A stretch of DNA of 64,000 nucleotides from an uncultured Chloroflexia bacterium (GTDB lineage: Bacteria; Chloroflexota; Limnocylindria; Limnocylindrales; CSP1-4), in contig CAWEZH010000002.1 in the NCBI GenBank assembly GCA_963813535.1, positions 1,120,573-1,184,572 on the forward strand. Reading direction: 5' to 3'. The notes under the pieces were generated by a model that was not told where the DNA came from, searched no databases, and saw only the letters and a list, made by a program, of their open reading frames with translations. Below, in pieces: positions 1-64,000 of this stretch (within the stretch, counting starts at the first letter, position 1; the number at the start of each line of letters is the position of its first letter). Position numbers and translations under genes: made by a program.

Positions 1-129
1 CTGAGGGTCAGTTCCACGCGCCTGGCGCGTACTCCGGCTTCGATCGCTCGGCGGCCGGTACCGCGCCGGGAGTCATCCTTACCTATGTCGAGCGATTGAC
101 AGCCCGGTGCCTCCCGTACACTCGGCTCC

Positions 130-840
130 GTGTCCGAACCGGCGACTCCAGAGGGCTCGGCTGATGCCACCAACGAGGAGCGCGCTCTTGAAGAGCGGCG
201 TCGTCGTGACGAGCGAGTGCGGACCGTACAGACGATGCTTCTCTTCGCCTTCGTGGGGGCGGCCATCGCCATCTTCATCGCGGCGTTGGTTTGGCTTGGG
301 GTCCGATTCATCGGCGAGGCGCTCGTGCCCGCGGCGCTCATCGCCGCGATCGGCTTCCTCCTCGGTGAGGTCGTCCGGCTGGCGTTCGGAGAGATCCGGT
401 CGAGTCGGGACGAGGCGCGCCTTCGCGTGCGCGAGGCGGAGGAGCGAGCACGAGCGTGGCGGCTCGCCCTCCTCGCGGACGCGCAGCGGCTGGTGGAGCG
501 CGAACTGGATGCGATGCGGGCCCAAATCAACGGCGACACCCCGCCGGATCGTCCACGGCGGGCGACATACAGGCGGATCGACCGACTGGAGGCCGGCTCG
601 AGGATACGCAACGAGCTTGAGGCGCTCGCGACAAGGGTTTATCAGCCGGAGAAGGCCGGAACGAGGGACCAAGAACTCTTGACGGAACTCAACTTCAGCG
701 AAGATTGGATGACCACTGTGCTCCGCGTCCTGGAGGAACGCACCGTAGACAGTCAGTGGCCGAGTCGACTGGAGACCGTGGAAGTCGAGGTACCAAGAAA
801 CTACCAGGGATATGACGGGTTCAACGATCCTCCGGACTAA
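130..840 (+). CDS. hypothetical membrane/coiled-coil protein (GTG start)
   Basis: Plus frame has strong GC3 bias and two hydrophobic helices (LLFAFVGAAIAIFIAALVWL, ALIAAIGFLLG) followed by a charged coiled-coil segment. The overlapping minus-strand ORF 79..846 has poorer codon usage and is treated as a shadow. Confidence 0.5.
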   Translation: MSEPATPEGSADATNEERALEERRRRDERVRTVQTMLLFAFVGAAIAIFIAALVWLGVRFIGEALVPAALIAAIGFLLGEVVRLAFGEIRSSRDEARLRVREAEERARAWRLALLADAQRLVERELDAMRAQINGDTPPDRPRRATYRRIDRLEAGSRIRNELEALATRVYQPEKAGTRDQELLTELNFSEDWMTTVLRVLEERTVDSQWPSRLETVEVEVPRNYQGYDGFNDPPD

Positions 841-960
841 CGGCACTCACGTCACCGCCCCACCGTGACGGCTCGCGGCGATAGACAAGCGTTCGGATCG
901 CTCCCTACGTAGGGACCTGGGCCCCTCGCTGGCAGTCGGTAGCTCGTCGCCTCGAAATCG

Positions 961-1025
961 CCCCGGCTCCGGTCCCGGACCTTCGATCCCACCTCGGTGG
1001 CCATTCCGTCCGGGCCGACGGGGCA
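961..1025. repeat. interspersed ~65-bp GC-rich repeat, copy R1 (consensus CCCGGCTCCGGTCCCGGACCTTCGATCCCGC..GGCCAGTCGGTCCGGGCCGACCGGGCA)
   Basis: Near-identical sequence recurs at 1711, 2958, 7685, 8289 and, more divergently, 10066. It contains the perfect palindrome GGTCCCGGACC. It is intergenic, just downstream of the 130..840 gene and of the flp-like gene. Confidence 0.55.
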
Positions 1026-1122
1026 CCGCTTGGGCTTTCTGGTCGCCCAGTTCGTGCGACGTCGTACCCAACGACAGGCTCCGGCTCTGCCGGGGCCTTG
1101 TTGTCGTGAAGCGTTGGCTGAT

Positions 1123-1299
1123 CTAGACCGAGCGGCCGACCGTGCTCAGGATCGTGCTGACCTGGCTACCCAGAACGACGAGGGCGATGATGGCGATGAT
1201 GGCGATAAGCGCGAGGACGAGGGCATATTCGGCGAGGCCCTGGCCTTCGTCGTCGCGGCGGAGCGACCGGATGAGCGAGTAGACGTGCGTCATGGGCAT
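1123..1299 (-). CDS. Flp family type IVb pilin (58 aa; absent from the supplied ORF track because it is under 60 aa)
   Basis: Translation is MPMTHVYSLIRSLRRDDEGQGLAEYALVLALIAIIAIIALVVLGSQVSTILSTVGRSV. It carries the Flp-pilin signature G-x-G-x-x-EYAL followed by a hydrophobic helix. A GGAGAGAGGA Shine-Dalgarno sequence lies upstream and GC3 is high. Confidence 0.6.
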   Translation of the reverse strand: MPMTHVYSLIRSLRRDDEGQGLAEYALVLALIAIIAIIALVVLGSQVSTILSTVGRSV

Positions 1300-1417
1300 C
1301 CCGTGGTCCTCTCTCCTGCCGGTCGCTGGCGGTCACCCTCACGCTAGCCGCGACCCCGCGAATGGGCCATCCGTACTTAGGTCATGTGCAACGACGGCCA
1401 TCACGGTCGCGGCCGCT

Positions 1418-1694
1418 TTACGTTTCGATGTCGAAGCTGTCCGGCGACACGTCCAGCCATTGGGCGATCGCCGCCTTGGCAGCTTCCAGGGCGTCCCGGC
1501 GACTCGTCGCACTTACCGCCAGCCACGGTAGGGGCGTCGACGTACCAGCGGCCGTCCTGGGCGGTCGAGATGCGATATCCGGGTCGGTCGCCTCGAGCGA
1601 TCATCCGCCGGCTCGCCTGGGCCACTGCCTCCCGTTGACGCGCCTCGCTCATCCGTCGTGCCACCCGGCTTAGTCTGGGTGAAGCACCGTCACC
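1418..1694 (-). pseudogene. HicB-like (UPF0150 family) antitoxin-like ORF, internally frameshifted; no hicA partner
   Basis: Two minus-strand frames together read ...MIARGDRPGYRISTAQDGRWYVDAPTVAGG / SATSRRDALEAAKAAIAQWLDVSPDSFDIET*. This resembles the HicB core (beta-strand-rich N-terminus with a Y..G.Y/W...P.L.G motif, then EA..n.keAi..l). A 1-nt frame change is required near 1530. A partial second copy lies at 6827..6990. Confidence 0.35.
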
Positions 1695-1710
1695 CTAGCT
1701 TGTCAACCAG

Positions 1711-1781
1711 CCCGGCTCCGGTCCCGGACTTGCGATCCCGGTGTTCCCCCCGCCGGGCAGCTCGTCCGGGCCGTCCGGGCA
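1711..1781. repeat. interspersed GC-rich repeat, copy R2
   Basis: The sequence cccggctccggtcccggacttgcgatcccgg...gtccgggccgtccgggca matches R1, R3, R4 and R5. It lies immediately upstream of the small ORF at 1847. Confidence 0.55.
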
Positions 1782-1846
1782 ATCTATTGGGCTCATCGCG
1801 GTGCGAAGATGCCTCCGTCGGCGCAAGCAATCGGAGGTCGGGCGGC

Positions 1847-2101
1847 ATGAGCGACCAGCAGGCGGGGCCGAACGTCCGGCGCCTCGCGTTCTTCGAGGAA
1901 CTCAGCGGCATCACCTTTCAGTTCGGCGAGGAGCCGGACGGCCAGTGGACGGGCAGGGCGGACAGCAAACAGTGGACCGCGGCCCACGTCGAACGCGGAC
2001 CCGACGCGGAGGCCGCCGGCGCGAAACTCATCGCCTGGCTCGAGGAGAGCGGCGAGTTCCTGCCCGAGCCGCCCGACACCTTCTGGCCGTGGGCGCGATG
2101 A
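1847..2101 (+). CDS. small hypothetical protein (84 aa)
   Basis: ATG is preceded by a GGAGGT Shine-Dalgarno sequence 9 nt upstream. GC3 is high throughout and the ORF ends in TGA. Translation begins MSDQQAGPNVRRLAFFEELSGITFQFGEEPDGQW and no family was recognised. Confidence 0.5.
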   Translation: MSDQQAGPNVRRLAFFEELSGITFQFGEEPDGQWTGRADSKQWTAAHVERGPDAEAAGAKLIAWLEESGEFLPEPPDTFWPWAR

Positions 2102-2140
2102 CCCGCCCGCGGGCCGCGCGAAGTTCGCCTAAGGCAGTAT

Positions 2141-2356
2141 CTAGGGTCGGACGCGCTTCTCTCGCTGCGTGGCGATCCAGGCCCGGCTCGCCTCCCAGTA
2201 CGCCGACCCGCGCTCGATGCGGTCCCGCGCTGCCTGGACTTCCCACGCCGCGATCCAGGCGTCGGCCGTCGCCTCGGTCACGCTCCCGTCCTCGGCCCGA
2301 GGGCCCCGGCCAACGACTCTCTGGAGAAATGGCCGGGCCTCTTCATCGCTCCGCAC
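2141..2356 (-). CDS. small hypothetical protein (about 71 aa, GTG start; start uncertain, may extend upstream)
   Basis: High-GC3 frame reads VRSDEEARPFLQRVVGRGPRAEDGSVTEATADAWIAAWEVQAARDRIERGSAYWEASRAWIATQREKRVRP*. It lies downstream of the ABM-like gene in a different frame. Confidence 0.3.
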   Translation of the reverse strand: MRSDEEARPFLQRVVGRGPRAEDGSVTEATADAWIAAWEVQAARDRIERGSAYWEASRAWIATQREKRVRP

Positions 2357-2471
2357 CGGTCGTTGGTCCCGGTCCGGGCCGACCGGGTGGGGCGGGAGCC
2401 GGACCCGGCCGATGTCGAAAGCGTCGGGCGCGACTGCGAGCCAGTCGATATCAGCGCCCGTGCCTGTCCAC

Positions 2472-2885
2472 TCAGACCCGATCGGCCACGCTAACGCCAC
2501 CGGGGCTAGGCCGGACGAACCCCGCATTGAGCGGATGCACCGTGACTCGTGCGTCACCCAACAGGTGCGCTTTCTCGCGAAGCTGCGCCACGACCTCGTC
2601 CGTCGGATCCCCGTACACGTCGATCGACTGCAGGCGAACCAGATCAACGAAGTTCCGGAACGCCGGGCCGGCCACCCGGAAATGGGTCGCGAGCGACGCG
2701 GCGTCGGCATGAACGTGGACCACTGAGATCGTCCTGTGATCCTCGTCGAGATACGCGGCGTACGAGATGATCCGTGGCTCATCAGCCTCGACGAGGTCCA
2801 CTAGTTCGGTGATCCGCTTGGTCAGCTCACCGAGACGGCCCTCGACGATCTCGGAGCGGTCGACGTATACGATCGGACCAGACAC
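2472..2885 (-). CDS. ABM (antibiotic-biosynthesis-monooxygenase/Dabb-like) domain protein
   Basis: The 137-aa ORF has the pattern IVYVDRSEIVEG...ISYAAYLDEDHRTISVVHVHADAASLATHFRVAGPAFRNFV, typical of small ferredoxin-fold ABM proteins. Codon bias is good. Confidence 0.5.
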   Translation of the reverse strand: MSGPIVYVDRSEIVEGRLGELTKRITELVDLVEADEPRIISYAAYLDEDHRTISVVHVHADAASLATHFRVAGPAFRNFVDLVRLQSIDVYGDPTDEVVAQLREKAHLLGDARVTVHPLNAGFVRPSPGGVSVADRV

Positions 2886-2957
2886 AGCGACCTCCGTGCG
2901 CGCGATCGGACGTCACCAGAACGCGTGCGTGTAGAGGCATACTCCTACACCCACCCG

Positions 2958-3024
2958 ACCCGGCTCCGGTCCCGGACCGTCGATCCCGCTCCCGCGGCCA
3001 GTCGGTCCGGGCCGACCGTGGGCA
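2958..3024. repeat. interspersed GC-rich repeat, copy R3
   Basis: The sequence acccggctccggtcccggaccgtcgatcccgctcccgcggccagtcggtccgggccgaccgtgggca lies between two minus-strand genes. Confidence 0.55.
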
Positions 3025-3110
3025 AGACCCAGGCGCAGCATCCCCTCCTGCAGGCCTCGCGTAAGAGCCGTTTCCCGCCGACGACTTCGATATGTCTTTT
3101 CGAGCCCGCC

Positions 3111-3479
3111 TTACGCGCTCTCTACAGCGAGGGGTTCGAAGCTATATGTCCCAGTCCAATGCCATAAGCCGTCCGAATCCGCCGTAACGTTGGCGTGGGC
3201 CTCGAATCCAGCGAACTTCCCCGTCCCTCCCGAGAACGTCGCCGTCCCCTTATTGGCGGCAAGATCGAGTACGACGTGGCCCGTCGCAGTGTTGGCGGCT
3301 CCCGCGTCGAGGACGACGTCGGTGTCAAGAGTGCCCTCGCTCGCCGCCTCGGCGTAGATGACCTTCGCACCCGCTCCGATCTCGTCGAGGTTCGAGGAGG
3401 TGATCGTACAGAAGTCACCGGCCCGGCCCGTGTATTCCGAGCACTCTTTGGTGACCTGGAGATCCCCGCTGCGAGCCAT
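3111..3479 (-). CDS. hypothetical protein (122 aa, Gly/Thr/Ala-rich)
   Basis: The ORF begins MARSGDLQVTKECSEYTGRAGDFCTITSS... and has good GC3. The longer track ORF 3111..3791 has an improbable N-terminal extension. Confidence 0.5.
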   Translation of the reverse strand: MARSGDLQVTKECSEYTGRAGDFCTITSSNLDEIGAGAKVIYAEAASEGTLDTDVVLDAGAANTATGHVVLDLAANKGTATFSGGTGKFAGFEAHANVTADSDGLWHWTGTYSFEPLAVESA

Positions 3480-3747
3480 AGCGACCCTCCTTCTCGCAGT
3501 CCGTCGCCAATCAGCGCGACACCGGGACTCTACACCCGGTGCGTTGTGGGCCAGCCACGCGGATCTTGTCGCCCGCCATGACAGCCGAGGCAATCCCCTA
3601 CCTCGTTTGGAGACATCTGCCTTCAGCGGCGCGACACTGTGCAGACGTCTCACGTCGAGATGCTCTCGGGCCGCGCAAGAAGGACTAGGAGGCCCAGCAG
3701 GCGGCGGAGTCGCTCGTAGCCCAAGCCGAGCGACTCGGCGATGCGTG

Positions 3748-4020
3748 TCAGTAGATGCCCACGAACAACCGGCGCGGCGGTTCGTCAGCATCGAGGCCGG
3801 CGCTGAGGTCGGAACTGACCGGGTCGCCCGCGTCCCGCGGATCGATCACAACATGGTGCAGGCGCCAAAGGGCCTCCTGCTTTGGGTCGGTCGACCAAAC
3901 GTGCGAAAGACGTACCTGAGCTCCAAGCTGGGACACGTACTCGACTGTCATGACGAGCCACGGGTGCTCCCACGCACCGCTTGGCAGGAGCAGATCGCTG
4001 ACCTTGACGTATAGCTCCTC
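3748..4020 (-). CDS. small hypothetical protein; possible -1 frameshift at the 3' end continuing into an HTH-like segment
   Basis: The frame reads ...VDEELYVKVSDLLLPSGAWEHPWLVMTVEYVSQLGAQVRLSHVWSTDPKQEALWRLHHVVIDPRDAGDPVSS... A second frame downstream (3650..3750) reads LLTRIAESLGLGYERLRRLLG, suggesting an indel. Confidence 0.3.
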   Translation of the reverse strand, partial: EELYVKVSDLLLPSGAWEHPWLVMTVEYVSQLGAQVRLSHVWSTDPKQEALWRLHHVVIDPRDAGDPVSSDLSAGLDADEPPRRLFVGIY

Positions 4021-4157
4021 GTCTACGCCGGCAGCAATCGCTGCGAGGTTAGCGAGACGACGTGACGGCTACGTGGTCGGACTATCCTCCTGGCCAGTGG
4101 GCCATGGTGAGCATCCGGACGCAGCGCAGCATGCGGCCCGTCGCCAAGGAGTCTCGA

Positions 4158-4892
4158 ATGGGCACCCGCGGGGTCCTGTCCCTGATCATGTGCTTGCCGT
4201 TAGCGGGCTGCATGAACAGCACACCGAACCCGCCAGCCGGCCCAACGGCCGCGGCGATCGCGACGGTCGCGACGACGGCTTCGGTGCCCACCGCCGAAGC
4301 GACACCGACCACGACACCAGTGACGCCGAAGCCCGATCTGACCGCGGAGCCGACACCTCGGTGGTCGAAGCTCGAGCGGGCGATCCGGGACAACATTCGT
4401 GACGACGCGGCGGTGGGTTGCGCGCCGAGACGCCACGATCTCCCGCCGGGCACGGTCGCGGCCGTCGAGTGCAGGCCCGGCGTGGCCCTAGTCAGTCGTG
4501 TCGGCTTCTACCTCTTCGCCTCACCGGACGACGCTTTCGCTGTCTACCTCGACCGCGTCAAAGAACAGGGCTTGGCGCTGAACACCGAGCGAGGCCTTCG
4601 CGGCTGGGAACGCGCCATGTACATCTGTAGCGACGAGCAGTGCGCGGAGCGCGACGCCGGCTTCGTAAATAGCGACGGCTACGCCAACTATCGATCCGTC
4701 ATGGGCGCCATGTACATCGGCGTCTTGGGCACACGTGACGACATCGAAGACCTCAGGGGTTGGGCATGGGAGAGCCGCGAAGAATGTCCGCCGGGGCCGG
4801 ATACATGCGCGGTTCCAGAAAGCCCGAGCCTCTATTGCGACGGCTCGCGCGTCGCCGCCGACGCCTCGTGCGTTGAACCCGTCAGCGCCTAG
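4158..4892 (+). CDS. lipoprotein (Ser/Thr/Pro-rich linker, then a Cys-rich domain)
   Basis: An AAGGAG Shine-Dalgarno sequence lies 7 nt upstream of the ATG. The N-terminus MGTRGVLSLIMCLPLAGC contains an LAGC lipobox, followed by a PT-rich linker and a conserved-looking C-terminal domain with several Cys. Confidence 0.65.
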   Translation: MGTRGVLSLIMCLPLAGCMNSTPNPPAGPTAAAIATVATTASVPTAEATPTTTPVTPKPDLTAEPTPRWSKLERAIRDNIRDDAAVGCAPRRHDLPPGTVAAVECRPGVALVSRVGFYLFASPDDAFAVYLDRVKEQGLALNTERGLRGWERAMYICSDEQCAERDAGFVNSDGYANYRSVMGAMYIGVLGTRDDIEDLRGWAWESREECPPGPDTCAVPESPSLYCDGSRVAADASCVEPVSA

Positions 4893-5168
4893 GCGACCGG
4901 GCCCCCGCTGGACTGGAGTAGCCGCTAGGGCACGCAGATTTCGATGCCGACCTTGTATGCGCACCCACTGGATGACCAGGCCGCTAGAGACAGCAAGAAC
5001 ATGGCCGGCAGCGTCAGCAGCGTGAGCAGTCCGGCTACCAATGTCAGCCCGATAGCGGTGCGGTGCCCGGCACCGGAAGCCCCCGCGAGCGGGCCGGGCC
5101 GGCGTCGTCGCCGGCCGATGACCCTCGGGTCTACCTAGCGCGTTGAGGAGGCTCCACCTTGGCTGCGC

Positions 5169-5618
5169 CTACGGCACCCTCGTCGTCTCAACCGACACAT
5201 CAAACCACCCGACATCGGGGGCATAGTCCGTGGCAACCACCCGACCATCCTGGATCACCGACGCCCATACGTAGAAGGGCCGGTGCTCCAGGCTCATGCC
5301 GATCGTGCCAGTGGGCGTGTCCGACTCAAAGAAGAAGCGGCCATGAAACATTGCTTGAAAGCGGGTCTCGCCAACGTAGTCAGGGTCGCGTCCCTGTAGC
5401 GTCGTTCGACCAGTGTGGAGATCGGTGATCCACGTCCGATAGTGGTCCCAGCCCGCCACTGTCTCGGGCGTGTTGTCCTTCCCGACCCGCCGGTCGGGGA
5501 CGCCGTCGCGATCGTCATCAAAGACAACGCCATACGCGATCCACTGCTCGGTGGGATCCACGTCGGGTGGGAATTTGGGGAGTGTGAAATATAGCACCCG
5601 CCTCATACGAGCCCGCAC
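5169..5618 (-). CDS. hypothetical protein (149 aa)
   Basis: Intact ORF with good codon bias. Translation includes MRARMRRVLYFTLPKFPPDVDPTEQWIAYGVVFDDD... and no family was recognised. Confidence 0.5.
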   Translation of the reverse strand: MRARMRRVLYFTLPKFPPDVDPTEQWIAYGVVFDDDRDGVPDRRVGKDNTPETVAGWDHYRTWITDLHTGRTTLQGRDPDYVGETRFQAMFHGRFFFESDTPTGTIGMSLEHRPFYVWASVIQDGRVVATDYAPDVGWFDVSVETTRVP

Positions 5619-5643
5619 CTCCTGGATGTCGACCCATGGGAAG

Positions 5644-6189
5644 TCATCGGATCCGGTGTCGCCCGACGGATCGATGTGTCGGCCTGGCGGTGGCGCTAGG
5701 TAGCGTCGGTCCCCGAGATCTCTGCTTCACAAGGATCGGCACGAGGATCGCGCCTCCGGCGGGCTCGGTGCGAACCGGCGCGGGCCAGTCCTCCTTCAGA
5801 CTCGCCTCGGTCCACAGGATCGGCGTGGGCGTGGGGCTGGGCGTCGCCGTAGGCGTCGCGCTGGGGCCAACCTGGGCAGACTCGCTGGGATCCGCGCTTG
5901 GCGTCGGGCTCGGACCGCCGACCGCTGATGGGTCGGGCCGGTTCACGTAGTACAAGCCGCCGAGCGCAAGCACGGCGATGACCGCGGCCGCAACGACGCG
6001 GGCCGGCAGCGTCATGGTCGGGAGCCTCGCCGGGGCTGACCACCAGGCGAACCTACGGGGCTGCGGGCGCCCAGCGGCCACGGCCATGATCCGCTGATAG
6101 AGATCGTCCTCGCCGCCGACGTCGGCGGCGCGTTCTCGAAGCGCCGCGGCGAGGTCACTGGCGACGCTGTCCTGGCTGCGCCTAGTCAT
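5644..6189 (-). CDS. putative membrane-anchored anti-sigma factor
   Basis: It lies immediately downstream of the ECF sigma gene with a 4-nt overlap. It has an N-terminal cytoplasmic segment, one TM helix (VVAAAVIAVLALGGLYYV) and a PT-rich extracytoplasmic tail. The call rests on position and topology only. Confidence 0.5.
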   Translation of the reverse strand: MTRRSQDSVASDLAAALRERAADVGGEDDLYQRIMAVAAGRPQPRRFAWWSAPARLPTMTLPARVVAAAVIAVLALGGLYYVNRPDPSAVGGPSPTPSADPSESAQVGPSATPTATPSPTPTPILWTEASLKEDWPAPVRTEPAGGAILVPILVKQRSRGPTLPSATARPTHRSVGRHRIR

Positions 6190-6749
6190 GCTTGAGTCTC
6201 CAGAGCCCGATCTAGGGATTTGCGTGCGGCGTGAAGTCGCGACTTCGCCGTGCCCACCGGGATGCCGAGCCTATGAGCGATCTGTTCGAGCGGCTGATCC
6301 AGGAGGTGGTGCATGGCGAGGATCTGGCGATCTGCGATGGACAGTCGGTCGAAGGCCGCAAGGACGGCGGCTCGCTCCAGCGCCGCCGGGCCGGGATCGG
6401 CCTGCTGGAGGTCGGCGCCTTCGAGGGTGATCTCCCGCACGCGGCCTCGATTGCGGAGGTGGTCGCGGCAACGATTGGCGAGCACAGTGTTCAGCCAGGC
6501 GCTGAAGCGGCGATCGTCCCGCAGCCGAGGGAGATTGAGCCAGGCTGAAACGAAGGCCTCCTGCGTCGCATCGCGGGCATCGGCCTCATTGCGCAGGATC
6601 GACCGGGCCAGGCGCAGCATGTCGGGCAACCGGGCCGCCACAAGGGCGCCGAACGCCTCCGCGTCGCCGCGACGGGCTCGCGCCACGAGCGCGTCGTCAG
6701 CGGCGTCAGACCCGTTGTGCACGGTCTCTGTCAGTGCCACGGGAAGCAT
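6186..6749 (-). CDS. ECF (sigma-70 family, group 4) RNA polymerase sigma factor
   Basis: The N-terminus ARARRGDAEAFGALV is followed by region 2 (FVSAWLNLPRLRDDRRFSAWLNTVLANRCRDHLR) and region 4 (LSIADRQILAMHHLLDQPLEQIAHRLGIPVGTAKSRLHAARKSL). Confidence 0.85.
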   Translation of the reverse strand: MLPVALTETVHNGSDAADDALVARARRGDAEAFGALVAARLPDMLRLARSILRNEADARDATQEAFVSAWLNLPRLRDDRRFSAWLNTVLANRCRDHLRNRGRVREITLEGADLQQADPGPAALERAAVLAAFDRLSIADRQILAMHHLLDQPLEQIAHRLGIPVGTAKSRLHAARKSLDRALETQA

Positions 6750-6826
6750 GGTCGCGGCGGGAAAGGTTCCATGCTAGGTACGACGTCTGGCGAGTCGCCC
6801 GGGTTCGACCTGATTTGTGTTGTGTA

Positions 6827-6990
6827 GGGCGTCGACGTATCAGCGGCCGTCCTGACCGGGCATGAGGCGATATCCGGGGCGGTCGCCTCGAGCGATCATC
6901 CGCCGGCCAGCCTGGGCCGTGGCCTCCTGTTGTCGCCTCGCTCGTCCGTCGTGCCATGCGGTCAGTGTGGGGTGAGCGCGACACCAAGGC
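6827..6990 (-). pseudogene. partial second copy of the hicB-like segment (N-terminal portion only, in-frame TGA)
   Basis: About 85% identical to 1532..1700. It translates as MARRTSEA...QAGRRMIARGDRPGYRLMPGQDGR*YVDA, with a stop where copy A has Trp. Confidence 0.35.
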
Positions 6991-7071
6991 TGTCACCACC
7001 CCCAGGCGCGTGCCGCGCTTGTACGCTTGTAGCACCTCCTATTCGGCGGTCGTACTCATTTTCTGACACGG

Positions 7072-7614
7072 GTGGAGCCGGAGAGTGGTAACGCTGCCTT
7101 CCATTTCGCGTCATTGGATCGGATGGCGCTCATGGAACGATCGAGACCCACGCAACGTCGGTCCCGTCGAAGGTGGGTGCCGTGGCTCGTCGCGGCCGCG
7201 ATCGGTCTCGGCCTGATTGGTTACGGCTTCACATACGCTCCGCCGCCGACATCGCTCAGCTTGACCGGGAAGGTCTGGCAGTGGACTGCGTACGGCGATG
7301 ATTCCGGCACGGTCCCAATCGAGGATCCTGAGCGCTACACCATCGTCTTCAACGAAGATGGGACCGCGGTCGTCACGGCAGACTGCAATCGATCGCCGTG
7401 GAGTTACACGATCGCAGGGTCCTTCCTACGACCCACGATATGGCTGCAATCGCACGCGGAAGAATGGTCCCCGTGCGCGCCAGGCTCTAGGGCTCAGCTC
7501 TTTGTTGATCACCTGTGGCCGACCGACACATTCAGTGTCTCGGCCGATCGCCTGGAACTCGATCGGGACCACTACGGAATCAGTTGGGCCCTCACGCTCA
7601 AAGCGTCTCCCTGA
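7072..7614 (+). CDS. membrane-anchored META/HslJ-like (DUF306) domain protein
   Basis: One N-terminal TM helix (WLVAAAIGLGLIGYGF) is followed by a domain with YTIVFNEDGTAVVTADCNRSPWSYTIAGS. The start codon is uncertain (7072, or a later in-frame ATG in MALMERS...). Confidence 0.5.
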   Translation: MEPESGNAAFHFASLDRMALMERSRPTQRRSRRRWVPWLVAAAIGLGLIGYGFTYAPPPTSLSLTGKVWQWTAYGDDSGTVPIEDPERYTIVFNEDGTAVVTADCNRSPWSYTIAGSFLRPTIWLQSHAEEWSPCAPGSRAQLFVDHLWPTDTFSVSADRLELDRDHYGISWALTLKASP

Positions 7615-7684
7615 CGGCTCGAGCATTCGACCGGCGGGACATGGCGACACGTGTGGGACAACGGCCAACAGGTAGGGTGTCATC

Positions 7685-7758
7685 GCCCCGGCCCCGGTCC
7701 CGGACCTTCGATCCCGGCTATCCCCCCGCCGGTCAGTCGGTCCGAGCCAACCGAGGCG
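7685..7758. repeat. interspersed GC-rich repeat, copy R4
   Basis: The sequence ccccggccccggtcccggaccttcgatcccggctatccccccgccggtcagtcggtccgagcc lies directly upstream of the SnoaL-like gene at 7775. Confidence 0.55.
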
Positions 7759-7774
7759 ATCGGGAGGGTCCGCG

Positions 7775-8131
7775 ATGCTCCGAGCCGAGGAAGCCTACGA
7801 GGGATACGAGCGGGCGTGGAACGAGCCCGGGCGGGCGGCTGCTCTTCTCGAAAGGGTCTGGGCGCCGGAGGGTGTCTACGCCGACGACGACGTGCCAGAC
7901 GGTGTCGTCGGGCCCGTGGCGCTCGCCGCCCTCATCGTCGAGACACATAAGGCGCTGCCGGGCTTCCGGGTCTGGGCGACGAGCGGCCCGCGGATGCTTG
8001 CGGAGCGCATGGCGATCACCTGGGCGGGGGAAGGAGGCGACCCGCCGATCCCGCAGGCCGGCACCGATGTCATCGAGTTCGGCCCTGACGGCCGGATCAC
8101 CCGCATCACGGACGTGCTCGACATCGACTGA
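7775..8131 (+). CDS. SnoaL-like/NTF2-fold (ketosteroid-isomerase-like) protein
   Basis: The 118-aa ORF has the NTF2-like pattern (EEAYEGYERAWNEPG...; C-terminal GRITRITDVLD) and size of that fold. It is weaker than the paralogs at 9677 and 15702. Confidence 0.55.
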   Translation: MLRAEEAYEGYERAWNEPGRAAALLERVWAPEGVYADDDVPDGVVGPVALAALIVETHKALPGFRVWATSGPRMLAERMAITWAGEGGDPPIPQAGTDVIEFGPDGRITRITDVLDID

Positions 8132-8288
8132 CCAGGCCGGCGGAGACAGTCCGGCCTGGTGACGGCATCCAGGCGCAGATGGCGAGGATGGAAGCCAGAG
8201 GTATCACCGATACGGACGCGATGCTCGAGGACGCGGCCTGCTTTCTCCTTGGAGTCTAGTGTGCGGGCCGCGGCCGCTGGCCTGTCAG

Positions 8289-8355
8289 CGCCTCGGCTCC
8301 GGTCCCGGACCTTCGATCCCGCTTCGGCGGCCAGTCGCTCCGGGCCGACCGGGCA
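8289..8355. repeat. interspersed GC-rich repeat, copy R5
   Basis: The sequence cgcctcggctccggtcccggaccttcgatcccgcttcggcggccagtcgctccgggccgaccgggca is present here. Confidence 0.55.
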
Positions 8356-8497
8356 CTGCGCCTCAGCCAAACTTCGACCTAGACAATGCAAGCGGGCTAT
8401 CGACTTTCGGCGCGGCGCCGACACGTGGCCGATGACGCGAAAGAGGCGCGGATAGACAGGGGGTCTAAGCTGGTCGCACGTCACGGGGGACGTCGCG

Positions 8498-9362
8498 TTG
8501 CCGTCAAAGGAAACGCAGACGGGCGTGGGGATACTCATCGGCTTGGTCGTCCTCATCGCCCTCGCTCAACTTGTTATCGCCGCTCCGGCCTGGTCAGGCC
8601 CGGGACCTCGACCGGCGATCTTGGTCCCCCCCGTAGCCGGCGTCACGCCCGAGACGCCCACACCCGGGCGTGTTCCGTCCACTCCAGCGCCGGCCACTCC
8701 AGCCCCTGGCGTGGCCGTCGTTGAATTGACCCGGTCCACAGCGGACGCGGGACCGATTGATCTGCAAGCTGGCGGATCATCGTCACCGCCAGCGCCGACT
8801 CCGAGCGGCTTGGCGACGCCTGCCCCCTTGTCGTCACCGCCAGCGCCGACTCCGAGCGGCGTCGCGACGCCACCCCCCGGCGAGGTTTCCTTCCCGACTT
8901 CGCAGCCGACGCCGCCCGCGGCCTCGCCCACGCCCGACCCGACGCGGCCGCCATCGCCGCCACCGACTGCAGCACCGACCCACCAGCCCACGCGGGCGCC
9001 CACACCGCCGCCAACGCCGGCGCCGACGCCCAACCCAACGCCGGCGCCCACGCCCGCCCCAACACCGGATCCGACGCCGGCCCCGACACCGGATCCAACG
9101 CCGCCGCCGACGCCCGACCCAACGCCGGCACCGACACCCGATCCGACGCCGGATCCGACGCCGGCCCCGACACCGGATCCAACGCCGCCGCCGACGCCCG
9201 ACCCAACGCCGGCACCGACACCCGATCCGACGCCGGATCCGACGCCCGACCCGACGCCGGCCCCGACACCGGATCCAACGCCGGATCCGACACCCGACCC
9301 CAACGCCGGAACCGACACCCGATCCAACGCCGGATCCCACGCCCGAGCCGCAGCCCGGGTAA
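8498..9362 (+). CDS. secreted/membrane-anchored Pro-Thr-repeat protein, frameshifted near 9296 within the repeat (likely true stop at 9362)
   Basis: An N-terminal hydrophobic segment ([23 protein letters not shown]) is followed by about 40 PTP(D/A) units. A C-run (cgaccccaacg versus cgacccaacg) shifts the frame, and the +2 frame continues [20 protein letters not shown]. Confidence 0.55.
8900..9340. repeat. tandem degenerate 12-nt repeat (CCGACNCCGGAY)n encoding (PTPD/PTPA)n
   Basis: Directly visible in the sequence. The antisense and alternative frames give the spurious GSGVG-repeat and Arg-rich ORFs in the track. Confidence 0.8.
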
Positions 9363-9676
9363 CGTCGGTCCCCAGAACTGGGCCCGCTAGCCTTTCGACC
9401 GCCGCGGGTCCGGTCGACCGATGGTGTTCTGCAACCCTGGCGCGCGTACATCGCCCGGTCACCGGGGGCGCGTTGACGAAGCCATCGGTGATTGGGTCGG
9501 TTGCCCGGTGCGGCTAGGAAGTCGGAGTCATCGTCCGGGCCGTGGGTCTAACTTGACAGTGAGGCTTGCCGCGGTCGTCGTCCCAGGAGCGAGTCGCCAC
9601 CGATGATTGCCAAGCTCGGGGTACGGTCGCAAGATGACCGTCCGTCGCAGTCCGAACCACTGGGAGGAGCGGAGAG

Positions 9677-10066
9677 ATGGCGCATCCGAACGAGGATCTG
9701 GTCCGTCGCGGTTTTACGGCGTTCGGGACCGGAGACATCGCGACGCTAGGCGAGTTGTTCGCCGACAACATCGTCTGGCATGTCGGTGGACGCAGCCCGA
9801 TCACCGGGGATTACAAGGGCAAGGAACAGGTCTTCGGGTTTTTTGCCCAGCTCGCCGAACGGGCTGGGGGGACTTTCCGCCTTGACATCCACGACGTGCT
9901 GGCGAACGACGAGCATGTGGTCGCGCTGGTCAAGGCGACCGGGGAGCGCCAAGGGAAGACGCTGAACAACAACGGAGCGCAGGTCTTCCATGTGCAGGGT
10001 GGAAAGGTCACCGAGGTGTGGTTCCACCCGGACGACCAATACGCCGGCGACGACTTCTGGAGTTGA
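9677..10066 (+). CDS. SnoaL-like/NTF2-fold protein (paralog of 15702..16076)
   Basis: Translation includes LVRRGFTAFGTGDIATLGELFADNIVWHVGG..DEHVVALVKATGERQGKT...VFHVQGGKVTEVW, the characteristic SnoaL-like pattern. A GGAGCGGAGAGATGG-type Shine-Dalgarno sequence is present. Confidence 0.7.
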   Translation: MAHPNEDLVRRGFTAFGTGDIATLGELFADNIVWHVGGRSPITGDYKGKEQVFGFFAQLAERAGGTFRLDIHDVLANDEHVVALVKATGERQGKTLNNNGAQVFHVQGGKVTEVWFHPDDQYAGDDFWS

Positions 10067-10140
10067 CCCGGACCGAGCCAACTCTCGATCCCGGCTGCCA
10101 TCGCCGACGGCCGGTCAGTCAGCCCGGGCCGACCGGGGCA
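10066..10140. repeat. divergent copy R6 of the interspersed repeat
   Basis: It shares ctcgatcccggct...gccggtcagtc.gcccgggccgaccgggg with R4 and R5. It lies between the SnoaL-like gene and the tRNA fragment. Confidence 0.4.
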
Positions 10141-10215
10141 TTCATTGAGCAGTTAACAACGGGCACATCGCAGGGTGGCCCACTCACGGGAGCACGCCGC
10201 GTTGAGCCGGACATT

Positions 10216-10253
10216 TTAGAAGGCGCCTGCTCTGTCCACTGAGCTACGGGGAC
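10216..10253 (-). tRNA. truncated tRNA-Arg(TCT): 5' half only (acceptor 5' strand, D-arm, anticodon stem 5' strand and loop); 3' half absent
   Basis: The minus strand reads GTCCCCGTAGCTCAGTGGACAGAGCAGGCGCCTTCTAA. This is near-identical in architecture to bacterial tRNA-Arg(UCU) up to position 38, after which the complementary anticodon-stem strand, T-arm and acceptor 3' strand are missing. Confidence 0.6.
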
Positions 10254-10322
10254 GTCGTTAGCGCCTCAGCATACGCACGAAAACCGCCGGATCGACCTTG
10301 GCTCGTTGACGACCATCCGTGA

Positions 10323-10991
10323 TCAGGTCCTCTTGAATGTCCCGTCGCACGTCCGGTTCGTGGCATCAAGCACGTGAGTGAAGATCTTCTTGTTGTTATC
10401 CATGTCGTTATGCGGGACCCCGGGGTCCTCAAAGACGTGGCACGCGCCGCCATCGAGCCGCGATGAGTTGTTCGAGACGACACCATCGGTCCGGCTGTAG
10501 ATCGTGGTCCAGTAAACGTGGGTCGGCGTGTCGTCACCGGCATTGAGACTGCGCAGGAATGACCTCGACGGGCACATCTGGCCACCCTGCGACGAGAACA
10601 GCAGGCATGTCCTGAGTAGCCCGTACTGCGGGGTCCCAAGTGACACGTAGGTGTCGACTCTGGAGGTGCCGATCGTCTTGATGAAGTATCGAGCGCTCAG
10701 ACCGCCCATGCTCTGCGCCACGATGTCGACGTCATCCCAGCCTTTGCTGGTGATGAAGTCGCGGATCGCCTGGGCGTTCTTGATGTTGTCCTGGCCCGGC
10801 AACCGAATCGCTTCTGCCTGGCGGCCGGCGAGCCTGAAGCGGTCGATCATCTCGGCCCATGTCGACGGGCTACCTCGCCACCCATGGACGAGCAGCACCG
10901 GATCGTTCTTGGCGGCTGCCGCCGTGCTCGGCGCCATCGCGACTGCCAGGATTCCCAAGATCGGCACCAGGATCCACCGCGTCGCGCGCAT
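10323..10991 (-). CDS. secreted triacylglycerol lipase/esterase, lipase class 2 family (Bacillus LipA/EstA-like)
   Basis: A GGGGAGGGG Shine-Dalgarno sequence precedes the ATG. A signal peptide (MRATRWILVPILGILAVAMAPSTAAAA) is followed by VLLVHGW, the nucleophile elbow DIVAQSMGG, WTTIYSRTDGVV and SRLDGG. These match B. subtilis LipA blocks (VVMVHG, DIVAHSMGG, YTSIYSSADMIV, SRLDGA). Confidence 0.85.
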   Translation of the reverse strand: MRATRWILVPILGILAVAMAPSTAAAAKNDPVLLVHGWRGSPSTWAEMIDRFRLAGRQAEAIRLPGQDNIKNAQAIRDFITSKGWDDVDIVAQSMGGLSARYFIKTIGTSRVDTYVSLGTPQYGLLRTCLLFSSQGGQMCPSRSFLRSLNAGDDTPTHVYWTTIYSRTDGVVSNNSSRLDGGACHVFEDPGVPHNDMDNNKKIFTHVLDATNRTCDGTFKRT

Positions 10992-11172
10992 GTCGGCCCC
11001 TCCCCATTCGACGGTGAGCAGTACCGCGGAGGGTACCCGCACCCCGGCGTGGGTGGAATAGCACAGGTGACGCCACAGCGTGGCGTCGACGTTTCCGGCG
11101 GTACAGGCGTTCTAGGCCGCGCCGCTGACGGGGTACGCTACGGGCGTTGGGATCAAGAGCCGGGGAGGACCC

Positions 11173-11841
11173 ATGACCGACGAAAGCGCGCGCTCACGGC
11201 GCGCAGTCCTTGCTGCCGGTCTTGGTGGCGTAGCCGCGGCAGCAACCGCGGCCGTCATACGGCCTGCCGCGGCCCTCGGCGCCAACGGCGACAACGTCGT
11301 GCTCGGACAGGCAAATACGGCGACGGCGGCGACGGCGATCCAGAACACGGGGACGGCCGATCCGGACACGCTCGTGGTCGATAGCCAATCGGGCTTCGCT
11401 GTCATCGCGAGGAGCGAGGACGGAAGCGGCATCGAGGGCCAGGCCCCGAACGGGCTGGGCGTATCCGGACTCGGACAGGTCGGGGTCGTCGGGGAGGGAA
11501 CTGAATCGGGCGTTCGGGGCATCAGCTCCGGTAATGGGATCGGGGTTTTCGCGACGACGGAGACCGGGCTCGCACTCCTCGTCGACGGCAAGGTGGGCCT
11601 GACGCGGAGCGGCAGGGTCTCAGTCGCACGAGGCAAGGGATCCGTCGACATCACCATCCCCGGCGGCATCACCAGTCGGACGGTCGTCATGGCGACCCTC
11701 CAACGGTATCGCACCGGGGTCGCGATCGCGGGTGTCAACCTTAACTGGCCTAGCGCCGGCAAGGCCCGGATCTATCTCACGAAGATCCCGTCGACCACGA
11801 CGACGACGCCTGTCGCGTGGATCGCTACGGAACTCCCGTAG
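11173..11841 (+). CDS. Tat-signal secreted hypothetical protein
   Basis: A GGAGGA Shine-Dalgarno sequence precedes the ATG. The N-terminus contains SRRAVLAAGLGGVAAAATAA (twin-arginine motif plus h-region), followed by a Gly/Ala-rich beta-type domain. Confidence 0.6.
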   Translation: MTDESARSRRAVLAAGLGGVAAAATAAVIRPAAALGANGDNVVLGQANTATAATAIQNTGTADPDTLVVDSQSGFAVIARSEDGSGIEGQAPNGLGVSGLGQVGVVGEGTESGVRGISSGNGIGVFATTETGLALLVDGKVGLTRSGRVSVARGKGSVDITIPGGITSRTVVMATLQRYRTGVAIAGVNLNWPSAGKARIYLTKIPSTTTTTPVAWIATELP

Positions 11842-11953
11842 CGTTTCGCCGCCTCGCGCCCTTGGACGCAGCGAGCGCGTCCCCGGGCACTGCGATGCCG
11901 TTCCTCTGGTCGGACCCGACGTAGCCGCCGCGGGGCTTACCTGCGGCGCGGGT

Positions 11954-12187
11954 CAGTCGAGCTTCCCCGTCGCGATCCACCGGCCGAAGAGCTCGACCTT
12001 GTCGGACGACCAGCCGCCGTCACACGGCATCGTGCCCTGCCGGAGACGACCGAGGATCGCCTCGGCGTTCGACCGGACCGTCAACCTCCCAGAGATCGAA
12101 GGCGAAGGCCATGGATTCGCGGTCCCTGGGTCGAAACAGGGGCTTGATGTGCTGCGCGAAGCTGACCGGTCGATCGGCGTCTGCCAT
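11954..12187 (-). CDS. small conserved-looking hypothetical protein with an apparent 1-nt frameshift near 12070
   Basis: Frame A reads MADADRPVSFAQHIKPLFRPRDRESMAFAFDLWEVD. The +1 frame continues TVRSNAEAILGRLRQGTMPCDGGWSSDKVELFGRWIATGKLD*, and both halves have good GC3. Confidence 0.35.
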
Positions 12188-12282
12188 GGTCGCGGTGATC
12201 TCCTCGTGCTTCGATCTGGATGTTGAGAGCACCAGGCAGGGCGGTCAGGTTCTTCGCCGCCTGCCTGGTGCCTCGCTCAGGA

Positions 12283-13179
12283 CTAGGCGAACCGCTTGAC
12301 GAAGTCGAGCGCGGTCTGGGCGACCTCGCGCCAGCCGTGGTCGATGGTGAGGGAGTGGCCTCGGTTCGGGATCTTCACGATCTCCGTCACGCCGGGGTTG
12401 CGCTTCTGCCGCTTGTAGGCGGCGTCCGCGATCGCCCATGGCACCGTGTGGTCCTTCTCTCCCTCGATGATCAGCAGCGGGCCGCGGTCCGGGTTCTTCG
12501 TGTCCACCTTCGCTTCGGTCCACGGATTGAGGTTCGCGTTGCCCATCTGCGCGAGCGAGATCCCGGAGGCGGCGACATGGAACTTGTCGTAGAGCTCCAT
12601 GGCCTCATCCTCGTCCAGGTTGTTCGTCCAGGCGTATCGGAACTGGTCGAACGTGAGCGTCAGCGCGCGGCCGCGATTGCGCGGGTTGATCAGGAACGGG
12701 CCGGCCGACCTGAGCACCGACAGCGGCAGCGGCAGAACGCCACGGAAGACTCCCGGGTCGATCGCCACGGTGACCGCCGCGAGCCCCTGCCCCGCGAGCA
12801 TCTCCGCGAGCAGACCGCCCGTCGAGTGGCCCATGACCACTGGCTTCCTGTCGAGGGCACTGATGATCTGGGTCGTGTGATCGGCCACCTGCTTCAGGGT
12901 CTTGTTGGCGAGGACCTCGGGCTCCGCACGGGCTTCCTCGACGGTTTCGGGATCATCAGGCCAGTCTGGCGTCAGCGCGACGTACCCAGCTTCCTCGAAC
13001 AGCGCGGCCCAGTTGTCCCAGCTCGAGGGCAACAGCCACAGCCCGTGGATGAAGATCACCGGTGTCGCCGTGGTCGCGTTCGCGCGCTCGATCTGCTCGC
13101 GCTCGCGATCGGAGATCGTCGCGCCCTCTCGATCCTGAGGGGCCACGGGCAATTCGGCCTGTGCAGACGTCGTGTTCAT
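12283..13179 (-). CDS. alpha/beta hydrolase fold protein
   Basis: Translation contains VIFIHGLWLLPSSWDNW and the nucleophile elbow GHSTGG, plus C-terminal acid/His regions. Confidence 0.8.
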   Translation of the reverse strand: MNTTSAQAELPVAPQDREGATISDREREQIERANATTATPVIFIHGLWLLPSSWDNWAALFEEAGYVALTPDWPDDPETVEEARAEPEVLANKTLKQVADHTTQIISALDRKPVVMGHSTGGLLAEMLAGQGLAAVTVAIDPGVFRGVLPLPLSVLRSAGPFLINPRNRGRALTLTFDQFRYAWTNNLDEDEAMELYDKFHVAASGISLAQMGNANLNPWTEAKVDTKNPDRGPLLIIEGEKDHTVPWAIADAAYKRQKRNPGVTEIVKIPNRGHSLTIDHGWREVAQTALDFVKRFA

Positions 13180-13198
13180 CCTTCGACTCTCCTCTCGT

Positions 13199-13996
13199 CT
13201 AACGGGCAGCTGCCGCCGCCGGAACAGATGCGTTCTCTCGGAGCCAGTCGTCGAGACGGATCTCGCCGAGCGTCGCGTCCGGGCCCGGGACGAGCGTGCG
13301 CTCGGCCAGGGGAGCCCCGAAGTACCGCGCCTGCGGGTCCGTCAGGATCTCGCGCGGGTCGTCCTTCGCGCCAAGTACTCGCCGGATGAGCGTGTCGAGG
13401 CGGAACTGCTCCGGGCCGCCGACCTCGACGATCCGGTTCGCTGCGGTCCCTGTGGCAGCGCGAGCGACCGCCGCGGCAACGTCCTCGGCCGCCATCGGCT
13501 GGACCAGTGCCTCGGACAGGTGGATCGTGTCGCCATGCGTCGCGTCATCGGCGATCTTGTCCACGAACTCGAAGAATTGGGTGGCGTGGACGATGGTGTA
13601 GGGGATCGGCGACGTCTTGATCAGGGTCTCCTGGGTGAGCTTCGCCCAGAAGTAGCCGGCGATCGTCGTCGTCAGGTCGGCGCTCTGCGCCAGCTCCTTG
13701 GTGCCGACGACCGATAGGGCGACGTGGTGACCCACGCCGGCCTCCTCCTCGGCATCGCGAAGGTTGGTGGTCGACTTTCCGAAGAACTCGATGGCCGGAG
13801 CGAAGTCGAACGATGGTGAATTCGACACGTCAACCACGACTGAGGTGCCCTTGAGCGCTGCCGCGACCCCTTCGCCGGTGATCGTGTTGATGCCCAGCCT
13901 GGGCGATGCGGGGACGGTCTCGTGGCCGTCTTCCTCGAGCTTGGCGACGACCTTCGAGCCGATCAGCCCGGTGCCGCCGATGACGACGATCTTCAT
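13199..13996 (-). CDS. NAD(P)-binding NmrA/atypical SDR family oxidoreductase
   Basis: Start chosen at MKIVVIGGTGLIGSKVV, a Rossmann GxxGxxG motif. The 405-aa track ORF has a low-quality N-terminal extension that was rejected. Confidence 0.8.
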   Translation of the reverse strand: MKIVVIGGTGLIGSKVVAKLEEDGHETVPASPRLGINTITGEGVAAALKGTSVVVDVSNSPSFDFAPAIEFFGKSTTNLRDAEEEAGVGHHVALSVVGTKELAQSADLTTTIAGYFWAKLTQETLIKTSPIPYTIVHATQFFEFVDKIADDATHGDTIHLSEALVQPMAAEDVAAAVARAATGTAANRIVEVGGPEQFRLDTLIRRVLGAKDDPREILTDPQARYFGAPLAERTLVPGPDATLGEIRLDDWLRENASVPAAAAAR

Positions 13997-14803
13997 GAGG
14001 GGTTGCGTCCTTTCCGTGTCTGGGCGCGAAGGCAGTGGGTCGTCGTGGTAACGATGATCAGTGGCCTCACCCACCCTCTCGATCGGCGTGGCCCGCGGCA
14101 TCGGCCCGGAGACGGGTGTATGGGATGACACGGATCTCGAGCGAGGCAGGGGTGCCTGGCATCGAGTGGAGAACAGCGCTCCCCCATGCGTCCCGGCTCT
14201 CGCAAGGAAGGTGAGAAGGCGGTCCATCTCCGCGTCGCGCCCCACCAGGTGACCGGCTGGACGAGCGTCGCCTAGCCATGCCTCGCACTGGGGAGCGGGG
14301 GTTTCGAGCATGGAGCGCAGCGGTGCGGGTGGACTGACAGGTCCGCACGGCAAGTTTGGACCTTCGGCAGATGGCGGGCAAGCGCCCGACGCCGCGTTTG
14401 GAGTCGTCTGACCCAAGACGGTCGATCGACCCCGGCCAGGACCATGGCGGCATTAGACGAAGCTGTTCCGTCGACCGCTTGATGCGCCTCTTGACGTAGC
14501 CGCTGACTGCCTGGTCAGCACAGCGGTATCGCGCTCGGTCGATCGTTCCGATCTAGCCGCGCGGGTCGTCTGGGACGCGCAGCAGCCCGGTCGCGAACAT
14601 GGCGATGAGAACCGCCACGACCACGCATAGAGCGAGCGGAACTAGTACTTCACTCATGCCGGAATGGTGCCCGCGCGATCTGTCCGGCTCGTTATCGATG
14701 CGTTAGCGAACCGAGACGCAGCCATCCAAGCTGCGCGCTATCTGAGCGAACCGCACATGGATGCGGCGTCGTCATTCCGCCTCCGAGCGCGCTGACCTCG
14801 ATC

Positions 14804-15559
14804 TCAATACTCGCCGGCAAACACGCCGATGCGCTCGAACTCGAGCGGCACGTCGATGAGGATCAATTCGGCCCCGACGTTCGTCCGCAACGTCAGTTCG
14901 ACTGCGTCAGTCACCTTGAGGGCGTCCCCTGTCGCAAGGCGCTCTTCGTCGACCTCGATCCTTCCGTCGATGACATACAGGTAGCCGCCCCGACCTTTCC
15001 CGAACACGTGCTGTAACTCGGCGCGGTCGGTGAGGTGAGAGACGAGCGCCCGGGCGTCCTGCGCCAGGTCGAGCCCATCCGTCCCGGCCGGACCCATGAT
15101 CTGGAGCCAGCGATCCGTTCGGTCCTCGACCGTGTACTGGCGCTGCTGGACGCGGGTATCGAGGCCTCGGACGCCCGGCAGGATCCAGAACTGGATGAAC
15201 CGCAAGGGGTAGTCGGCCGAGCCGTTCTTCTCTGCGTGCTGATCGCCGCGATGGGAGAACGTCATCACCTGGGCTGCGCCGGGCTCGAGACGGCCGTTGT
15301 TGCCGAGCGAATCGGCGTGCAGGAAATGCCCCTCGACGACGTACGTCAGCGACTCGATGTCCTGGTGCGGGTGGAGTGGCCACTCGGCTCCGGCAATGAT
15401 CCGGTCGTCGTTGAACACGCGCAGCGCACCGACGCCCAGCTGCTCCGGATCGCGATACCGGTCGAACGAGAAGTGCCAGCGAGCGTCGAACCAGCCACCC
15501 TCCTCATGCCAGATCGAATCAGCCTCGCGGATCGCCACTGACCTGGTCGAGTTCTCCAT
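14804..15559 (-). CDS. pirin family (bicupin) protein
   Basis: Translation contains HPHQDIESLTYVVEGHFLHADSLGN....AAQVMTFSHRGDQHAE, a pirin metal-binding cupin motif. The length of 251 aa also fits. Confidence 0.85.
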   Translation of the reverse strand: MENSTRSVAIREADSIWHEEGGWFDARWHFSFDRYRDPEQLGVGALRVFNDDRIIAGAEWPLHPHQDIESLTYVVEGHFLHADSLGNNGRLEPGAAQVMTFSHRGDQHAEKNGSADYPLRFIQFWILPGVRGLDTRVQQRQYTVEDRTDRWLQIMGPAGTDGLDLAQDARALVSHLTDRAELQHVFGKGRGGYLYVIDGRIEVDEERLATGDALKVTDAVELTLRTNVGAELILIDVPLEFERIGVFAGEY

Positions 15560-15701
15560 CGTCGACCTCCTCTTCCTCTGCGCGCCGGGCTCACGGTCGT
15601 TTCGAAGCGGGCGATCCGTGGAGAGTACGCTGACCGTTACCGCATCGGGTCCGAGCCGCTGTCACCGCGGCGTGCCGACCCGGGCCGACGGAGGATGAAC
15701 C

Positions 15702-16076
15702 ATGAGTGAGCACCCGAACGCGGTCTTGGCCCGCCAGATAGCAGACGCGTTGAGTCGCGGCGACATGCAGGACGCGGCGGAATTCATTGCTGACGATGTG
15801 ATCTGGCACGAGATCGGCAGCGCTGCGCCGCTACGCGGGAAGGCCGCCCTGGCTGCACGCAGCGGCGGCGCTGTCGACTACGAGATCACCGGCACGATGC
15901 ACGACGTCGTCGCGAACGACGAGCACACCATTGTGTTGGTTGACGCCACCGCGACCCGCGGTGGCAAGACATTCAAGTACCGGACGGCTGAGATCTATCA
16001 CGTTCGAGACGGCAAGATCACGGAACGCTGGGCATTCTCAGACGACACCGCTGCCATCACAGCGTTCTTCGCGTAG
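15702..16076 (+). CDS. SnoaL-like/NTF2-fold protein (paralog of 9677..10066)
   Basis: Translation includes AVLARQIADALSRGDMQDAAEFIADDVIWHEIG...DEHTIVLVDATATRGGKT..EIYHVRDGKITERW. A GGAGGATGAACCATG-type Shine-Dalgarno sequence is present. Confidence 0.7.
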   Translation: MSEHPNAVLARQIADALSRGDMQDAAEFIADDVIWHEIGSAAPLRGKAALAARSGGAVDYEITGTMHDVVANDEHTIVLVDATATRGGKTFKYRTAEIYHVRDGKITERWAFSDDTAAITAFFA

Positions 16077-16111
16077 AGGAAAGCACGGCCCGCCGCTCAG
16101 GGGCCAACGCC

Positions 16112-17050
16112 CTATGACGTGTTGACCTGACCGGTCAGCAGCAGGTAGACGAGTGTGGCGATGAGCGCCACGAGGACGATGACCACCACCAGTCGAACGA
16201 ACAGATCGACCCTGCTCCGGGCACCAAGGAGGCGACCCGGCCGTTCTTGGTCGACGTGTTCGTCATCCGCACCGACGCTTGCAACCTGGGCGAGCGTGGC
16301 CTGCTGAGGCTTGAGATCCGCGAACTGCCTGATGGCATCGGGGTCCATGACGCCTACGGGAACAAGGGCCGCGGAGGCCACATCATCGGCCGCATCCGAG
16401 CTCGACAACTGTGCCATCGCATCAGCGCGTGCCGCCGACGCCACCTCTTCGACATGTGGCGGCTCCGGCAGCTGGCTCGCCAACTGCGCGATATCGGTCG
16501 GTTCCCGTTCGACGGCGAGGAGGCCGACAAAACGACCTAGCTCCGCCTGATACTCCTCGACCGCCTCGCTGGCCCCGGAGATCTCCCGCTCCACCAGGGC
16601 GTCGTGCTGGCGCAGGTGCCGTTCGAGGTCCGCCTGTCGTGCGAGGATCCGACTCTCAGTCTCCAGACGGAGTCGCTCGCTTTCGTCCGCCGACCAGGCA
16701 TGGATCTGGCCGACGTCCTCGTCCGCGAGCCGCCTCAACTCCTCGGCCTCTTTCGCGGCGCGGGTTCGTACCTTTTGGACATGTGCCTCGAGGCTGTTCG
16801 CCGCCTCGGCAGCGATCCGCGCACGCTCGCCCTCGGCGGCCGCCTGCATCTGTCGGGCGATCACGTGGAGGAACGTGGGGACGACTCCGGCTTCAGCCGC
16901 CTCGCCGCGACCCTCGCCTATGGCCGCCGATGACACGGAGCCAGATGTCTCGTCCGTCAGGTCTGCCGTCTTGACACTCCCAGCAGTCGACCGATCAGCC
17001 GTCCCGGCTGACTCGTCTTCCGGATGGGAATGCTGCGTCTCGTGCTGCAT
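16112..17050 (-). CDS. hypothetical coiled-coil protein with C-terminal TM anchor
   Basis: An acidic N-terminus and long Ala/Glu/Arg-rich predicted coiled coil end in a C-terminal hydrophobic helix (LFVRLVVVIVLVALIATLVYLLL). The ORF is intact. Confidence 0.5.
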   Translation of the reverse strand: MQHETQHSHPEDESAGTADRSTAGSVKTADLTDETSGSVSSAAIGEGRGEAAEAGVVPTFLHVIARQMQAAAEGERARIAAEAANSLEAHVQKVRTRAAKEAEELRRLADEDVGQIHAWSADESERLRLETESRILARQADLERHLRQHDALVEREISGASEAVEEYQAELGRFVGLLAVEREPTDIAQLASQLPEPPHVEEVASAARADAMAQLSSSDAADDVASAALVPVGVMDPDAIRQFADLKPQQATLAQVASVGADDEHVDQERPGRLLGARSRVDLFVRLVVVIVLVALIATLVYLLLTGQVNTS

Positions 17051-17230
17051 GGGATCCCCGAGATCTTGCGCGCGCGTCCAAAAACCCTACCAGTGTCTGG
17101 AGCCTGTAGGCAACGCCTAGCCACAAGGCGTGGTGCGGATAGGAACCACAGGCGGCCACGGGGAGACGCTGGTGACCGCCTCCATCATCGGTATCCCAAC
17201 TCCAGGCATGTCGTACGCTTGGGACTCCCT

Positions 17231-17865
17231 GTGGACCGCCATCACCTGCTCCATCGAGCCCTCCGTCTTTCCGTCCTGAGCATCGTGCTCGCCGGTCTGC
17301 TCGGTGGCACCGCTGTGGTCGTCGGGTTGACGACCGGCAGCCTGTCGCTGCTCGGCTTCGGACTCGACGCGGCGATCGACTCGGCCGCCTCGGTCGTCCT
17401 CGTCTGGCAATTCCGGACCGAGGTCCGTGAGCCGCATCGAGCGGAGCGCATCGAGCGGCTCGCCGAAGGCGCAGTCGGCATCGTGCTCCTCGTCCTCGCG
17501 ACATACCTCGCGGTGAGCGCGGTGAACGCCATCGTCGCGCATGCCCACCCCGAGTCGAGTCCGGTGCGGACCGCGCTGCTCGTTGCCGCGTCGTCGTCCT
17601 CCCGCCCCTCGCGCTTGCGAAGTACCGGGTCGCACGAGCGCTGGACAGCGGGGCCCTTCGGGCGGACAGCATCCTCACCGCCATCGCCGCACTGCTCGGG
17701 GCGATCGGTCTCGTCTCCCTGCTCGTCGACGAGCTGTTCCACGTCCCCTGGGGCGATGCCGTGGGCGCCCTCATCATCGCCGTGATCATCGCTCGCGAGG
17801 GCTGGTCCTCGATCCAGGCGATCCGAACGTCAGACCCGATCCTGCCACGCCGAAATAGGGTCTAG
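17231..17865 (+). pseudogene. cation diffusion facilitator (CDF) family transporter remnant: frameshifted near 17592 and lacking the C-terminal cytoplasmic domain
   Basis: After a GTG start the frame reads MDRHHLLHRALRLSVLSIVLAGLLGG..GSLSLLGFGLDAAIDSAASVVLVWQF, the CDF TM1-2 signature. Following a 1-nt deletion in gcgtcgtcgtc, the -1 frame continues VVVLPPLALAKYRVARALDSGALRADSILTAIAALLGAIGLV...IIAREGW*. This totals about 210 aa against about 300 expected. Confidence 0.5.
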
Positions 17866-17988
17866 TCCGGGGGCCCGTCGGTGTCATACCATCCGTCGCA
17901 CGCCGAGTCCGGACCAGGCGGGTATGGAGTCGACACCAGGGGGGAAACCGTGTCGCGACCGAAGTGGACGGGCGTGCCCGTCCCGAGC

Positions 17989-18996
17989 ATGAGGCGCCGC
18001 CCGAGCTGGCTCGCGCTGGCCGCCTCCCTCGTCTTCACCGCGTGTGGGCCCGGCCCGGCCGCGGTGGCGACGACGCCGCCGTCACCGACGACGAGCCCGA
18101 GCACGCCACCGGCCACCTCGGCGCCGCCGACGTCCACGCCGAGCGAGGCCGTCACGCCGACGCCGACGCCTGCTCCCGACGAGGTCCTCCTCGCTGCCGG
18201 CGACATCGCAGCGTGCAGCAAGGAGGGCAATTCGGCCACGGCGGCGATCCTCGCGCGCTACCCGGACGCGACAGTGCAGACGCTCGGGGACAACGCCTAC
18301 GACAAGGGGACGCCCCGGCAGTTCGGGTGCTACGACGACACGTGGGGCGTCGCCCTCGACCGGACCCATCCCGCGCTGGGTGGCCACGACTACATGACCG
18401 AGGCGGCGGCCGGCTACTTCGGGTATTTCAAGGACGTCCTAAAGCCGTTCGCGCCGACCGGGACCGACCCGACCATGGGCTGGTACGCCTACGACCTCGG
18501 TGCGTGGCGGATCATCGTGCTCAACTCGATCTGCGATCGGATCGGCGGCTGCGACGCGGCATCCAAGCAGGTCGCCTGGCTACGGACGGAGCTTGCCGAG
18601 CATCCGGCCCGCTGCTCCCTCGCGGTCATCCATAACCCCCGCTTCAGCTCGGGGCGCAAGGAGAACGAACCCAGGGTCCAGGTGCTGTGGGAGGAGCTGC
18701 ACGCAGCCGGTGCGGAGATGGTCCTCAGCGGCGACAACCACACCTACGAACGGCTGGCGCCGATGACCCCGGCCGGCGAGCGTGACGCGACCGGGATCCG
18801 CCAGTTCGTCGTCGGGACCGGTGGCCGCAGCCACTACAGCTTCGCGGACGGCGCGATCCACCCGAACACCGAGACCGGCGACGATCAGACATACGGCGTC
18901 CTCATGCTGACGCTCGGTGCCGACGGCTATGCGTGGGAATTCCTGCCGGAAGCCGGCAAGTCGTTCACGGATACGGGCTCCGAAGCCTGCCACTGA
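17989..18996 (+). CDS. lipoprotein metallophosphoesterase (calcineurin-like phosphoesterase)
   Basis: The N-terminus MRRRPSWLALAASLVFTACG is a signal peptide with lipobox, followed by a PT linker. Metallophosphatase motifs are present: GDIAAC, GDNAYD, GGHDY, SGDNHTYER. Confidence 0.7.
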   Translation: MRRRPSWLALAASLVFTACGPGPAAVATTPPSPTTSPSTPPATSAPPTSTPSEAVTPTPTPAPDEVLLAAGDIAACSKEGNSATAAILARYPDATVQTLGDNAYDKGTPRQFGCYDDTWGVALDRTHPALGGHDYMTEAAAGYFGYFKDVLKPFAPTGTDPTMGWYAYDLGAWRIIVLNSICDRIGGCDAASKQVAWLRTELAEHPARCSLAVIHNPRFSSGRKENEPRVQVLWEELHAAGAEMVLSGDNHTYERLAPMTPAGERDATGIRQFVVGTGGRSHYSFADGAIHPNTETGDDQTYGVLMLTLGADGYAWEFLPEAGKSFTDTGSEACH

Positions 18997-19518
18997 ACGG
19001 GTCGCGATCGTCGCCGAACCTGTCAGCTACATGAACGGCCGGCTGCACACGGTCATCGTGGATAGGTATTCCGCCGTATTCCCGTACGGACGTTCACTTT
19101 CATAGCCTTCGCAAAGACCCGGCTCGCTCTTCCCCCTGGCGATCCGGGTCTGCTGATCTCGACGGGCCTCGGCGCGCTGGTCGCGCCGGGGCCCGTCGGC
19201 TCGAACAAGGAAAAGGTCCGAGGTGGCCCCTTCGCCGGCGATGCCGGACGGCGGGGACGGGGCCGAGCGCCGACCGGACGCCACGGAGTCGACCGAGACC
19301 GTCTCCCTGGCTCCCGGGACCATCGCTCGGTTCCGCGTGATCCTCGGACCCACGGCTAGGGTACGCCACGAGCGCGGCGTGGCCAACCCATGAGGTGTGT
19401 GAGGGGCCGGTCGAGGGGGACCTTCGGGGGAGGACGGAGCCTCCATGGCCCAGTGCTACACTCCGCCACCTGTCGCGCCGACCGGGATCGGTGCGAGTGA
19501 TAGAGGACCGATCCGCCC

Positions 19519-20919
19519 ATGACGGCCGGACCGACTCGCGCGCGAACGCCCACCGCCGCGCAACAGCTGGCCCTGGACCTGCCGGTCTCGCTGCCGGCCA
19601 TCGAGATCGAGCCCGAATGGAAGGCCCAGCAGCGCCTGTGGGGCCATTCGTTCCATCCGATGTGCTCGTATCTCGCCAGCTTCCCAGCCGCGCTGGCGCA
19701 TGCCTTCATCGCCCGCTATTCGCGTCCGGGTGACGTCGTCCTCGATCCGTTCTCGGGTCGCGGCACCACGCCGTTGCAGGCATGCGCCGAGGGTCGCATC
19801 GGCGTCGGCAACGACCTCAATCCCTTCGCCCACCTCCTGACGGCGTCCAAGGTCGAGCCGGCCACGCGACCCGCCGCGATGACCCGGCTGACCCAGCTCC
19901 GACTGGGCTGGAACGCGGACGCCGAGGCGTGGGTCGCGCTCGCCCGGCGCGTCACCGCCGATCCGACCGCCAGTCGTGTGCCGGTCGCTGGTTCGGGTCG
20001 TGGCCCCACCGATGGGTCGGAGGCCGTGCCGGTCGAGGTCGCCCTGGCCTTCCACCCCGACACGCTCGGCCAGCTCCTGTTCGTCCGCTCCGAACTTCGT
20101 CTCGACGACCGGACGGACCGGTTCCTCGCGGCCGCCATCACCGGCATCCTCCACGGCAAGAGCGCAAGCTACCTGTCGGAGCTGATGCCGAACACGTTCA
20201 GCATGGCCCCGCGCTACGTGCGCGACTTCGCCGCTCGCACCTCGTTCAGTTCGCCGCGCCGCGACGTCTTCGACGGCCTGACCTCGAAGGTCGGCCGCCT
20301 CTACCGCCAGGCCGGCCCGTTCACGGAGGGCGTCGCGCTGCTGGGCGACGCCCGTGATGTCGCGCCACGCGTGCGCGCCGCGCTTCGGGCCCAAGGCCGC
20401 CCCGATCGAGCCCGGCTCGTGGTGACCTCCCCGCCGTACCTACGGGTCGTCAAGTACGGCTACTACAACTGGCTGCGGACGTGGTTCCTCGGTTTCGACG
20501 CGAAGGACATCGACGCGACCCTGGACGATGCGCATCACCGCGAGCCGTATCTCGCGTTCCTGCGCGACGTGCTGGCCGACATGCGCGAGGTCCTGACGGA
20601 CGACGCCGTGGTCGTGCTCGTCATCGGCGATGTCGAGACGGACCGTGGCCGCCGGATCAAGGGCGGTGTCGGCCTGGCGGAACGGGCATGGGAGCTCGCG
20701 GCCGAGCCCGAGGGCTATCGACTCGCCGGGGTCGCACTCGACGACGTCGCGGCCGTCCGCAAGATGACCAAGCTATGGGGCGACGAGGCTGGTCGAGCGA
20801 CCAAGACTGACCGGATCCTCGTGCTGGGCGCGACCGAATCGGGTCGTCGACGGGCCCTTGCCGGCGCGTCGCTGGACATCGACTGGACCTGGCCGCCGAG
20901 GGCCCTGCGCGGGATCTGA
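19519..20919 (+). CDS. putative SAM-dependent DNA methyltransferase (N4-C/N6-A type, motif I before motif IV, i.e. alpha-like order); orphan
   Basis: Motif I VVLDPFSGRGTT occurs at aa 70-84 and motif IV VVTSPPYLRV at about aa 302, with a roughly 220-aa intervening region (candidate TRD). No restriction endonuclease-like ORF is adjacent. Confidence 0.5.
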   Translation: MTAGPTRARTPTAAQQLALDLPVSLPAIEIEPEWKAQQRLWGHSFHPMCSYLASFPAALAHAFIARYSRPGDVVLDPFSGRGTTPLQACAEGRIGVGNDLNPFAHLLTASKVEPATRPAAMTRLTQLRLGWNADAEAWVALARRVTADPTASRVPVAGSGRGPTDGSEAVPVEVALAFHPDTLGQLLFVRSELRLDDRTDRFLAAAITGILHGKSASYLSELMPNTFSMAPRYVRDFAARTSFSSPRRDVFDGLTSKVGRLYRQAGPFTEGVALLGDARDVAPRVRAALRAQGRPDRARLVVTSPPYLRVVKYGYYNWLRTWFLGFDAKDIDATLDDAHHREPYLAFLRDVLADMREVLTDDAVVVLVIGDVETDRGRRIKGGVGLAERAWELAAEPEGYRLAGVALDDVAAVRKMTKLWGDEAGRATKTDRILVLGATESGRRRALAGASLDIDWTWPPRALRGI

Positions 20920-20961
20920 GTCCGCCGCTCGTCCACCAGCCATACGCCACGTCGGTCGTGA

Positions 20962-23145
20962 ATGCCCTCGTCTACGATTGCCCACGTGACGCCCCAACCC
21001 CGGATCCGCCGCGGCGTCCTCGCGTTGGTCGCGGCAGCACTGCTGGCGGCCGCCGGCTCGTCGATCGCGATCGCCGAGGAGGTCATGCGTCTCGAGGGGC
21101 CCGTGACCGATACGGCCGGCGCCCTCGATGGTCGCGTCGCCGATGTCGAGGGAGCGATCGACCGCACGCTCGACGATCACGGTGTCCAGGTCTTCGTCCT
21201 CTTCGTCCGGACGACCGGCGATGTGCAGATGGCCGACTACGCCCAGGGAACCGCCGACGTCAATTCGCTCGGCGTCGACGATGCGCTGTTGGTCGTGGCG
21301 ATGGACGACCGGACCGACTACATCTGGGTGTCCGACAGCCTCGACGAGATCACCGACGACGAGCTCGACACGATCCTCGTGGAGGAGCTGGAACCGCGGC
21401 TGCGCGATGGCGACGCTCCCGGGGCCGCGGTCGCAGCGGTCGAGGCTCTCGGCGTCGCAGCGGACTCCCCTGCCCCGACCGACGGGCCGTTCGTGCCCGG
21501 GCCCGTGTCACCGGTGCCGACGGCCGAACCGGGCGGCGGTGAGACGGGCGGCGGCGGGATCGGGGTCGGGGCGATCATCGGCGCGATCCTGCTGGCGGGC
21601 GGGGGCTTCCTGGTCTACCGCTGGTGGCAGGCTCGACGCACCCCGGCTGCAGCGGCCGGGACCGGCCTGCCGACAGCGCCTGCGCCAGCCGATCTCAGCG
21701 GCCCAGCGCTCCGGCAGCGAGCGAATGCCCTGCTCATCGCGACCGACGAGCGGGTCCGCGACGCTCGCCAGGAGATCGACTTCGCCGAGGCGCAGTACGG
21801 GCCCGAAGCGGTCGGCGAGCTGCGGGACGCGGTCGCGGATGCCGCGAACGAGCTCGCGGCCTCGTTCACGCTGCGCCAGCGGCTCGACGACGACCAACCC
21901 GAGGACGACGCGGCCCGCGACGCCATGATGCGCGAGATCGTGGAGCGGACCACCCGGGCGCACGAGCGGCTCGACGCCGAGACGGGTCGTATCCGACAGC
22001 TGCGCGATCTCGAGCGAGACGCCCCGGCCACGCTCGTCGAGCTCCCCGCGCGGATCGAGGCGGTCGAGGATCGGCTACCCGCTGCCCGGTCCACGCTCGA
22101 CGGTCTGCGCTCCTACGCCGAGTCGGCGTGGCAGCCCGTCGGCGGCCACATCGAGGAAGCCGAGAAGGGGCTGGCCGGTGCCCGCACTGCGGTCACCGTC
22201 GGCAGCGCGGCGATGGCCCGCAACGATCGCCCGGACGTCGCGGTCGCCACGCGCGAGGCCCTCGAAGGCGTGACCGGGGCAGCCCAGCTACTGGACGCGA
22301 TCGAGGTGCTGCGAGCGACCATCGCCGAGGCGGAGCAGCGCCTGCCGACGGAGCTGGCCGACGCCGACCGGGACCTCCGCGACACACGGACCGCCCTCGC
22401 TGAACTGGGCCAGCTCGACCCAGGGGTCGCGGGGCGCGTCCGCGAGGCGGAACGGGCGATCGATCAGGCCCACGAGGCGTCGAGGGAGCAGCCCGTTGAC
22501 CCCGTCCGCGCTCTCCAGCTCGCGACCGACGCACATCGCATCGCCGACGCGGTGCTCGTCGCCGCGCGCGACGCGGCCGCCGCGAACGACCGCCTGGAGG
22601 CCGCGGCCGACTCGTCCATCAAGACCGCATCGACCGAATACGACCGAGCCGCCACGTTCATCGCCTCGCGTCGCCGAGGTGTCGGCGAGGGAGCACGGAC
22701 CCGCCTCGCCGAAGCCCGGCGACATCTCGACGCGGCGGCGGCCGTTGCCCCCAGCGATCCGCAGGCGGCGGTCGAGGGGGCGCGCCGCGCGCAGCAGCTC
22801 GCGAACGACGCGTACCGGCTCGCGTCCTCCGACTTCTCGGACTGGGACCAGGGTGGACCCGGCTGGGGCCAGCGGGGCGGGACGAGCGACGGCGACGCGA
22901 CCGCAGACATCCTCGGTCAGATCCTGGGTGGGGTGATCGGCGGGGTGATCCGCTCGGGTGGTGGCGGTGGCTGGGGTGGGTCACCGTGGGGCGGCCCCGG
23001 TCGCAGCGGCGGCGGAGGCGGCTTCCCGGACCTCGGCGGACTCGGCGGTGGCTGGGGACAGGGCGGCGGATTCGGGACCGGCGGGTTCGGGGGCGGTGGT
23101 GGCGGCGGAGGCGGTGGTGGTCGTGGGCGCGGTGGGCGCTGGTGA
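20962..23145 (+). CDS. TPM-domain (TLP18.3/Psb32/MOLO-1 phosphatase-like) membrane protein with long coiled-coil and Gly-rich C-terminus
   Basis: A signal/TM segment is followed by a TPM-like segment (VQVFVLFVRTTGDVQMADYAQ...DALLVVAMDDRTDYIWVSDSL) and a central TM helix (GAIIGAILLAGGGFLVYRWW). A roughly 400-aa Ala/Arg/Glu coiled coil and a GGGGWGG low-complexity tail complete the protein. Confidence 0.7.
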   Translation: MPSSTIAHVTPQPRIRRGVLALVAAALLAAAGSSIAIAEEVMRLEGPVTDTAGALDGRVADVEGAIDRTLDDHGVQVFVLFVRTTGDVQMADYAQGTADVNSLGVDDALLVVAMDDRTDYIWVSDSLDEITDDELDTILVEELEPRLRDGDAPGAAVAAVEALGVAADSPAPTDGPFVPGPVSPVPTAEPGGGETGGGGIGVGAIIGAILLAGGGFLVYRWWQARRTPAAAAGTGLPTAPAPADLSGPALRQRANALLIATDERVRDARQEIDFAEAQYGPEAVGELRDAVADAANELAASFTLRQRLDDDQPEDDAARDAMMREIVERTTRAHERLDAETGRIRQLRDLERDAPATLVELPARIEAVEDRLPAARSTLDGLRSYAESAWQPVGGHIEEAEKGLAGARTAVTVGSAAMARNDRPDVAVATREALEGVTGAAQLLDAIEVLRATIAEAEQRLPTELADADRDLRDTRTALAELGQLDPGVAGRVREAERAIDQAHEASREQPVDPVRALQLATDAHRIADAVLVAARDAAAANDRLEAAADSSIKTASTEYDRAATFIASRRRGVGEGARTRLAEARRHLDAAAAVAPSDPQAAVEGARRAQQLANDAYRLASSDFSDWDQGGPGWGQRGGTSDGDATADILGQILGGVIGGVIRSGGGGGWGGSPWGGPGRSGGGGGFPDLGGLGGGWGQGGGFGTGGFGGGGGGGGGGGRGRGGRW

Positions 23146-23236
23146 CGACCGTCGCGCGGTCATCCCCTTTGCGCTGGCCGACACGTGGGCCGTACCGTAG
23201 CGGTCCACCCAGCCCGATCCTTGGAGAGACAGACCG

Positions 23237-23950
23237 ATGGCACAGAGCTCGATCCTCGGCCGCATCAGCCAGCTGATCCGCGCCAACGTCAACGCCATCC
23301 TCGACAGCGCCGAGGATCCGGAGCGGATGCTCGACCAGCTCGTGCGCGACTTCACGGACAACATCGCCGAAGCCGAGGACGCCGCCGCCCAGACGATCGG
23401 GAACCTGCGGCTGCTGGAGGACGACGCGAAGGAGGCGCGTGCCGCCTCTGCCGAGTGGCTCGACAAGGCCAAGGCCGCGTCACGTCGTGCGGACGAGCTC
23501 CGAGCCGCCGGCAATACGGCCGAGGCGGATCGGTTCGACGACCTGGCCAAGATCGCCATCCGTCGTCAGGTCAGCTACGAGAGTCAGACGAAGACGCTCG
23601 ACACCCAGATCGCCGGGCAGACAGAGCTCGCCGACAAGCTCAAGGACGGCCTCAACAAGTTGCGCGTGAAACGCGAGGAGTTGGTGCAGAAGCGAGACGA
23701 GCTGGTGGCGCGAGCCAAGATGGCGCAGGCCCAGTCGACCGTCCAGGAGACCCTCCAGAGCGTGTCGGTCCTCGATCCGACGAGCGAGCTGTCGCGCTTC
23801 GAGGAGAAGGTCCGGCGCCAGGAGGCGCAGGTCCGCGGGCGTGAGGAAGTCGCTGCTTCGTCCATCGACGAGCAGTTTGAATCGCTCGAGTCCGAAGAGG
23901 ACGAGCAGGAGGTCGACGCGCGACTCGCGGAGCTCAAGTCGGGCGGCTGA
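23237..23950 (+). CDS. pspA: PspA/IM30 family protein (phage shock protein A-like)
   Basis: The N-terminus MAQSSILGRISQLIRANVNAILDSAEDPERMLDQLVRDF is the canonical PspA/Vipp1 start. The 237-aa protein is all-helical and coiled-coil. Confidence 0.85.
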   Translation: MAQSSILGRISQLIRANVNAILDSAEDPERMLDQLVRDFTDNIAEAEDAAAQTIGNLRLLEDDAKEARAASAEWLDKAKAASRRADELRAAGNTAEADRFDDLAKIAIRRQVSYESQTKTLDTQIAGQTELADKLKDGLNKLRVKREELVQKRDELVARAKMAQAQSTVQETLQSVSVLDPTSELSRFEEKVRRQEAQVRGREEVAASSIDEQFESLESEEDEQEVDARLAELKSGG

Positions 23951-24003
23951 CATGCTCGAGCGGACGGCTGCACGCCACTGAGGTCGCCCGCCATAATCCG
24001 GTC

Positions 24004-24231
24004 ATGCAGCAGATGTACGACCCGTCGGACCTCGCATCGATGGATCCGCTGGTCCTGATGAAGAACCTCGATCACGTCCGGATGACGAGCCGTCGGCTGT
24101 CGTACATCCTCCAGCAGCAGGTCCACCTCTATACGCCCGAGGCGAATCAGCTTCGCGAGCAGATCGACCGCTATGTCGAGGCGGAGCGCCAGATCGAGGG
24201 CGAGATGGCGAGGCGCGTCATCCGCGCCTGA
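24004..24231 (+). CDS. small hypothetical protein (75 aa) downstream of pspA
   Basis: Intact ORF with acceptable GC3. It is followed by a strong hairpin terminator. Confidence 0.4.
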   Translation: MQQMYDPSDLASMDPLVLMKNLDHVRMTSRRLSYILQQQVHLYTPEANQLREQIDRYVEAERQIEGEMARRVIRA

Positions 24232-24259
24232 CGAACGGGAAACGGGCTAGACGAACGAA

Positions 24260-24283
24260 GACCCCGCCGATCCCGGCGGGGTC
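24260..24283. terminator. hairpin GACCCCGCCG-atcc-CGGCGGGGTC between convergent genes (bidirectional terminator candidate)
   Basis: A perfect 10-bp inverted repeat with a 4-nt loop is followed by TTCGCAAT on the plus strand. It lies between the 24231 (+) and 24306 (-) gene ends. Confidence 0.5.
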
Positions 24284-24305
24284 TTCGCAATGAGTGCGGT
24301 GCCGG

Positions 24306-24689
24306 TCAAGCCCCGGCGGGCACCGCGGCGAAGCGGATAGGCCGCTCGCCTCGTCCCTCAGGCGCCGACTCCTCGTCGGCCGTACCCACGCCCTCGATAC
24401 CCGGTTCGGCGGGCGTGATCACCACGGTCACGGGCCGACGGAGCGCCTGCTCCTCGGCGACGATCCCGCGCACCATCGCAGCCAGGGCCGGCATGTCGGA
24501 TAGCCCGAAACCGATCCCGTGTGCGGCCAGGTCCTCGACTCCGAGACCTCGGAACAGGCCGCGCGCTGCGACAGCGCACATCTCGTCATAGAGCTCCGGC
24601 CAACCTACACGTCGGCGCCGGTAGCAGAAATGGATGAACTCGGCCGCATCCGGGTCTGGGACTCCGGTGGCGGCGCTGAGCGGTTCCAT
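24306..24689 (-). CDS. conserved hypothetical protein (127 aa)
   Basis: Start chosen at MEPLSAATGVPDPDAAEFIHFCYRRRRVGWPELYDEMCAVAARG. The 211-aa track ORF has a low-complexity N-terminal extension that was rejected. Confidence 0.5.
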   Translation of the reverse strand: MEPLSAATGVPDPDAAEFIHFCYRRRRVGWPELYDEMCAVAARGLFRGLGVEDLAAHGIGFGLSDMPALAAMVRGIVAEEQALRRPVTVVITPAEPGIEGVGTADEESAPEGRGERPIRFAAVPAGA

Positions 24690-24989
24690 CGATGGCGGAC
24701 CCTCCCTTCCGGCGGGCAGCTGTCGACCCTGACACAGGTCGGTGCCGCGTCCTCGCCGTACGACGGCAACACGAAACCAGGCCCGGCCAGCGGTCGTGTC
24801 GGGAACCGCCTCCCGGACGGTGGTCCTGGTGCCCGGTGCCGCTCCGTGGGGGCCACGACGACCGGGGTCGCGCCATCGTAGGCGTCCGAGGGACAGGCCG
24901 GAAGGGGGCTTGTCCACGAGTTCATCCACGAAGTTTTCCACACCCCGGCGCGGGGCTAGAACGGGCGTGCGGAACGAGCGTGAACCGGT

Positions 24990-26048
24990 TCAGGCCGCCC
25001 GGCGCGACAGCCCCAGCCCCGGCCGGTCGGCCAACCGCCAGCGCTTGTCGGGCCCGAGGTCCAGACCTTCGAAGGGGTCGTCCGCGAGCAACAGGTTGCC
25101 GTCGAGATCGACCCAGTCGGCCAGAGACGCGACGACCGCGGACGCGGCGATCCCGACCGATGTCTCCTCCATGCAGCCGAGGAACGTCCGGAAGCCGAGC
25201 TCACGTGCTCGCTCCAGCATGTCGCGGGCGGGGCCGATGCCGCCGCACTTGGCGAGCTTGACATTCACCCCGGCGACCACCCCGACGAGTGCGTCGAGGT
25301 CCTCGGGCAGTACGCACGACTCGTCCGCGACGATGGGCAGCGCCGACCGCTCCTGCAGCCATGCCAGATCCCGGTATGCCCGGGCAGGGAACGGTTGCTC
25401 GATGAGCTCCACGCCAAGGTCGACGAGCTCGGGCAGCAACGCCTCGGCATCGGCCCGCGTCCAGCCGGTGTTCGCGTCCACGCGGATCGGCCCGGCGAAT
25501 ACCTCGCGCACGGCCCGCAGGGTCGCCAGGTCCGATGGCCCGCCGACCTTGATCTTCAGGGCAGGGAAATCGCCGGCACGCTTCGCGCGCTCGGCCACGA
25601 CCGCAGGCTCGTCGATGCCGATGGTGAAATCCGTCGGCGGCAGGTCCGCCGACAGCCCCAGGAGCTGGTAGACGGGGACTGCCGCGACCTTGCCGGCGAG
25701 GTCGTGCAGCGCGATGTCGATGGCGCACTTGATCGCGCCATGACCACGGATGGCGGCGTCCATGACCGAGCGGGCGGCCGCCAGGCCGTCGCTCGTGGGA
25801 TCGACGTCGGCCGACTCGAGCGCCGACAGCAACTCCGGCCCGACCACCGCCATGGTCTGGGGCGTCTCGCCGTAGAACCGGTCCGGGTACCCCTCCCCCA
25901 CGCCGCTGACATCCGGGGATCGTTCATCGCGCAGCTCGACGATGACGGTCGTGACACGGAGACCTTCGCCGTGGTCCGACCGCGCGATCCGGAACGGATC
26001 ACGGAGCCGGAGCGACAGGACCTCGTGGCGAAGACTCAGCCGACCCAT
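24990..26048 (-). CDS. enolase-superfamily dipeptide epimerase (L-Ala-D/L-Glu epimerase-like; mandelate racemase/muconate lactonizing enzyme family)
   Basis: Metal-binding and catalytic blocks are present: KIKVG, IRVDANTGW, ELIEQP, ADES, KLAKCGG. The start at MGRLSL overlaps the stop of the upstream DUF1611 gene by 13 nt. Confidence 0.75.
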   Translation of the reverse strand: MGRLSLRHEVLSLRLRDPFRIARSDHGEGLRVTTVIVELRDERSPDVSGVGEGYPDRFYGETPQTMAVVGPELLSALESADVDPTSDGLAAARSVMDAAIRGHGAIKCAIDIALHDLAGKVAAVPVYQLLGLSADLPPTDFTIGIDEPAVVAERAKRAGDFPALKIKVGGPSDLATLRAVREVFAGPIRVDANTGWTRADAEALLPELVDLGVELIEQPFPARAYRDLAWLQERSALPIVADESCVLPEDLDALVGVVAGVNVKLAKCGGIGPARDMLERARELGFRTFLGCMEETSVGIAASAVVASLADWVDLDGNLLLADDPFEGLDLGPDKRWRLADRPGLGLSRRAA

Positions 26049-27121
26049 GGGAGCTCGTCGACGGCATCCCGGATCGCGGGCCACAGGCGGTCCGCACCGA
26101 AGCGTACCGGATCGTCGGCCGGCAGGCCGGTCTCCGCCGAGATCCGGGCGATCGCCTCGCGCGCCTCGTCGTCGGCGGCGAAGAGCGACGTGTTCAGGGC
26201 GATCGCGACAACCTTCGACGGAGCGACCATCGCGGCGATCCGCTCATGCAGCTCGATGAACGGCGGCAGCTCGGCGATCGGGAACGAGGCCTCGGGCAGA
26301 TGGTCGAAGTCGTGCTCGCGCTGCCCCGGCTTGTGGACGAGGACCATCGCGTGTGGCGTCGCCCCGTGGATGAGGCCCATCGTCACGGCGCTGTACGCCG
26401 GATGATCGATCGACCCCTGGCCCTCGACGAACACCCAATCGCCACGGCTCTCGCCCTGCTCGACGAGCCATTCGACGGTGCCGTTCGTGAAGTCGCTGAT
26501 GACCCGATCGACGGCCACGCCCCAGCCCTCGATCATCATCCCGGTCTGGCCCGTGGGGACCATCACGGCCGACGCGCCGTCGCCTCGGGCCGAAGCCACC
26601 AGCTCGAGGGCGACCGACATCTTGCCGATCGCGCAGTCCGTGCCGACCGTCAGGATCACCCGCTTGCCCGGCAGGTGCCGACGCCCGACCGCCGTCTCCA
26701 TCCGGTCCGGCGGTCGTCGATAGTCGATCAGTCGCGTGCCGGCGGACTGCGCGGCGGCAGCGAAATCGGGGTCATCGCTGAGGAACTGGTGCAAGCCCGA
26801 GTGGATATCGAGTCCTGCCCGGATCGCCTCCAGGATGGTCGCCCGCCACGCGGACGGCAGCTTGCCACCGGTCGGGGCGATGCCGATCAGCAGGCCGTCC
26901 GGGCGGACGGATCCATCGAGCGCCTCGGCAAGTGTCCCGACGAACGGGATGTCGAAGGCCGGCAGGAACTCGCGCAGGTTCCGGCCCGCCATCGTCGAGT
27001 CGAGGATGGCCACGATCGTGTCCCGGCCATAGCGGATGACACCCATCGCGGTCTTCGCATCGTGGATGCCGAACTGCCCCTCGGTGAGGACCACGAGACG
27101 GCGCGGCTCGGTCGGCAGCAT
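26036..27121 (-). CDS. DUF1611 domain protein (P-loop-like N-terminal Rossmann domain)
   Basis: Translation contains LVVLTEGQFGIHDAKTAMGVIRYG....GIAPTGGKLP and the conserved C-terminal half. The family is classically operonic with a dipeptide epimerase, as it is here. Confidence 0.8.
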   Translation of the reverse strand: MLPTEPRRLVVLTEGQFGIHDAKTAMGVIRYGRDTIVAILDSTMAGRNLREFLPAFDIPFVGTLAEALDGSVRPDGLLIGIAPTGGKLPSAWRATILEAIRAGLDIHSGLHQFLSDDPDFAAAAQSAGTRLIDYRRPPDRMETAVGRRHLPGKRVILTVGTDCAIGKMSVALELVASARGDGASAVMVPTGQTGMMIEGWGVAVDRVISDFTNGTVEWLVEQGESRGDWVFVEGQGSIDHPAYSAVTMGLIHGATPHAMVLVHKPGQREHDFDHLPEASFPIAELPPFIELHERIAAMVAPSKVVAIALNTSLFAADDEAREAIARISAETGLPADDPVRFGADRLWPAIRDAVDELPWVG

Positions 27122-27188
27122 CGGCGCAGTCTACGGAAACGAGAACGCCCCCGGGGCGCGGTCCGGGGGCGTTGGGATCAGGCGGGTT

Positions 27189-27265
27189 TGGTACCGCATA
27201 CCGGATTCGAACCGGTGATCTCCGCCTTGAGAGGGCGGTGTCCTGGGCCTCTAGACGAATGCGGC
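27189..27265 (-). tRNA. tRNA-Glu (anticodon CTC), 77 nt with encoded CCA
   Basis: The minus strand reads GCCGCATTCGTCTAGAGGCCCAGGACACCGCCCTCTCAAGGCGGAGATCACCGGTTCGAATCCGGTATGCGGTACCA. It has a 7-bp acceptor stem (G1-U72 wobble), an anticodon loop CTCTCAA, and a T-loop GGTTCGAATCC. Confidence 0.9.
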
Positions 27266-27342
27266 GCCGGCCGTCGGGTGGAGGCCACCACGACGGCCGA
27301 CAGGATACCAGAGGAGGCGAGCCCGGGGTCCGGGCCCGGCCG

Positions 27343-29439
27343 TCAGTCTTCCTTCAGGATGTAGAACCCATCGACGGCAACGGTCGGTCGCCCGCTCGTG
27401 CCGACGACCACGATCCGCAGTGAATGCGAGCCGTCCCGGACGTCCGCAGCCCAGACGATGTCCCGGGCCCTGAACGTCGCGGAATGCATGTCGACGGTGG
27501 CGACGTGCCTCCCGTCGAGGTAGATGCGCGCCTGGCCACGGGTGGGACCGGTCGGGCCCTCCCAGGCCACCGCGGTGCCGCTGAACTTCAGCGTCCCGTT
27601 CGCGCTACGCGCGTTCGAGCTGTGCGCTCGCCGGCCGGTGTACTGGGTGTGGGACGCGTAGGTCCACGTCCCTGCCCACTTGATCGCACTTGCCGAGTCG
27701 GAGTAGGCGGTAGCGATCATCGTCCTCGAGGATCGCCAGTCGCCGACCGTCCCGTCCTGGTCGATCGCGCGGACGCGATACCGGACTTGGGATCCGGACG
27801 GCACGTTCAGCCGAGCGTAGCTCAGCGTCGGCGTGCCGAGAGCGACCCGGCTCCAATCGCCATCGCCGTGGCGGACCTCCAGCTGGTAGGCCTTCAGCCC
27901 TGCGTCGGTCGACTCGAGGTCCCAGTCGACCAGCACCGGCACACCGGACATCGGTGCCGTCGACGCCGCGGAGAGGGCGATGAGCGGACGCGTGGTCTCC
28001 GGCTGCGCGTTCGACTGCGGGCGCGGTGCCGGCGTGGGTGTCGGGGTCGGTGCTGACGTCGGCTCGGGAGTCGGCGCCTCCGTGGGTTCGGGCGTGTCGG
28101 TCGGAGCCGGCGGGCCGCCCGCTCCATCCGGCGTGGCCGTCGGTGTGCTGGTGGGAACGGCCGTCCCGACCGGGGTCGGGGCAGCGGTCGGCGTTGGAGT
28201 CGGCGTCGGGGTCGCCGTCGCCGTGGCCCTTGCCGTCGGTGTCGGGGTCGGTGTCCGGGTGGGCGTCGCGGTCGGTGCCGCCGTCGGCGGCGGCGTCGCA
28301 GGCGGCAGGGTCGGAGCGGGCACCGGCGGGGCGCCGGCACCGGCGGGCCCGTACAGCCAGTCGGTGAAGCCGAAGTTCTTGCCGCCTCGTGCCGGGGCAG
28401 CCGTCTTGTACGCGGTCCCGTAGCGGCGATCGATCAGCCAGGTCTGCCATTCGTCATCGCCTGTCGCGGCCCAGTGCGCCTTCTCATACAGGAAGCGCGC
28501 CGCGCGCAGGAGGGCCTTGTCCGACCATGCCCAGGCGTCATAGCCGTTGGCACGCAGGATCTCGGCCTGGAGGACGGCACCTTGCATGCCCTCCCATGGG
28601 TAACCCGTGCTGGCGGGCGGCCATCGCAGCGCACCGCCACGACGCATGTCGTCGGGGATGACGCCGTCGATGCTGATGCCGCTCTTCGTGCACCCGACCG
28701 GGTTGATGCCGACCGGCTTCGAGGTGTCGCATTGCCAGCTCAACTCGCCGTACGAGAAGCCGGCGTACGCGGTCCGGTCGCCGAGCCAGCCGCGGAACAC
28801 CTGGGCGGTGCGCGCGAGCTGCGCGCTGTCGCCGAGGTACGCCGCGATCGCCGCCCGGGATGCGCCCGCGTGAGTGCCCCAATTGTTCGGGCGTTCCTCA
28901 TGCGTGTTCACGAGCGTGCGTCCCGAGAGCGACTCGGTCAGCAGCGATCGGAGCCAGGGGCGGAACGTGTTCTGCTCGAACGACGGGTCGACCGCGCCGA
29001 GGTCGATGAAGTCCGCGGCGAGCACGTAGCCGGGCAGATTCCGCCCGAGCGCGAGGGTCCGGCCACCGTTCTCGCTATTGACGGCCGCCCTCAGTGCCGA
29101 CAGCACATCAGAGCGGTACGAGGCGACGCCGGTGCGAGCGAATACGAGTGCCTTGGCGAAGGTCGTCTGGTCGGCGGACTCGTCCTGGTTGGAGATGTCC
29201 GGCGTGCCGATCGATGAGTCGGCTCGGGCCTTGAGCGCCGCCCACGCGGCTCCGCTCGTCGGTCGCGAGAGAAGCTCGGATCGCGACATCAGGATGTAGT
29301 CGGTCGCGGCGGAGGTGGGGCTGAGACGGGCGATGGCCAGGATCGACCCGATGGCTACAGCAAGAGCCAGGAGAGTGACGATCAGCGAAGGGATGGTCCG
29401 GCGAGACGCCCACTGGGCGCCGATCGAAACCGCCGACAT
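27343..29439 (-). CDS. secreted polysaccharide lyase, alginate-lyase-like (alpha/alpha toroid) with PT-rich linker and FN3-like plus C-terminal beta domains
   Basis: A GGAGAGGAG Shine-Dalgarno sequence precedes a signal/TM segment (LIVTLLALAVAIGSILA). The N-terminal domain has NNWGTHAGASRAAIAAYLGD, reminiscent of the alginate-lyase NNHSYW block. A TPTPTPT linker and C-terminal beta-rich domains (YQLEVRHGDGDWS...) follow. Confidence 0.6.
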   Translation of the reverse strand: MSAVSIGAQWASRRTIPSLIVTLLALAVAIGSILAIARLSPTSAATDYILMSRSELLSRPTSGAAWAALKARADSSIGTPDISNQDESADQTTFAKALVFARTGVASYRSDVLSALRAAVNSENGGRTLALGRNLPGYVLAADFIDLGAVDPSFEQNTFRPWLRSLLTESLSGRTLVNTHEERPNNWGTHAGASRAAIAAYLGDSAQLARTAQVFRGWLGDRTAYAGFSYGELSWQCDTSKPVGINPVGCTKSGISIDGVIPDDMRRGGALRWPPASTGYPWEGMQGAVLQAEILRANGYDAWAWSDKALLRAARFLYEKAHWAATGDDEWQTWLIDRRYGTAYKTAAPARGGKNFGFTDWLYGPAGAGAPPVPAPTLPPATPPPTAAPTATPTRTPTPTPTARATATATPTPTPTPTAAPTPVGTAVPTSTPTATPDGAGGPPAPTDTPEPTEAPTPEPTSAPTPTPTPAPRPQSNAQPETTRPLIALSAASTAPMSGVPVLVDWDLESTDAGLKAYQLEVRHGDGDWSRVALGTPTLSYARLNVPSGSQVRYRVRAIDQDGTVGDWRSSRTMIATAYSDSASAIKWAGTWTYASHTQYTGRRAHSSNARSANGTLKFSGTAVAWEGPTGPTRGQARIYLDGRHVATVDMHSATFRARDIVWAADVRDGSHSLRIVVVGTSGRPTVAVDGFYILKED

Positions 29440-29731
29440 GATGCTCCTCTCTACCTGGACGCCGTCGGGGGACGGCGAACGAAGGCTGTCCGGGCGTGAC
29501 GGGGTCACGACCCGGATATGTCCAGGGAGCTTGGAGATCCGTGCCAGAGCGGCACGGGGATGGGGGCCGGCGGCCGGTCGTCAGTGAGCGCGGCGATCGG
29601 ACGCCGTTGGGGGACTCCCTGCGTGGGTGATTGTGGCAGACATCACAGTCGCGTGTCCCCGGCGCACCATGCGATAACAACCGCACGACGGCCTTTTCGG
29701 TGCCTGCACGCACCACAAAGGCCTCATTTCG

Positions 29732-30622
29732 CTAAAGCCGGTGCGTCTCCAGGAACGTCCTGACGGCTTCGGCCACCTGCTGGTAGCTCTGCTCGCCATG
29801 GATGAGACCGAAGTGCGAATGGGCACCGAATGGCTCGAAATCCGAGTCCAGCCACTCGGCGAGCCGCTCGGCATCGTCGAGCGTCGTGAACCGATCGAGG
29901 CCACCCGCGATCACCAGTCGGGGCACTTCCGACACGACCCGGCGGTCGACCGGGATGCCGGCGATGACCTGGCGTCGGGCGGCGCCGGACTCGTGCGGCT
30001 TCTGGCCGAGGAGGTGCTGGATGCGCAGCACGTCAGCCAGGGTGAGATCGCGGTCGTCGCGCAGCCGTCGCTCCGGTAGGGTCTCCCACCCGATCACGCT
30101 GCGGCCATAAACCTCGGGGATCTCGCGCAGCTCGAACGGTCTGGCAGGTGGCCGCAACTCGCGCGGCATCTGCGGGGCGATGAGGACGAGGCCCGAGATC
30201 GCCACGCGCTCGGCAGCCTTGAGCGCCAGGAGACCCCCCATCCCGTGCCCGATGGCGACGGTCGTCGGCCCGAGCCGGTCGAGCGCCGCGACGACGTCCT
30301 CGAGGTAGGTGTCGAATGACAGCGTCGTCGGGTCCGCGGTCAGGGACCAGTAGTGATTTCGCAGATTGACCGCGTGGCCCTCCCAGCCGCGACCCGCGAA
30401 GTACCCGAGGAACCGCTCCCACACCCACGAGCCGGCGAGCTCGCCGTGGACGAACATCAGCGGCTTGCGACGCGACCGCCGCTCCGGCAGCCACGACTCG
30501 ATATAGATGCCCCGATCGTGCAGCTCGATCTCATCCTTCCGGACGGGGCGGCCGTTCGCCGGCGGCGATTGGGTGCGGCTCAGGAGCGGTTCGGGCATCG
30601 CGTCGGGCATGCGGCTCACCAT
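29732..30622 (-). CDS. alpha/beta hydrolase fold protein
   Basis: Translation contains LMFVHGELAGSWVWERF and the nucleophile elbow GHGMGG. The start MVSRMPDAMP overlaps the upstream stop in an ATGGTGA junction. Confidence 0.7.
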   Translation of the reverse strand: MVSRMPDAMPEPLLSRTQSPPANGRPVRKDEIELHDRGIYIESWLPERRSRRKPLMFVHGELAGSWVWERFLGYFAGRGWEGHAVNLRNHYWSLTADPTTLSFDTYLEDVVAALDRLGPTTVAIGHGMGGLLALKAAERVAISGLVLIAPQMPRELRPPARPFELREIPEVYGRSVIGWETLPERRLRDDRDLTLADVLRIQHLLGQKPHESGAARRQVIAGIPVDRRVVSEVPRLVIAGGLDRFTTLDDAERLAEWLDSDFEPFGAHSHFGLIHGEQSYQQVAEAVRTFLETHRL

Positions 30623-31950
30623 TCGTGCGGGTTGATGACCAGGCCGGTCAGGGCCTTGGGATAGAAGTAGGTCGATTTCTGCGGCATCACGTCGCCCTCG
30701 CGGGCGACCGCCTCGATCGCGGCGACCGGTGTCGGCTCGAGAAGGAACGCGGCATCGACTCCCTCGCCGGCATCGACGGCGGCGATCGCCTCCGCCTCCG
30801 ATTTCGTATAGGTGATGGCACCCGCCGTCACGGCCTCGGCATCGATGCCGGCCAGCTGCTCCAGTGCCACACCGAGCATCGTCACGTCGAGCGACCGTAG
30901 CGCATCGCCGCCCGGCGGGAGAAGCGGCTCGAACGCGTCGCGACGAGCAGCGAGGATGGAACCGCCCGATCGTGTCCACAGACCGAACCATCCCCGGCCG
31001 CCAATGTCCTCGGCGCTTCGGTCGCCACCGGATAGCGCTGCGGTCAGCTCTTCGGGCGACGCGACCGGTGTCACGTCGAACAGCTCGCGCGCGCGCGACG
31101 GAAGCTCGGCCGCGGCGTCCTCGCCGATGCCGCGCACTAGTCGGTGGGTCGGCAGGACCGTGAGCTCCTGGCCGCGCGCCTCGAGCATCAGCGCCAGGAC
31201 GTAGTCGAACGGCGGGTCCTCGTCACACGACCGCGTCATCCGTCGCTCGTCCCGATAGCGAAGCGCCGTCTCGTAGCGGTGATGGCCGTCCGCGATGGTG
31301 ATCGGTCCCGTGGAGGCGGCCCCGAGCAATGCTCCTGCGACGATGCTCGCCGGACCGTCGCCTGACGCCGGCAGTGCCCACATCCGGTGGCCGACTCCAT
31401 CGTCATCGGTCACGTCGACGTCGGGGGGTCCGGCGGCCACCGCCGCGAGCCGCTCCCCTGTCCCGACGTCCGGGTCGTCGAAGAGGACCACGACGGGACT
31501 GGTGTTCACCCCCGTCGCCCGGAGCAGCTTGTACCGGTCCTCCTTCGGGCCACTGAGCGTCCGCTCGTGCGGCAGCACCCCCGACTCGGGTCCGTAGGGC
31601 TCCAGCCCGAGCCGAGCGAAGAACCCTCGCTGGACCCGATCGGTGACGGTCCCGGGGACGCGATAGCGCTGTTCGTAGACGTACACGGACGGGTGGGGAT
31701 CCTTGCGCAGGGTCCCATCGGAGCGCCATGTCGCGAGCGTTCGGGCCGCGCGACGGTAGCGATCATCCGGGCCGTCGCCCAGCTCGTCGGCGGGCAGGTC
31801 GAGGCGGACGACGTTGGCCGGATGGCGGGCCACGAGCCGGGCACGCGTCTCCGGATCGATCACGTCGTACGGCGGCGCCATCACTGCAGCGAGGTCGCCC
31901 ACGCTCGACGGCTCGTAGCGCAGGGCGCGGAAAGGTCGGAGGTCGGGCAC
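30616..31950 (-). CDS. DUF1015 family protein
   Basis: A GTG start gives VPDLRPFRALRYEP, the typical DUF1015 N-terminus. The C-terminus ends MPQKSTYFYPKALTGLVINP. The 650-aa track ORF has an implausible N-terminal extension. Confidence 0.8.
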   Translation of the reverse strand: MPDLRPFRALRYEPSSVGDLAAVMAPPYDVIDPETRARLVARHPANVVRLDLPADELGDGPDDRYRRAARTLATWRSDGTLRKDPHPSVYVYEQRYRVPGTVTDRVQRGFFARLGLEPYGPESGVLPHERTLSGPKEDRYKLLRATGVNTSPVVVLFDDPDVGTGERLAAVAAGPPDVDVTDDDGVGHRMWALPASGDGPASIVAGALLGAASTGPITIADGHHRYETALRYRDERRMTRSCDEDPPFDYVLALMLEARGQELTVLPTHRLVRGIGEDAAAELPSRARELFDVTPVASPEELTAALSGGDRSAEDIGGRGWFGLWTRSGGSILAARRDAFEPLLPPGGDALRSLDVTMLGVALEQLAGIDAEAVTAGAITYTKSEAEAIAAVDAGEGVDAAFLLEPTPVAAIEAVAREGDVMPQKSTYFYPKALTGLVINPHEW

Positions 31951-32136
31951 GGATCCTTCGGGATGACGGCACGCAGCCTGCGGCTCTGGGGACCGCCTCA
32001 TCGTACGATACGTCCCGTACGGACGGGGACGGGCTGTCGGCGCCCCGACAACCTGCCCATCGGACGCAACTTTCACCGTGGGTCGGGCGTCCTTGCTGCG
32101 TCCATCCTCCCGCCTGACGGCAGCATCGGAGTCCGC
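31951..32136. promoter_or_regulatory. divergent intergenic region between the DUF1015 (-) gene and the ABC/MoxR cluster (+)
   Basis: A 186-bp gap flanked by divergent starts. No specific -35/-10 could be assigned by eye in this GC-rich DNA. Confidence 0.3.
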
Positions 32137-34632
32137 GTGTCTCATCAACGCTCGACGAGAGTCCCGGTCGCCGCGCGCCTGTTGCGCGTCGTGGCGGCAG
32201 CCGCCCTCGTCGGTGCGCTCGTCGGGCTCCCGGGCGGCGTCAGCGCGGCACCGTTCGCCGCGGTCACCCCGCCACCTGGTCTCACGATGGAGGCGACTGT
32301 CCTCCTCGACGGTCACGCACGCGTCGGGGCATGGATGGCCATCGACGTCCGCCTCAAGAACGACGGGCCGCCCATCACCGGTGAGCTGCGGCTCACCGGT
32401 GGGACGCAGGGCCGGACCCGGTTCGGGACCCTGGTCGAGGCACCCACCCAGTCGGACCAGACCCATCGCCTGTACGCCCAGCCACCGGGCTTCGGGCGCG
32501 AACTCGAGATCAGCCTCGTGAGCGGCGCCGACACGATCGCCACGACCAAGGCGGCCTTCACGATCCACGACGGGACCCAGATGGTCGTCGCCATCGTGGC
32601 CGAGCGACCCGGCGACGTCATCGGCGATCTCGACCTGCTGCCCAACGTCAACAACGTCAAGCCGTTGACCGTCGGCCTCGACCCGGCCGACCTGCCGACC
32701 CGCGTCGAGGCGTGGAGCGCGGTGGACCGGCTGATCTGGCAGGACGTCGATTCGAACCAGCTCAGCCCCGAGCAGCTCGATGCGATCCGCGGCTGGGTCG
32801 CCGGCGGTGGACGGCTGATCATCGCCGGTGGGACGGCCGGACCATCCAGCCTGTCGGCGTTCCCCGACGCGATCCTGCCCTATCGCCCGACGACGACCAC
32901 CGATGTCGCACCCTCGTCACTCGTCGCGCTGCTCGGCGAGCTGCCCGACGGGGCGACCGACCTTCCGGCCCTGTCTGGGGAGCTCATCGCGGGCCGGTCG
33001 CTCGCCACGGTCGGCGGCGAGACGGTCGCCGCGGAACGAACGTATGGCGCCGGAGCGGTCACCATCATCGGCTTCGATCCGACGACGCGCTGGCTCACCG
33101 GCACGAGCATCGCCGAGGGGCTGTGGCGGCGCCTGATCCCGACCCGAGCCGCGGGTACGGCGACGACCGGCGACGACAGCCAGATCGTCCAGGCTGCTGC
33201 GCAGCTCCCCTCGCTCGCCCTGCCGCCGGTCGGTGGGCTCGTGGGACTGCTCGCGGTGTACATCCTGCTGATCGGGCCGATCAACTACTTCGTGCTCAAG
33301 CGTCTCGACAAGCGCGAATGGGCGTGGGTGACGATGCCGGTGCTGATCGTGACCTTCGCGGCCGTCGCGTACGGCGTCGGGTCCGCCCTGCGCGGCAGCG
33401 ACATCATCGTCAACGAGGCCGCGATCGTCCGCGGTGCCCCAGGCGTCACCGAGGGTCTCGCCCAGACGTATCTCGGTGTCTTCTCACCGACCCGCGGCGC
33501 GTACCAGCTGCGCATCCCGGGTGGCGCGCTGCTGTCGTCGCCGACCAATGGCGACTTCATCGGCGACGGCACGGCAGCAAGCCTCGACGTGCTCCAGGGC
33601 GATCCGTCCCGCGTCCGCGACCTCAGCGTCGGCTTCGGCTCGTTGCGCACGATCCGGGCCGAGAGCTCGGTGAAGACCGTCCCCCTCGTCCAGGCCGACC
33701 TTCGCCTCGAGGATGGCCGGCTGCGGGGCACCGTGACGAATGCCTCGGAGGAGGTCCTCCAGGCACCTGCCGTCGTGCTCGGTGGCACGGTCGCCAAGCT
33801 GTCCGACATGGCTCCCGGCCAGACCGTGAACGTCGACGTCGCGCTCCAGGCCATCCAGCAGGGTCAGCAGCTGTCGGACAAGATCGTCGGCCCGCTGTTC
33901 TTCGGCGATCCGCGGCAGGCGGGTGAGGGTTCGGCCCGCCAGTACGCCCGCCACACCATCATCGACCAGCTCACGTTCGACCCGAACTGGGGGTTCACGG
34001 GCCAGTTGCCGGCCGACGGCGCCGTCGTGCTGGCGTGGTCCGATCGCGAGCTCCTGCCGGTCGAGATCGAGGGGCAGGTCGCTCGCCGCACCGCCAACGT
34101 CCTGTGGTTCCTGCCGGCCGACATCTCGGTCAGTGGCAAGACCACGTTCCGCCAGGATCTGCTGCGGAACACGGTCGTGTCCAGCGATGCCGCGTTCTTC
34201 AACAAGGACCCGTTCAACATCAGCTTCGGAAAGGGCAAGGCCGAACTGTCCTATCGACCCATCTCCTTCGAGGGCACGATCGATACCAGCCAGCTGGCGA
34301 TGGGCTTCAACTTCGGGGAGTTCGGCGTCCCGATCGATCCCAAGCCCATCAAGCCGCTCGACACGATCCCGGTCGCGTGTGGCGACAAGCCCGTCGCAGG
34401 GTGCGTCCAGGCGGTGTTCGACGGTATGCCCGAGGTCGAGCTGTACGACCTGACGACTGCCGCCTGGCGGCGTCTCCCGCACCTGGCGAGCGGCTCACGC
34501 TACGCGGTGGCCGACCCAGCGAACTACGTCGACAAGACGACGGGCACGGTCCTTGTGCGCTTCATCAATGATTCCGGAGACTGGGTCGGTTTCAATCTCG
34601 ACCTCTCGATCACCGGGGATATCCGACCATGA
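32137..34632 (+). CDS. large exported protein with signal peptide and internal TM pair; putative GldG-like ABC-transporter auxiliary component (first gene of cluster)
   Basis: A GTG start gives VSHQRSTRVPVAARLLRVVAAAALVGALVGLPGGVSA, a signal peptide. An about 520-aa beta-rich ectodomain (...GWVAGGGRLIIAGGTAG...) is followed by two TM helices (LVGLLAVYILLIGPINYFV / WAWVTMPVLIVTFAAVAYGV) and a second ectodomain. It overlaps the ABC ATPase start by 4 nt. The family assignment is inferred from context. Confidence 0.5.
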   Translation: MSHQRSTRVPVAARLLRVVAAAALVGALVGLPGGVSAAPFAAVTPPPGLTMEATVLLDGHARVGAWMAIDVRLKNDGPPITGELRLTGGTQGRTRFGTLVEAPTQSDQTHRLYAQPPGFGRELEISLVSGADTIATTKAAFTIHDGTQMVVAIVAERPGDVIGDLDLLPNVNNVKPLTVGLDPADLPTRVEAWSAVDRLIWQDVDSNQLSPEQLDAIRGWVAGGGRLIIAGGTAGPSSLSAFPDAILPYRPTTTTDVAPSSLVALLGELPDGATDLPALSGELIAGRSLATVGGETVAAERTYGAGAVTIIGFDPTTRWLTGTSIAEGLWRRLIPTRAAGTATTGDDSQIVQAAAQLPSLALPPVGGLVGLLAVYILLIGPINYFVLKRLDKREWAWVTMPVLIVTFAAVAYGVGSALRGSDIIVNEAAIVRGAPGVTEGLAQTYLGVFSPTRGAYQLRIPGGALLSSPTNGDFIGDGTAASLDVLQGDPSRVRDLSVGFGSLRTIRAESSVKTVPLVQADLRLEDGRLRGTVTNASEEVLQAPAVVLGGTVAKLSDMAPGQTVNVDVALQAIQQGQQLSDKIVGPLFFGDPRQAGEGSARQYARHTIIDQLTFDPNWGFTGQLPADGAVVLAWSDRELLPVEIEGQVARRTANVLWFLPADISVSGKTTFRQDLLRNTVVSSDAAFFNKDPFNISFGKGKAELSYRPISFEGTIDTSQLAMGFNFGEFGVPIDPKPIKPLDTIPVACGDKPVAGCVQAVFDGMPEVELYDLTTAAWRRLPHLASGSRYAVADPANYVDKTTGTVLVRFINDSGDWVGFNLDLSITGDIRP

Positions 34633-35591
34633 GCGAGATCGTCCGCACCGACGGCCTGGTCAAGCGCTATGACGGCACGCTGGCCGTCGCCGGCGTCGAC
34701 CTGTCCGTGGAGTCCGGCGAGATCTTCGGACTGGTCGGCCCCAACGGCGCGGGCAAGACGACCACGCTGCGCATCCTTGCGACGCTCCTCGCCCCGTCGG
34801 CCGGTACCGCAGAGATCGCCGGGATGTCGGTGACCCGGAACCCGGACCATGTCCGCCGCGTCATCGGGTTCATGCCGGACGCGTTCGGTGTCTACGACGA
34901 CATGAAGGTCTGGGAGTACCTCGATTTCTTCGCTCGCTGCTATGGCATCCCTCCGGCCGCGAGACGTCGGGTGATCACCGACCTGCTCGAGCTGGTCGAC
35001 CTAGCCGCGAAGCGGGATCAGTACGTCCAGACGCTGTCGCGCGGCATGCAGCAGCGACTGTGCCTCGCCCATGCGCTCGTCCACGATCCGCAGGTGCTGC
35101 TCCTCGACGAGCCTGCCTCGGGCCTCGATCCTCGGGCCCGGGTCGAGCTGCGCGAGCTGCTGCGGGAGCTCCGCGCGATGGGCAAGACGATCCTCATCAG
35201 CAGCCACATCCTTCCCGAGCTCGAGGAGCTGTGCACCAGCGTCGCGATCATCGATCGCGGCCAGGTGCTGGCCCAGGGTCGGGTCGCCGAGATCGAGAAG
35301 CGCCTCCGCTTCGGGGCGGTGCTCCGGGTGAAGGTGCTCCTCGAGGGCGAGGCCCTCGAAGCCGCGCGCGAGCGGCTCGCGGCCGACGCCGATGTCGCTT
35401 CCGCCGTGGTGCTCGAGGACGGCACGATCGAGCTCGGGTTCCGCGGCGATGACGAGGCGACTGCCCGCTTGCTGGCATCATCGGTGGCGTCCGGCATGCC
35501 GGTCGTGAGCTTCTCCCGGGCGGCAAGCGACCTCGAGGAGCTGTTCCTGCAGGTCACATCCCCCGACCAAGAACCCGTCGCCGCGGCGTAG
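34629..35591 (+). CDS. ABC transporter ATP-binding protein (ABC-2/GldA/NosF-like subfamily)
   Basis: Walker A GPNGAGKTT, Q-loop, signature LSRGMQQRL, Walker B LLLDEPASGLD and the H-loop SSHIL are all present. Confidence 0.9.
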   Translation: MSEIVRTDGLVKRYDGTLAVAGVDLSVESGEIFGLVGPNGAGKTTTLRILATLLAPSAGTAEIAGMSVTRNPDHVRRVIGFMPDAFGVYDDMKVWEYLDFFARCYGIPPAARRRVITDLLELVDLAAKRDQYVQTLSRGMQQRLCLAHALVHDPQVLLLDEPASGLDPRARVELRELLRELRAMGKTILISSHILPELEELCTSVAIIDRGQVLAQGRVAEIEKRLRFGAVLRVKVLLEGEALEAARERLAADADVASAVVLEDGTIELGFRGDDEATARLLASSVASGMPVVSFSRAASDLEELFLQVTSPDQEPVAAA

Positions 35592-35600
35592 GAGCGCGAT

Positions 35601-36774
35601 ATGGCCGAGATCACCGCCGCGCCGCCCCGACCGACAGGCCCGCGTTTCGGCGCGTTCGCACGCACGGTCGGAGGCATCGCCGCGATCGGCGTCAAGGAGC
35701 TCCGCGGGCGGATGCGCGGCCGGCGCGCCTTCGTGATCCTCACCATCTATCTGCTGCTGCTTGCCGGCTTCGCGCTCATGGTCGAGCGGGTCATGGAAAC
35801 GATGTTCGAGAACCCGTTCGCCGGGACGTCGGCGACGGCCAGCCCGACCATCGGCCAGGGCATCTTCGCGGCACTGCTGCTCCTGATGACCCTCCAGGTC
35901 GTCTTCCTGGCGCCGGCATCGACCGCGGGCGCGATCTCGCTCGAGCGCGAGAAGCAGACCCTCGAATTGCTCACCACGACGCCCATCAGCTCGCTGGCGA
36001 TCGTCGTCGGCAAGCTGCTGTCGGCACTCGTCTACGTGTTCCTGCTCATCGCCGCGTCTATCCCGTTGATGGCAGTGGTCTTCGTCTTCGGTGGTGTCGG
36101 CCCCGAGGACGTCGTCCGCGGCTACATCGTGCTGATCGTCACCGCACTCGGCCTGGGCTCGTTCGGGTTGCTCTGCTCCAGCATCGTCAAGCGGACGACG
36201 GCAGCCACCGCCATCACGATCTTCGGCGTCCTCGCGATCACGATCGGGACGGTGTTCCTGCTGGTCTTCTGGCAAGCGATGGGCTCGTTCGATGCGAACG
36301 GGAACCGGCGGCCCGGTCCGCTCGGCATCCGGACGCCCACGCCGCTCGCCTGGGTCAACCCCTTCATGGCGCAGCTCGACGTGCTGTGCGGTACCGAATT
36401 CGACGTTCGGCGGCGGATGGTGCGGCGTCGTCAACGGTTTGGTGCCGACGACCGACGGTGTCGTCTTCAACGACGGGGGCGGGGGCGTCCCCATGCCGGC
36501 CCCGATGCCGGTCGCGATCCCCGAGAAGGGCATGATGCCGGGCGCGGACGGCGCGGCCGTCATCGACGACGTCGGGGTGGCACGTGAGTTCGCCCCCGGC
36601 GACGTCGTGGCCGAGCAGCCGTTCGGCGTCCAGCGCGACACCCTGTGGACCAAGACCGTGGCGATGTGGCTCGGACTGTCGGTCCTGTTCCTGGTGCTCT
36701 CGGTCCAGGCGGTCTCGCCGACGCGGCGATGGCGGATCCGGCGCCCCTCGAGACACCGGAGTTCGCCGTCATGA
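35601..36774 (+). CDS. ABC-2 family permease (GldF/NosY-like, 6 TM), apparent frameshift near 36400 then a C-terminal extension with a 7th helix
   Basis: Frame 1 gives six TM helices up to ...AWVNPFMAQLDVLCGTEF. The +2 frame continues GGGWCGVVNGLVPTT...TVAMWLGLSVLFLVLSVQAVSP and ends at 36774, overlapping the next ATG in an ATGA junction. The rest of frame 1 is Arg-rich nonsense. Confidence 0.6.
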
Positions 36775-38690
36775 CGCTCGGACTCCGCCAGGTCGCGAGC
36801 TGGCCGGCACGTTGGCGGACGCCGACGGAACCGGTCGTGGAGCCGCCCGACCCGCGCCAGGCGCTGTCGGGCCCGCTCGATCCGTCGCTCGAGGCGATCC
36901 GCGCCGAATTGGCGTCGCATCGTCGCCGGTTGTGGACACGCCGCATCGTGCGTCGCACGTGGATGGCGGTCGCCGCGATCGCCATCGGCGAAGCCGCGCT
37001 GTGGACGGTGGCCCGGTTCGTACCCCTCGAGGCAGCCCCGATCATCGCGGCCGCCATCCCCATGGCGGTGGCGCTGGTCCTGCTCGTGTTCGTCCTTCGC
37101 GCACGGCCGTCGCTCGGTGCGACCGCCCTGGCAGTCGACGTCGAGGGCGGCCTTGGCGACCGCGTCTCGTCGGCGCTGGAGCTGGCGGTCGGGTTCCCCG
37201 GATCAGCCACCCCACCCGCCGACGACCTCGATCTGGACGCGTCGGTCGCTGCCGTCGATGAGCTCGCCGAAACGGATCGATTCGTCCGCCGACAGCGGCG
37301 CGACGCACTCACGAAGTTGCGGACGGCGCCGGCACTGTTCAAGCCGCGCTTCTCTCGTCATCCGGCGCTCGCCGCCCTGGTGGCGGTCGCGCTGCTCGTG
37401 CCGGTCCTCGTCCTGCCGAACCCTCAGTCCGCGGTCCTCGCCCAGCAGCGGGATGTCCGCGAGGCCGCGGCTCGCCAGGCGGATCGGCTCGACGTCATCG
37501 CCCGCGATCTCGAGGACAAGGGCCGGACCGCGGAGGATCCACGCACCCGCCTTGCGGAGGAGCTGCGCGAACTGGCTCGTCGACTTCGCTCGCAGCCCGA
37601 CGACCTTGCTGCCAACCTTCGCCAGCTCGGTGCCGTCGAAAGCGACATCCGGGCGCGCATCGACCCCGCGACAGAGCAGCGCGCCTCGGCGATGACCTCG
37701 CTCTCGCGCTCGCTGTCACGCGCTGCGACCGCCAACCCTGACGCCAACCGCGACGGTGATCCGCAGAAGACACGCGAGGATCTCGACAAGCTCGGTGACA
37801 AGCTCGACGAGATGACCGACGCGGAGCAGCGCGAGCTGGCGCGGCAGCTGGCCGAGATGCAGTCGACCGCTTCGAGCGCCGACGGCGGCGCGGCCACCGC
37901 TCTCCGGGATGCGGCCCAGAGCCTCGCCCAGGGGGACACGGCCGGCGCCAAGTCCGCACTCGATCGGCTGGGCGAGGCCATGACCGGGACACAGGCGAAT
38001 GTCGATACCAACCGCGATCTGGCCGAGGCGGCGTCGCGCCTTCAGGACGCCCGCCGGGACCTGGCCGATGCCGGGCAGCAGGGGCAGGGCCAGCAGGGGC
38101 AGGGCCGGCAGGGTCAGGGCCAAGGTCAAGGCCAGGGCCAGGGGCAGGGTCAAGGCAGCCCGCAGCCGAGCGGGCAAGGTCAGGGTCAAGGGCAAGGTCA
38201 GGGGCAAGGCCAGGGTCAAGGGCAAGGCCAAGGACAAGGTCAGGGTCAAGGGCAAGGCCAAGGACAAGGTCAGGGGCAAGGCCAAGGCCAAGGACAAGGT
38301 CAGGGTCAGGGCCAAGGGTCCATCGGTGGTGGCGGCTCGAACGCCCGATCGCTGGGCCAGGGCACGGGCGGCAATGCGCGGCCCGGTGCGCCGACCGGTG
38401 CCAACCGCGCCGCGCAGCTCGGCGAGGACCTGTCTTCGGTCTTCGCGCCGTTCGACCGCGTCGGCAAGCCCGGCGATCCCTCGTACGTCGCAGGGACCGG
38501 TGGCGATGGCCAGACCCAGCAGGGAAATGGCGTCGGTTCCGGCACCAACAACGGCGTGCTGACGCCGTACCAGCAGGTCTACACCGACTTCCAGGACTAC
38601 GCACAGACGTCCCTCGACCGCGGCTACGTGCCGCTGTCGATCAAGGACTACGTGCGCGACTACTTCAGCTCGCTCGACCCGTCCAACTGA
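36772..38690 (+). CDS. membrane-anchored coiled-coil protein with a (QG)n low-complexity tract
   Basis: Translation starts MTLGLRQV.. and has two TM helices (WMAVAAIAIGEAALWTVARF / PIIAAAIPMAVALVLLVFVL), then a third (ALAALVAVALLVPVLVL). A long Ala/Asp/Arg coiled coil follows, then about 45 QG dipeptides and a conserved C-terminus ending ...YVPLSIKDYVRDYFSSLDPSN. Confidence 0.6.
38076..38318. repeat. tandem hexanucleotide repeat (CAGGGN/CAAGGN)n, about 40 units, encoding (QG)n
   Basis: Directly visible and near-perfect. It also generates the long spurious antisense ORFs 37495..38604 and 37716..38747. Confidence 0.85.
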
Positions 38691-38730
38691 GGTCGCCGAC
38701 CCGTGGTCGGTGGCCGGATCCGGAGGCTTC

Positions 38731-39744
<1,014 letters not shown>

Positions 39745-39754
39745 TTCCGCGGCC

Positions 39755-40735
39755 ATGACCGAGCGAGCGAGCCTCGATCCGGAGGCCGCGCCGACGGGCG
39801 GTGTCGCCACGCCGGCCCGGGCCGGGGAGCGCCAGCCGTTCCTGCCGAGCGAGGTCGACCCGACCGTCTTCGACGAGGCGTTCCTGCGCCAGCTCGAGCG
39901 GCTGCTGCTGATCATGCGCTCGCCCGTACGCGGCGGCCTGAAGGGCGGCCGGCGCAGCGTCAAGCGCGGCCAGTCGGTCGAATTCGCGGACTACCGCGAA
40001 TACACGCTGGGCGACGACCTGCGCCAGCTCGACTGGAACGTCTACGCCCGCCTGGAGCGGCTCTTCGTGAAGTTGTTCGTCGAGGAGGAGGACGTGACCG
40101 TCACGCTCCTCATCGACGCGTCGGCCTCGATGGCGACGGGCCACCCGTCGAAGCTCGTGTTCGCGAAGCGGGCGGCCGCGGCACTCGGCTACATCGGTCT
40201 GGCCAGTGAGGATCGCATCGCCGTCAGCGCGCTCAGCGGGCGCGTCGCGCGTCGCCGCGCTGCGCTTCGGGGGTCCGGCCGGGTCTTCCGGCTCCTCGGT
40301 GACCTATCCGCCATCGAACCGGCCGCCGGCGTCACCGACCTCGTGGCGGCCGCCCGCCACGCGGCCGCCCAGCTCCATGGCCGCGGCGTCATCGTGCTGC
40401 TGAGCGATCTGCTCGACCCGGGTGCCGACCGGGTGATCCGCGAGCTGGCAGCGACCGGGTCAGAGCTGATCGTGCTGCACGTGCTCTCGCCCGACGAGCT
40501 CGATCCCGTACTCGAGGGCGACCTCCGGCTGGTCGACACCGAGACGGACGAACGCGTCGACATCACCGCGGACCTGGCCACGATCGATGCGTACAAAACG
40601 CGACTGGCGGAGTGGAAGGCGTCGTTCGCTGATCTCGCCGCCCGTCGCCAGGCGAGCTACGTCGACCTCCCGTCGGACGTGAACCTCGCCGACCTGATGT
40701 TCGCCGAGCTCCGGCGCCGGCGCGTGCTCGGGTAG
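39755..40735 (+). CDS. DUF58 domain protein (vWA-fold, MoxR partner)
   Basis: Translation contains GQSVEFADYREYTLGDDLRQLDWNVYARLERLFVKLFVEEEDVTVTLLIDASASM, the hallmark DUF58 block. It lies immediately downstream of moxR. Confidence 0.85.
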   Translation: MTERASLDPEAAPTGGVATPARAGERQPFLPSEVDPTVFDEAFLRQLERLLLIMRSPVRGGLKGGRRSVKRGQSVEFADYREYTLGDDLRQLDWNVYARLERLFVKLFVEEEDVTVTLLIDASASMATGHPSKLVFAKRAAAALGYIGLASEDRIAVSALSGRVARRRAALRGSGRVFRLLGDLSAIEPAAGVTDLVAAARHAAAQLHGRGVIVLLSDLLDPGADRVIRELAATGSELIVLHVLSPDELDPVLEGDLRLVDTETDERVDITADLATIDAYKTRLAEWKASFADLAARRQASYVDLPSDVNLADLMFAELRRRRVLG

Positions 40736-40744
40736 CGGCCACAC

Positions 40745-42874
40745 ATGCCGTTCGCCACCCCGCTCGCGCTGCTCGGCCTGCTGTTCGTACCGGCGGTCAT
40801 CGCCATGTACCTGCTCAAGCTGCGCCGTGACGAGGCCGTCGTGCCGTCGACGCTCCTGTGGACGCGCCTCGTGGCCGACGTGGAGGCGAACGCCCCGTGG
40901 CAACGCCTGCGGCGGAGCCTCCTGCTGCTCCTGCAGTTGCTGCTGGTGATCGCGCTCGCGCTCCTCGCTGCCCGTCCGTTCCTCGAGCGGCCGGCCGGGC
41001 TCGCGCGCGACATAGTCCTCGTCATGGACACGTCGGCCAGCATGGCCGCCACGGACGTCGTCCCGGATCGGCTGACTGCCGCGAAGCAGGTCGCCATCGA
41101 GGCCCTCAAGGACCTGCCGACCGGCGGCAAGGTCAGCCTGATCGCCGCGGACCGGACGGCCCGGATCGTGGTGAACGAGTCGAGCGACCTCGCGCGTGTC
41201 CGGCAGGCCATCGAGTCGATCCCGGTCACGAAGAGCCGCGGCGACCTCGGAGATGCGCTGGAGCTGGCGTCGAAGCTGGCCGCGAGATCCGGTGACGCAC
41301 AGGTGCTCGTCGCGACCGATGCGGCGCTGGCGAGCAAACCGACCGGGCGCGTGGCGGCGCCGGTCAAGGTGCTGTCGGTCGGTCGTGAACGGAAGAATCA
41401 GGCGATCGTCGCGCTCGCGGTCAGGACGTCGCCGTCGGCCGTGACGCGTTCCGTCTTCGTCAGCGTCGCGAATCTCGATCTCGACGCGGCCAGCCGCCGC
41501 CTGGAGGTGTGGGGCGACGACCGATTGATCGAGGTCCGCGACGTGCAGCTCGATCCGCAGCGCCGGGCCGACGTGATCATCGACGACCTGCCACGCGACG
41601 TCGCGACCGTGGAAGTCCGCCTCGTCGGATCGGATCCGTCGATCACGGCGCCGCCCGACCAGCTCACCGTCGACGATCGCGCGTGGGCGGTCATCCCGCC
41701 CGATCGCCAGCGGCTGATCCTCGTGGTCGGGCCCGGCGACCCGTACCTCGAGACCGCGCTGTCGTTCCTGCCCGATGTCGAGCTGTACGGCGTGACGCCG
41801 GCAGAGTACGGACCGGCGACGGAGCGCACGGACGGACGGCCGTGGGACCTCGTGATCTTCGAGGACTACCTGCCGGCGACGCTGCCCAGGACGCCCGTCC
41901 TCGCCATCGCACCCCCGCGCACGAGCCCGCTCGGTGATGTGTCCGGCACGCTGAAGGATCCGGGCATCGGGTCGCTCGATCCCGACGAGCCGGTCCTCCG
42001 CTACGTCGACCTGTCCACGACCCACATCGCCGAGGCGGTCAAGCTCGCGGCGCCCACCTGGGCCCGGACGATCGTGCCCGGCCCACGTGGCGCGCCATTG
42101 TTGTACGCCGGGACGCGCGACGGGATCAACAGTGCCGTCCTCGCGTTCGAGCCGCGACGCTCCGACCTGCCGCTGCAGGTCGCGTTCCCGATCCTGCTCG
42201 CCAATCTGACCGGCGAGCTGCTCGGGTCGTCGACCGGACCGAGCGAGGCGGTCGACCCGGGCACGCCCGTCGAGCTGCACATCCCCGCGGGCGCCGTCGG
42301 ACTGACCGTCATCGGCCCCGACGGCGCGACCACCCGGATGGCGCCGAGCTCGACGGCGGAGGGCAGCTCCGCAGTCACGTTCGCGGCCACCGACCTGCCC
42401 GGCATCTACACGGTGACGCCGATCCCCGATCCCGATGCCTCGCCCGAGACGAGCGCCGGTGCGCCGTCGAGTGGCGCCGCCTCCCCTGTCGCATCGGCGA
42501 CGCCGCGGCAGACGGGCGGAGCGGCTGCAAGCCCGTCCGGGTCGCCGGCCGTCCAGGATCCGATGGCGCCCGTGCGCTTCGTCGTCGACCTGTTCGACGT
42601 CGACAAATCGACGATCGCACCCGGCAGCGCCGCGACCATCGAGGTGCTCGGGACGACCGGCGGCGCGGAGTCACCCCAGCCCGGGGCGAGCGCTGCACCG
42701 GGCACGCCGGTGACGGAACGACCCACCACCCGCGACGAGCTGTGGGTGCCGATCGTCCTGCTGATCCTTACCGTGTTGTGCGTCGAGTGGGCGCTCTTCC
42801 ACCGTGACGGCCTGATCCGGCTCCGCCGGCTCCTCGGCGATCGGCTGGCGCGTGGCACCGGGACGGGTCCCTGA
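40745..42874 (+). CDS. BatA-like membrane protein: aerotolerance-regulator N-terminal domain + vWA (MIDAS) domain + long extracytoplasmic region + C-terminal TM
   Basis: The N-terminus MPFATPLALLGLLFVPAVIAMYLLKLRR....LLWTRL is BatA_N-like. The vWA MIDAS motif DTSASM is present, and a C-terminal TM helix (LWVPIVLLILTVLCVEWALF) follows. Confidence 0.75.
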   Translation: MPFATPLALLGLLFVPAVIAMYLLKLRRDEAVVPSTLLWTRLVADVEANAPWQRLRRSLLLLLQLLLVIALALLAARPFLERPAGLARDIVLVMDTSASMAATDVVPDRLTAAKQVAIEALKDLPTGGKVSLIAADRTARIVVNESSDLARVRQAIESIPVTKSRGDLGDALELASKLAARSGDAQVLVATDAALASKPTGRVAAPVKVLSVGRERKNQAIVALAVRTSPSAVTRSVFVSVANLDLDAASRRLEVWGDDRLIEVRDVQLDPQRRADVIIDDLPRDVATVEVRLVGSDPSITAPPDQLTVDDRAWAVIPPDRQRLILVVGPGDPYLETALSFLPDVELYGVTPAEYGPATERTDGRPWDLVIFEDYLPATLPRTPVLAIAPPRTSPLGDVSGTLKDPGIGSLDPDEPVLRYVDLSTTHIAEAVKLAAPTWARTIVPGPRGAPLLYAGTRDGINSAVLAFEPRRSDLPLQVAFPILLANLTGELLGSSTGPSEAVDPGTPVELHIPAGAVGLTVIGPDGATTRMAPSSTAEGSSAVTFAATDLPGIYTVTPIPDPDASPETSAGAPSSGAASPVASATPRQTGGAAASPSGSPAVQDPMAPVRFVVDLFDVDKSTIAPGSAATIEVLGTTGGAESPQPGASAAPGTPVTERPTTRDELWVPIVLLILTVLCVEWALFHRDGLIRLRRLLGDRLARGTGTGP

Positions 42875-45858
42875 TGGGCGTCAGCTTCGATACACCGCTC
42901 GCGCTGCTGCTCCTCATCCCGTTGCTCGGGCTCACGGGCGCCCTCTATCTGACCGCGCGACGGCGCGTCGGCGTGGGCCGGCGCAGGATCGCCCTGGTCG
43001 TGCGGACGGTGCTGCTGACGGCGCTGGTCCTCGCCCTCGCCGGGTTCCGACTGGTGCTCCCGGTGGACCGGCTCGCCACGGTGTTCGTCGTCGACCTGTC
43101 CGATTCGGTCGGCAACGCCGGCCGTGAGGACGCGCTGGCGTTCCTGCGCGAGACGCTCGTGGAGATGCCCGAGGGCGACGTGGCGGGCATCGTCGCGTTC
43201 GGCAAGCAAGCGCTCGTCGAGCGACTGCCGTCAGAGGTCGCCGAGATCTCGAGACTGGCGTCGACGCCGGTCACGTCGGCGACCGACATCGGCGGTGCGC
43301 TTCGGCTGGCCACCGCGCTCTTCCCCGACGATGCCCAGAAGCGGATCGTGCTGCTGTCGGACGGCAACGACACGACCGGTGGCGGGCAGGCCGAGGCCGC
43401 CCTGGCCGCGACGCGCGACATCCGCATCGAGACGCGCATCATCGGGCTCGGGCCGGGCGACGAGGTCCTCGTCGAGCGCGTCATCACGCCTGCGACGGCC
43501 AGCCTCGGAGAGTCGATCGAGGTGGCGGCAGACATCCGCTCGTCGGTCCGGCAGCAGGCGACCGTGCGCCTGTTCGCGAGTGGCGAGAACGTGGCCACCG
43601 AGCGCGTCACGCTCGAAGCCGGGGTCACCCGTGTGACCTTCGACGTGACGCCCGAGGAGGCTCGGTTGCACACGTTCCGGGTCGTGGTCGAGGCCGGCCG
43701 CGACACGTTCAGCCAGAACGATCGTGCCGACTCCGTGACGATCGTGAAGGGTGAGCCACGCACGCTCGTCCTGGCCGGCGACGAGATCGTGGCCGACGAG
43801 CTGGTCGCGGCGCTGACCAAACAGCGCCAGAAGGTCGACACCATCGTCCCGGAGGCCCTGCCGACCGACTTCGCTGACCTGGCGACCTACGACAGCATCG
43901 TCCTGGTCGACGTCCCGCGGACCCGACTGTCGGACCGCCAGCTCGGTGCGCTCCAGGTGTTCGTGCGGGACATCGGCAAGGGCCTGGTGATGATCGGCGG
44001 CCCCGATTCGTACGGCGCCGGCGGCTACCAGAAGACGCCGCTCGAGGAGACGCTTCCGGTCGACATGGGCGTGCGCGACCGGCAGAAGCAACCCGACGTC
44101 GCGCTCGTCGTCGTGATCGACCAGTCCGGCTCGATGGACGCGTGTCACTGCAACTCGTTCAACGGTGGCGCGGGCGGCGGCACGGGCATCGGTGGGGTCC
44201 GCAAGGTCGATATCGGCAAGGAGGCGATCCTGCGGGCGGCCGCCGCACTCACCGAGCGCGACGAGCTCGGCGTGGTGTCGTTCAACGAGCAGGCCCACTG
44301 GGTCGTGAAGACGCAGCCGCTGGGTGGTGTCGGCGACCTGCAGGGCAAGATCGCGGACATCCAGCCGCTGGGGCAGACCAACATCTTCGCGGGTCTCGAA
44401 CAGGCCGTGGAGTCGCTCGAGGACGCCACGGCGACCCGGCGGCACATCATCCTGCTGACCGATGGTTGGTCGAGCTCGGGGCAGTACGACGAGATCCTCG
44501 GGCGCATGAAGGCCGCCGGGATCACGCTCTCGACGGTCGGCGCGGGCGGCGGCTCCAACCCCTTCCTGCAGGGGCTCGCGCAGCAGGGTGGCGGCCGCTT
44601 CTACGACGCGGCGAACCCGGCCAGCATCCCGGACATCTTCCTCAAGGAGACCCAGCAGGTCTCTGGCCAGCAGATCATCGAGGAGCCGTTCTTCCCCATC
44701 TTGACCTCGTCGTCGCCGATCCTACGCGGCCTCGATGACGGGTTGCCCCGGCTGCGCGGCTACAACGGCACGACCGCCAAGCCGGCGGCCCAGACCGTGC
44801 TGGTCACGGGTCGCGACGACCCGCTCCTGGCCCAGTGGCAGTACGGGCTCGGCCGATCGGTGGCGTGGACGTCGGACTCGACCGGGCGCTGGGCGCGGGA
44901 CTGGCTCGGCTGGGACGGCTTCTCGCGCTTCTTCAGCCAGCTCGTCTCATGGACCTTCCCGGGCGAAGAGACGGGCGGGATCGAGGCCGCGTTCGACACC
45001 CAGGGCGGTCAGACGACGCTCCACGTCGAGAGCGTGGAGGCGGATGGCTCGCCGCGCGACTTCTACTCGACCACCGCGGTCGTCGTCGGCCCCGACTTCA
45101 CGACCGCCGACGTCGACCTCGTACAGGTCGCGCCGGGCGTGTACGAGGTCCCGCTCGGCGAGATCGATTCCGGCGCGTACGGCGTCCGGATCACCCAGAC
45201 ACGACCCGGCTCGACGCCGCTCGGTCGAACCGTCGGATTGGTCGCCCCGACCGCGGCCGAGTACAGGCTGCTGGGCACCAACGAGCCGCTCCTGACGTCG
45301 CTCCGCACCGCGACCGGCGGAAGCGAGATCGAGACCCCGCTCGACCCCTGGATCCACGACCTGCGAACCACGTCCCGCTCGACCGACCTGTGGCCGTTGC
45401 TCCTGGTCCTCGCCCTGGTCCTCTGGCCGCTCGACATCGCCCTGCGGCGTGTCTCGGTCGGGCGGCGGGAGTTCGCAGCAGCGGGCGCGTGGGTCCGCGC
45501 CGTGCCGCGGCGACGGCGCACCACCGCGGCCCGGACCGCGACAAGCGAAAGCATGCTCGCGACGCGCGCACGCGCGACCTCGGAGGAGACACGATCCGCG
45601 CTGCGTCGCACACCCGATGCGGACGCCGCGCAGCCCGCAGCGACGGCGACACTCCCGGCGCCGGCGACACGCGCCGCGGCGCCATCGGTCGCACCTTCAT
45701 CGCCGGCGGCCGCTACCCCCGCACCGGCTGCCGACGCGGCACCATCGACCGCGGCACCACCTGCCCCTCCGGCTACGCCGGCCCCAGGACCCGCGGCGCC
45801 GGCTCCCGACACCCTTGCGCGTCTGCGTGACGCGAAGCGCCGCGCCCGCGAACGCTAG
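42874..45858 (+). CDS. BatA-N-terminal + double vWA domain membrane protein with C-terminal TM and Ala/Pro-rich tail
   Basis: The N-terminus MGVSFDTPLALLLLIPLLGLTGALYLTARRR is followed by two MIDAS motifs (VDLSDSVGN; VIDQSGSMDACHC). A C-terminal TM helix (LWPLLLVLALVLWPL) is followed by a low-complexity AAPAP tail. The start overlaps the upstream stop by 1 nt. Confidence 0.7.
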   Translation: MGVSFDTPLALLLLIPLLGLTGALYLTARRRVGVGRRRIALVVRTVLLTALVLALAGFRLVLPVDRLATVFVVDLSDSVGNAGREDALAFLRETLVEMPEGDVAGIVAFGKQALVERLPSEVAEISRLASTPVTSATDIGGALRLATALFPDDAQKRIVLLSDGNDTTGGGQAEAALAATRDIRIETRIIGLGPGDEVLVERVITPATASLGESIEVAADIRSSVRQQATVRLFASGENVATERVTLEAGVTRVTFDVTPEEARLHTFRVVVEAGRDTFSQNDRADSVTIVKGEPRTLVLAGDEIVADELVAALTKQRQKVDTIVPEALPTDFADLATYDSIVLVDVPRTRLSDRQLGALQVFVRDIGKGLVMIGGPDSYGAGGYQKTPLEETLPVDMGVRDRQKQPDVALVVVIDQSGSMDACHCNSFNGGAGGGTGIGGVRKVDIGKEAILRAAAALTERDELGVVSFNEQAHWVVKTQPLGGVGDLQGKIADIQPLGQTNIFAGLEQAVESLEDATATRRHIILLTDGWSSSGQYDEILGRMKAAGITLSTVGAGGGSNPFLQGLAQQGGGRFYDAANPASIPDIFLKETQQVSGQQIIEEPFFPILTSSSPILRGLDDGLPRLRGYNGTTAKPAAQTVLVTGRDDPLLAQWQYGLGRSVAWTSDSTGRWARDWLGWDGFSRFFSQLVSWTFPGEETGGIEAAFDTQGGQTTLHVESVEADGSPRDFYSTTAVVVGPDFTTADVDLVQVAPGVYEVPLGEIDSGAYGVRITQTRPGSTPLGRTVGLVAPTAAEYRLLGTNEPLLTSLRTATGGSEIETPLDPWIHDLRTTSRSTDLWPLLLVLALVLWPLDIALRRVSVGRREFAAAGAWVRAVPRRRRTTAARTATSESMLATRARATSEETRSALRRTPDADAAQPAATATLPAPATRAAAPSVAPSSPAAATPAPAADAAPSTAAPPAPPATPAPGPAAPAPDTLARLRDAKRRARER

Positions 45859-45885
45859 CCGGCGAACACAATCCCGGCCCGCGGG

Positions 45886-48193
45886 TCAGCGGCGCGCCAG
45901 ACCGTGGCCCGGCGGTAACTCCTCGATCTCCGGCATCGACGCATCGTCCAGGATGCCCATCGACCACGCGGTCGCCTCGACGCCGCCGCCTCGATTCCGA
46001 CCCGCCGCGGCCAGCCCACGGGCGGCCACGACGCCGAGCAGTGTGAGCGCTGCGATGAGGGCCCACGGGAACTGGCGGTAGTCGACGCCACCGACGACCG
46101 AGAACTCGCCGATCGAGGTGTTGCCCGACACGTCTGTAGCCGTGAGCCGGATCATCTGCGGCCATGGCGCAAGGCGCGTGACCACGGTGAACCGGCCGCG
46201 GTCATCGACCTCGAGGGGGCCGGCGCCGTCGATGCCGACCGTGGAACCGGGTTCGGCGCGGCCGGGGAGTCGTGCGAGGAACGGCCAGACCGGGTTCGTG
46301 AACGGCGTCTCGAGGTTGAGCGTCGGCCCGACCGCATCGCGGGCGATCGTGCGGACCACCGGGAACCCGACCTCACCCCAGTCGTTGACCGGGACGACCC
46401 GCATCGCCCACCGCGTCGTCGAATCGGTCCCCGTTCGACGGATCGCCCCGAGCTCGAGCGTCGTGAACGAGCCGTCGCGACCCGACTCGTTGCCCGGCGG
46501 GACGGGGACGCGCACGGTGCGCACGACGCCGTCGCCGTCGGGTGCCTCGAGCAGGCCCTCGATCTTCGAGGGCGCCACGTCCGCACCCTCCTCGCCCTCG
46601 GCGAGCGGCGCGATGCTGACGAACATGCGCGTGCCGGTGAAACCCGGGAGGATCGTGCTGCCATCGCTCGCCGTGGCCGCCTCGATGGTCGCCTTGGGCG
46701 ACGGGAAATCCTGGAAGTAGACGACGTCGCTGCCGCGCACCTCGGAGAGCACGAACGGGGTAGATGGCCCGTGCCGCCACCAGCCGGCGGGCCCCGCTGC
46801 CAGTGGCGTCGGGCTGGTCGGCAGCCCGACCGCCGGATCCCACCCGACACCGGCCGCGATCAATCCGGCACGCCGGCCTTCGATCGGCATCGCCGCCGCG
46901 AGACGCGTCGCGACCCAGGTCGCACCCTCGCGGAGATCGGCGACTCCGCACGGCAGGATGGCCCCCGGCATGACCAGGTCGGGACAGGCATCGTCGGCGA
47001 TCGCCCCGAACCAGGCACTCGACAGGCCGTGGACCAGGACATCGGTCGTGGCCGAGGAGGTCAGCAGGTCCCATCGGTCGCCGGCCAGCGCCCGTCGATC
47101 GAGGCTCGTATGGTCGCTGCCGACGAACCGGCCGTCGGCCGAGCGGTGGAGGCGTTCGGCATGCAGGCCGTCCGGGGAAAGCCAGCCGATGCGATCCGCA
47201 TCCCCCGACGCGCCCGCGTCCGGACCCGCAACGAGCGGGATCGTGGGTCCGTCGAACAGCCGCTCCGGCTCGCCCCCCGCGGCGTCCACCACCGCGAGAC
47301 CCTCCGCCAATGAAGCCAGGGCGTGGTCCGGACCGTCCTCCTCGCTGCCCAGTCGGATCGGCGGCGGGATGATCGTCAGGTCGCGCGACGCCCCGAGTTC
47401 TGCGACCGTCGTCTCGGTCCCGTCGCGCAGACGGACGGCGACCAGCCGCGACTGACCTGGCCCGCCGGGCGGGCACTGTGCCGATGCATTGACCAGCAGG
47501 TCGTCGCCCGGGGCGCCGTCCCAGCGTCCGATGACCCCTCGACCCAGCCGGCCAGGCATGTCGATGGAGCGACGGACGGCCGCTGTCGCCGAGTCGAGCA
47601 CCAGCAACGAGGTCGTGCCGCACGAGCCGCTCGCATCGAATGACGGACGCAGCCCGAGCACGATCTCGTTCGTGCCGAGCCCGTCGACGTCGGCTGCACC
47701 GGCATCCTCGATCGCCTGGTCGATCCGCCCGCGGCCTGTCTGGACCAGCGTGGGCGCGCCCGCCTCCTCGCGCACCTCGATGCCGACGACGATCGCGTGC
47801 GCCGGTTCCCGGCGCGTTCATCGGGCTCGTGCCGATCAGAGCGAACCGGTCATCACCGAGGCCGACCAGCCAGCGCGCGTCGAGATCGTCGCGCTCGAGA
47901 TCGACGTCGAGGACGGTGATCCTCTCCCAGGAGCTCGCACGGCGAAGGATCGACAGGCGCGCCATGGTCGGCGTCAGCCGCTCGTCGTCGAGGACGAGCA
48001 GCATCGGGGTGGTCCCCTGCGGAGCACCGTCCGTCGGGCCGAGGACGGCCATGTCGGCCATGGGCGACTCGAGTCGGCTCGCCACCGGGGACGATCCGGC
48101 GCCGGCCGCAGCCGGAACGACACCGGCGGCCAGGGCGATGCCCAGCACGGCGGCCCAGATGGACGAGCGTGGCGGTCGGTTCGCAGCGGTCAT
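45886..48193 (-). CDS. large secreted protein with signal peptide and C-terminal TM anchor; apparent 1-nt frameshift near 47800
   Basis: The N-terminal 130 aa (MTAANRPPRSSIWAAVLGIALAAGVVPAAAG...LIGTSPMNAPGTG) are in the 48193 frame. The remaining 629 aa, in the 47775 frame, are beta-rich and end ...FPWALIAALTLLGVVAARGLAAAG. The frames meet at ggaaccggcgcacgcgatc. Confidence 0.5.
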
Positions 48194-48259
48194 GGCAGCC
48201 TCAGCCGCGCCATCGTACCCCTGCCGGCGCGCTCAGCCGCCCGGTGCTAGCCTCGGGCC

Positions 48260-48718
48260 GTGGCATCCCATCGCTCCATCGCGGCGTGCCTCGTCGCGCT
48301 GGTCCTCGTTGGCGCCTGCGGCACGATCTCCACGACGCCGCCGGCACCGACCCCGGCGGACTTCCAGGGCATCGCGGCGGAGCTGTCGAAGCGGGACATC
48401 GCCCTCGACACGCTCGTTTCGGGCGACGCCGGGTGCGACGACCCCACGCTCATCCAGACCGCGATCGGATTCGACGCTTCCGGGATCGACCAGGCCGACC
48501 CGATCCGCATCCACATCTACATCTTCAGGAACCGCGCATCGTTCGAGAAGCTGCGGGCCACGATCGACAGCTGCGCCCGTGCGTTCGTGACTGATCCGCA
48601 GACATTCGAGACCGTCGAGCAGTCGCCGTTCGTGCTCGCCGGGCAGGGTCCCTGGGCGCCCGGGTTCGAAGCCGCCGTCCGCGACGCACTGGAGGTCGCC
48701 GCCGGCACAGGGGACTAG
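48260..48718 (+). CDS. lipoprotein (152 aa)
   Basis: A GTG start gives (M)ASHRSIAACLVALVLVGACG with an LVGAC lipobox, followed by a small alpha/beta domain. Confidence 0.6.
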   Translation: MASHRSIAACLVALVLVGACGTISTTPPAPTPADFQGIAAELSKRDIALDTLVSGDAGCDDPTLIQTAIGFDASGIDQADPIRIHIYIFRNRASFEKLRATIDSCARAFVTDPQTFETVEQSPFVLAGQGPWAPGFEAAVRDALEVAAGTGD

Positions 48719-48807
48719 CGGGACTAAGGTCCGGGGCACCTCCTTCCCATCGTCGATGGGACGTCCGACCCACGGTCCGGTCGGGCACTGACCGGGATGC
48801 TGGCGTC

Positions 48808-49539
48808 ATGCCCACCGCCCTGCGACCGGCCCGGTCGCTGCTGGCTCTTGCGCTCGTCGCCAACCTCGTCGCGGTCAGCGCCCCGACCGCGGCCCTCGGC
48901 GGTGAGCGCGCCTTCGACATGGGCGCTGCATCCTCCCCTGCGTCGCGCATCGCGACCCCTGCCGACAGCGCGGATCGTGCGGCAGCGGCGCGAGCGCGCA
49001 CCGTCGCGACCGCACCCAGCCGCCCGCGGATGGTCGCGGTCCCAGCCGACTGGACAGCCCGCCCCAAGACCTCGGTACCCCAGCCGAAGCCGACGACGGT
49101 GTCGAAGGAGACCGTATCGAGCGGATCGACGAAGAGCGGCACGCTCCGAGGTCGCAACCACGTCTGGATCCCGGCGCTCGGCATCGATCGGTCCGTGTCG
49201 GGCTACGCCTGCTCGTCGTCGTACTACCCGGGCAACCGCGTCTACCGCTGGGGGTGCGCCGGAGGCAACAACGTCTACCTGTTCGGTCACGCCCACAGCG
49301 TGTTCAAGCCGCTTCACGACGCCTACGTCCGGGGCCGGCTCCGCAAGGGGATGAAGGTGTTCTACGCCGGAGCCAACGGCAGGGTCGCCGCCTATGCCGT
49401 GTCCTGGTGGCGGCTCACGACGCCCGAGGATGGCGCGTGGGCCTATGCCGGCCAGTCCCGCCCCAGGTTGACGCTGCAGACCTGCGTCGGGGCGCGGAGT
49501 CAGTACCGCCTGATCGTTCGGCTCGCCAAGATCGGATAG
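48808..49539 (+). CDS. sortase family transpeptidase (class F/E-like)
   Basis: A signal/TM segment is followed by the catalytic triad context: His in VYLFGHAHS, Cys in LTLQTC, and Arg in YRLIVRL. These match the sortase TLxTC and downstream Arg signature. Confidence 0.65.
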   Translation: MPTALRPARSLLALALVANLVAVSAPTAALGGERAFDMGAASSPASRIATPADSADRAAAARARTVATAPSRPRMVAVPADWTARPKTSVPQPKPTTVSKETVSSGSTKSGTLRGRNHVWIPALGIDRSVSGYACSSSYYPGNRVYRWGCAGGNNVYLFGHAHSVFKPLHDAYVRGRLRKGMKVFYAGANGRVAAYAVSWWRLTTPEDGAWAYAGQSRPRLTLQTCVGARSQYRLIVRLAKIG

Positions 49540-49549
49540 GGGGGTCCTC

Positions 49550-49582
49550 GGGCTGAGGGAACGCAGGAGCTTTCCTCAGCCC
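49550..49582. terminator. inverted repeat GGGCTGAGG-N15-CCTCAGCCC between convergent sortase (+) and acyl-CoA dehydrogenase (-) genes
   Basis: A 9-bp perfect stem has a long loop and no obvious T-tract, so it is only a candidate. Confidence 0.35.
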
Positions 49583-49593
49583 TCGGAGAGTTA

Positions 49594-50748
49594 CTACACG
49601 ACTCTGAGGCCCAGGATCTGCCGGGCGATCACCAGTCGCTGGACCTGGCTCGTGCCCTCTCCGATCTCGGTCAGCTTGGCGTCGCGCATGTAGCGCTCGA
49701 CCGGGTAGTCCGTGGTGTAGCCGTAGCCGCCGTGGATCTGGATGGCCGCGTTCGTGGCACGCGAGCTGACCTCGGAGGCGAACAGCTTGCCCTCTGCGGC
49801 GACGAGACCGTAGTCGCGCCCCTGGTCCTTGAGCCAGGCGGCCTTCCAGACGAGCGAACGGGCGGCTTCGATCTCGGTCGCCATGTCGGCGACCATGAAC
49901 GCGACACCCTGGAAGCTGCCGATCGGACGGCCGAACTGCTCACGGGTCTGGGCGTACGGGATGCTCGCGTCCAGCGCGGCCTGTGCCAGCCCGACCGCCA
50001 AGGCCCCGATCGAGATCCGCCCGCCGTCGAGGATCTTGAGGAAGGTCCGGAAGCCGTCGCCCTGCGCTCCGAGCAGGTTGTCCGCCGGGATCCGCGCCGA
50101 GTCGAACCGGAGCTCGCCGGTCGCCGACGCATGCAGGCCCAGCTTGTCCTCGAGCCGCCCGACGCTGAACCCGGGCGTGTCGGCGGGGACGATGAAGGCG
50201 CTGATCTCGGCGTCGCCCTTGTCCGTCGTGCCGGTCTTCGCGGTCACGACGTACGTGCCGGCGTGTCCGGCGTTCGTGATGAAGCGCTTCGCACCGTCGA
50301 GGACCCAGCAGTCGTCCTCGAGCCGTGCGGTCGTGCGCGTGCCACCCGCATCAGAGCCGGCCCCGGGTTCGGTCAGGCCGTACGCACCGAGGACCTTGCC
50401 GCTCGCCATCGGGACGAGGAAGAGCTGCTTCTGCTCGTCGGTACCGGCGAGATGGAGCGGGCCGCAACCGAGGCTGGTGTGGGCCGCGACGATCAGCCCG
50501 AGCGAGCCCCACACCCGGCCGATCTCCTCGACCGCGATCGCGTAGGCCAGCGTGTCGAGCCCGGCCCCGCCCTCGTCCTCGGGGATCGGGATGCCCAGCC
50601 AGCCGAGCTCGCCGATGCGCCGCACGATCTCGGTCGGGAACCGGCGCTCTCGCTCGTGCTCCTCGACGACCGGCGCGACCTCGGTCGTCATGAAGTCCCG
50701 GATGGTGTCGCGCAGGAGCGTGTGCTCCGGAGCGAGGTCGAGGTCCAT
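49594..50748 (-). CDS. acyl-CoA dehydrogenase
   Basis: Start chosen at [12 protein letters not shown] and substrate blocks are present ([33 protein letters not shown]) and the catalytic Glu lies in the ...TEIGEGTS region. The 255-aa N-terminal extension of the track ORF was rejected. Confidence 0.9.
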
Positions 50749-50805
50749 CGCTCCGAGCCTATCACCGCAGCATGCCTCGGGTCCCGGTGCTAGCCTTCCC
50801 GGACG

Positions 50806-51567
50806 ATGTCCGAGCCGCGCAGCGCCCCGGGGGCGCCGGCCACCCCGCCCGCCCCGGGTCCCGCGAACGACCGCGGCCGGATCGACGCCGCTGAGATCGC
50901 CGCGGGCACGATGGCCGGTGCGATCGGCGGCTCCTCCGCTCTTCGCCGGAACCTGCTGGTCATGTTGCGACATGAGGGTCCCTCCGCCCCTGAGGACCTC
51001 GCGACAGCACTCGGCGCGAGCCGGACGGGTGTGCTCCAGCAGCTCCACGCGCTGGAGACTGCCGGCCTGGTCAGCCGACGTTCGGTGCGCCATGGCGTCG
51101 GACGGCCGCGCCATGTGTATGACGTGACCGACGCGGCGCAGGAACTGTTCCCGACCAACTACGACGGCCTCGCCTTGGGGTTGCTCGCCGCCATCCGGGC
51201 GATCGGCGGCGACGCGCTCGTGGATGACGTGTTCGACGAACGGCGGCGTACGACGGAGACCCGCGTACGGCAGCGCCTGTCCGAACGACTCCCAGCCGAC
51301 GCGTCGGTCGAGGATCGCGCCCGTGAGCTGGCCGTCATCCAGGACGAGCAGGGCTATCTCGCCGAAACGCTCGTCGGCGCCGACGGCGTGCTCCGGCTCG
51401 TCGAGCGGAACTGTGCGATCCACCACATCGCCGCCGACACGGCGGCCGCCTGTCGTGCCGAGCTGGACCTGTTCCGGGACATCCTCGGCACCGACGTCCA
51501 ACGCGAGACGCACATCGCGGCGGGCGACCGCTGTTGCACGTACCGCATCGGGAGCGCGACCGACTGA
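50806..51567 (+). CDS. winged-helix transcriptional regulator (ArsR-like HTH, COG2345-type architecture); start uncertain
   Basis: An HTH segment [44 protein letters not shown] is followed by a Cys-containing C-terminal domain (..[18 protein letters not shown].. CCTYRI). It is divergent from the acyl-CoA dehydrogenase gene. Confidence 0.55.
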
Positions 51568-51752
51568 CGTCGGTGACCGAGAGCACCGTCTGTGTGCGAA
51601 CCGGCTCGACGCGTCTATCCGTACTAGGTAACAATCGGGACCATCGTCCGACCACGAGGTCGGGCAACGTCCGTTGCATGACGGGGGAGCACGGATGCCG
51701 GCTGCATGACGCGGGTCTCGTGCGCGCCCGGCGGACCGCGCCGAGCTGAGGG

Positions 51753-52805
51753 TTAGGCCTCTTCGCGCTCCACGACCCCGCGGGAGGCGGGCGCGAGCCG
51801 GGGCTGCGGAACGTCGGACACATTCGGCACGAACGACGCGGCAAGCGACGTGGCGGCGGCCGTCTCCTGGTCCTCGGCCGACAGGATGCCCAGCCGGCCG
51901 AGCGTCGCCATCTCGTCGCGGATGTACGTCTTGAGCATCTCCGGGCCGTCGGTGTTGATGGTGAACCGGATGCCGTTGCGCCGGAACGTATCGAAGATCC
52001 AGCGGAACTCGTCCCAGCCGGACACGACCTTCGTGTTGAGATTGGACGTCGGGCAGATCTCCAGCACGATGCCGCGCTCGCGGATCATCTCCATCGCGCG
52101 CGGATCGTAGGCGGCCTTCACGCCATGGCCGATACGATCGGGTTCCAGCAGTTCGACGACGCGGGCGATCTCGTCGACCGGGCCGGCTTCACCGGTGTGG
52201 ACCGTGATCCCGAGGCCGAACTGGCGGGCTCGGCGGAACAACCGGCGATAGTCGGCGACGCGGAAGGTCGACGCCTCCGGCCCGGCGATATCGATCCCGA
52301 CCACGCCACGGTCCCGCCAGCTGATGGCCTTCTCCGCGATGATCTCATTCAGCTCGAACGGGAATGCGCGATCGAGGCAGAAGATGAGCCCGGGTTTGAC
52401 CGGGTACTCGAGCGTGGCCTTGTCCATGCCCCGGAGCGCCGCCGCGATGATGTGGTCGAGATCCTGCTCGCCACCGCGGTTCCTCTTCATCGGGTTGAAG
52501 CGGAGCTCCATCGTCGTGATGTTGTTCTTGCGGTAGGCACCGCCGACCACTTCGTACACGGCTCGTTCGACCGCGATCGGCGAGCTCTGGATGAGCTCGG
52601 TCCAGTGGAAGAGCTGCAGGTAGCCGTCGAAGCTCTGGGAGCGCTTCGAGACCGTGATCATGTCCCGGAACTCCCAGTAGTCCTTGGTCGGCAACTTGAT
52701 GCCCTGGGCGTGTGCGATGCCCCACATGATCGCCGGGGTCACGGCGCCGCCGAGATGGCAGTGCAGCTCTGCGAGCGGGACCTTGCGAGCGAGCTGTCGG
52801 ACCAT
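51753..52805 (-). CDS. adenosine/adenine deaminase family metallo-dependent hydrolase
   Basis: Motifs present are [10 protein letters not shown] (HxH metal ligands), VHTGEAG (catalytic Glu/His) and FTINTDGPE (terminal Asp). Confidence 0.8.
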
Positions 52806-52849
52806 GCCCCGAGGATAGCGTCAGGCGCCGTCGGGTGTGGCCACCTGGG

Positions 52850-53575
52850 TCACTGGCAGAGCGGCAGGTACTTCTCGCCGTCGCGTCGTACCAGCTGGAC
52901 GGTCAGGCCGCCTTTGGATGTGAACGTCGCCCGATCCGGGTCGAGGACGTTCAGGGTCCCCTGAGCGGCGTTGATCGCATCCGGATGGTCGCCGTCCACC
53001 GGACCGACCGGATCCCACCACGAACCGTCGGCGTCGATCCCGCTCCAGAGGCCGCAATGGCCGAGCGAGTACGGCCGCGCGCCAGCCGAGACGGGCGGCT
53101 GGGTCGATGGTCCGACGAGCACGCCGAACGCGTCCTGCTGCGCGAAGGTGAGCCGGGCGTCGTCGGCGGCCGCCGTCACGTGGTATGACAGCGCGCCGGC
53201 TCCGGCCTCGATGGTGATGTCGCCCTGCGGTCGTGCGACGAGTGACGTGGCGCATGGCCCCCCGTCCGGGCACCCGAACGGTCCGACCTGGACGTATCGC
53301 GCGGCGGTCCCGGCGGGCACGATCTCGCCCACTTCGGCGACGAGCCGGCGACAGTCATCGGCGCCCACGCCGATGCAGGCTGTCGGGACGCTACCCAGGT
53401 CGATACCGCTCGACTCCGCTGATGCCGAAGTCGAGGCCGATGGTGATGGCTCGGTCGCGAGTGGTGTCGGCGCCTGGATCGACGAGTTCGATGGCGAGGC
53501 CGTTGAGGTCGCGCAGGCGCCGGCGATCAGCGCGGAGAGGGCGGCCAGGAGGGCGGCACGCAAGGGTCGTGGCAT
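52850..53575 (-). CDS. lipoprotein (241 aa)
   Basis: The N-terminus MPRPLRAALLAALSALIAGACAT contains an LIAGAC lipobox. A Ser/Thr/Pro linker precedes a Cys-containing domain. Confidence 0.55.
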   Translation of the reverse strand: MPRPLRAALLAALSALIAGACATSTASPSNSSIQAPTPLATEPSPSASTSASAESSGIDLGSVPTACIGVGADDCRRLVAEVGEIVPAGTAARYVQVGPFGCPDGGPCATSLVARPQGDITIEAGAGALSYHVTAAADDARLTFAQQDAFGVLVGPSTQPPVSAGARPYSLGHCGLWSGIDADGSWWDPVGPVDGDHPDAINAAQGTLNVLDPDRATFTSKGGLTVQLVRRDGEKYLPLCQ

Positions 53576-53623
53576 GCCGCCGGGACGTCGCGACCGATCC
53601 GTCGGTTCCGGGTCGACCCGAGA

Positions 53624-54649
53624 TCAGCCGGCGAGTGGGACGACGCGCCCTTCGTCATCGATGGTGGCCCGGCGGCGACGCTTGAGCTCTGCGTCGGGGA
53701 CCTGGTCCCGCGCGTGATAGCTGGAGCGGACGAGCGGGGCCGACTCGACGTGCTTGAAGCCGAGCGCCAGCGCCGCTGCCTTCATCTCGGCGAACTCGTC
53801 GGGATGGTAGTAGCGCTCCAGTGGAAGGTGCTGCATCGACGGTCGCAGGTACTGGCCGACGGTCAGGATGTCGACGTCGTTCTCGCGTAGCGCCTCGAAT
53901 GCCTCCTGGAGCTCGTCGCGCGTCTCACCGAGGCCGACCATGAGGCTCGACTTGGTGTGCACCGGGTAACCGATCTCGCGCGCCATCTCCTTGGCCCGCC
54001 GAAGCACGTAGAGGCTGCGGTCCCAGCGCGCCCGCTTGCGCACCGGCTTCTGGAGTCGGCGGACCGTCTCGAGATTGTGGTTGAGGATGTCCGGCCGCGC
54101 ATCCATGACCGTCCGCAGCCGATCGTCGGAGCCGTCGAAATCCGGGATGAGGACCTCGATGCCCATGCCGGGACTTCGTTCGCGCATGCAGCCGATGGTC
54201 TCGGCGAAGATCCGCGACCCGCCGTCGGGCAGGTCATCTCGAGCGACACTGGTCACGACGACGTGTTCGAGACGCATCGCGGCCACGGCCTCGGCGACCC
54301 GGCGCGGCTCGTCGTCGTCGAACCAGGTGGGGCGACCCGTCTTGACGGCGCAGAACCCGCAGGCACGGGTGCAGGTATCGCCGAGGATCATGATCGTGGC
54401 GGTGCGCTGATCCCAGCATTCCCCGATGTTCGGGCAGTGCGCCTCCTCGCAGACGGTGTTGAGCTGGAGGCCGCGGAGCAGGCGCTTCAGGTCCTGGAAG
54501 TTGTCGCCCGACGGCACCCGAGCGCGGATCCAATCCGGATGGCGGCGAAGCGGCGTGACCGATCCACCCATCGCGATCGAATCCGGGGCGGGCGCCGGAT
54601 GGCGCCCACCGCTGGACGGGGGCTCGAACATCGGAAGCTCACGGGCCAT
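53624..54649 (-). CDS. lipA: lipoyl synthase
   Basis: The N-terminal cluster motif CEEAHCPNIGEC and the radical-SAM motif CTRACGFCAV are present, with downstream conserved blocks (VVVTSVARDDL, NHNLETV, KSSLMVGLGET). The 481-aa track ORF is over-extended at the N-terminus. Confidence 0.9.
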   Translation of the reverse strand: MARELPMFEPPSSGGRHPAPAPDSIAMGGSVTPLRRHPDWIRARVPSGDNFQDLKRLLRGLQLNTVCEEAHCPNIGECWDQRTATIMILGDTCTRACGFCAVKTGRPTWFDDDEPRRVAEAVAAMRLEHVVVTSVARDDLPDGGSRIFAETIGCMRERSPGMGIEVLIPDFDGSDDRLRTVMDARPDILNHNLETVRRLQKPVRKRARWDRSLYVLRRAKEMAREIGYPVHTKSSLMVGLGETRDELQEAFEALRENDVDILTVGQYLRPSMQHLPLERYYHPDEFAEMKAAALALGFKHVESAPLVRSSYHARDQVPDAELKRRRRATIDDEGRVVPLAG

Positions 54650-54684
54650 GGCGCGAGTGTAGTCCCGTTCGGATCCGTCCACGG

Positions 54685-55131
54685 TCAGGTGGCCGGAGGA
54701 CCGGATGGCGCATGGAACTGGCTCGAGATCGCCGCGCCGACGCGATCGCCGTCCAGATCGAGGAGGACCAGGTACCAGTCGGCTGCGGCCTCGAACGCCG
54801 GCCGGCGCGCCTCGTCGATATCGTCGACCGGCATGCTCAGCTTCAGCCCATCGCGGCTCGGGTAGCTCCCCATGAACTCGCAATCCCCGCCGGGCGTCCA
54901 GCCGACACGCTCGGCGGCCCCGTCCGGGAGTCGTGGCGGCTGGGCGGGGCAGAGGTAGACCGCCGAGATATCGGCGAACCAGCCGGGAGCATCGAGCTCG
55001 ACCGTCGCCGGGGTCGTCCAGATATGCAGGTTCACCGGCGTGCCGAAGTCGAGTGACCCCGGCCCGCACCCGCCGGCGACGAGGGCGATCCCGAGCGCTG
55101 CGGCGACGAGCGGTCTGCGCTCAGCGCCCAT
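54685..55131 (-). CDS. lipoprotein (148 aa)
   Basis: The N-terminus MGAERRPLVAAALGIALVAGGCG contains an LVAGGC lipobox. It overlaps the upstream gene end by about 10 nt. Confidence 0.5.
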   Translation of the reverse strand: MGAERRPLVAAALGIALVAGGCGPGSLDFGTPVNLHIWTTPATVELDAPGWFADISAVYLCPAQPPRLPDGAAERVGWTPGGDCEFMGSYPSRDGLKLSMPVDDIDEARRPAFEAAADWYLVLLDLDGDRVGAAISSQFHAPSGPPAT

Positions 55132-56092
55132 CGAACGTCGCCCGGAGACCGCTCGCCAGATCCCGCGGCGCGTACCCGAGCTCGGTGGCGGCCTTGGCCG
55201 ACGAGCCCCAGAACGTGACGCCGATCGCGGATCGGGCCACCTCGCCGAGGTCGTCGGGGAGGCCCATCGAGCGTGCCAGCGCCGCAGGGGCGCGCGCGCC
55301 GAGTCGGACCATCCCGGTCGGGATCTCGAGGCGCGGCAGCGTCCGGCCGCCGAGCCGGGCGGCCATCTGCATCGCGTCGCGCAGCTTCATGTTCTGCCCG
55401 CCGAGGAAGTACGGCTCGCCGATGCGGCCGCGGTCCAGCGCCGCGACGATCCCGGCCGCGACGTCGTCCACGAATACGGGCGAGATGCCCAGGTCCGCCA
55501 GGACCAGGTACCGCAACGTTCCGTCGTAGGCGCCCTTGAGCTGTTGCCCGATGGCCGAATGGTCGTTCGGGCCGTACGTCGTACCGGGCATGGCGATCAC
55601 GATCCGGGCACCCCCGCCGATGCGTTCCTGGACGGCGCGGTGGGCCAGGTACTTCGTCTCGTCGTAGTAGCTGAGGAACCCCTCCGACAGGTCCCGTCGG
55701 TAGCGCTCGTCGACGATGCGCCCGTGCGTGTTGCCGGCCACGTTGATCGTCGAGATCGCCACCAGACGGTCGAGCCCGGCGGTCGCGAACGCGTCGAGGA
55801 CGCGGTGCGTCCCGCCGACGTTCGCGTCGTGCATCGCGGGGCGCTCGCTCGCCGGGATCCCGACCCGGTAGATACCGGCGAGGTGGATGGCGGCATCGGT
55901 GCCACGCATCGCGTCGACGATCGCCGCCGTCCGCGACAGGTCGCCCTCTCGCACATCGACGCCCATCGCGGCGAGCGGCTCAGCGCGCTCGAGGTCCCGG
56001 ACGACCGCCGTGACCCGGTCGCCACGGGCCATCAAGCGCCGGACGACGGCCTCACCGATGAACCCCGATCCGCCAGTGACGAATACACGCAT
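55121..56092 (-). CDS. NAD-dependent epimerase/dehydratase family (extended SDR) protein
   Basis: The Rossmann motif MRVFVTGGSGFIGEAVVRRL is present, with a YxxxK-type catalytic region (YDETKYLAHR). Confidence 0.8.
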   Translation of the reverse strand: MRVFVTGGSGFIGEAVVRRLMARGDRVTAVVRDLERAEPLAAMGVDVREGDLSRTAAIVDAMRGTDAAIHLAGIYRVGIPASERPAMHDANVGGTHRVLDAFATAGLDRLVAISTINVAGNTHGRIVDERYRRDLSEGFLSYYDETKYLAHRAVQERIGGGARIVIAMPGTTYGPNDHSAIGQQLKGAYDGTLRYLVLADLGISPVFVDDVAAGIVAALDRGRIGEPYFLGGQNMKLRDAMQMAARLGGRTLPRLEIPTGMVRLGARAPAALARSMGLPDDLGEVARSAIGVTFWGSSAKAATELGYAPRDLASGLRATFDGR

Positions 56093-56132
56093 CAGGCGAG
56101 GGCCCCCGAGAGCGGGACGACGCCCTCAGCGT

Positions 56133-57647
56133 TCAGTAGATCGGCGTGTCCGGCCCGACCGCCTCGAGCCACGCCTTGATATCGCGAAGCAGCGCGGCAC
56201 CGCCCGCGCCGTCATTCGCCCGGTGGTCGACGCCGAGGACCATGTTCATGATCGGGCGGATGGCGATGACGTCGCCGTCGGGGGTCGACTGCACGACCGG
56301 ACGCTTGGTGATCGCCTCCATGGTCACGATCCCGACCTCGGGGACATTGAGGATCGGCATGACCAGGTTCGTGCCGAGGTAGCCGGTGTTGTCGACGGTG
56401 AACGTGCCACCTCCGAAGTCGTCGACTCGGAACTTGTTGGCGCGTGCCCGGTTGGCGACGTCGGTGATGGCGACGTTCAGGCCATGGATCGAGAGCGTGT
56501 CCGCGTCGCGGATGACGGGCACCAGCAGGCCGTCGTCCACGGCCACGGCCACGCCGATATTGATCCTGCGCTTGGCGAGCAGGCCCTCCTCGGTCCAATT
56601 GGCGTTGAACGTCGGATTGCGCTTCAGCGCTTCCGCCGCGGCCTTCACGACGAACGGCACGTAGCTGAGCGAGATGCCTTCCTTCGCCTGATACGCCTTC
56701 TTGGCGGCCTCACGGGCAGCCATGAGACGCGTCACGTCGACCTCCATCTGGACGTAGGCGTGGGGCGCCTGGAGGGCGCGCGTCATCTGGGCCGCGATGC
56801 CCTTGCGCATCTGGGTCATCGGCAGGAGGACTTCGTCGGCGCCTTCCGGGAAGTCGACGGTCGCGGCCGTCGGCATCGCGGATCGCTGGGCCGTGGCAGG
56901 CGCCGGGGCAGCTGCCGGTTGCGCCGCGCTCGGGCCGGCCTGGGCGGGCGCCGTAGCGGGCTTCGCCGCCGGGGCGGGTGCGGCGCCACCCGTCCGGATC
57001 GTCTCGACCACGGCGAGCACGTCGTCCCGGGTGATGCGCCCGCCTCCGCCAGTGCCGACGATCTGCTCGGCACTCAAGCCGTGCTCGCGGAGCAGCCGCC
57101 GAACAGCGGGCGTCATGCGCGCATCGGCATCGCCCTGGGCCGTCGGTGGGGCGGCCGTGGCGGCGGCAGCCGGGCGTTCGGCCGCGGGGGCGGATGCGCT
57201 CGGCGCCATGCCGGAGGGCGCCGACGCGGCCGCGGTTGCCCCGGCGGACGAGCCGTTCGCGGATTCGTCCGAACCGGCTGGTCCCTTCGTGTCGACCGGG
57301 GCCGGATCGTCGGCGGCGGGCTTCGCAGTGTCCTTTGCAGCATCCGGCTCGACCGGTGCGGCCTTGGCCTCGGCAGGCTGTGCGCCGTCGGCCGATGCGC
57401 CGTCGTCGGCCGTCTCGATGACCGCGATCTCCGCGTTGTTCGGGACCGTGGCGCCTTCCTCGGCCAGGATCTCCTTGAGGACGCCCTCGAACGGCGACGG
57501 GACCTCGGCGTTGACCTTGTCGGTGATGACCTCGAGCAGGGGCTCGTACTTGTCGACATGGTCGCCGGGCTGCTTGAGCCACTTGCCGATCGTCCCCTCG
57601 GCGACGCTCTCGCCGAGTTGGGGCATCGTCACCTTCGCCACGTTCAC
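56133..57647 (-). CDS. dihydrolipoamide acyltransferase (E2 component of a 2-oxoacid dehydrogenase complex)
   Basis: The lipoyl domain (VTMPQLGESVAEGTIGKWL...EVITDKVNAEV) is followed by an Ala/Pro linker and the E3-binding domain (TPAVRRLLREHGLS...GTGGGGRITRDDV). The catalytic domain ends ...DHRANDGAGGAALLRDIKAWLE. The GTG start has an AAGGAG Shine-Dalgarno sequence. Confidence 0.9.
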   Translation of the reverse strand: MNVAKVTMPQLGESVAEGTIGKWLKQPGDHVDKYEPLLEVITDKVNAEVPSPFEGVLKEILAEEGATVPNNAEIAVIETADDGASADGAQPAEAKAAPVEPDAAKDTAKPAADDPAPVDTKGPAGSDESANGSSAGATAAASAPSGMAPSASAPAAERPAAAATAAPPTAQGDADARMTPAVRRLLREHGLSAEQIVGTGGGGRITRDDVLAVVETIRTGGAAPAPAAKPATAPAQAGPSAAQPAAAPAPATAQRSAMPTAATVDFPEGADEVLLPMTQMRKGIAAQMTRALQAPHAYVQMEVDVTRLMAAREAAKKAYQAKEGISLSYVPFVVKAAAEALKRNPTFNANWTEEGLLAKRRINIGVAVAVDDGLLVPVIRDADTLSIHGLNVAITDVANRARANKFRVDDFGGGTFTVDNTGYLGTNLVMPILNVPEVGIVTMEAITKRPVVQSTPDGDVIAIRPIMNMVLGVDHRANDGAGGAALLRDIKAWLEAVGPDTPIY

Positions 57648-57768
57648 TGCTCCTTCGCAGGGGATCGTCGTCTCGCGACCGGTCTAGTGTCGCCCATCCG
57701 CGGGATGCCGGTCGAGTGGGCAGGCGGCCGGTCCGACGACCAGCGGCGCCTGTAGGGTATCGGTCGAG

Positions 57769-60564
57769 ATGGACCCGGCCGCCCGCGTCCTGCGCGTCCT
57801 GTCGATACGGCCCGGCGAGGGACGGGTTGTCGGCGGTGTGGCGATGCTGTTCGCGGTGCTCGAAGCGGCACGCGGATTCGGAGAGGTCGGCGCTGACTCC
57901 CTGGTGCTGGGCCAATACGGCCCGGACGCGCTTCCGACCACCCTGCCGTACCTCTTCATCGGCCTCGGCGTCACGAGCTTCCTGGTATCGCTCGGGTATG
58001 CGGCGGCCCTGGGCCGCCTGCCACGGATCCCGCTGTTCATCGGCATCGTCACCGGCATCGCGTTGCTCCTCGTGGCGGAACGTGTCGGACTGGCGGCCGG
58101 CAGGACCGAACTCGTGCCCGTGATCTGGCTCACGGTCTTCGCATCGAGCGCGATCAACCTCACCATCGCCTGGACGGTGAGCGGAGCGTCCTTCGACGCG
58201 AGGCAGGCAAAGCGACTGTTCCCGCTCCTCACGAGCGCAGCGATCGTCGGGAGTTTCTCGGGAACCCTGGCGGCAGGGCCGATCGCGCATGCCTCCAGCG
58301 TCGAGACCCTTGTGGTCGTCCAGTCCGCGTTCCTCGGACTTGCCGCCGTGCTGCTCGCGCGACTACCCCGTCCCCGGACGCGGCGGTCGGCGGCCGGACG
58401 CGGAGCGTCGGTCGTGGCGGACCTGCGGGTCGGCTTCGACACGGTGGCCCGCTCGCCGTTGATGCGGCTCGTGGCGGTGGCCTACGTGCTGCTCGCCATC
58501 CTCCTCTTCTCGGTCTCGTTCCCGTTCCTCATCGCGGCGTCGCGCGAGTTCCCGGACAAGGTCGAACTGGCCACCGCTCTCGGGTTGCTGTCGACCGCGG
58601 TCACGGCCACGTCATTCGTCCTGTCGCTCGTCGTCGCGAACCGGCTCTATGCGCGTTTCGGGATCTCGGCCGGAGCACTCCTTCAGCCGATCGTGTACGT
58701 GCTGGGGTTCGCGACATGGCTCCTGCAGTTCTCGTTCGCCACCGCGGCTGCGTTCCGATTCGGCCAGCAGGTCACCCAGCGTGGTATCTCCAACGCAGCC
58801 TGGAGCGCGTTCTACAACGTCGTCCCGGCCGATAGACGCGCCCAGGTGCTCGGCTTCATCGACGGCGTCCCCGGGCAGGTCGGGACCGTTCTCTCCGGCA
58901 TCCTGCTGCTCCTCACCGCCGGTCTTAGCGGGTTGGAGCCGGTCTTCTGGCTCGGGATCGGGACCGCCGTCATCGCGACGCTCGTGGTCATCCAGATACG
59001 ACGGCGGTATGCGGAAAGCCTTCTGACCGCCCTGCGATCGGGGCTCGCCGAGCAGGTCCTCGAAGGTGGACCCGGCCTGCCCGCGGCACTCGACCGCCCC
59101 GACGTCCGTGGTGTGCTGCTCACTGCGCTGAGCGACGCCGACCCCCACACCCGGAGGCTTGGCGTGGCGCTCCTCGGTCGCGCGGATGTGCTTCGACCAG
59201 ACGAGCGGGACCTCGTGGCTGCTCTCGGTGACGACCCGTCACCGCGCGTCCGCGCGGAGGTTGCTGCAGCGCTGGCGGGCGATCCCGCCGACACTCGTCC
59301 CGGCGTCCTCATCGCCGCCTTGCTCGACGCGGAGTCGGACGAGTCGCGGATGGCCGGTCTCGATGCCGCGGCACGCGTCCCCGACCGTGTGTCATCCGAC
59401 GACCTGCGCGGTTTCCTTGACGATCCGTCGCCGGGTGTCCGCGCTGCAGCCATTCGGGCTCTGGCCGTCCGACCCGATGAGGCTACGGTCGTTCCGACGG
59501 CGATGCTCGTCGACGCGCTCGATGACGACGCCTACCTCGTCCGTTCGGCCGCCTCGTCGGCGCTCGCGGCGCGGGCCGACGGACGAGCGGCGGTGATCCA
59601 TGCGCTCGACGTGGGATCTGAGCGAGCGCAGGACGCGGCGCTCCTTGCGCTCACCGGCCGTGCCGGCGATGTCCAGGCGGATCTCCTTTCGTGGGCCAGC
59701 GTCCAGATCGAGCGGGCGGAAGCTCTCCATCGAGCGCATGGATCGGTGGCGGCGCTCCCCGAGCGGACCCCCGTCGGCGCCTTCCTCGAAGCCGTGGTCG
59801 CCCAACGAGCTCGACGGGCCGAGGACCGGGCGATCGCCGTCGTCGTCGCCGTCGGCGCGCCGGCAGCCGGGGGACTCATGCGCCGATCCCTGCGCTCGAG
59901 CGATCAGGATGCCCGGGCACAGGCCATCGAGGCCCTTGATTCCCTGGGTGACCGGCGGCTCGGTCGCGCCCTCTCGGCCTGTCTCGAAGCGGCGGCCGAA
60001 CCGTCACGGATCGACCCCATCGAAACACTCGACCGGCTGGCGTACGACGACGATCGCTGGATCGCCATGCTCGGTCGGGCGGTCCGTGCCACGCTGACGA
60101 CCCGTAGCGAGGACGATACGGCCATGACCCAGGGCGACGGCGCGTCGGGCGAGATCGAGACCATGCTGCTCCTTCGTCGAGTGCCGTTGTTCGCGGGTCT
60201 CGAACCGGAGGACCTACAGCGGGTCGCGATGGTGGCGATGGAGCGCGACTACCCGTCCGGGTCGGCGCTCGTGCGCGAGGGGGAGATCGGGGACGAACTG
60301 GTCGTGATCGTCGAGGGGGCCGTGCGCGTCGTCCAGGCGACGCCCGATGGCGAGGAGCGATTCATCCGGAGCTACGGTGCCGGCGAACATGTCGGCGAAC
60401 TTGCCGTCCTGCGCGACCGGCCGCGGGTCGCCACGGTCATCGCCGACGGCGACGTCCGGGGCCTCGTGCTCGGTGGGGACGCCCTGCGCGCGATCCTGCG
60501 TGAACGGCCCGAGGCGGCGATGGCGATGCTTGCCACCCTCGCGGAGCGCATCTCGACCCAGTAG
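57769..60564 (+). CDS. multidomain membrane protein: 12-TM transporter-like domain (MFS/TLC-like) + HEAT/PBS-lyase-like repeats + C-terminal cyclic-nucleotide-binding domain
   Basis: The first ~430 aa are 12 hydrophobic helices. The middle has repeated DDPSPRVRAEVAAALAG / DDPSPGVRAAAIRALA / DDDAYLVRSAASSALAA HEAT-like units. The C-terminus has RRVPLFAGLEPEDLQRVA...GEIGDELVVIVEGAVRV...GAGEHVGELAVLRDRPRVATVIA, the cNMP-binding beta-roll with its phosphate-binding cassette. Confidence 0.7.
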   Translation: MDPAARVLRVLSIRPGEGRVVGGVAMLFAVLEAARGFGEVGADSLVLGQYGPDALPTTLPYLFIGLGVTSFLVSLGYAAALGRLPRIPLFIGIVTGIALLLVAERVGLAAGRTELVPVIWLTVFASSAINLTIAWTVSGASFDARQAKRLFPLLTSAAIVGSFSGTLAAGPIAHASSVETLVVVQSAFLGLAAVLLARLPRPRTRRSAAGRGASVVADLRVGFDTVARSPLMRLVAVAYVLLAILLFSVSFPFLIAASREFPDKVELATALGLLSTAVTATSFVLSLVVANRLYARFGISAGALLQPIVYVLGFATWLLQFSFATAAAFRFGQQVTQRGISNAAWSAFYNVVPADRRAQVLGFIDGVPGQVGTVLSGILLLLTAGLSGLEPVFWLGIGTAVIATLVVIQIRRRYAESLLTALRSGLAEQVLEGGPGLPAALDRPDVRGVLLTALSDADPHTRRLGVALLGRADVLRPDERDLVAALGDDPSPRVRAEVAAALAGDPADTRPGVLIAALLDAESDESRMAGLDAAARVPDRVSSDDLRGFLDDPSPGVRAAAIRALAVRPDEATVVPTAMLVDALDDDAYLVRSAASSALAARADGRAAVIHALDVGSERAQDAALLALTGRAGDVQADLLSWASVQIERAEALHRAHGSVAALPERTPVGAFLEAVVAQRARRAEDRAIAVVVAVGAPAAGGLMRRSLRSSDQDARAQAIEALDSLGDRRLGRALSACLEAAAEPSRIDPIETLDRLAYDDDRWIAMLGRAVRATLTTRSEDDTAMTQGDGASGEIETMLLLRRVPLFAGLEPEDLQRVAMVAMERDYPSGSALVREGEIGDELVVIVEGAVRVVQATPDGEERFIRSYGAGEHVGELAVLRDRPRVATVIADGDVRGLVLGGDALRAILRERPEAAMAMLATLAERISTQ

Positions 60565-60573
60565 AGTCGGCCC

Positions 60574-63210
60574 GTGGTCGACATCGAGGCCGGTCGGCGC
60601 GCACTACCGACCGGGACGGTCACCTTCCTGCGAACGGACGTCGAGGGGTCGATGGGACTCGCCCGCGCCCTCGGTCAGGGCTGGGATGCGGTCAATGCCA
60701 CGCACATGGGCATCCTCCGGAAAGCCGTCGATGAGCACGGCGGCATCAGCGTCCGCACCGAGGGCGACGCGATGTTCGCGGTCTTCCCGGAGGCGAGAGC
60801 CGCGGTCTCAGCCGCGATCGCCGCGCAGCGCGGTCTCGTGACCCACGAGTGGCCGGCCGGAGCGGACGTACGCGTCCGGATGGGTCTCCACTCGGGCGAG
60901 GCCTACCTGGCCGGTGACGACTACGGCGGTTTCGAGGTGAGCCGTGCCGCACGGATCGCCGGCGCCGGTCACGGTGGCCAGATCGTGCTCTCCGAGACGA
61001 CCCGTGCGCTGGTCGCAGACGCGCTGCCCGATGGCGTCGAGGTCCATGACCTCGGTCGTCATGCCCTCCGGGACGTCCCACGTCCGGAACACCTCTTCCA
61101 ACTGGACGCCCCGGGTCTGCCGACGCAGTTCCCGCCGCTGCGGTCCGGGTCGGCGACCGTCGGCGACCTGCCGTCCCGACTGACGAGCTTCATCGGACGC
61201 GACGCCGAACTCGACGAGCTGGCCGACCTGCTCACGGAACGGCGGCTCGTCACGCTCACGGGGCCGGGCGGCATCGGCAAGACCAGCCTGGCCGTCGAGA
61301 CGGCGCGCGCGGTGGCGGATCACTCCCCTGACGGGGCGTGGTTCGTGCCGCTGGCCGATGTCGAGGACCCTGCCGACGTCAGGTCGATCATCGCTCGCGC
61401 GATCGGCCTGCACGACGGTCCCGGCCGACCAGCCGCGGAGGGACTCGCACCGTATCTTGCCGATCGCTCCGTACTGCTCGTCATCGACAACTTCGAGCGG
61501 CTGCTGGACGCGGCAGGTGACGTCGCCGACATCCTCGAGGCGTCGCCCCGGTCGCGCATCCTCGTGACGAGCCGCGCCCCGCTGCGGATCGCCGGCGAAC
61601 AGGAGTATCCCGTGCCGAGTCTTGGCGGGGACTGCGCGCGGCTGTTCACGGAGCGCGCCCGGTCCGTGCGGCCGGGCTGGGAGCCCCCTGCCGACGATAC
61701 CGTCGTGGACGAGGTCTGCTCGCTCCTCGATCGACTGCCGTTGGGCGTAGAGCTCACCGCGGCGCGCGTCGCGCTCCTTCCGCTGACGGCGATCCGCGAT
61801 CGCCTCCGCGCACAACTGCCACTGCCCGGGTCAGGTCCACGCAATGTGCCCGATCGGCAGCGGACGCTGGCGGGGGCCATCGCCTGGAGCCACGATCTGC
61901 TCCCGACCGACCTGCAACGCGTCCTGCATGACCTCGCGGTCTTCGACGTCGGCTTCGAGTACGAGCAAGCAGCGCAGGTCGTCGAACCACCGGCCGACGG
62001 TGGCGACGTCCTCGACCACCTGGCGACGCTCGTCGACCAGAGCCTGATCAGGCGCGACGCGAGTGAGAACGGCATCCGGTTCGAGATGCTCGAGACCATC
62101 CGAGCCTTCGCGCTCGAGCGTCTCCGGGCGGAAGATCGCGAGACGGCAGTCCGGCGCCGGCACGCGCTCGCCTACCTCGCTCTGGCCGAAGCCGCTGCGC
62201 CGAACCTGCCCGGATCCGATCAGCCGCGGTGGCTCGACCGGCTGACCATCGACTATGCGAACCTGCGGTCCGCGATCCGCTGGAGCATCGACGCCGGAGA
62301 GGTCGAGCTGGCGCTCCGCTTCGTCGCCGCGATGTGGCGTTTCTGGCAACAGGATGGACGGCTCGTCGAAGGCACCGACCTTGCGGAGGAGGCCCTCGCC
62401 ATGCCCGGCGCGGATCAGGCGACGCCAGGTCGATTGGCCGCGCTCGGGGCCGCCGGCGGGATCGCCTACTGGCACGGACGTCGGGGCGACTCGACCCGGT
62501 ACTACAAGGAGCAGCTCACGCTCGCCCGGCAGCTGGGGGATGTCGCGGCGGAGGCCGACGCGACCTGGAATCTCGCGTTCGAGCCCTATGTCGCCGGCGA
62601 CTTCGACGGTGCAGCCCAGATGGTGCTCTCCGCCCGCGGCATGTTCGAACGGATCGGCGACGAGCGCGGCGTCGCGCGGGCGGACTGGTCGATGGTGACC
62701 GTAGCCTCGGGAGATCACCCGGGGGTGGGCGGACTGGAGACTCTTGAGTCGCTCAATGAACGGTTCGAACGGCTCGGCGATACCTGGTACGCGTTCCAGA
62801 ACTACATGAGCATCGCATGGGTCTACTACTCGGCAGACGACGTTGCGGGGGCCAGTCGCTGGTTCGTCCGTGCCCTGGTCGGCTCGCGTTCGCTCCGAGA
62901 CGTGACTGGAACCACCATCGCGATCCCGCTTGCGGCGTTGCTGGCGCTCGAGGCCGACCGCCCGGAGGACGCTGCGACACTCCTCGGATCCGCGGACCAC
63001 CTGAGCGAGCTGTACGGCGTGAAGGCGCCGCTGGGTCTGCGCGAGTTGCTTGGCGTGAGCGATCCGCAGGGTCGGGCGCTCGCCGCGCTCGGCCAGGAGC
63101 GATACCAGGAGGCTTTCGATCGGGGGCGCCAGATGACGCTCGATCAGACGGTCGAACGCATCGTCCGCATGCAGGACGAGGCCTGGGGACCTGGCGAGAC
63201 TGCTGGTTGA
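60574..63210 (+). CDS. class III adenylate/guanylate cyclase fused to a STAND-type NTPase (NB-ARC/AAA) and helical repeat (TPR-like) domain
   Basis: The cyclase core reads VTFLRTDVEGSMGLARALG...EGDAMFAVFPEA...VRMGLHSGEAYLAGDDYGGFEVSRAARIAGAGHGGQIVLSE. It is followed by the P-loop LTGPGGIGKTSLA, Walker B LLVIDNFERL, and a C-terminal helical repeat region. The start lies 10 nt after the previous gene. Confidence 0.8.
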   Translation: MVDIEAGRRALPTGTVTFLRTDVEGSMGLARALGQGWDAVNATHMGILRKAVDEHGGISVRTEGDAMFAVFPEARAAVSAAIAAQRGLVTHEWPAGADVRVRMGLHSGEAYLAGDDYGGFEVSRAARIAGAGHGGQIVLSETTRALVADALPDGVEVHDLGRHALRDVPRPEHLFQLDAPGLPTQFPPLRSGSATVGDLPSRLTSFIGRDAELDELADLLTERRLVTLTGPGGIGKTSLAVETARAVADHSPDGAWFVPLADVEDPADVRSIIARAIGLHDGPGRPAAEGLAPYLADRSVLLVIDNFERLLDAAGDVADILEASPRSRILVTSRAPLRIAGEQEYPVPSLGGDCARLFTERARSVRPGWEPPADDTVVDEVCSLLDRLPLGVELTAARVALLPLTAIRDRLRAQLPLPGSGPRNVPDRQRTLAGAIAWSHDLLPTDLQRVLHDLAVFDVGFEYEQAAQVVEPPADGGDVLDHLATLVDQSLIRRDASENGIRFEMLETIRAFALERLRAEDRETAVRRRHALAYLALAEAAAPNLPGSDQPRWLDRLTIDYANLRSAIRWSIDAGEVELALRFVAAMWRFWQQDGRLVEGTDLAEEALAMPGADQATPGRLAALGAAGGIAYWHGRRGDSTRYYKEQLTLARQLGDVAAEADATWNLAFEPYVAGDFDGAAQMVLSARGMFERIGDERGVARADWSMVTVASGDHPGVGGLETLESLNERFERLGDTWYAFQNYMSIAWVYYSADDVAGASRWFVRALVGSRSLRDVTGTTIAIPLAALLALEADRPEDAATLLGSADHLSELYGVKAPLGLRELLGVSDPQGRALAALGQERYQEAFDRGRQMTLDQTVERIVRMQDEAWGPGETAG

Positions 63211-63235
63211 CCGCGGGAATATCCTCGCCTCACTG

Positions 63236-63703
63236 ATGGATCTGCTGACGGGCAACCTCGGTCTTCTGGTCCCCCTCGCGGGGTTCTTGCTCCTGCTCCT
63301 CGCCGCTGCGATCACCATCCGCCTGAGTCGGGGGGAGAGCGAGGCCGTAGCGCGGTGGCGCTATCGAGAACGGCGTCATGACGTGCCGCGGCATCGGGAG
63401 CCGCGCCAGGAAGTGCCGGTCCCGGAGCAAGCACGCCCATATGCCGGTCCGCTGGCGGCGCGACGGATGGCACGCCTTCTCATAGGTACCGCGATCGTCC
63501 TGCCGATCCTTACCTTCTTTGCGTGGATCGCTCAGCCCGGTTTCACCGGGGGGCCGATGTTCTACGAGGCCCCGTGGTACGAGGCGGCGCTGCCGTGGGC
63601 GGCTGCCGCGGGTTACCTGTTCGGGCTCGGCTGGATGATCCGGATCTACCGGGCGGATCCCGAGCCGGATCGCGGGACCTGGCGCTATCGCTCCGAGGCC
63701 TGA
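63236..63703 (+). CDS. hypothetical membrane protein (155 aa, 3-4 TM)
   Basis: Hydrophobic helices (LLVPLAGFLLLLLAAAITI; LLIGTAIVLPILTFFAWIA; AAAGYLFGLGWMIRIY) are present and the ORF is intact. Confidence 0.5.
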   Translation: MDLLTGNLGLLVPLAGFLLLLLAAAITIRLSRGESEAVARWRYRERRHDVPRHREPRQEVPVPEQARPYAGPLAARRMARLLIGTAIVLPILTFFAWIAQPGFTGGPMFYEAPWYEAALPWAAAAGYLFGLGWMIRIYRADPEPDRGTWRYRSEA

Positions 63704-63804
63704 GGCTCCTCCGGGGCCTGTGCCACTGAACCTGCACGCCATTCGTGCCATATGTGCAAGAGGCGCACCGTCGGCCCGCTGAGTTCGCCGGCTCGGTTCT
63801 CGCG

Positions 63805-63870
63805 TGCATCGTCATGCAGCCGCACATGCGGTGGTGACCACGTCCATGCGCTCTGATGCATCGTCATGCA
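63805..63870. promoter_or_regulatory. two copies of the inverted repeat TGCAT-CGTC-ATGCA, 52 bp apart (plus partial GATGCA-type half sites to 63925); candidate operator sites
   Basis: Identical 14-mers lie at 63805..63818 and 63857..63870, downstream of the last gene, in otherwise non-coding sequence near the window end. Confidence 0.3.
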
Positions 63871-64000
63871 GTCGCACGCACCTGAGCCGGCGCGTGGATG
63901 CATCCCAAGGTGCGCCGGATGCACATACGGCCCGATCGCGGGCGTGGGGCCGGGAGCTGACGCGCGACGGGAGCTGAACATGAACGCGACGCCCTCGGTG

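Follow-up and report, generated by a model that had tools for sequence, protein, structure and literature searches.

Does a class III nucleotidyl cyclase encoded directly behind a putative membrane transporter that carries a domain for binding cyclic nucleotides (cNBD) control that transporter, or are the two genes neighbors only by inheritance? We examined a gene pair of this kind in a 64-kb stretch of DNA (the window, meaning the whole stretch that was analysed), using the translated proteins, their structural models, and the arrangement of the two genes in other genomes.

An operon-like gene pair

The two open reading frames, as called and translated, occupy positions 57769–60564 (gene 1, 931 residues, ATG start) and 60574–63210 (gene 2, 878 residues, GTG start) of the + strand, with the same coordinates and lengths as in a first-pass annotation of this DNA. 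That annotation placed gene 2 ten nucleotides downstream of gene 1; gene 2 does follow directly, but the gap from the TAG stop codon to the GTG start codon is 9 nt (60565–60573, + strand). The spacing is also 9–10 nt at loci L001, L002, and L003, and no terminator-like site was found in the spacer region. As judged from the sequence, the arrangement is operon-like. Both genes are real; they have hundreds to thousands of homologues, and a database protein (P0121) is 100% identical to the gene 2 product. The assignment of gene 1 as an NTT-HEAT-cNBD protein is based on the ORF, Pfam, homologues, and an AF2 model; that of gene 2 as a class III cyclase–NB-ARC-type STAND NTPase–TPR protein is based on the ORF, its translation, Pfam, NCBIfam, the identical database protein, an AF2 model, and Foldseek.

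Gene 1 is separated from an E2 gene on the − strand by a divergent intergenic region (57648–57768). Alignment of 13 orthologous intergenic regions showed a conserved block of ~35 nt, and a TAGGGTAT box sits 8–10 nt before the gene 1 ATG. A consensus promoter scan of this intergenic region gave no match.

Domain organization of the gene 1 protein

The gene 1 product had been described as a 12-TM transporter-like domain followed by HEAT repeats and a C-terminal cNMP-binding domain, and Pfam, a profile match to NTT1, and AF2/Foldseek agree on this organization. The NTT/TLC-like transporter domain (residues 18–424; 57820–59040, + strand) was delimited from the NTT1 profile match, Pfam matches of homologues, Foldseek, and hydropathy. 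The N-terminal 430 residues alone gave only sub-threshold Pfam matches to TLC and MFS_1 (E ~0.005–0.008), and the TLC score of the product was 15.7 bits against a cut-off of 21 bits. Among 28 homologues, TLC was matched in 9 and MFS_1 in 15, and a profile built from 28 homologues matched the solved plant NTT1 (9j3j) with an E-value of 4.4e-6, including a common motif (ARQAKRLFP/EAKKFYP). The AF2 model (pLDDT 82) aligned with AtNTT1 (9j3m_A) over 478 columns with a TM-score (TMt) of 0.69 in Foldseek, and both hydropathy and the model indicate ~12 helices in a 6+6 arrangement with a central loop. This remote but consistent resemblance points to an NTT/TLC-type 12-helix transporter domain; because the relationship is remote (TLC below threshold), the transport role and the substrate are putative. 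At least 639 homologues exist, some of them named ‘Npt1/Npt2 family nucleotide transporter’ or ‘HEAT repeat protein/ATP/ADP translocase’, and more than 100 representative clusters (~930–1070 residues) align with the gene 1 product over its full length.

The transporter domain is followed by a HEAT/ARM-like helical solenoid (residues 437–781; 59077–60111, + strand), identified by Pfam (HEAT_2, E 7.8e-13; HEAT, E 9.4e-8) and by the AF2 model, in which the helices are paired throughout. Within the gene 1 product, conservation is lowest in the solenoid (46% mean identity) and highest in the cNBD (residues 813–930; 60205–60558, + strand; 72%). Pfam places cNMP_binding (PF00027) at residues 826–912 (E 6.6e-21), and Foldseek finds a resemblance to the cNBDs of CRP, GlxR, and PKG (TMt ~0.8). 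Within the domain, the phosphate-binding cassette GELAVLRDRPRVATV (residues 876–890; nt 60394–60438, + strand) contains E877 and R886, which are invariant in 30 homologues.

Domain organization of the gene 2 protein

For gene 2, the proposed series of class III cyclase, NB-ARC/AAA NTPase, and helical repeats was borne out by Pfam, by a match to Ma1120, and by Foldseek. The cyclase catalytic domain (residues 12–180; 60607–61113, + strand) was defined by aligning it with Ma1120 and with canonical cyclases, by counting the residues in each column among 112 homologues, and by Foldseek. The Pfam match to Guanylate_cyc is borderline (E 1.3e-4; 22.1 against 21.9 bits), and the match to the solved Ma1120 is clear at E 3.7e-16 and ~30% identity, with a Foldseek TM-score (TMt) of ~0.9. 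With residue roles taken from the literature on class III cyclases (PMC4215837), the metal-binding Asp pair, on which the first-pass annotation had staked the cyclase assignment, is present as D22 and D65, aligned with the pairs of Ma1120 and canonical cyclases (Asp in 110/112 and 112/112 homologues, respectively). The substrate-site residues are R61 (Arg in 110 of the 112 homologues, Lys in two) and D116 (112/112). The latter favors adenine as the substrate base, as far as the sequence indicates; the Lys-to-Arg replacement in the substrate site is non-canonical, so the identity of the cyclase product is uncertain. Within the gene 2 product, conservation is highest in the cyclase (75%).

The STAND nucleotide-binding oligomerization module (residues 206–520; 61189–62133, + strand) was recognized from motifs, Pfam, and Foldseek. 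It comprises the STAND motif FIGRDAE (hhGRExE, residues 206–212), Walker A GPGGIGKT (residues 230–237; nt 61261–61284, + strand), Walker B LLVIDNFE (hhhhDN type, residues 301–308; nt 61474–61497, + strand), and sensor-1 TSR (residues 332–334), followed by helical and winged-helix parts; these motifs are invariant in 29 homologues. Pfam matches to AAA_16, nSTAND1, and NB-ARC span residues 205–335, NACHT is also matched, and PF25872 (HTH_77) is precomputed on gene 2 homologues. Fold matches of the AF2 model (pLDDT 84.5) in Foldseek include the archaeal STAND-TPR protein 6mfv, Apaf-1, CED-4, Avs3, and the NB-ARC domains of plant NLRs. The remainder is a TPR superhelix (residues 521–872; 62134–63189, + strand; phmmer and AF2) that may act as a sensor or in protein binding; it matches the TPR domains of LGN/Pins in phmmer, is all-helical in the model, and shows 56% conservation. 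The earlier remark that a LuxR HTH is lacking at the end of the protein proved correct, as the chain ends in TPR helices and the C-terminal 712 residues gave no GerE/LuxR HTH match even at E ≤ 10.

Linkage of the two genes in other genomes

Synteny in relatives and co-occurrence of the two genes had been proposed as checks on the pairing, and most related genomes keep the two genes in synteny. We compared 83 non-redundant genome loci with a gene 1 homologue; they come mostly from Limnocylindria (Chloroflexota) and so are not independent observations, and at 74 of them a class III cyclase gene is found next to the gene 1 homologue or close by, usually across a gap of 9–10 nt. At 61 of these 74 loci, no more than 700 nt separate the cyclase domain from the gene 1 homologue, and most of the 13 cases farther away are still adjacent genes. 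In many genomes the pair occupies a constant position, flanked by E2 and E1 genes that belong to a 2-oxoacid dehydrogenase/lipoate cluster, and this position is kept at gene 1 identities from 94% to ~45%. A paralogous clade (L030, L035, L037, L038, and L054) has the inverted order, cyclase and then transporter, with no E2 neighbor.

Beyond these relatives, gene 1 homologues of Anaerolineae and Actinomycetota (30–37% identity) adjoin non-orthologous cyclases, mainly of the type zinc-ribbon–cyclase–AAA_16(–TPR), along with TPR-cyclase proteins and small cyclases. In a separate set of 20 metagenome loci with distant homologues and at least 2.5 kb on both flanks, a cyclase is adjacent or fused in 10; the partners sampled include DZR-cyclase-AAA_16-TPR_MalT, gene 2-type cyclase-NB-ARC, and REC-cyclase proteins. 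A cyclase neighbor is thus absent in about half of the distant homologues with informative flanks, and the transporter-cyclase pairing is frequent, not obligatory.

The two proteins also occur joined in a single ORF. Five fusions (P0315, P0388, P0389, P0390, and P0304; 2025–2158 residues; 47–62% identical to P0315 as the query) have the domain order TLC/MFS-HEAT-cNMP_binding-Guanylate_cyc-AAA_16-TPR_MalT, with the cyclase-STAND part straight after the cNBD, and the exact P0388 sequence is present in two independent assemblies. Such natural fusions suggest that the two proteins form one complex, in which case the messenger may act locally.

A proposed cyclic-nucleotide signaling module

Because genes 1 and 2 are neighbors in dozens of genomes and fused in others, their products almost certainly work together. 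We propose, at a probability of roughly 60%, that the pair is a co-transcribed cyclic-nucleotide signaling module in which a STAND-gated source of cAMP regulates a nucleotide-type transporter; the conserved adjacency, the non-orthologous cyclase partners elsewhere, and the fusions are three independent lines of comparative support for the single cyclic-nucleotide circuit that the first-pass annotation had suggested. The gene 2 product would be a soluble STAND switch that senses a signal through its TPR region. Apaf-1, CED-4, and NLR-type NB-ARC proteins work through induced oligomerization, and the signal would here lead to nucleotide exchange and oligomerization of the NB-ARC module. Class III cyclases require dimerization for active-site formation; oligomerization would bring the N-terminal cyclase domains together as active dimers, which would produce a cyclic nucleotide, most likely cAMP. 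The gene 1 product would be an inner-membrane protein whose NTT/TLC-type domain is joined through the HEAT solenoid to the cNBD, and binding of the cyclic nucleotide to this cNBD would alter transport of a molecule that, judged by family, is probably nucleotide-type.

In a fuller and more tentative form of the proposal, which we regard as possible and rather doubtful, NTT-HEAT-cNBD and cyclase-STAND-TPR proteins of several phyla would constitute one physical membrane complex and run a second-messenger loop that is ‘private’ to it. The STAND switch would dock on the HEAT arm, and cAMP would be made from the nucleotide pool handled by the transporter and act in cis on the attached cNBD. The substrate might be cAMP itself, which would make the protein a synthesis-coupled exporter, or it might be ATP/ADP, and cAMP would then serve as a local gauge. 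The ~2,100-residue fusions would be the single-chain version of this machine.

Alternative explanations

Control could run in the opposite direction, a reading that we consider unlikely. The membrane protein would then act as a ‘transceptor’ or sensor and inform the STAND cyclase, through HEAT-TPR contacts, of substrate occupancy or of the energy state, with cAMP broadcast to other targets and the cNBD providing only feedback. Such contacts would suit two protein-binding solenoids that are the fastest-evolving parts of their proteins (46% and 56%), and a sensor role would suit both the placement of cyclase-STAND directly behind the cNBD in the fusions and the divergence of the NTT-like domain from proven transporters. 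However, conservation in protein 1 is highest in the cNBD, where the ligand-binding Glu and Arg are retained, and selection has therefore clearly favored an input of cNMP to the membrane protein; within the 64-kb window we found no other cNBD or cyclase gene.

It is less probable still that the cyclase in this genome is catalytically dead or strongly weakened and that the protein serves the transporter as its scaffold or its regulatory partner, with no messenger involved. The first-pass annotation had named the transition-state residues of class III cyclases as a point to check: R127 is kept (112/112 homologues), but the Asn found in 108 of the 112 homologues is here S123 (codon AGC, 60940–60942). 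The closest relative (L011) carries the same Ser, which is therefore not a read error. Yan and colleagues reportedly found in 1997 that the equivalent Asn-to-Ser change strongly lowers the kcat of a mammalian cyclase, and, given how widely Asn is kept among the homologues, activity in this genome may be reduced; the enzyme encoded here might be a weak variant or a regulatory one. Loss of activity is harder to reconcile with the other catalytic residues, all of which are intact, with the rest of the domain, which is conserved to the same degree as in Asn-bearing relatives, and with the variation at the site itself, where Ser occurs at seven loci of different sub-lineages, His in the inverted-order clade, and Gly also recurs. 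Moreover, Ma1120 is active with Ala (Ala164) at this position, and introducing Asn costs it activity (PMC4215837).

The two genes might share only an inherited order, with the cNBD reading other cyclases and the STAND protein in an unrelated role; this reading is already disfavored and we think it quite improbable. Most of the 83 loci come from one bacterial class, cyclase-STAND-TPR proteins are very numerous (7734 matches), and the cyclase-free half of the distant homologues would be expected of uncoupled genes. Against this, the genes stay adjacent where their order is inverted and where the surrounding cluster has been lost, cyclases of non-orthologous architecture take the neighboring position in other phyla, and five diverged sequences carry the two proteins as a fusion. 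A Pycsar-like anti-phage system, in which infection elicits a cyclic nucleotide and a cNMP-binding membrane effector damages the membrane, is very improbable: the layout of a cyclase gene next to a cNBD membrane protein is superficially the same, PADLOC's PycTIR/Effector models match the cNBD through their cNMP-binding part (E 3e-9), and STAND NTPases include Avs defense proteins, with Avs3 among the gene 2 fold matches, but gene 2 has no PycC or Avs match in PADLOC-DB (its sole match is a weak one to mad8, E 4.5e-4), a 12-helix NTT-type transporter with ~350 residues of HEAT is unlike Pycsar effectors, and the single chromosomal position in the 2-oxoacid dehydrogenase/lipoate cluster across gene 1 identities from 94% to ~45% points to vertical inheritance and not to defense-island behavior.

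Significance

NTT-HEAT(-cNBD) proteins make up a very large bacterial family (5,915 clusters at 50% identity, E ≤ 1e-30) that is also found in oomycetes. One particular class of STAND-regulated class III cyclases emerges as their recurrent genetic, and sometimes fusion, partner, which yields the testable hypothesis of a nucleotide-type transporter under cyclic-nucleotide control. For the many orphan cyclase-ATPase-TPR proteins found in Chloroflexota and Actinomycetota, which are related to the M. tuberculosis Rv0386 group, the pairing suggests what a first output may be, and the natural fusions are ready-made structural targets. If the proposal is true, this would be a bacterial secondary transporter whose gating depends on a messenger source that is dedicated to it and encoded alongside.

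Comparison with known systems

The NTT-HEAT-cNBD architecture is not new. The first-pass annotation knew of no characterised 12TM-HEAT-cNMP protein; such proteins are still experimentally uncharacterised, but they were described bioinformatically as NTT-HEAT-cNBD fusions, broadly distributed in free-living bacteria, by Major, Embley & Williams (2017, Genome Biol Evol; PMC5381601). That study, purely phylogenetic and with two Chloroflexi sequences only, speculated that cAMP from adenylate cyclase could tune transport and reported no function, substrate, or link to cyclase genes (PMC5381601); we found no report of the NTT-HEAT-cNBD/cyclase pairing in the literature. Gene 1 has the same domain order as this family, NTT/TLC, HEAT (PF13646/PF02985), and C-terminal PF00027, but its NTT domain is divergent and falls below the Pfam TLC threshold. 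Canonical NTT/TLC proteins (AtNTT1, chlamydial Npt1/Npt2; 9j3j, 9j3m, and 9j3n) share the fold and a motif region with gene 1 at ~12% identity in the structural alignment; they lack the HEAT and cNBD extensions, and they exchange ATP/ADP or NTPs in organelles and intracellular parasites, whereas the hosts of gene 1 are Chloroflexota that live free in soil and fresh water.

The gene 2 product had been called Rv0386-like, which holds at the level of domain logic only. Like M. tuberculosis Rv0386, Rv1358, and Rv2488c (class IIIc cyclase-ATPase-TPR-LuxR HTH), it combines an N-terminal cyclase, a STAND-type ATPase, and helical repeats, and on both sides the residues that specify the substrate depart from the canonical pair (Gln-Asn in the mycobacterial cyclase, Arg-Asp in gene 2). 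The likeness does not extend to the ATPase module, which in gene 2 is NB-ARC/AfsR-like, matching NB-ARC/AfsR/FxSxx-type models rather than MalT/AAA_16 strongly (the Rv0386 group being compared by description). Gene 2 also differs in having no LuxR/GerE HTH and in being paired with a cNBD transporter. The closest solved relative of its cyclase domain is Ma1120 (a minimal class III adenylyl cyclase of Mycobacterium avium, PDB 4wp3 among other entries), and both lack the transition-state Asn (Ala164 and Ser123, respectively); Ma1120 is a stand-alone cyclase with the canonical Lys-Asp, and the gene 2 cyclase has Arg-Asp, Ser at the Asn site, and a fused STAND-TPR part.

Pycsar, composed of PycC and a cNMP-binding effector, has a similar two-gene logic and a domain-level PADLOC match to the gene 1 cNBD; the pair described here differs in that gene 2 has no PycC match, the position in the core genome is conserved, the effector is of the transporter type, and the cyclase is STAND-regulated. 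The sperm Na+/H+ exchanger SLC9C1 and the cNMP-gated channels SthK and HCN have transport folds unrelated to that of gene 1, and neither a HEAT linker nor a genetically linked cyclase, but like gene 1 they join a membrane transport protein to a C-terminal cNBD. Structures of SLC9C1, some of the listed entries cAMP-bound, are among the Foldseek matches of gene 1, and by analogy SLC9C1 provides a solved precedent for a secondary transporter that bears a cNBD.

Organization of the gene pair

ORF calling and translation place gene 1 at positions 57769–60564 of the plus strand (931 aa, ATG start) and gene 2 at 60574–63210 of the same strand (878 aa, GTG start), in exact agreement with the two ORF positions of the first-pass annotation. 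The spacer between the genes, which that annotation had put at 10 nt, is 9 nt (TAG-agtcggccc-GTG). G+C content is ~70% across the region. A 622-aa plus-strand ORF ending near gene 1 (55887–57755) was rejected as a gene and considered a wrong-frame artefact, because its product is Arg/Gly-rich and it overlaps E2, a 2-oxoacid dehydrogenase subunit gene, on the opposite strand; such wrong-frame products are typical of high-GC DNA. A 155-aa plus-strand ORF (63236–63703), which begins 25 nt past the gene 2 stop codon, contains at least two hydrophobic segments and gave no match in a Pfam search. At L001, a locus with a gene 1 homologue in another assembly, this slot is taken by a Tricorn/PD40-like gene on the minus strand.

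Gene 1 encodes an NTT-HEAT-cNBD membrane protein

Pfam matched a domain for the binding of cyclic nucleotides (cNBD) in gene 1 (residues 826–912, E 6.6e-21) as well as HEAT repeats, and the first ~430 residues alone gave weak scores against TLC and MFS_1; the TLC family was reached by 9 of 28 gene 1 homologues. A profile built from the N-terminal domains of 28 homologues matched the NTT1 sequences 9j3j (E 4.4e-6) and 9j3n (E 2.2e-4), solved plant and bacterial ADP/ATP carriers, and aligned the family motif ARQAKRLFP to EAKKFYP of NTT1. The AlphaFold2 model (30 homologues as input; pLDDT 82, pTM 0.60) comprises a helical membrane bundle (residues 18–424), a helical-repeat solenoid (residues 437–781), a disordered linker between solenoid and cNBD, and a β-barrel cNBD (residues 813–930). 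In Foldseek comparisons the membrane bundle superimposes on AtNTT1 with a TM-score of 0.69 over 478 columns, and the cNBD on CRP, GlxR and PKG with a TM-score of ~0.8. The phosphate-binding cassette of the cNBD reads GELAVLRDRPRVATV, with Glu877 and Arg886 invariant in 30 homologues, and the cNMP-binding site looks competent.

The family is large: scanning all 1.84 billion representatives with HMMER returned 5,915 clusters at E ≤ 1e-30, and of the best 150 matches over 100 are relatives along their full length. The first-pass annotation was right that no 12TM-HEAT-cNMP protein has been characterised, but the architecture itself was published in 2017, as a monophyletic and uncharacterised family widespread among bacteria (Major, Embley and Williams, 2017; PMC5381601), and gene 1 has this same NTT-HEAT-cNBD architecture. 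Major et al. (2017) speculated that cAMP made by adenylate cyclase might tune NTT-HEAT-cNBD transport. Gene 1 and gene 2 each add a member to an architecture that is known and annotated, yet experimentally uncharacterised.

Gene 2 encodes a class III cyclase-STAND-TPR protein

The Pfam match of gene 2 to Guanylate_cyc is borderline (22.1 vs 21.9 bits). The cyclase domain is recognizably similar to the solved Mycobacterium avium cyclase Ma1120 (E 3.7e-16) and superimposes on it with a TM-score of ~0.9, and we assigned residue roles from Ma1120 K101, D157, A164 and R168 together with an alignment of canonical cyclases. The first-pass annotation had staked the cyclase assignment on the metal-binding Asp pair and the transition-state residues. 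Both metal-binding residues are there (D22 and D65); of the transition-state residues, Arg127 is kept and Ser123 stands in place of Asn. At the substrate positions Arg61 replaces Lys and the adenine-specifying Asp116 is kept. The corresponding columns in 112 homologues are D22, D 110; R61, R 110 (K 2); D65, D 112; D116, D 112; S123, N 108 (S 3, G 1); and R127, R 112. With its catalytic set complete and these columns near-invariant, the gene 2 family appears to be an active homodimeric cyclase whose substrate pair is Arg-Asp.

The Ser123 codon in the window is AGC. A sequencing error was rejected as its source, since the closest relative, locus L011, and six other loci share the Ser; the seven loci fall in several sub-lineages, and a paralogous clade has His at this site. 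Ma1120 has Ala at this site and is active, and introducing Asn into Ma1120 led to loss of activity (PMC4215837). For this genome the effect of Ser123 could go either way.

C-terminal to the cyclase domain, Pfam matched AAA_16, nSTAND1 and NB-ARC, and the STAND motifs FIGRDAE, GPGGIGKT, LLVIDNFE and TSR are invariant in 29 homologues; the nucleotide-binding motifs of the STAND switch are intact at the sequence level. Foldseek matches include an archaeal STAND-TPR protein, Apaf-1, CED-4, Avs3 and plant NLRs, and the last 350 residues are LGN/Pins-like TPRs. A domain search for LuxR/GerE in gene 2 was negative even at E ≤ 10, in line with the first-pass annotation, which had noted no obvious LuxR HTH at the end.

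Transporter and cyclase genes are linked across lineages and fused in some

In 4 of 4 contigs with gene 1 identities of 74–50%, a cyclase-STAND gene lies 9–10 nt downstream of the gene 1 homologue; in two of these, long-read assemblies, it is broken by frameshifts. In several MFD long-read MAGs (L003, L004, L006, L007 and L011) gene 1 or gene 2 is in fragments, for example as P0015 (727 aa, covering 65% of gene 1 at 99% identity) and, from L011, P0038 and P0181. These split genes are most likely assembly indel errors rather than pseudogenes.

A scan of a species-representative genome collection yielded 80 loci, chiefly in Limnocylindria-type Chloroflexota MAGs. Linkage was tallied by tblastn and purpose-built domain HMMs over 83 non-redundant loci, a sample dominated by one class. 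A class III cyclase gene is present at 74 of the 83, so the synteny that the first-pass annotation had asked of related genomes is clear. The edge of the cyclase domain lies within 700 nt at 61 loci; of the 13 rated farther, most still have the cyclase as the adjacent gene, and 4 of the 9 loci with no cyclase gene have short flanks. Five loci (L030, L035, L037, L038 and L054) have the inverted order, cyclase then transporter, amid different surrounding genes, and the linkage is therefore not just frozen gene order. These inverted-order paralogues, which lack an E2 neighbour, have His at the Asn site. Two transporter-cyclase pairs (L081 and L084) occur in a single MAG, Co_metawrap_1992. Given this MAG and the inverted-order paralogues, the module seems to duplicate as a unit.

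In Anaerolineae, Acidimicrobiia and other Actinomycetota, gene 1 homologues of 30–37% identity adjoin different cyclase architectures: L046, L049, L055 and L079 have zinc-ribbon(DZR)-cyclase-AAA_16(-TPR), L066 and L070 have TPR-cyclase, and L073 has a small cyclase. The commonest partner in distant lineages is a double zinc-ribbon (DZR) followed by cyclase-AAA_16-TPR_MalT (L046, L049, L055, L079, L095 and L116). At L067 (2777–5899) the NTT-HEAT-cNBD homologue adjoins an AAA_16-TPR-LuxR(GerE) protein, a STAND partner of Rv0386 type that lacks a cyclase domain. Very distant family members served as seeds for a further, independent set of 80 metagenome loci. Of these, 20 have flanks of at least 2.5 kb on each side, and at 10 of the 20 there is a neighbouring or fused cyclase. 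The seven metagenome partners checked include cyclase-STAND-TPR proteins, one REC-cyclase and one further cyclase. Cyclase pairing is frequent, not universal.

Five proteins of 2025–2158 aa, 47–62% identical to the query P0315, carry TLC/MFS, HEAT, cNMP_binding, Guanylate_cyc, AAA_16 and TPR_MalT in a single chain, with a ~20-residue linker from the last cNBD helix to the cyclase. The sequence of one was found identically in two unrelated assemblies, which argues that the fusions are real genes. The DZR zinc ribbon is absent from the natural fusions, where the cNBD runs directly into the cyclase; it may be a docking element that fusion makes needless. Conserved adjacency, replacement of the partner by analogous proteins, and fusion are classical signs of a functional and probably physical interaction between transporter and cyclase, and support the cyclic-nucleotide circuit that had been proposed from the two linked genes. 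Our literature search found no report of NTT-HEAT-cNBD/cyclase linkage; as far as we found, neither the conserved pairing nor the fusions have been described, and they make the role of NTT-HEAT-cNBD proteins a testable question.

Genomic surroundings and upstream region

In the window and at most Limnocylindria loci, including L001–L004, the pair lies antisense within a 2-oxoacid dehydrogenase/lipoate cluster, in the order E3, E1alpha and E1beta (minus strand), the pair (plus strand), then E2 and further minus-strand genes. The window holds the upstream part, all on the minus strand: E2 (56133–57647), an NAD-dependent epimerase-family gene (55121–56092), lipoyl synthase (LipA, 53624–55069) and adenosine deaminase (51753–52805), with a 241-aa ORF between the last two; E1beta, E1alpha and E3, on the minus strand downstream of the pair, were seen in relatives. 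This placement is retained down to ~45–50% gene 1 identity and is missing from the inverted-order paralogues and distant homologues. We treat it as lineage-specific and outside the module, and a tie of cAMP signalling to central carbon metabolism is possible.

The divergent E2/gene 1 intergenic region contains a ~35-nt block (57687–57720, tAGTGTCGcCCATCCGggcGATcgcGGTCGAGTG) conserved at 13 orthologous loci, and a TAGGGTAT box at 57754–57761, 8–10 nt ahead of the gene 1 ATG, could be the −10 element of a near-leaderless transcript. A consensus scan of 57500–63900 found no promoters or terminators, and no CRP-like palindrome was evident by eye in the intergenic region.

A model for signalling by the pair

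STAND proteins undergo ligand-induced nucleotide exchange and oligomerisation, and the active sites of class III cyclases form only across a dimer interface, so oligomerisation of gene 2 would be a natural on-switch for its N-terminal cyclase. The product would be cAMP, as Asp116 favours adenine, with the non-canonical Arg61 as its substrate partner. The cyclic nucleotide would then bind the gene 1 cNBD and alter transport. The most conserved part of each protein is its signalling domain (mean conservation 75% for the cyclase and 72% for the cNBD, vs 46% for HEAT and 56% for TPR). In the main rival, information flows in reverse: the membrane protein would be a sensor and govern the cyclase by way of contacts between those HEAT and TPR repeats. 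A Pycsar-like defence system, which would also pair a cyclase with a cyclic-nucleotide-binding membrane protein, or an Avs one is unlikely and was rejected, as gene 2 has no PycC or Avs match in PADLOC-DB and the pair holds a fixed core-genome position.

The cargo should, by family, be a nucleotide-like molecule, possibly cAMP itself. A cNBD-carrying secondary transporter is already known in SLC9C1, whose structures, some of them cAMP-bound, are among the fold matches of gene 1.
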